DNA of 32,000 bases from Wallemia ichthyophaga EXF-994 (taxonomy: Eukaryota; Fungi; Basidiomycota). A program made the position numbers and the translations under genes. Shown here one piece after another: positions 1 to 32,000 of the stretch. Numbering within the stretch: the stretch's first letter is position 1; every line of letters starts with the position of its first letter. The notes under the pieces are model-generated. The model was not told the origin of the DNA. It ran no database searches and worked only from the letters and a program-made list of their open reading frames with translations. The DNA is taken from assembly GCF_000400465.1 (NCBI RefSeq), contig NW_008806276.1, positions 330,001 to 362,000 of the forward strand, written 5' to 3'.

Positions 1-2
1 TG

Positions 3-470
3 TTCTCTAACGGCCTGGTATAATCCTACATGAGTATTAAGCTCATTTATGGGCTCGCAGAGCCTATTGTACGTGTTTGGGGCCGCTTCAATCCATTTTA
101 CATCATGGTGAACGTTCCTCGTGAGCTCAGCTAAATCAATCACTACACGTAATCCATAACATAAGCGATCGAGGTTCTTGACGATCTTGCGCATCTCTGA
201 GACGTCATTTGAGGGTGCATTGACGATTCTGTCGATCAATGATGCAACTGAACGACATCAACGCCGCCAAAGCTAGCGTATCCCTGAATGTTGGTTATAG
301 CGGAGAAATGCCTAGAGTAGAACCAGCGAACCTCATTCCGAGACAATGCCTAAAATGTGGAAAGTTGAGACACACAAAGTATGCAGATCACCACCTCCGT
401 TGCCTGAGATGCGCGGAGAAACACGAGACAGCAAATTGTATAAAATAACCATGTGCAAACTCACTGTCTT
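3..470 (+). mobile_element. Degenerate non-LTR (LINE, Tad/Jockey-like) retrotransposon ORF1/gag relic
   Basis: ORF 239-448 reads PRQCLKCGKLRH...LRCLRCAEKHETANC and continues past an in-frame TAA as PCAN. This matches the spacing of the three tandem CCHC knuckles of LINE ORF1 (QCxxCxxxxH; CxxCxxxHxxxxC; CxNC), with some ligands lost. The upstream frames are broken by stops and no ORF2 is recognisable. Confidence 0.5.
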
Positions 471-1481
471 CAATAATACCAGGCTATACGAGTAATATTT
501 CTTTTTCTTGCTTGAACAAAAATTTGTTTCGAATGGCAGCTTTCTCTGATTGAATGTTGAGTCAGAGCTCGGTATCCTGATTCAATTTTACAGATTTTAT
601 TTGTTTAATGTTGACTTTGAAGCAGACTAATGCTGTTCACGTTTTGCTGCTTATATATCGCGCCATCTTTACTGCGTTCTCTTTTTCGATGTACGCAAAT
701 AAAACAATCTATGACGTTTTTGCGGTAATGAATTATCATAATATTGCATAGTGCTTAATTTGTTTGAGAATAAAGTATTGTCAAAGTTGTCACCGAAGGG
801 TAAGTCTTCTACATCGGATAATTTGTCTATAACTGTAAATTGATTTTTTGTATCACTCATTTAACAATTTGCCTCAATCTAATGGAAGCATTTATGATAG
901 TGTTTTTATATCAATTTTGATTTTGACTTTTGCAGAATGTTCCACATTTTCGGATCATGGATCAGGACCAACTTCTTACACTTCCGTCCAATTTTTAGCC
1001 ATCTTACCCGTCATGTTCGAAAACATGAGAACGTATCGGGGCTTTGGCTATGGCGGGAAACATACGTTGGTTCGTTGGTTGAGGAGCTTTGTTTGGTGAA
1101 ACGTCAGCGTCAATATCCGTTATAAGTTGTAGTGTTATTTTCTACTTTGCCCTTCATGCAGATTATTATTTCAGGTTGATCATTCTGCTGTCCTATAATT
1201 TCATGTTGAGTTTAAATGATCGCCAGACAAGTCACATGCTAAATGCCTCCTTTATTGGAAGTAATAGAAACCAAGTTAAATAGCACGTCGTCTTGTTACG
1301 CACTTTGCGTGTAATGAGTATGCCAACATTTTACGAATGCACAATGTCACTGATTGAATTCGGTTATATTGAGTACTTCTTGTGGAATGATGATTACTAT
1401 TAATTATAATTCAGTTAAAAAAGTTTCTAAATATCACACTTCAATTCAAGATAGGGCAAATTTACAAATTTACAAGAAAAA

Positions 1482-2889
1482 TCAAGTGCTAGCTCTTTCA
1501 ATTTGACCGCCATGTAGAGTTATAAATTTGATTTCCAAATAAGCAGCCAAATCTGTCAATGGTTTGTAATACTTCAATGAAGACCATGGAAAGAGAAGAC
1601 CGTTCTCATTCGAAATGGCATCAAAGTCACTGGAAATAGTAAGAGGCCGCCTTTGACTATATGATTGATTAACTCACGATTCCATATCCTTTCTCAATTG
1701 AACGAAATATTTCGTTTCATCAGTAATAATACCATCAACTCCCCACTGATTGGCAGAGTTAACAAATCCCATATTCAATCTTTCACTCACTTTAGAAGCC
1801 TCGACCATTTCGGAACGATTATTGACAGTCCAAACCATTACACCTTTATGTGATTCTTTGCACTGTTTAAGAAATGCTTGACCGTCGCTACTGATTAATG
1901 AGCTAAATGACATACTCAAGACCTTGACATGATCCTTGAATTCGATGAGAAGATGTCTAAGCTGGAAAAATGACGCTTACGAAGAAGTGAGATCGAGCGA
2001 GTGATGTGCTCATACCAATATGAGCTAAGTGAGCATATGGAATAATGTTTTTTGCAGGCTCTATGAACTTTGGATGCCAGAGACCTAAGTTTGATGAATA
2101 AGTAAAAAAAAAGTGTAATCAAAACCAACCAAGTATAAGGCGTGGTGCTAATCTATTTTCGTAGTCGGTATACTTTGAGATGGATTTGTGCATGATACTA
2201 AATAATCTTTCCGGTGGATTGTTTGGTTTAATATCAATCTAAAACAGATATGAGTGATGCAATAATTGAGTGATAAACTCACGTTAAATTTGACATGATT
2301 GTTTTCGGGCTTCATGAGTAGCTCTAAGGCTTCATCGAATTTAGGAATTGGTTGAGCGGGTTGTTGGAGAGTACGTAAGTGTTCAATGTCACCAACGTAA
2401 GGTTTCGAAGGGATACTACCGGATCCATCAGTTAGACGATCTAATTCAGGATCATGAAACATAACAATGACATCGTCAGCACTACAAGAGTAGCGTTAAT
2501 TGAGGAGTTGAAAGGTATGAATGAAAAAATACCAAATGTGTACGTCTGTGAGATAGAACCTTGATAAATGAAGCTTCCAAGGTAAGAAATATGACGTACC
2601 ACTTTCGATTCCTTCGGATCCGTCTCTATAAAGGAATTGAAATTTATTACGTCCTTTGAATGATAAGATAGGTACTAACTTTATTGCACCTCTAAAAGCC
2701 GCCATTGTATTTTCAGGATATCCAGCACTAGCCTAAAGATAAAGCATTAAAGTGGATAGCGAAGCGTTTCGATAGACATTCCCCTCTATGACCGAAACTA
2801 GATGATATTAGCTCGAAGTTGATGACATATATAGCAACTAACCAGGATGGGAAATTGTCAATGTTATTGTGTTGTGAGATTGTATTCAT
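1482..2889 (-). CDS. Glycerophosphodiester phosphodiesterase (GDPD) family, Pgc1-like phosphatidylglycerol phospholipase C; 11 exons
   Basis: The spliced reading gives MNTISQHNNIDNFPSC-FGHRG-ASAGYPENTMAAF...GIESDVH...IVMFHDPELDR...IDIKP...VMVWTVN...WGVDGIITD. These are the canonical GDPD motifs. Stop TGA is at 1482-1484. Nine introns are GT-AG and one is apparently GA-AG (2733-2781). Confidence 0.9.
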
Positions 2890-2970
2890 TAAAAAATTTG
2901 TGCACGTTTGTTAGTGAGATGGGTGATCATGATCAGGCGACCATACGTCATTTTGAAATGAAAAATAAAA

Positions 2971-4757
2971 TTATATTTGTAGATTATCCTTTAATTTTTG
3001 TACATTAGCATATTGCTTTTTAGTATTCGAGTCATAATCGTTCATCTTGTCATTACTATTGTTGAACAAAATGACAGAGACAGTCGTATCATCAAAGAAT
3101 CGCCTTGAATGCGGTGGGGGTATAGATAATAAAGCAGAAACTTGATTTTCATGCGCACCACCTAAAGCATTTTTGATAAGTAGAGTTGATAAGTTTGATT
3201 CGTTGAATATGTACTGATTATCATTTGATTCATCGAAATTTGACGAGTTTCTTTCAGATGTGACATTTTGCAGAAGTTCGGATTTATCTAATATAGTCTT
3301 TCCGTGAATTCCACCTCTAACACCAGAACCATCTAGAGATTTTCCCACTAATGCGACAGCCTCCTCATTTGATAATCTATCCCAAAGACCATCGGTAGCT
3401 AAAATGAGGAACTGGGGTTTGCTTGAGAGATTCAATTTACGATGAGTAACTTCAGGCTCAGCGGTAACATATGGAGGAGTGAGTAAAGCCCTTGGTGGAG
3501 GTCTTATTGGATAAGAAGGAGGTAAGAGTGCGTTTGATAATTGAGATTGTAAAGGAGCAGACCATTTATAACGAGCATCACCGAAAGCTCTTGTTGGCTG
3601 TATTTAGAGTAAAAAGAATAAATTAAAAAATCGGTGGTTTAAGAAAGAAAAACTCACTTCTAAGCCACCTAAGACTCTACCACGTTGAACGACATAAGGA
3701 GATTCAACAGAAGGATGTTCAGATTGAATTCTTTAGAAATAAAGTCAGAGTAATATCACACCAAGCAAAGTGCAACTAACCTCTTGATTTCAGATTTAGA
3801 TTTAGCGGTTTGATCAACTGATAAAACATCAACAAACCATTTACCATTATCATAGTAACCAGCTATAGCTCTTGAATCACCGGTTACTGCAATATATAAA
3901 TCTTGACGAATTTCATCAATGTAAGCCATTAGAGCGCACGAACCGGACAAAGCAGAAAGTAAAGAATCATCAGGTTTGGACGGTGGAGAGGGAGTTTTAG
4001 GTAATTGATTTAATAAGCTTATAGGAGCTTGTAATAAAGAGTTATCCAAATTAATGAAAGCATTTTTCAAAGATTGCATGACAAGTTGAGGTTGAGAGTC
4101 TAAGTTAGTAGAATTGTTGTTAGATTTGAAGAGGTTGATAAATTGATGCCAATAAGAAGAGTTTGTAGGTGGAATGTTATTGAATAAAGATGATAAGTGA
4201 AGAGCAGTGGAAGGTACTAAGGATTTAGAGAGAAATTCTGAAGTTCTAAAACCAGAGTGACCATCAAAAACACAAAAGAAGAACAAGTCACCGGTTCTAT
4301 CAAGGTTAATGAGGTTATTGGAATCATATGGCTTAGAATCTCTTTCCAAAATGATTTCACAGTGCCTATCTTCAATGGGGTTGTTCGAAGATATGTGATT
4401 ATTGTAGTACTGATTAATTAAAGAAGGCTGACCAGATTTAACAATTTTAGTTGTAGATTCATTTGATTTGAGTAGAGTAGAAATATCCGAAGAAGAAAGC
4501 TTATTAACAGTTTTAATAGACTTAATACCATCCTTAGACTTGATCGGAATAGTGAAACTATCTGTACTGCTAATGAAAGGTTGATTGCTGAAATGATTAT
4601 ACAGACCATACAAGCCAAAGCTAGCAGAAGAGAAGAGTAGAATATCTATGATTCTATTCCTTGGCTTCGTTGGATTCGTTGGCTTATTCGAAATACATCT
4701 CTTCAAGAACTTCAATTGTTTGGATTGATTCGTTGAAACTCGCCGTATCAAAAACAT
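2971..4757 (-). CDS. PTC5: PP2C-family phosphatase, mitochondrial pyruvate dehydrogenase phosphatase (Ptc5-like); 3 exons
   Basis: Motifs NNPIED, FCVFDGHSG, LSGSCA, VTGDSRA, GRVLGGLE|PTRAFGDARYKW, YVTAEPEV and FLILATDGLWD are present. The N-terminus is an Arg/Lys/Ser-rich presequence-like stretch. There are two GT-AG introns in 3595-3780. Confidence 0.9.
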
Positions 4758-4781
4758 GGGCGTTAAGAAGAGGAAATTGAA

Positions 4782-5973
4782 TTAGTTTACATTATAAATA
4801 ATTTTATTCAAATTTAATTTAAATTTTTTAAGCTGGTTGGATAATTCTAACCAATCAGTTTGATTAAATTTAAACTTGACAGACTCATTTACTTTGAATT
4901 GCTTTGTTGACTGATTCAATCTGCCTAAAGTCAACCCAGATTTTATAAGTTGAATTAGTATCATCTCTATATTGGATTCTTCTACTTGAATAACACGCGC
5001 TAAGTCTTTGTAATTGATAGATTTCCCAATGAAATTTGAGCAATAGTTGTTCAATTGAAGTAATCTGAATTTATCCAACAAAATTGATTTGTTGACATTG
5101 TTTAATTGATTGATTGATTGAATATATTGATTGAAATCCAAGTTGATAAAGCTTTGCAATAAATTGAATTCTGTTGACTTGTTGATATTGATTATCCCAT
5201 TCAAGTTTACTAATTGATCAAATGAGTAATTGTTTATTGATTCTAATGAGTTCAATATGATGGATTTTGCGATCTTTTCATTGCTTTCATCAATTTCAAT
5301 GGCTATCTGTTGGTATTTTATCATTCTATGGATATTACCTATGCTGTTGAAGTGATTGATAATGTCTACCAAGAATGATTTCTTAGCTTCGACACCTAAA
5401 TCACTTAGCCAAGCAACCAACTCATCATCTTCCTTGATAATGAAATTTTGATCCTTATCTAGAATAAACTTGTATAACTCAATTTTAACATTATCTGTAT
5501 TTCTCAGATTGTTGAGCAGATTGTTGATTGTTTTGAACTTTAAAGATGCTTCAATTGAGTTGTTAATCAAAACTAAATCCACCAAGGTATGATATCTTTT
5601 ACTATAATCCTCACTGAAAACTTGAAGTATCAAAAAACCAATCAAGTTGTAGAATCCTTCAATTTCTATAATCAACCAGTTAGCAAATAGACGCCCATAG
5701 AATGCCGACTCTAACCTGACCAACTTCCACCACCCAAAGCTGTCATATCACTCAATAATTTATCAATGATAGTCTTCTTGTTAGAATCATTTAAATCGAC
5801 CAGCTTTGATTGATATTCATCTAAATAGCTCATCTTCTCATTCTCACTTTTACTCCTTGATAAATATCCAACTACTTCGTGTATCTTTTGATTTATCAGG
5901 ATGAAATTAAGCTTGATACACTAAGACTCACATGCTCGTCAAAAGTTGTATCTGTTGCAAAGTTATTGTTCAT
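4782..5973 (-). CDS. EIF3M: PCI-domain protein, most likely translation initiation factor eIF3 subunit M; 3 exons
   Basis: The N-terminus TTFDEHIHEVVGYLSR and EIEGFYNLI resembles fungal eIF3m. The C-terminal PCI region reads LLDKFRLLQL...INYKDLARVIQVEESNIEMILIQLIKSGLTLGRLNQ...DW. Two GT-AG introns. The start codon is ambiguous (5973, or 6008 with an extra intron). Confidence 0.7.
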
Positions 5974-6022
5974 TTTGATTGAATTTTAAAACTCTGTATC
6001 TCTGACATTCTATCAAGCGCAT

Positions 6023-6034
6023 CCCTAACCCTAA
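6023..6034. repeat. Two tandem telomere-type hexamers (CCCTAA)2 / (TTAGGG)2 upstream of eIF3m
   Basis: Read directly: atCCCTAACCCTAAtc. Confidence 0.8.
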
Positions 6035-6117
6035 TCAAATTTTCACTGACTATAAAAATACTCAATTCTCTCACCGTTTCTTTAACTAAACCATAAACCA
6101 CTTCAAATTTGCCTTGG

Positions 6118-6301
6118 GTATGTCGTTGGGTTGGCGTCCGACTCATCTGTAGCAGGATGGATATGGTGTACCCATAACTTTGAGGTGGTATAGTTAAATA
6201 CAGTTGTCCTCCACGCTCAATTAAGTCCTAGTACTTTCTTGAGCACTAACCGGGCCGCATATTTCTCGATTGTAACGATTATTTATTTTATTTTAACGTA
6301 G
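6118..6301 (+). ncRNA. Candidate structured ncRNA inside an oversized intron of a non-coding host transcript
   Basis: GTATGT donor at 6118 and CACTAAC branch motif at 6244-6250, with the first downstream AG at 6300-6301. Total length is 184 nt versus about 45 nt for coding introns here. Internal stems are GGGT/ACCC, GAGG/CCTC with GTAT/ATAC, and GCTCAA/TTGAGC with AAGT/ACTT. No ATG lies in the preceding 75 nt. Confidence 0.35.
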
Positions 6302-6451
6302 AAGCGTCTGCTTTGTGTTTGTGCTGCCGTTGATTTCTTTCATCTACATCTCTATGATTAAATGTAATTTTAATTTTTATAGGTCAATGATCGATCCCTT
6401 CGAATAACTTTCCTCGTCACCAACCAACCAAAACCATCTCGTTTGTTCATT

Positions 6452-7065
6452 ATGTCTGATACAAACCAAAAGACATTCACGATTGATGATTTAAAGTCTC
6501 ATCAATCAGCAGATAACATGTGGCTTTTGATTAATGGAAAAGGTCGGTGACCCACCTTTCCAGCAACTCGCTTCTAACACGCTTTAATAGTCTACGATTG
6601 TACAAAGTTCCTCGACGATGTTGGTCGACTTGTTAATATTCACATGCTTAGCCACTTACTCTCCTAAAGCACCCAGGTGGTGATGAAGTTATCATCTCTG
6701 AAGGCGGTAAAGACGCTACAGAAGCTTTCGATGATATTGTTAGTTTCATTTTTCTGTATTACTCTTTTTGACCTTTACAGGGCCACTCGGACGAAGCTAG
6801 ATCTCAATTAGACAAGCTTTACATTGGTGACTTTGATGGCGTGAGTTTCTTCATCGTCTTCTTCTCTCCTAATTCTTTTATAGCCTTCAAAATCGTCTTC
6901 TTCTTCCACAAAGACTGGCTCTAAATCATCAGATACGAGAGCTTCTTTGTGAGTTTTCATCCTGCTTTGTCTTACCCTACTAACATCTGCAGAATCAACA
7001 ACCTGCTATTCCCATTGGTCGCTATCGCTGCTTATCTCGTTTGGCGCATCTACTTTGCAAAGTAA
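6452..7065 (+). CDS. CYB5: Cytochrome b5 with C-terminal membrane anchor; 6 exons
   Basis: Spliced product: [59 protein letters not shown], then a tail LLFPLVAIAAYLVWRIYFAK. Five GT-AG introns. Confidence 0.95.
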
Positions 7066-7107
7066 TTTATTTTCATAGATTTTCTCAATTACAATACCAA
7101 TCAATAT

Positions 7108-8321
7108 TTACTTATCTTTCTCCGCTTCAACTTCATCTGATGTCTTGAAGAACACTGGTGGTGAGTGTTCAAATTGCTTGAGTGGTACACCCAGCTCAAT
7201 AAGTTTAGCAAATGCTCTTGAAAAGTCTTTGAAGAAGACATCCTCATCCTCTGCGTACTTTTCTACGTATGGTCTGTACTTATCACTTGTTCTAAGTGCA
7301 TAATCTGTTGGTAGCATCATTAAGCTCTTAGTTTCTTGATCTTCATATTGCTTTGGTCCATCCCACTTTTTTTCCTTCCACTCTGACTCCATCAACAGTT
7401 TGTAGAATTGATTTGAGAAGGTGATAGGACTGAATGTCCATGGTCCTTCAAATCCACTACGATCTCTGTGTGTTCTACCAACTGCATGTGCTCCAATTAA
7501 ACATACCGTCTCGCCATCATCAAAACCTAATCTATCGAATATGTTTTGAACGTGTTTTTCATCCTTAGCTCCATCTGGCAATCTGTTCGTGATTGCCTCA
7601 CGTTCATCTATACCATCGATACGACCTGGACGCCAAGCAACCTGTTCCTGATAAGTCAAGCTTGTGAAATTTCTCAAATAATCTTACCTTTGGACCACCC
7701 ATCTCCTGCAGTCCAACTACACCAGCGAGTGTCCAAAGATCGCCATATGAAATCCATGGAAACTGTGGCTTTACTCTGTTGTTGAGGAGGTCTATTCCTG
7801 TTAAGTCGTGTACTATGACCTGCTTTGCACTCACCTCTTCCGACTTCTAATCCTGCGTTAGCACCATCTTCAGCTTCAGCTTTGAAACGCATCGTCGCCT
7901 TGTTTGATCCACCTGGGTTCGCCTTGTCGTGCTTACTGAATGTTCCACTCGCGTGCCACGCTAATCTCAAAAGGACCGGCGCGAAAGTCCCATCGTCATA
8001 GTTTTCATTCTCCAGAACATCAACAATAGCGTTATAAACCTTTTGGTAATCCCTTGAGCCAGAATCAACAGGCAACTTCTCCTCAATCTTAGCCACTGCC
8101 TGATTACGAGTACCCTCGTAGTTGTTGAGATTATTAAAGAAATACAGTCCTAATCCTGTAAGTAAAGCACCACCCGCAAAGATTGCTCCTCTGCCACTGC
8201 CACCGCCACTTTCACCACCTTGAGATGAGTATGACCTCATCACTGGCTGACAAATCACAGCTTTCCTATTGGATGCAGCCCTAGCGACATTCTTGTTGAT
8301 TCTGCTGACGTTTCTTAACAT
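7108..8321 (-). CDS. CCP1: Mitochondrial cytochrome c peroxidase; 3 exons
   Basis: Motifs [62 protein letters not shown] and LMMLPTD are present, together with a presequence and an N-terminal TM segment. Confidence 0.95.
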
Positions 8322-8449
8322 ATTTGAGCTCTTTATTGTAAATATTCAACGTCTATTCCGCAATAAGTATTTCCACGGATGATGGTTTAGGAGTAAGCGC
8401 TATCAATATTTTGGCGGTAGAAGAGGCTTATTCATCGCAAAATTACAAA

Positions 8450-10521
8450 TCACTTGCCAAAATTAAAGCTAAAGCCTCCTGCTTGTGCTTGTGGTGGCTG
8501 GCTCAATGATGATGCTGGTTTATCGTTCTCAGCTGAGGATGCACCAAAATTGAAGGATGGCAATGTGGTTTTTGTATCCTTTTTATCATCATTACTTGTA
8601 GATTTACTTGTTTGACTTATGCTCTTATCAGCGCATGTCATTTGATCACCGAAGTTGAAGGATACCGGTCCGGGCTGGCCACTTGCTCTAGCTTTACGAT
8701 CCTCCTTCTGCTTTTCCTGCTTTTTCGCTTCTTCTTTTTGCTTCAATCCTTCTTCCTCTCTACGCTGAGTCTCGTCCTTTTTCATTTGTTCCATTTTAGC
8801 AGCCTCGTCTCTCTTCACCTCGCTTTCCTGATTTGCTGCTTTCATTTTGCGTATACTAGTCAACATATCTGCCTCCCTCTCCTTGTCTTTCCGTTGAGTG
8901 GACTTTGATAAATTTAATTCTGAATTGTTTTTTCTGTTTAAACGCAATCTACTGTTAGCCTGTTGCTTTCCATCACTTGAGTTAGGGGGTGAAGATGTAA
9001 CAGACGACACGGAGGGCGTAACCAATGATCTATTCGAAACCTGCCTTTTAATTGGAGTTCTTCTAGTATAATACACACCAGATGACTTTCGAGATACTTG
9101 CGGTTGATAACTCTCTGACAACTGCGACATGTTCTCATCATGCGCGTCCTTATTATCTATAGATATCAACTCATCTTCATCTGGCTGCCAAGCGAGCTCA
9201 TATCTATTTAGAGCATCCTGGTATTCATCATCTGTGATCCATCTCTCAACAAATACTCTCAACTTTACGTTGCGATCTGGATGCTGGGAATCTTTAGGCA
9301 TATTGTATTTGGATCTCCACTCCTTCACCACGGTAAGACGCTTTTTGACTCCATCATCGTACTTGTATGTCGTTCCAGTGAGATCAGTCCATTCATCGCT
9401 GTTTTTTGGAAGCTTCTTCGACCTTGTGTTTACACTGACGATATCTGAAGAGTCGTCAAGGCTACGTTTACGTCCTCTAATATCATTTTGAGGCGATGCA
9501 GATCTCCTCAAAGATTCATTTTCGTATGAACCTTCACTCATTGGAGTGTTTGATGCATCTGTAGATAAAGAAGTAGCTCGCCGACGTTTGTGTCTGTCTT
9601 CAAAGCTTATTAAATCGCTTTCATCTCTCTGAGAGAACTCGTCCATCGATCTTTTGCGCGTAAGATTAGGGTAAGTTGTGTACTGTACGTGTTTTAGATC
9701 GACAATCTTTTATTTGAGAATCACTTACATCATCGACATTCATTGAAATCTCGCTTCGCTCATCTTCCAAGTTACTTTCTTCGTTCACATCTGGGAAATC
9801 GACGTTGCGCGTTAATGGATACCTTAATGAATGTAAATCCCTTGCAATTGAAGATGTTGATAGTCTGTTTGAGGGCGATGAAGGTATGTATTCAAATTTT
9901 GGTGGCTCGTAAAAGCTAAGAAGTATTGTCAGTGAAGTTGTATTCAAAAGCTATACTAACGAGCTATTTGACGAAACTTGTGGATCATAACCACCTGGTA
10001 GCGTGGATGAAGAGTCTACATCATTAAAATGATCTGAAGAATTTGGTTGCGCTGTGACATTGTTATTATCGCCTTGAATAAAACGCATTACTCACGACAC
10101 CACCCTGTTGATTTTCCTAACATCCTCCACTTTGAAGATTCCTCTAGATCAAATTGGCGCTTACGTTCCTCTTCTGCTTGAATTTCTAGAATGCGTTTTC
10201 GACGTGTATCGTTTGCGGCTGACAAGGCTAACTTGAATGATCTTTTATCGCTATCAGGAATGCCATGTCTTCGCCGCTGTTCACTAAACAACGATTAGAG
10301 GAAGTGATGGATAAAATCATCACTAACATCCTATAAGCACGCTCTCTAGAGAATATCACTAGCTTAGAATATAACCTCGACGCCCAATACAGTAATAGTA
10401 ATATCGCAGCAATGTGTAACCACCACGGCAAACACTGATGAAATCGTTTCAAAGCGCTTAGATTCTTATTGTACGATCTAGTTAAATCAATTTGCGTGTA
10501 GTTTTCATCATTATTTGACAT
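8450..10521 (-). CDS. Uncharacterised protein: N-terminal TM helix, basic clusters, small conserved-looking domain, C-terminal FNFG repeats; 5 exons
   Basis: Four canonical introns of about 44-46 nt join the ORF-track fragments in frame: ...LPWWLHIAAILLLLYWASRLY...RRRHGIPDSDKRSF...RKRS...RHKRRR...RGRKRS...EWTDLTG...KYNMPKDSQHPD...VERWITDDEY...LAWQ...SFNFG...SFNFG...FSFNFGK*. Confidence 0.8.
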
Positions 10522-10570
10522 GTCAATCCTCACGGTCGCGATGCAAGTTAAATCAGCACATCCAACAAGC

Positions 10571-10604
10571 AATTTATAAATTTTAGAAGCAACGAGCCTC
10601 GTTG
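10571..10604. promoter_or_regulatory. Dyad elements in a 99-nt bidirectional promoter: palindromic TATA (AATTTATAAATT) and CAACGAG-C-CTCGTTG
   Basis: Both palindromes were read directly, at 10571-10582 and 10590-10604, between the divergent ATGs at 10521 (-) and 10621 (+). Function is inferred. Confidence 0.5.
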
Positions 10605-10620
10605 ATATAGATTTCAATTA

Positions 10621-12717
10621 ATGTCCATTTCATTGGAGAACGAAGGCTACCACGGCGATAAAGATCTCGTTGATATCCCTGAAAGTGGTGAACCCATATA
10701 CGACGAGTGAGCAGCTGAATTTCGAATATTTATTCTCTTACAGCTCAGGCCACTTGATGGTGATACTCAGTTTGCTCGCACGCTGCACAGAATCTGGCAA
10801 GAAAAGGGCGATTTCAGTCAGGTTAGCTCAAAGAGCTTGTTACAGGATCAATTAAACGAATTAAACGACGTTGACAAGCAATCAGAGCCAGAAGATGACA
10901 CACGAAATGACGAATCGTTATCAGTCGATGATGTACTCAAATTGAAGCATTCAGTTCTCACTAATCTTGAGTAAATTAGATCTTAGTCTAAAAGCATTTA
11001 CTAAAAGCTTCTCAGTGACGCTAAAAATGAGTTGGCAGTTGCTCTGGATGTCGTCAACTTGCTGCTTTCAAATACTCCCAGGCACGAGAATACTGAAATC
11101 CAGCTACCTATTCCTAAACATTCTCTCGGAACTGCTGCGATTAATGCTAGCGAACTAACACCATTACAAGCCCTAAAAAAGTCGAAGATTGCTATAACTA
11201 CTAAGAATGAATCATTGCAATCGGCTGCCAACATATTCGATAGAGCATCAGAGCAAACCGAGCAAACCAATGCCCAAAATGCTCAATTCTGGGATGACTG
11301 TCTGCTTTTACGTGACAGAAATTGGACATTGATACCGTCAAATGCAAAGTCAGAGTCGACAACTGACTTGGAAAAGGCAGCTAAAGACCTCAAAGTACTG
11401 TATTTTGTCGATGAAGGTACGTGCTGGACTAAGTTTGCTAATAATTAGCTTACAGGAACAGCCTCTAATGAAATAAAGCATGATTCAATAGCTTCTCTTG
11501 ACATTAAAATTTCTCAATCAAACGATTTCAATTTGAGCATACCAAAAAGGCGTAATAGGCGTCTTAAGCTATCCATAAGAAGTGGTAATCATATTGAAAC
11601 ATCATCAGCATTTCGCTCAAATGTTGAAATGAGAAACACGTCGGATAATGTGAATGAAAGGATAGATTCGCTGCTTCGAACTTTAGACTATGCACAGAGC
11701 TCATCTTTTGAGGAAGATTTGTTTGCATCTGTAAGTATACTACTCATTCGACAATGTTTGTTGACTTTTGCAGTTACTAAATGAAGCAAATCAAATACCT
11801 ATTGTCATTACATCTTCAGCAGAGATGATAGTTATCGAGCTTGATACAAGTAGCCAGCTTGTACTGGAGTTGGTGAGTGTGCTTTAAAAATATGAACGCA
11901 GCTAATATATGACAGGTTAACGGAGATGATTACATAGAGGAAGGTGAAGAAATATCATCAAAGTGCGACGGCTTGCTGCTTGGGGTCAAACTGTTACAAA
12001 TCAGATCTTATAAGAATATATCAGCTAACAATAATCAAGTACTGAAACCAATACTTGATCTACTACACTATGAAGCTTTCACTGAAAGCATAAAGGGGCT
12101 GCTAGGTCGTATCACCGATCTCTTATGCTATGTGGAGGTGAAAGAGGCTAGTTACCATGTACAGAAGACGTATACTCGTGAAGTTTTGGACATCTTCCTC
12201 AATAATAACAAACCTCAAACCATCGGAAGCCAAGGTCGTATAAGCTTCGGAAAACAGTAAGTGCTATCATCATTTTGAACTCTGCGTCTCACAATGATAG
12301 TAAAACTACAATCATCAGTCTCAATTCACCTCATACTGTGCTTGTACAACTTGCAAAGGGTTTACAGCGAACAACAATCACACAGTTAAGGACTTTGATC
12401 TACTCGGATGCGCTTACGGTGATATTGGAGGCATTACGCGAACTATGCTCTAATTTAAGTAATTGTAGTGATTGGTGGGTGGACGATATAGAGAGATGCG
12501 TAATTAGGAAGAGATTATGCGACTACATGTAAGTCCAAGAGGAAAAAAAGCTAGCTACTTACGCCCAATCAGCTCTATTCATCCTATGATAACAGATGTT
12601 GGATGTGACATCAGTTTTCGTACAAACAGTCAATACATGAGTAATTTCACTGTAGACTATAGAGCACTTGGTAATAATAAAGAACTAAAAGATTGGCTTG
12701 TACGGCACATTATTTAA
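10621..12717 (+). CDS. MED17: Mediator subunit Med17 (Srb4); about 8 exons
   Basis: Spliced N-terminus MSISLENEGY...FARTLHRIWQEKGDFSQV...LKHSVLTNL-DAKNELAVALDVVNLLLS, and later WDDCLLLRDRNWTLIP and FEEDLFASLLNEA. These are Med17-type segments. Canonical introns link all ORF fragments through to TAA at 12717. Confidence 0.75.
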
Positions 12718-12767
12718 TTATTCGTTGAATGAAAAACCTTTGACCGAAACCGTGAAGACGTGATAAA

Positions 12768-13862
12768 ATGGATTATTCTAGCGCAATACGCGGTTTCTTT
12801 AGCTCTGTTAGACAGACTGCAGAAGAAGAAGTGCAAAGTTTTTTCGATAACGCGTCAACTGTAAGGATTCTTTGCTTTGGGTGACGTTTCGATTCTTATC
12901 TACTTTCACAGAGCGTTGTAGAAGCCACTGATAGCGACAGACCTACTAAGAAGCGCAAAAAGGTCAAGCGAAGTAGTTCAGACCACTTTGATTCATCTCA
13001 TTCGGTGCCTGCAATAAATGAAGTTGTTGAAGATCAGCAGAATGCTAGCACCAGTTCTAACAGCAAAAGCAAGAGTAATCACTTAAATAAGGCTCACATA
13101 AAGAGCCTACAAACACCTCATATACCTGGATGCTATCCTATCACGCCTGCGGCTCATTTATCTGCGAGTTACAACAATCTCATTGACTCAACAGACAACA
13201 AGACCAAATCAAATGCGTTAGAAAGTCAAGTCGTAGACATGGACTCCTTCAATGAACTACGCAGAAGCTACGATCATCTCTTATCTGCCGTCGAAAGGAA
13301 TACAGCTTTCCACAATCAAACCCAGGCTCGAAATGAGCGAAGGATACAACACCTTGAATCGAAAGTAAAGACTTTGACCGATATGATCACCAAGCCAAAC
13401 CAAGAGCGTGAGAGACTTCGTCAGGAGGAAGACACGACGATGCTTCATCAGAAAAGGCAAAGATCACAAGAGTTCAGGGATATGGCAGCTGCTCAACCAA
13501 GCTCAACCCCACACAATCCACCACCAAAACGATACAATCAGAGGTCAAACGAAGCACATGCGAAAACTGTTTCGAACACGGACACAAATAAGTCACTTAA
13601 TATGAATCAATTCCTATCAGAAATACGTTCAGTCAAGCTTAGGAAGGTGGGATTACCTTCCAAATGCGCAGTTGAAAAGATGCCTGCACTTAATTATTCA
13701 TGGCATGGTAAAGCTCTAGATGATCACTCCATCTTCCCATCACCCCCACCATCACACAACTACTCCCGCACACCGTCAGCTTACTCATTAAACGACGTTT
13801 TTACAGAGAAACCTCTCACGTTATTCGATGAATTAAATGGAAAGCTGAAACATTCAAATTAG
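12768..13862 (+). CDS. Orphan protein with NLS-like motif, coiled coil and WH2-like motif; 2 exons
   Basis: ATG at 12768 and one GTAAGG...CACAG intron lead in frame into ORF 13005-13862. Motifs: PTKKRKKVKR, a heptad region around RNERRIQHLESKVKTLTDMI, and MNQFLSEIRSVKLRKV. Confidence 0.75.
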
Positions 13863-13975
13863 ACGGATAATAAACAGCACATGATTTGAAAGCATTGTAA
13901 TAATAATTGAAGTGTTTTTTATGTATTAAGTTTGTGTATCTAACATTTTATCCAATCTGATAACAGCATTTTAAT

Positions 13976-15223
13976 CTAGAGTTTCTTAATGATGGCATCT
14001 GCGTATTCATTTGTGCTTGAGCTACCACCGAGATCACGAGTGATAGTCTTGCCTTCTCTGATAGTTGTTAGAGCAGCACGCTCAATCTTGTCAGCATGTT
14101 CAAAGAGGTTCATGTGACGCAACATCATGATGGATGAAAGAAGGAGAGCAGTTGGGTTAGCAAGACCTTTACCGGCAATATCAGGAGCAGATCCGTGTAC
14201 AGCTTCGAAGATAGAAGCATCTTTACCAATGTTACCTGAAGGAGTAAGACCGAGACCACCAATCAAACCAGCACACATGTCTGAAAGGATGTCACCGTAA
14301 AGGTTGGGCATAACCATAACTCTGTCAGAGAATGGAGATGGGTCGGTAGTGATAGCTAAACAAGCGCGGTCTAACAAATCCTCATCGTATTTGACATCAG
14401 GGTATTCCTTTGCGACTTGACGGCAAGCTTGAAGGAACATACCATCTGACAGCCTCATAATGTTGGCCTTGTGAACAGCAGTGACACGCTTACGGTTTTG
14501 GGTTGAAGCGTGGTGGAAAGCGTATCTTGCAACACGCTCGGAAGCTTCGAAGGTGATTAACTTGATAGACTGGACAACGCCATCGACGACTTCATGCTCA
14601 ATACCCGAGTATTCACCTTCAGTGTTTTCACGGATAAGGACAGTATCAACGTCGTCGTAAGGTGTCTTATAACCAGGTATAGACAAGCATGGACGGACGT
14701 TGGCGAAGAGGTTGAAAGTTCTTCTCAGGGTCAAGTTCAAACTGACGTGGCCTTTACCGACTGGGGTAGCTAAAGGACCTTTTAATGCGATAGTGTTTGC
14801 CTTTATCGAGTCTATTGAGTATTGAGGGATAGTTGATTTTCCGTTGACGAGTGAAGGAGTAACGTCTACTTCTTCCCACTTGATTGGGACCTTTGCTGCT
14901 TCGTAGATTTTCTTCACAGCGTCTGAGATTTCATTACCGATACCTATAAGCGTCTTAGTGAGGTATTCAACGGAGCAAACGAAATACACACCATCACCTG
15001 GAATCAATGTAACTGTGTAGTTTCCCTGTTACGTATATTAGAATTACTTCTGCTGCTGGTGCTGCTGCGCCTACGTTTGCGTCCTTGTTGCCTTGATAAA
15101 CGCTCGTTGGTGCAGAAGCGTAGGCTCTAGCGAATTTGACCTAAGAAACATTAGAAAGCACCAATGTAATATGCTGATATTCACTGGACGTTGAATGTTC
15201 TTTGAAATGTAGTTTCTGAACAT
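13976..15223 (-). CDS. IDH2: NAD-dependent isocitrate dehydrogenase, catalytic subunit (yeast Idh2 / IDH3A type); 4 exons
   Basis: Motifs VTLIPGDG|[76 protein letters not shown] and ANPTALLLS. The presequence is [22 protein letters not shown]. Confidence 0.95.
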
Positions 15224-15279
15224 GGTGATGGACGTTCTTGTATAAGATAAGATTCTAAGGAATCGTACGAGCAGACTAA

Positions 15280-15530
15280 ATGACTTTAAAGCGCATCGCT
15301 TACAAGCTATTCACAGCCGCTCATCTTAATAAAATTCGTATGTTTCCACTCATCTAAGCGGGTGAGCTATGACCGATTTCTGTCTTAATCGGATTTAACC
15401 AAAAACCTTCCTAAGGAGAATACAGCGTTGCTTAATGTATACTTAAAGTATTCGTATTTAATGAATATACACATATCAGCCTTGATCGACTATATAAATC
15501 TCTGTTGCAGGTGATTGGCCAGGATCGTAG
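15280..15530 (+). other. Candidate micro-ORF (25 aa) or ncRNA host unit with a 173-nt structured intron (15338-15510)
   Basis: ATG at 15280, GTATGT donor at 15338, pyrimidine tract and TTGCAG acceptor ending at 15510. The spliced product is MTLKRIAYKLFTAAHLNKIRDWPGS*. The intron holds the stems CTCATC/GGTGAG and CCGATT/AATCGG, an ANANNA motif (AGAATA, 15417) and an ACA near 15470. Confidence 0.3.
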
Positions 15531-15779
15531 ACCTAAATGAGGATGGTGGGAAATACACTATCATATTGCTACTCTAAACACTTTATACTCAATTGTATTC
15601 TATCTCAACGTCGTGATAAGTCCTTCTCACACTTCCTCTTATAAGCGGCGTTAAATGCTGGCTAATGGTAATCACTGTGTAATAGCGAGTGACTTGATCA
15701 ATTTTTTTATTAAAAACGTCTTCCCCTGGTCACAAGGGTCAGATTATAATTGCACAGGAACATAGCTTGGCTGTGCGTC

Positions 15780-18067
15780 ATGAAGTTTATATCGTTGCTC
15801 AATGTCCTGTCGACAGCCTCCGCCTTCCCTTTTAGTCAATTCAATCAATTCAAACGCAGTGTGATTACTGACGCTAATCAAGTTAACGGTACGTATTGAC
15901 CTCACGAAGTAAAACCCTTAATTAAGACCCTTTTAGACCAAACCTTTGATTATGTTATAGCCGGTGCTGGTATTGGCGGTCTAGTTACCGCTAATCGTTT
16001 GACCGAGGACGAAAATACTCGTGTTTTGGTTATTGAAGCAGGAGGACAAGGTGATGATGTTCGTGACCGTATCGATATTCCTGCAGAAGCCTATTTAAAT
16101 GGTAAATCTGATGATATATCTTTATTATGTCTAACACCCATCAGGTCTCCCTGTCGCAGGCTCCCCTTACGATTGGGGTATTTATACAGAAGCTCAAGAT
16201 GAACTTAACGGTAGGAATTTACATTGGCCGAGGTGAGAAATACTTACTTAAATCAAATTGAACGCTTTTGACTTTGTTAGGGGCAAAATAGTCGGTGGAT
16301 CGACTGCCGTAAATGCGCTTTATATGACTCGATCAATTAAAGACGAGCACGACGCTTGGGCTGAGCTCGTAGACGATGATGGATGGAACTGGGACAGCTT
16401 ACTTCCATACTTCCGTAGATATGAAAACTTTTCCCCTCCAGCCTCAGACTTGAAAGATAATCTGTCTATTGAAGTTAAGGATTCCGCGCATGGATATGAT
16501 GGACCGTGAGTCTAAATACACAGTAAGCCAATGTTTCATTCTGATCAATGTCTCAGTATCCAGATATCTTTTCCACAATATAACTATCCTCAAAACAGGT
16601 GGGTCTTCTTTCTATCGCTTGCACAAGCAAATGCTGAACGAAGTCAGCCTTTGGCAGGAAACCTTCAATAATCTAGGAGTTGAATCCGATTCAGACCCCT
16701 TCAGCGGTAAAAATATTGGTGGATATATAACGCCAAACTCAATTGATCCGGACACTCAATTGCGCTCATACGCAGCCAGTGCTTATCTTTATCCCGTACA
16801 AAACACGCGCTCTAACCTGGTCATACTTTCTGATGCTCTGGTGACACGTATAAACTTTGATACCTCGAGCTCAAAGCCTGTAGCTAATGGCTTGACCTTT
16901 ACTACAAGCGGGAGTAACAATCAATTTCAAGTGTATGCGTCTTCAGAGGTTGTCATTGCTGGTGGTGCTCTTGGCTCGCCTCAAATACTTCTTCAGTCTG
17001 GTATTGGACCTAGAGAAAATTTAGAAAGTCAAGATGTTGATGTTGTTGTTGATCTTCCTGGAGTTGGTGAACACGTTCAAGACCACATTTCTGCTACCAT
17101 CAATTACGCAACAACTGCGCCCGTAGCTGGTAATCTCAGTGATGAAGAATTAGATCATCAGCTGCAGTTATTTAAAGACGGAAACTTTGCTAGAAGCGTT
17201 TATTCTACCCCAAATGGAGCTATTGCGTATGTTCCATTAGATGATCTTATGGGCGATGATACGGATTCATTCCTTGACGCACTTGAAGCTAACATGACAG
17301 ATGCAACTAGTTCTGGAAATGAGCCGGAACAAGTTAAATCTGGCTATCGTGCAACTTACAAAAGCGACTTGGAGAATGTTTATAGAGCAGGAAATGCGGT
17401 TGTTGAGATATTAATGAACAACTTGGGCTCAAACTTAGGTAAATAACGTCAATCAGACCAAACACACGCTTACATTGACATAGGCTTCCAATTGGCCATT
17501 CAGCATCCACTTAGTAGGGGAAAGATTAGTTTGGGGTCTCAAAATGCAAGCGAGAATGCTAATGTTGATCCCCGTTACTTATCTCATCCTGCTGATATTC
17601 AAGTACTTCGCAGTGGATTGAGGTACATAAGACGACTAGCATCAACAGAACCTTTATCCAGCGTCATTGAAAGTGAAGTGAGCCCAGGCGAAGATGTAAT
17701 GAGTGATGAAGATCTCAACGATTATATAAGGAGTAGCGTTGTCTCACAATATCATCCAGCATCTTCATGTGCGATGCTTCCAAGAGAAAATGGTGGTGTA
17801 GTTGACTCTCACTTGCGAGTTTATGGAGTGGATAATCTTCGTGTTATCGATAGCTCGACAATTCCACTACCAATTGCAGCACATCACATGCAAATCACAT
17901 ATGCCTTATGTGAAAAAGGTGCGGATCTGATTAGAGGATATGAAAAAGCGTCAGATTCGCCTTCTGCGACAGAGAGTGAATCGGGAGGATCACTTTCATC
18001 CATAATAGATATAAAACTGCTCATACTAATGGTAATGATTACCATTATGTATAACGGACTCTACTAA
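15780..18067 (+). CDS. Secreted/anchored GMC oxidoreductase (AA3, glucose oxidase/aryl-alcohol oxidase-like); about 7 exons
   Basis: Signal peptide MKFISLLNVLSTASA. Motifs FDYVIAGAGIGGL, VLVIEAG, RGKIVGGSTAVNAL, EVVIAGGALGSPQILLQSGIG, VGEHVQDH, QHPLSRG, QYHPASSCAM, VYGVDNLRVIDSS and AAHHMQITYALCEKGAD. The C-terminus is S/G-rich and then hydrophobic. Confidence 0.93.
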
Positions 18068-18114
18068 ATTAATGATTTGTACACATGCAACGTATACTGA
18101 CTTGATTTGAAGAA

Positions 18115-18857
18115 TTATGCGATTAATTGATCGACAACGGCGTCATCACTTAAATTTTGAATATTAGGACCACGATAGTCCAAGACGGAGAGAACGTCAA
18201 TAACTTGACTTTCAGAGAAACCCATCGAGGTGAACTTATCGACATCTTCCTGGCCAAGGCCGGCAGCAGCAACAGGAGAGAGATTGCTACTTTCACCTTC
18301 TTTGTAGATACCCTGCGTCCACAATCTAGCTGTAGATTCAAACTTTTTCCTATCTGTGGTATATACTTTGGCCACAACAGCGTCTTGAGGGTCGTCAGGC
18401 GCCGGTGAGCATAACAAGGACTGTAAGGAGATCAACGTTGACTTGAGTGTCAGAACCGGAGACCATTCTTTGCCTAAGATATCTAAACAAATGAGACCAG
18501 TTTGTGAGGAGATATTGGGGTGATAGACGCGCGTAATAAACTTCATTTTGAGCGGCTGAAAGGGATAATTATCGGGAACTTGTATGTCAACTTGAAAATG
18601 ACCACCTTGGTAAGGTGTCTCGTCTGGACCATCGAAGGAACCAATAAGATGATAAGGATTCTCATTGACCATTTCAACGAGAATGCCGGTATTATCGTTT
18701 AATTGACAATCTAAACGAATTGTGAGTGTTTCTGCGTGTGTGCGACTCTGTATGACATTACAAACCTTTGATTTCCTGAATAAAGAGTTAAAATGAAATT
18801 CCTAGAGCCAATTGAGAATCAAAGTACCTTCAAAATTCTTTTTGATCTTGGATCCAT
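18115..18857 (-). CDS. UBC1: Ubiquitin-conjugating enzyme E2 with C-terminal UBA domain (Ubc1/UBE2K); 3 exons including a 10-nt micro-exon
   Basis: Reads MDPRSKRILK|EIK|DCQ...GPDETPYQGGHF...YPFQPLKMKFITRVYHPNISSQTGLICLDIL...WSPVLTL...PDDPQDAVVA, with a UBA-like end FTSMGF...AVVDQLI. Confidence 0.95.
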
Positions 18858-18878
18858 TTTGCAGTCGTCGTTCGGTGG

Positions 18879-18906
18879 AGAGAGTACGTAAGTCCCAGTA
18901 CTCTCT
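18879..18906. promoter_or_regulatory. 9-bp perfect inverted repeat AGAGAGTAC-N10-GTACTCTCT in the 87-nt UBC1/PRE7 divergent spacer
   Basis: Read directly. The repeat is flanked by GGTGG and CCACC. A regulatory role is inferred. Confidence 0.5.
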
Positions 18907-18944
18907 GACCTCAACCACCAACAGCTGCTTAAGCAAGTCAACCA

Positions 18945-19953
18945 ATGTCATTTTCTCCATATACGCAGTGAGTTTATTTGAATTTATATTTATCCACGCT
19001 TATCTCATTTGGTAGAAACGGCGGTACAAGTAAGCCACTCATCGATACCCATCGGCGCATACTAATTTCCATTCAGTCCTGGCAATCGCAGGTAAAGATT
19101 TTTGCGTTGTCGCGGGTGATACTCGTCAATCAGAGGGCTTCTCCATCCAATCGAGATACGAAACCAAAGTCTGGAGATTGTTGGTACACGTCTTATCCCA
19201 CCCAGTTCACAATCTTATCCACTCAAAGGAATGAGAAAGCAACTATCGCAGCTAACGGCTTCGCTGCTGACTGCAAGCAACTCGTAAAGAGAGTGAAATG
19301 GAGACTCGAGGTGAGTTAGACCTATCTCACCAGCCTTATCTTACTCAATCTTCTCTATAGACTTACAAGCACGCTCACAACAGAGAAATGCCACTTAAAT
19401 CCATAGCCAGAATGGTACAAACCATGCTTTATGGTAAGAGATTCTTCCCATTCTACTCATACGTAATCATTGGTGGTATTGATGATGATGGTAAGAATCA
19501 TGATTAAACTCAGTTATTTCTAATGAGTTTCTTTAAGGCACTGGTGCTGTCTACGGCTTCGATCCTGTTGGCAGTTATGAAAGAGAGACCTGCAGGGCCG
19601 CAGGTGCGGCTCAATCGCTTCTTCAACCATTCCTCGATAATCAAATTTACTTCAGAAATCAACAGCCAGCTGACCCAACCAATCCTCCTATACCTGGTAC
19701 CCTTCCACTCGATAATGTCTTGGCAATCGTAACAGATTCTTTCACAGGTGCAACTGAGCGTCATATTGAAGTCGGTGACGCTTTAGAGATGTATGTTGTC
19801 ACAAACAGCAACTGTGACTTAGGTGCTCTTCAGCAAATCACTCAATCTGCTACCAAAACTGATTTGGAACAAGTCGCTAGAGAAGAAGCTGAGTTTAACG
19901 GTCCAAAATCATGCAAGACTTTCAAATTACTACGTCAATTGAAGAAGGATTAA
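18945..19953 (+). CDS. PRE7: 20S proteasome subunit beta-6 (Pre7/PSMB1); 6 coding exons
   Basis: Reads MSFSPYTQNGGT|ILAIAGKDFCVVAGDTRQSEGFSIQSRYETKV...ANGFAADC...LYGKRFFPFYSYVIIGGID...GAVYGFDPVGSYERETCRAAGAAQSLLQPFLDNQ...DSFTGATERHIEVGDAL...LKKD*. Confidence 0.95.
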
Positions 19954-20092
19954 TGTTATTGTATGAGAAATGTATATTTCAAAGTTAAGGCTTTTGTTTT
20001 GAGTGACTTTGTTTACAAATCGCAGATGTTTGGATCGACAGTGGTATTTAATTTTCAGTTAAGATCAAACATCGGATTCCAATTCTATTTAC

Positions 20093-21504
20093 ATGCGTTC
20101 GTTTCTGCCGCTTCTATTTGTTCCACTCGCTTTTGGACATCAGAGGTTATCATCGCAGCTCAAGATTGCCTCATTAGCATTTCATGATTGCCACCCATAC
20201 AGTCTCATTCGACACAATCCTACTCGTCCCGCCTTACCGCCTGTTGAATTTCTAACGTCGTCTGAAGAGATGGTGACTTGTGCTTCGTATTCGTATCTAA
20301 AAACTTAAGAATACGCCACAAACTGCTAGATTTCTAATGAGACATCTGCCACTTCTAGAGCAAAAATACTCGAGATTTCCACCTGCCAAAATGATAATGG
20401 CATGTTCAATGACGAATGCGTCATAGCACCCTATTGACTGCAAAATTGAGAAATCTTGGTATCATTCTGTAATTATAGACTTTTCGATAAATGCAAGAAT
20501 AGATTCATCGTGAATAGTGTAGTGATGTACTCTTTCATGATCCAGATATATGTGGAATGTTTCAAGGAGTAAAACTTAAAATAAGGAGTACAAATGGGCG
20601 CAGTTTACATCTTATCGCTGTATATCGCGTGATTATCCTTGTATCAGTCTTAATGAGGCAATTTAGATAATGCGGTGGTCTCATAATAGCATGATCAACA
20701 ATGTGTTTGTCATACTACAGTGATTACTGGAAACTAGGGCGGTTTTGGTAACACTCTGGAACGAATAGCTGTTTGAAGAGGTCTATTTTGTGCTTATTTT
20801 AGGTTTATTGTGACCTATTTCACTAGCGCTATGTTACACTTTATGCTTGTCCAACTAGATGCGGTATGTCGCAGGGTGAGCGATTTAAGAGCAAAAAATG
20901 TAATTATCTAATAATTTAAAACCTAAGCTTTTAACGTGATTTCAATCACCCTTCCTTTGTGAATTTTGAAACATCGAAATGCATCTGGTGAGGTCCAACC
21001 CTCAATTTCAGAGTTGAACAAACCCCCATTTTTCTTTGCACGAATCGCAATTAATAGGTATACGCTGATCCTAAGTAACGAATTTTTTTCTTTGGAGCCA
21101 CCACTGAGTCCTGTGAATGTTAAATTTGGGAAATGTAATCACGTTTATTGCGCCGAGTGCTTGAAGTTATTGAGTTATTGTGGTCTTTATTAGCTGAAAT
21201 ATTTGCTTACATCGATGAAGCGCGTACAATTCTTCTTATCTATTCTATAGCGTGATGCAGAGCGATGACGGATACCAACTTCCGAACAGCCTACAAGGCG
21301 CAATTGAAGGCTCAGGGATATAATCTTGGCAAGTCGTTGTAGAGATTATTCAGGGCCATTTATGAAGGGTTTCTCCTGAAGACTATCAAAACTCGTAAAT
21401 CAGTCATCTTGGTTGATAGACAGGTGGTAGTCGAGAAATCTAACACAGTGGCTATTAAGCGGATGGTTGAAATGATTGAGATGAGGATGTATTTGAAATT
21501 TTAA
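20093..21504 (+). pseudogene. Unresolved degenerate or micro-exon-rich coding relic(s), including a RING-like fragment
   Basis: A signal-peptide-like start at 20093 (MRSFLPLLFVPLAFG) and KCNHVYCAECL at 21131-21163. An 83-codon frame at 21256-21504 is broken by one TAG. Many splice-like motifs are present, but I found no consistent gene model. Confidence 0.25.
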
Positions 21505-21656
21505 AGTTGCTATGAGAATGATGCTTTTGCTAAAATGCCCAAAATGTCAGTTTATGTTATCTCTGCGTTCGTCTTATCATTTACTTGGGTCAATTGAAGG
21601 GTAGCTTTTTTTCTTCTTATAGATAGATCTGAGATAATTTACAAGTATAAAATACA

Positions 21657-24161
21657 TTATTTTGTAGGTTTACGGTAGAATTGATTAAAGCCTAAACGAA
21701 CAGCAAGGAAACGTACGTCGAGGTCAGGGTGAGATTGAAGGGCGTTGACGACGTAAGTAGCCAACTCGTGGAACTCCTCAGCAGACGACTGCACTCTAGT
21801 TCTGATACCTGCAATGCTATCGTCGTCTTCGTCGACGACGCTTGCCGCGCCGGGTGTTGAAGTCCTGCTGCCCGTCATACTAGAGCTGGAACCACCGCCT
21901 GCAACTTCAAAAGGAGCGCGCGAGATCGACGAAGCGGTTGACAATCTCTTATTGCGGTAGTTATTGTTAGCGTTATCTATGGGAGTGTGGTCAAGTGAGG
22001 ACGACATGTGAAGAGTGAACGTGTAAAGATCTTCAACCGCTCTTCTGAATGTTAAAATTACATTTAAGAGTTGTTTTGTTTTCTGCATCAACTCCTCCTA
22101 CATTTTCGCGTCAGCATCTTGGAGAACGGCTAACAAGGATTACCCACATCCCTCCGTGAAGAACGCCCACCGACGAGCATGATTTTGCTCACTATCCTCT
22201 CTAGATAGTCTCTGTGTGCAGCAATCAATGCATCCAGATCACCCTCGCGCTTTGAAGCGAACTGCTCCATACGTTCCCATGAGCACTCTATCACTTCGAG
22301 ATGACAGTAAGCTTCCAATTCCTTGACAAAATGGATCATTTCAGACATTGCAAGACGCGCCTGATGCCAATCGTTATCGAGACCTAAGAATGAGTATCAT
22401 AAGCATGATTCTTGTCATAAAGACGCCACTGTACTCACTCGGAACCTTTAGATACGAGCGTTTGCCCATAACACACCTCTTCCAACCCTTCACCAGATCG
22501 CTCTCGACCCTCTTCAGTCTCCAGAGGTAGTTGAAGATCCTCCTGTACTTGGACATAACTTCGGGCGTGAGTATGACATCGAGGGGCTGATCGACCCTGT
22601 ACTCGAGCGTAAACACGTCCCATCCAATCTCACCGTGTGTGTACTCAAGCATGCGCGCATCGAGTCTGCGCAGCATCTCTTGATCATCATACTGAGCGTT
22701 GGATCCCCGGATAGCTGCCTCTAGGGTGGCAGTGAGGTTATGACGATAGAGTGTATTTGCAGGTCTCGCCAGCGATGGCCCGATCGACTCCATCAATATG
22801 TCAACAAAGTCACCACTACCGAGCATGAGATATCTCTTTAGTGCTTGGAGGTGGTCCATCAGTTTGTACTTTGAAAACATATTCTCGAGCAGCCTCTGAC
22901 TGGCGATGGAAAAGGCAATATCGATCGATTGTTCAAGAGACGGTATATCAGAGTAAGTGAGTACCTTGTTTGCAATATCCGATATCTGGTTAGTTGCGAA
23001 GAACTCCTCATCCATACAGCTGTGTCTGATAAAGTTCAAACTCTTTCCGATACTGAATATTTTCTTTGCGAACGCCTCTCCGACAAAGCGTGGCCTCATC
23101 TCATCTCGCACACTGTATTTCTTGGCCCACAGCTGCCCGGCGTCGATGTTCGCCTTGTGTTCGGCTGTGTTGGCTGCACCCACCATCCAGCCGAAAGAGT
23201 TGAGATCCATGCCGAGGTCGTTGTTATTGCTGACGAAAAACTCCTTGAATGGGTCGTATAGCTCTCCAGACGTTATCCAAGTGTGCAGGGTGTTGAAGAA
23301 GGGTTGAGAAACCTGTTTATGTTAGCATTAACTATCCATAAGACTCCCCAACTAACCTCTTCAAGCAACTCCGAAACGAATGCGCGGATGAAAGGATCGC
23401 CATTCTCCGTGTAGCCATGTATAAGAGAGACTAGAGCACCGCCGTGTACATCTTCTGCTCCTTGTACGAGAGTGCTCATCATTCGCATTTTCAGACGCCA
23501 TTCTTCCGTCCAAACGGATATTCTGCCAAGAGTGAGACTGTCTGTCGAATCGCTGTGATCGTCGTCTTTTTCGGGAGTGTGCGCCAGCTGAGCTTCGAGT
23601 AGGGCAATCAGGCGATAAAAGTCATATAAACGATTTTGCACGTGTCTTGAGAGGGCCTATTGTGTGTTAGATAGTAAATAGCCAAATGGACGACGAACCT
23701 GAGTGATAAGACCCTTAGAAGTAGAAGTACTGCATTCGTGCACGAACTCAGCGACCTGCTTGTATAACCAGCCCAATTCAGCCAAGCGGATGACAAGTTC
23801 AAGTGTTGGTTTTGGAACGCGTTTCGACTGCATGGAGTTGAGATTTGAGCAGGCAAAGGATGTGGAGCGATCAGACTCACGCGCTGTCCAGTTGGAATGA
23901 GCTTGAACTCGCTCTGATTGGCTGTGCCTTGGAATCTGAAGAAGGTGCCGTCGATGCCCTGGAGGATATTGACTGTATCTCTGAGGATATCGATAGATGA
24001 TGTGTTGTTCAAGCCTGTAAATGTCAAAAGACATCTATACGCTGCATAACCCACTCACCGTGCTCGTCTCTCCATTTGGACAAGAGCTGTGATTTGGAGA
24101 GCCCCGAAGAAATGGGCGCTGCAGGTAAGATGGGCGGTTCCGGGAGCTGAGGGATATTCAT
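21657..24161 (-). CDS. SPC98: Gamma-tubulin complex component 3 (Spc98/GCP3); about 7 exons
   Basis: Motifs ILRDTVNILQGIDG, LAELGWLY, FYRLIALLE, HGGALVSLIHGYTENGDPF, VSQPFF..L..WITSGELYDPFKEFF, KIFSIGKSLNF, HLQALKRYLMLGSGDF, LYRHNLTATLEAAIRGSNAQ, GWDVFTLEYRVD.PL, YLWRLKRVE and LAVRLGFNQFY all match GRIP1/GRIP2 of GCP3. Confidence 0.93.
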
Positions 24162-24284
24162 CGTGCAGCGCCTGTAAATTTATATCTCGCGTCGTGATGG
24201 ATGTTTTGGTGAATCACTTGTAGGGATTTGGAAATTACAATGCTAGTGCAAAGAGCGCTTATAATTTATTAGGCATTACAGGCC

Positions 24285-24843
24285 TCACGCTGGCGAATTG
24301 TTAGCAACGCGTCTTAGTCAGTGTGCACGCAACTTACTTTGAAGGTAATCGGCTGCGACGAGTCTGCGGGATTGTTAGTTGTTGTAAATACCACAAAGAT
24401 ACACGCACAGCTCAAGCGCGATCTCTGGCGGTATCCTCTCTTGGAAATCTGGCACTGTTTCCTTATTGTCTACGCTCTCGTACCTCTGCTTGAATAGAAG
24501 ATACTCGCAGACCTTTTCTAGGACGACGCCACTGAGGCGCTGTCAGCTGGTATACCCACTGATAGGCAAAAGCTTAAGATCCCACCGAATATCCAGATTA
24601 CAGGTATTGCTCATGCTCTCACTGAATGCACCTGGGCTGCTTTAGATTTGTGTGATTGCTGTATAAATACCCCTTACTGTCCTCTCCAAGCATATCTGCC
24701 AACATGCCCGCCTTGAGTGCCACTGGCTTTGGGATTATAAAGGAAAACTCGTCTGAAGAAATCAGCGTGACATTCTGTTGCGTCTGCTAAGCGTTATGTG
24801 GTATATAATATACTCTTCCCACTTTATTAGCCTGCTCACTCAT
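24285..24843 (-). CDS. ELC1: Elongin C; 6 exons (absent from the ORF track)
   Basis: Spliced product: MSEQANKVGR|NVTLISSDEFSFIIPKPVALKAGMLADMLGED|SAFSESMSNTCNLDIR|GVVLEKVCEYLLFKQRYESVDNKETVPDFQERIPPEIALEL|LVAADYLQ|T*. It contains the hallmark LISSD, LEKVCEYL and IPPEIALELLVAADYL motifs. Confidence 0.93.
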
Positions 24844-24942
24844 TCGATTATCACTGTTATCGTACACGCATGAATTAGCTCATTATGTCTATGAATTTCT
24901 ATTACAAAAGTTTATATGCATCGTCTAGCACTCGTGCATCAT

Positions 24943-26655
24943 TTAGTCCTCGTAGCACTCATACCAGTTTCCTCCCTCCATGCTCCACCTCTGCGACTCG
25001 ATGAAATCAGACAGCCGACACAAGCCCTTCTCCTGGCCGAGAGGACCGCAATTGGAAAATTTGAGCGGATAAACACCTTCATTCATCTTGATGCGTACGT
25101 AGTCCTCCTCTGCGTCGTACTCACCAATCGATTCACCACAATGTATCTTCTCAAACGTGATTCTACCCGAGAATGGTGTGTACTTGGATATATCAAATAG
25201 GTAATTTGGTGTTGGTTCTCTTCTGTCTATCAGGAAGGGCAAGTGCCTAAGTCCAGGTGGCTTTGCTAGTCCCAATGCTGAGATTATGTTCACCATTGAG
25301 CTGTCGTGGCTGAAATCGACAAAGACTTTATGACCCATTTGATTCCTATCTTTTGGTGGTATTGGGAATGTCGCTGGATCTGCGTCCAAAGTCTGATTTG
25401 TTGAGGTTGAATCGACCACAGGTTCACCTGTCAGTCTCGAAATGAGCTCGTTGACATATCCAATACCTCGAGCCCTTCCAAGTGGATGACCATAGCTCGA
25501 ATCGTAGTACTTTTGCAAGATCAAGTAGTAGGAGTAGTGATGAAAATCTTCTAGGCTATACATTTTGCACCATTCACTGATGTAGCCATTGTTGACGACA
25601 GTCTGGGTTTTTGTTAGGGTTTTGTGAAAAGTTTGATCGACAAGAGCAAACTCACGTCAAAGGCACAGGTGTGGAAGAGATTGACAATGTCTTTGTGTTC
25701 AAGTTTTGCACCTGGAAAGTTGTCATTCCACCACTTGGCCCAGTGAGGAGTCCACAGAGAAGCATAGACATCAGAAACATCATCACCGATAGTAGTCGAA
25801 TGGTTTGAAGCGAGTGGGCAATTTGAGATATCCAGTGTATTGTTATGTGCTTTACCTTCTGGTAAGATGACATCAAGATCGTCGTAAGCCTTCCAAATAG
25901 GATCGTCGTTGAAACCCAATTGGAAGAGCTGAGCACTCTCAATGACACGAGGTGAGCTTGGTGCGCGATAGAAAGGAGGGAAAGAATTGTCAATAAGATC
26001 TTTGTACTGATCAAAGAAGCGCTTTCCAGAGTTATAGGCTTGTTGACGACCCATCCAAACGAGGTCTTCCTCACCGAGGGTTTGTCTGATATCATAATGG
26101 CTAACAAAGTTTAATTTGGAGTGCTTTGCAGGTCTTTTAGCGTTATGCAGTTTATCGATAGTTGCAACCATTTCATTACGAGGTTTGTGATCGGGGAAGC
26201 GAGCGCCGTGACGTTCAAGCTGTAAAGAAGGAGTGAGAGTGTGTTTATATGGTAGTGAATCGACGGACAATAGTAACCATATCAATGGTACAAGATTGAG
26301 GTAATTGATCAGGTACGCCCCAGTCCACGTCGTATTGAGGGGAGTACTGAGCGATCTGATAGGGTATAAGAGGAGATTAGATAGAATAGAATCAACTGAC
26401 GCCGCCTTGGAGAATATCCTGTAAATGGAATGAGCAACGAGGATCATCAATTCGAACGTATAAACGCACCTGTCTACTGACTTTGGGTTTGAGTAGATTT
26501 GGAACAGTTACATGGGTTTTGAATACAGCGCCGAGAATAAAGGCACCAATCGTAGCCCCCAGTAACCATCTAATCGCCGTATTCAACCAGGTTAATCTAC
26601 GTGGTTCATTAGAATAACTACGCAGTGGAAGCGTCTCAGTATTTTTTAAAAACAT
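24943..26655 (-). CDS. Histidine acid phosphatase/phytase-like enzyme with N-terminal TM anchor; 5 exons
   Basis: Catalytic RHGARFP and HD (FSHDSSM) motifs, plus AQYSP, LPQSCTI, RVIESAQLF, RARGIGYVNELISRLT, PFSGRITFEK and YVRIKMNE. A hydrophobic segment, WLLGATIGAFILGAVF, lies near the N-terminus. One exon is an 18-nt micro-exon. Confidence 0.9.
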
Positions 26656-26735
26656 AATTAATTTTCATATGTTGGTTGTTACATTCAAACAGAGAAATCA
26701 ACTTCTTAAACCTTAACAGCGACCGCAACAATCAA

Positions 26736-27654
26736 ATGGAGGACGAGAAACTCATTTCTAAATTATGGAAAGTGTCGCGTACATCTCATGAGTTGGTTCA
26801 GGATCGAGTTAGTCGTTGTGTTGTCCTCTAAGCATCGCTGACTCTTCCAATCCCAGGGATTTGCTGTTTCCCAGGAAGAGATTGAAGTTCCTTACGCCGA
26901 CTTCAAAGGTCAATACGCAGGTAATGGCATGATAGAGTGCGCATTTTAATTCCTCTCATTCACCCTCTCCTCACCCACCACCGACAGCCGCAATTCACTG
27001 CACTTCTTCGCCAGTCTGGAAGATAACCCCGATGATCAGATATTCGTTTACTTCGCAGATGAGCCTAGCATTGGTATAAAGACTATGAGAAAGTGCGTCG
27101 TTTCTCCCTGTGTGGGTTGCTGCTCATCGTTATTAGATTCTTGACTGTTTTGGAGGAGAGAAAGATCGGCAGAGGTATTTTGATTTACCCAGAGAAACTC
27201 ACACCAGCAGCAAACAAGGTGATTGGTTTCCTTGGCCCTTAGCCCCCACAGTTCTCACAATTTACAGGTCATTGCTGAAATGGCTGCTGACTACAAGTTA
27301 CAAGCATTCACAGAGTCCGAATTGCAAGTAAACATCACGTGAGTGATTTATCCCTCTATTCTCCTCTTCCAATCCCGCTAACATGCTACTTAAAGCCACC
27401 ACCAGCTCGTCCCCCAGCACGAAGTTCTCACTGCAGAGGAGAAGAAGCTGCTGTTACAAAAATATAGACTCAAACCAACCCAGCTGCCTCGTATACTAAC
27501 TAGCGTCAGTCCCGTTCCTTGCGCAACTATGTCTTCTTATACCCCACAGGATCCCGTGGCCAGATACTTTGGATTAGAGAGAGGTCAAGTCGTGAAAATT
27601 ATCAGACCTTCAGAAACTTCTGGTCGTTACGCTTCCTACAGAATTTGCTTCTAG
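26736..27654 (+). CDS. RPB5: RNA polymerase I/II/III shared subunit Rpb5; 6 exons (absent from the ORF track)
   Basis: Reads [16 protein letters not shown]|GF...[19 protein letters not shown]...[11 protein letters not shown]|[11 protein letters not shown]...[16 protein letters not shown]...[34 protein letters not shown]. Confidence 0.97.
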
Positions 27655-27756
27655 TTTGTTCATTTATGTAATTTATTCAAGGCCTATGTCTTTATGTCGT
27701 GCTGCCTCCGATATTTCCCATGCTTTCACTTACGCGCCTCTTTCGCGATAACAACG

Positions 27757-30700
27757 ATGGCTGTTCCAGTGAGCTCAAACGTTACATCGCCTCAGCCATC
27801 TACGAACTCTCAATTGAGGCCGGCGCGTGTACGTAGATCGGCAGCTGTCAGTGGTAATCGTACGCACTATCTTATTTTCTCGCTAATATCACTAACATCT
27901 TCCAGCTGAGGTTATGGACGTCGACGCAGACGTAAATTCTGACTCTGAATCTGATGCCGTTCAAGACTCTGATCACTATTCGCACGAAAATATCCCATCT
28001 CCTGCTGAATCCAGTCACGATGAGTTTGAAGAGGTCGCCCCTAAGAAGAAACCGAGGAAATCCGCCATGAAAGGCGCAGGCGCTGCTTTAAAGAGAAAGA
28101 AGAACGTCCAGATACGCAAAGACCACGATTCTGACAACTTTCTCTACGAAACACTCACAGAAGCTACCGTCGATCTTCCAACTGCTGTACAAGACTGGCT
28201 AGCGATGTACGTTGACAGCCGTCGCGAAGCTTTGCGAATCCTCATCAACTGCCTGATCAAGGTTTGTTTGTCTATTCCCAATTGACGCGTTATTCACCCT
28301 TATCACAGTCCACCGGCTGTCAACACACAATTACATCAGATCAAGTTGTCGATTTTGACTCTATTCCTGATGTAGTTGACTCTTTAGAACGCTCTTTCAA
28401 AACCCAGTCTAATACCGCATACCCTCTAATACATCGTGTCGGTACGCTCAAGAAAATTGGCGGTTCAATATCAAAACTTCTCGAAGATTTGGTCAGCGCG
28501 GCTTCTGAGTCTTCAGCACTCTACGATGTATCTGAAGAGAGTGAAACTTTGATGGAGACTAGCCAGCAGTGGATTACCAGCTTATCGTCTTCCCCACTCC
28601 GCGCATTTAGACATACAGCCACAGTCTGGGGTCTTTCGCTATCCAGCGCGCTATGCAAGCTTGCTAAAGACTTTGATAAACAATTCTCAAAAGAAACCAG
28701 ACGCCGTCAATCTTCCAATAAGTCAGATTCCCTCCTTTCACGCAAGACAACTGTCGAAAATTACATTCAAGAGATCACTGATGGTTTATTTATACACAGA
28801 TATAGAGACGTAGAACCAATTATCCGATCAGAATGTGTAAAAGCACTCGGCAGTTGGATGAAAACATGGCCGAACCACTTTTTGGAAGGCAACTACTTGA
28901 GATACACAGGATGGTTGCTTTCAGACACCGACTCTTCAGTCAGACACGCCGCTATTGAATCACTGATTACCCTGTATGGTTCAGACGATCATCTCACTCC
29001 ACTGCAGCATTTCACTGATAGATTCAAACAGCGTCTGTTGGAGATCTGCTTGAAAGATGTTGATGCACCGGTTAGAATTTCAGCGCTCAAGCTTATGACT
29101 GCTATCGATGGCCACGAGCTGCTTGAAGACAATGAACGTATACAGGTCTCAAAGTTAGCATTCGATATAAATCCAAAAATACGCAAAACATGTGGAGATT
29201 TTTGGCAAAGATTGGTGGAAGATGAGCAGCAAAGACTTAGGGGAACTCTTGGTGACGATGATGATGATACTGAGAAGGAGGACATCGATCAACTAACAAT
29301 GATCAAAGCCTTTACTAGTCTTCTTGTGACATCCACTCGCTCCATCGATGGTAATAGCAGCGTTAATGATGGAAATGAGGTTGGTAGTAGATTAAGAATC
29401 GCATTGGATGATCTCTGGTCATCGTTGCAAGTTGCGCGCGATTGGAAGGCGATGCTGTCTACTTTGATCATGGACCATTCTAGTAGCGACGATGATTTAG
29501 CTCAGTTCAAGTTGAAAGAGGATGAAGAGAATGTGTTAGTTGAGTTGTTCTGCGCTTGCGTCAGCCATATACATGCCGAGGCAAACCCTTCGACAGAATC
29601 AACCGGACGCAAGAAGAAGAAAATTGTTGACGATACAGACTATACTTCAGTCTCGCGTCAACTCATGCAAGACTTACCAAGTCTTTTCTCCAAACACCAA
29701 GCCATTCCCTCTCGTATAGCTGACCTGCTCTCTTTGCCGAGATATATGCAGTTGACACTCTATTTGGATATGAGAATGGAAAGTGAGTTTGAGTCACTGT
29801 ATAATGAAATTTGCCAGCAGCTTCAGAAGCATTCTCTGCCGTCCGTATTGGAAGCTGCTACAGATAGCATATTTGCTTTGAATGATGCAGGTGTTTTTGT
29901 CCACATCAGCGAAAGGAACTTGAATGCTCTGGTGTACAATCTGACATTAGCTCTCAAAACTTTAGTTGCTGGTCAGGAGATTGAAGATGTAGATATCGAC
30001 CAAGAGAGCGTCAGCAGACTTGAGTCGGCGTTGTTGAGACTGGTTTATGTCGTCACTAGGAGCAACATAAGTGACACACTGAATGAGAGCTCAGCAGAAA
30101 GTGCAAATGTCTGTCAAATTGTTCAAGCTTTGGCTAGTAGAGGTGCATTAGGCTACGAGATTGAGTCAAAGGTGAGCAGAGATGCGAGATGCGAGATGTG
30201 AGATGGTCACGTGAGACAAATTAACACAAAAACAGATGGTCGAAAACGCTTTGCAGCTTCTCTTCTTAGATCTTCTCTGGACTGTGTCTGAACTTGTGAA
30301 GTTGCAACCAACGACAACGGACAACGAAGACTCTGAGTATGAGTTTAAGAAGATGCAAGTCAAGACACTCCGCGACAATCTCTATCATCTTGCTATTGAC
30401 TTGTCGGTTGGGTCGACATCAAACTCGACAGACAGCGTCAAATCGAAGGGATTCAAGATTTTAATGGAGATAGTCATATTGTTTGCAGACAACCGTCCAA
30501 AGGAATTGAGCACTGAAGTTTCAAAGCACACTTCAATGGAGTTTAGTGAAGAAACGCAGCTGAGATGTATGGGATATGTTGAGTCAGAGATCGATAAGTT
30601 TGCCGAGGAGATTCACGTTAACGCTGACAATGACGACGACGAAGCTGCAGAGGAAATCCAAAATGACAAGCAAAGCAGTGATGAGGATGAAGCACCTAAA

Positions 30701-31950
30701 ATCAAAAAAAGGAAGTCGAAGACAACACCAAAGAAGCAAGCACCCAAGCAGAATAAACAAAAAAAGCAGGAGTTGACATTGGCGCTCCAACCAGATCGTA
30801 TCAATTACACATATGAGTTTTCAGAGACAATCGCTGTCGTAGTGAAAGCTATTAGACTTGGTGTCTTGTCGATTGACAAGCTGCCTGTGATATTGGCGCA
30901 CCATGGCAGATTTGGTGTGCTCTTTGACAGCCTCAATAAGCTAGCTTTGGATGCAATACGCGAAATTGCTTTGTATGCTGGTAGTGAATATTATCTGGGG
31001 ATAGTGCACGTTGTTACAACCTCACTAATATCAGCACATGAGCTCTTGTTAGAAGGAAAAGTTGAAGATGAATCACGTTTGCTGGCTTTGGGTAGATCAT
31101 TATCTTCGTCGTTAGTGTTACGAGGTGCGCAGTTGAAAATAGTAAGCAGAGCGTCTTCCAATGTCGTAGTTGCAATTCACAAGAGGGTGATTAGCGAGCT
31201 ATTTGACGATCTCAAACCACTTGTTAATGAGCAGCGCAAGAACTCGACAAAGATATCACAAATTAATTCGGGTTTTAAGGCGTTGCAGCACCTTTTAGCT
31301 GTCGGTCCATCTAGTCTCATTGAAGGCAGACATGCACTGGAGGTGAAGAACTTCTACGATGAACAGCTCAAGGCGGCTGAGATTGAGTTGAGCACGTCGA
31401 GCAAGATATGGGAGGGCGCACGTTCGTACGAGAAAAAGCTCGTCACTCTGATAGCTAAAGATAAAGGTGAGCTACCGATGAGCGGATAACGATCAACGAT
31501 ATTTCTAATCATCATCCAGTACTCGTCAAGCATAGGAATGCTCAGGAGAAAGATGTACACTCGCGAGCATCCCGTGAGAAGCATCCTCGAGCTGCAGCCA
31601 CAGCTGGTGAGGGGCTCTCCAAAGATATGGTTGGCAGTGAAGACGAAGGTGAAGAGGGAAGCGAAGATGGTGGTGAAGATGAAGTTGAAGATGAAGAGCA
31701 GAATGCTGAGATTGACGAACACAACGAGAATGATGAACATGATGAAGAGCAATTGCCAGATGAGCCTACCGCTGATATTCAAAGGGACTCATCCCCACTA
31801 TCCTCTCTTACTAGCCATCACGACGAGAATGAAAATGAGAATGCCTCGCAAACATCCAAGAAGAGGTCTCGTCAATCAGACGCCCCGTCGCCAAGTAAAG
31901 GCCTGCAAATGTCCAACACACTCAGAACAAAGCGCAGTCGCATTGATTAG
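27757..31950 (+). CDS. SCC3: Cohesin subunit Scc3/STAG (Psc3/Irr1); 5 exons
   Basis: STAG domain (WITSLSSSPLRAFRHTATV) and SCD (LFIHRYRDVEPIIRSECVKALGSWM...FLEGNYLRYTGWLLSD; HFTDRFKQRLLEI). Later HEAT region (ILAHHGRFGVLFDSL) and an acidic/basic tail. Four canonical introns join ORFs 27694, 27914, 28264, 30236 and 31627. Confidence 0.95.
30179..30206 (+). repeat. Intronic 7-nt tandem repeat (GAGATGN)x4
   Basis: GAGATGC GAGATGC GAGATGT GAGATGG lies inside the SCC3 intron 30172-30235. Confidence 0.85.
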
Positions 31951-32000
31951 CTTGATATTAATATTGTAGTAAAGTTGCTGTACAAAATACGTCCATTTAA

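Follow-up and report, generated by a model that had tools for sequence, protein, structure and literature searches.

GC-AG introns make up about 1-2% of fungal introns. An A at position +2 of the donor is normally a severe splice-site lesion, which usually impairs the second catalytic step of splicing. Introns with GA-AG termini are a known rare class in fungi, as the first-pass annotation of the DNA studied here had stated (PMC11590231; PMC3577648). In the basidiomycete Ganoderma lingzhi, a manually curated annotation contains 35 GA-AG introns, or 0.038% (PMC11590231). [quoted passage not shown] A cross-kingdom survey found raised numbers of GA-AG introns in two animals (PMC7072748). According to the summary given in that survey, the 'dead-end' GA 5' splice site of human FGFR1-3 is used efficiently by the major spliceosome (Brackenridge et al. 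2003, summarised in PMC7072748). In intron 12 of Trema orientalis SYMRK, a conserved GC donor changed to GA; this allele was shown to be fully functional, and it was proposed that GC is the ancestral stepping stone (PMC10668435). The Wallemia genome has 11,786 annotated introns (PMC3849046), and if GA-AG were as frequent as in Ganoderma, a handful of such introns per Wallemia genome would be predicted.

Here we analyzed one such intron in a PGC1-like GDPD gene of Wallemia ichthyophaga EXF-994. The window, which is the whole 32,000-nt stretch of DNA that was analyzed, is identical to scaffold KE007226.1, and the gene lies on its minus strand. All 11 exons and the nine other introns of the gene are intact. 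Its features are the following:

1482..2889, minus strand, complete coding sequence of the PGC1-like GDPD gene, with 11 exons and 10 introns of 44-54 nt, 308 aa
2889-2843, minus strand, exon 1, carrying the initiator ATG (2889-2887) and a weakly conserved N-terminal tail
2842-2798, minus strand, intron 1, 45 nt, canonical GTTAGT...TCTAG, position identical in W. hederae and W. mellicola
2797-2782, minus strand, micro-exon 2, 16 nt, encoding (C)FGHRG with the catalytic His-Arg
2781-2733, minus strand, intron 2, 49 nt, GAATGT...CTTTAG (GA-AG), phase 0, between GHRG and ASAGYPENT
2776..2781, minus strand, donor hexamer GAATGT of intron 2, with the non-canonical A (+2) at 2780
2746..2750, minus strand, TTAAT, possible branch-site region, about 14 nt before the 3' AG
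2732-2680, minus strand, exon 3, 53 nt, encoding ASAGYPENTMAAFRGAIK
2728..2730, minus strand, TAG stop met when intron 2 is retained, from frame translation
2625-2600, minus strand, exon 4, 26 nt
2545-2533, minus strand, micro-exon 5, 13 nt, encoding part of DVHIC
2481-2283, minus strand, exon 6 of the 11-exon model
2238-2130, minus strand, exon 7 of the 11-exon model
2084-1981, minus strand, exon 8 of the 11-exon model
1934-1791, minus strand, exon 9 of the 11-exon model
1745-1678, minus strand, exon 10 of the 11-exon model
1629-1482, minus strand, exon 11 of the 11-exon model

On the minus strand, the sequence around intron 2 runs from ...TAG to the micro-exon TTTCGGTCATAGAGGG, then through the intron, GAATGTCTATCG...CTTTATCTTTAG, into exon 3, which begins with GCTAGTGCTGGATATCCTGAAAATACA. 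One question is whether this reading is forced or whether another pair of splice sites can give the same protein. We enumerated all removals of 30 nt or more that fall within the segment spanned by exons 2 and 3, keep the phase and leave no stop. Among these, GA(2781)-AG(2733) is the only removal with an AG acceptor that keeps both GHRG and ASAGYPENT (GHRGASAGYPENT). Four in-frame pairs have GT-AG or GC-AG termini, namely GT2792-AG2690, GT2777-AG2690, GC2765-AG2690 and GC2732-AG2690, and each of them deletes HRG and/or PENT. When the intron is read through, the translation continues as GHRGECLSKRFAIHFNALSLG and ends at the TAG. The anatomy that the first-pass annotation had proposed is thus established at the level of the DNA: the 49-nt GA-AG intron is borne out by sequence reading and enumeration with exact coordinates, the enumerated removals contain no canonical alternative that keeps both motifs, the read-through does meet a TAG (2730-2728), and the adjacent 16-nt exon does encode the catalytic His/Arg. 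The remark that positions +3 to +6 (ATGT) fit the local donors also holds, with G at +5 in 25 and T at +6 in 21 of 27 donors.

Other ways to read the region were rejected. Skipping of exon 2 shifts the frame and meets a TAA. Sliding the boundary by one nucleotide in either direction leaves the mRNA unchanged and results in the termini GG..TA or AA..GG, so that only GA..AG has an AG acceptor. A U12-type intron does not fit, as the donor is GAATGTCT compared with the consensus RTATCCTT and no branch site like TCCTTAAC is present. The GC-AG class does not apply to W. ichthyophaga intron 2, where +2 is A and not C. In its other features the intron resembles its neighbors: its length of 49 nt compares with 43-55 nt in the other 29 introns of the three Wallemia genes, and its 3' end has a pyrimidine-rich stretch followed by TAG. 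At the place of the branch-like TTAAT motif, the sequence is CTAAC in W. mellicola and CTGAC/TTAAC in W. hederae.

Since so much depends on one base, it can be argued that the A at 2780 arose in sequencing or assembly and that the donor is in truth GT or GC. The donor GAATGT is identical in four W. ichthyophaga assemblies (the reference and the strain assemblies L008, L009 and L010). For the population genomes, EXF-994 served as the guide in assembly (PMC6738226), which speaks for an error; yet these guided assemblies show their own SNPs and indels in the gene, including 2767 A>C inside intron 2 itself (L010). GAATGT is also read in the reference-free Logan assemblies SRR25393947 and SRR25394091, whose contigs, found by a look-up of the read-through ORF that starts at Met60, span the site and carry strain-specific SNPs. 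The genomic base, which the first-pass annotation had wanted checked against raw data, is therefore A in three other strains and in two reference-free assemblies. For practical purposes an assembly error is effectively refuted, and we give it a negligible probability. The A at +2 is real, and it appears fixed in W. ichthyophaga, being present in all six sequences seen. Genomic DNA of W. ichthyophaga is present in five public runs (SRR25393947, SRR25394091, SRR25394048, SRR25394065 and SRR25393958), which show at least two haplotypes at this locus.

Removal of the intron gives a 308-aa product with a full GDPD domain. It matches the Pfam GDPD family (PF03009) with E=7e-36 and a score of 125 bits (gathering cut-off 23.6); the match takes in profile positions 1-242 of 244 and begins at residue 19 in the HRG motif. 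GHRG, YPENT, IESDVH and FHDP in this product correspond to the HRG, PENT, E-x-D-x-H and HD motifs when it is aligned to 2pz0 and other solved GDPDs. For solved GDPD structures in the PDB, the best alignment is with residues 16-78, the stretch that exons 2-6 encode. The product is colinear with its basidiomycete orthologues (CWGHRGASAAFPENT...), and its C-terminal 250 aa are 100% identical to W. ichthyophaga EXF-994 EOR03663.1.

Public models of the gene are mostly wrong at the 5' end. The NCBI model EOR03663.1/XP_009266699.1 (250 aa) begins at Met60 (ATG 2462-2460) and has none of the N-terminal catalytic motifs HRG, PENT, E-x-D-x-H and HD. The MAKER models from the W. ichthyophaga population genomes have 281 aa and also retain parts of introns 8-10. 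The W. hederae model TIA89367.1 has an invented N-terminus, and for most W. mellicola strains two separate entries stand for this one gene, a 75-aa 'hypothetical protein' and a 264-aa protein. The sole correct public model is the JGI XP_006957296.1 (W. mellicola CBS 633.66, 307 aa). The truncated models are an artefact of gene predictors, which reject the GA or GC donor and overlook the 16-nt and 13-nt exons; the same truncation is seen in W. mellicola, whose JGI model is full length. The practical outcome of this work is a corrected Wallemia gene model with its catalytic N-terminus restored. With the present models, comparative counts of "active" GDPD enzymes, or of domain gain and loss in Wallemia, would be wrong.

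Another question that is raised by the GA donor is how it arose. All 10 intron positions are common to W. ichthyophaga, W. hederae and W. mellicola, in which the proteins have 308, 310 and 307 aa, respectively. Intron 2 is the only non-GT intron in the three Wallemia genes, with GA in W. ichthyophaga and GC in both W. hederae (GCACGT) and W. mellicola (GCATGT); a Logan contig from a W. mellicola-like sample likewise has a GC donor at intron 2. Our W. mellicola reconstruction is identical to the 307-aa JGI model, which means that an independent annotation uses the same GC-AG intron and the same micro-exons. Outside Wallemia, a phase-0 intron directly after GHRG is found with a GT donor in Dacryopinax (GTGTGT), Psilocybe (GTTCGT) and Phakopsora (GTAAGC). 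In total, five other basidiomycetes, that is the two other Wallemia species and these three, have the orthologous intron at the same position. The comparison of donors among orthologues, which had been suggested with the original observation, thus gave GC in the two other Wallemia species and GT outside the genus.

Protein distances place W. mellicola outside the other two species, with a dN of 0.087 between W. ichthyophaga and W. hederae and of 0.145 and 0.147 from these to W. mellicola. Together with the donor states, this leads by parsimony to a change from GT to GC in the Wallemia ancestor, followed by C to A on the W. ichthyophaga branch. From this comparison, intron 2 is ancient and its donor is likely to have followed the path GT to GC to GA, so that the GA donor derives from a donor that was already non-canonical. 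The small exons of the gene can also be followed among species. The positions of the 16-nt, 13-nt (2533-2545) and 26-nt (2600-2625) exons are kept in the three Wallemia species; in Psilocybe, GHRG lies on a 20-nt exon whose upstream intron is 4 nt off the Wallemia position, and in Dacryopinax and Phakopsora there is no intron at the place of Wallemia intron 1.

An alternative that has to be weighed is that the C to A change killed the splicing of intron 2. The gene would then be a young pseudogene, or only the 250-aa protein initiated at Met60 would be made. Such an outcome is what one would normally expect from an A at +2. The public model EOR03663.1 does begin at Met60, and no transcript contradicts the loss of splicing. 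Evidence on the other side comes from the way in which the gene has evolved. Synonymous sites are saturated among the three Wallemia species (pS ~0.8), and for this reason we used counts of synonymous and nonsynonymous changes and not dN/dS ratios. Within the catalytic core of 43 codons (CFGHRG...DDVIV), 22 synonymous and 0 nonsynonymous changes separate W. ichthyophaga from W. hederae, and the changes specific to the W. ichthyophaga branch are seven synonymous and 0 nonsynonymous. Exon 3 aligned with that of W. hederae shows nine synonymous and 0 nonsynonymous differences, and micro-exon 2 is conserved in W. mellicola with synonymous changes (Arg AGA compared with CGC). Over the whole gene, 43 synonymous and eight nonsynonymous changes are specific to the W. 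ichthyophaga branch. Since there are about 3.6 times as many nonsynonymous as synonymous sites, this ratio means strong purifying selection along the branch.

Variation within the species has the same bias. Among four W. ichthyophaga strains all five exonic SNPs are synonymous, compared with seven variants in 481 nt of intron, a sequence about half as long as the exon sequence compared. As GA is common to all strains, this polymorphism is later than the change to GA. A processed or decaying pseudogene was rejected, as the exons and the other introns are undamaged and the changes are strongly biased to synonymous ones in either kind of comparison, among species and among strains. In W. ichthyophaga the gene evolves under purifying selection, and this selection is seen on both exons that flank the GA-AG intron. 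Exons 2-5 and their flanking splice sites have been preserved. A protein that starts at Met60 would be without HRG, PENT and ESDVH, where the fold is best conserved, and the constraint found elsewhere in the gene would then be hard to explain; together with the whole-gene constraint, this argues that the full-length mRNA is made. The Met60 start of the public model itself has a simpler origin, as predictors truncate the gene in W. mellicola as well. Only one of the five within-species exonic SNPs lies upstream of Met60, where exons 1-5 have 155 nt, and marks of a very recent loss of splicing are therefore not to be expected yet. Taking these points together, we consider the loss of splicing quite unlikely. 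The sequence constraint argues for productive splicing of intron 2 and not specifically for its regulation.

Searches for the spliced product itself gave the following results. Among read-assembly proteins, a search with the full-length protein yielded no spliced product from Wallemia, and a search with the N-terminal 87 aa returned only the wrongly modelled W. mellicola protein of 75 aa and an ORF in genomic Logan sequence. Two degenerate spliced-junction patterns had no match in JGI metagenome and metatranscriptome contigs, and the GDPD gene is absent from the supplements of the W. ichthyophaga transcriptome paper. The TopHat version with which the existing W. ichthyophaga RNA-seq (Zajc et al. 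2013) was originally processed is not known to accept junctions other than GT-AG, GC-AG and AT-AC. Rfam and ARAGORN gave no RNA genes in the window. Based on the purifying selection on the gene, the GA intron is very probably spliced in W. ichthyophaga.

How efficiently it would be spliced is a separate matter. When +1/+2 are left aside, the intron 2 donor has a lower score than any of the 27 canonical donors in the three orthologous genes, with a PWM built from these 27 sites and scored against themselves, a small sample. With the same small and self-scored sample, the intron 2 donor is the lowest-scoring of the gene in all three Wallemia species. In the species with GC, the flanks are GGG|GCAYGT, with no compensating consensus. 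The low score comes mainly from the exon bases, which are held at GGG by a Gly codon. Inefficient or regulated splicing would agree with such a weak donor, but the score does not demonstrate either.

One possible option, close to the splicing-efficiency control raised in the first-pass annotation, is that the GA donor splices inefficiently or only under some conditions, so that inclusion of the micro-exon and avoidance of the TAG tune the enzyme level, for example with salinity. The weak context fits this, as do the non-GT donor in all three Wallemia species and the premature stop that follows from retention of intron 2. Intron retention is also the main mode of alternative splicing in W. ichthyophaga, where about half of the events occur at only one of two limiting salinities (PMC3849046). 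Yet the PWM result has the limits given above, a non-GT donor that lasts in three related lineages can be simple inheritance, and in Trema SYMRK the same GC to GA change had no functional effect (PMC10668435). We therefore regard this option as unlikely. It refines the reading of a functional GA-AG intron and does not exclude it. An even more speculative form, which we consider improbable, is that the change from GC to GA itself made an already weak donor conditional, so that removal of intron 2, and hence production of an active phosphatidylglycerol-degrading enzyme in place of a transcript that stops prematurely, responds to salinity or to the state of the spliceosome. If this were true, membrane-lipid turnover would be tied to splicing in the most halophilic fungus known.

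The mechanism that probably fits the data best is that of a real U2-type spliceosomal intron with a GA 5' end in a PGC1-like GDPD gene, ancient in origin, changed from GT to GC to GA, and spliced to give the full-length enzyme. The intron splits GHRG|AS at phase 0 throughout Basidiomycota, with a donor that was originally GT. In the Wallemia lineage the donor became GC, and on the W. ichthyophaga branch the C at +2 changed to A and became fixed. Being short like its neighbors, the 49-nt intron is probably recognized by intron definition, for which the G at +1, A at +3, G at +5 and T at +6, together with the short length and the normal 3' end, presumably suffice. Splicing would then join the 16-nt exon with the catalytic His/Arg to exon 3 and lead to the 308-aa enzyme. 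The use of the GA junction in RNA and its efficiency are inferred.

The DNA next to the gene has features of its own. Directly downstream, the EXF-994 scaffold has about 7.7 kb without an annotated gene or an ORF of at least 120 aa (window 1-1481 and beyond; L011 10981-18658). The GC content of this stretch lies mainly at 32-37% and comes near 44% in three 500-bp windows, compared with a published genome mean of about 45%. In W. ichthyophaga, W. hederae and W. mellicola alike, every short-read contig ends 0.2-0.7 kb past the gene; in each of these species the stretch resists assembly, and it may be rich in repeats or resemble a centromere.

Comparison with the described systems shows what is shared and what differs. 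The GA-AG introns in the fungal catalogues are of the same dinucleotide class and are also short, but they are entries without an evolutionary history, whereas for Wallemia intron 2 the likely path from GT to GC to GA and the selective constraint are documented. The Wallemia intron belongs to this known rare class and is a well-documented addition to it, of modest interest to splicing specialists. Typical GC-AG introns have the state that is seen in W. mellicola and W. hederae intron 2, and W. ichthyophaga differs from them by the A at +2. As summarised in PMC7072748, the FGFR GA site depends on a canonical GT 6 nt upstream; in W. ichthyophaga the first GT in the upstream direction lies 11 nt off, at 2792, and an arrangement like that of FGFR is absent. 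On the side of the protein, the Wallemia product shares with S. cerevisiae Pgc1 and the GDPD family (PF03009) the full domain with the HRG, PENT, E-x-D-x-H and HD motifs. Its orthology to Pgc1 rests on the names given in the source databases, where the fungal orthologues are called "PGC1-like", and its substrate specificity is a prediction.

The closest parallel is SYMRK. In both cases the relatives have GC and one species has GA by a single substitution at +2, the gene appears functional, and the change first looked like a pseudogenising lesion. They differ in that SYMRK is a plant receptor kinase whose function was shown by RNA and complementation, whereas splicing in Wallemia is inferred, and in that the SYMRK GA allele is still spreading within its species, whereas the Wallemia GA appears fixed in the six W. 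ichthyophaga sequences. The Wallemia intron offers a small and tractable substrate for asking how the fungal spliceosome tolerates an A at +2. It also gives a clean and datable natural example from fungi of a probable passage from GT to GC to GA at one ancient intron, in a gene that is still under selection. This path parallels that of plant SYMRK, the only experimentally proven case, and it supports the idea that GC donors can serve as a stepping stone to GA.
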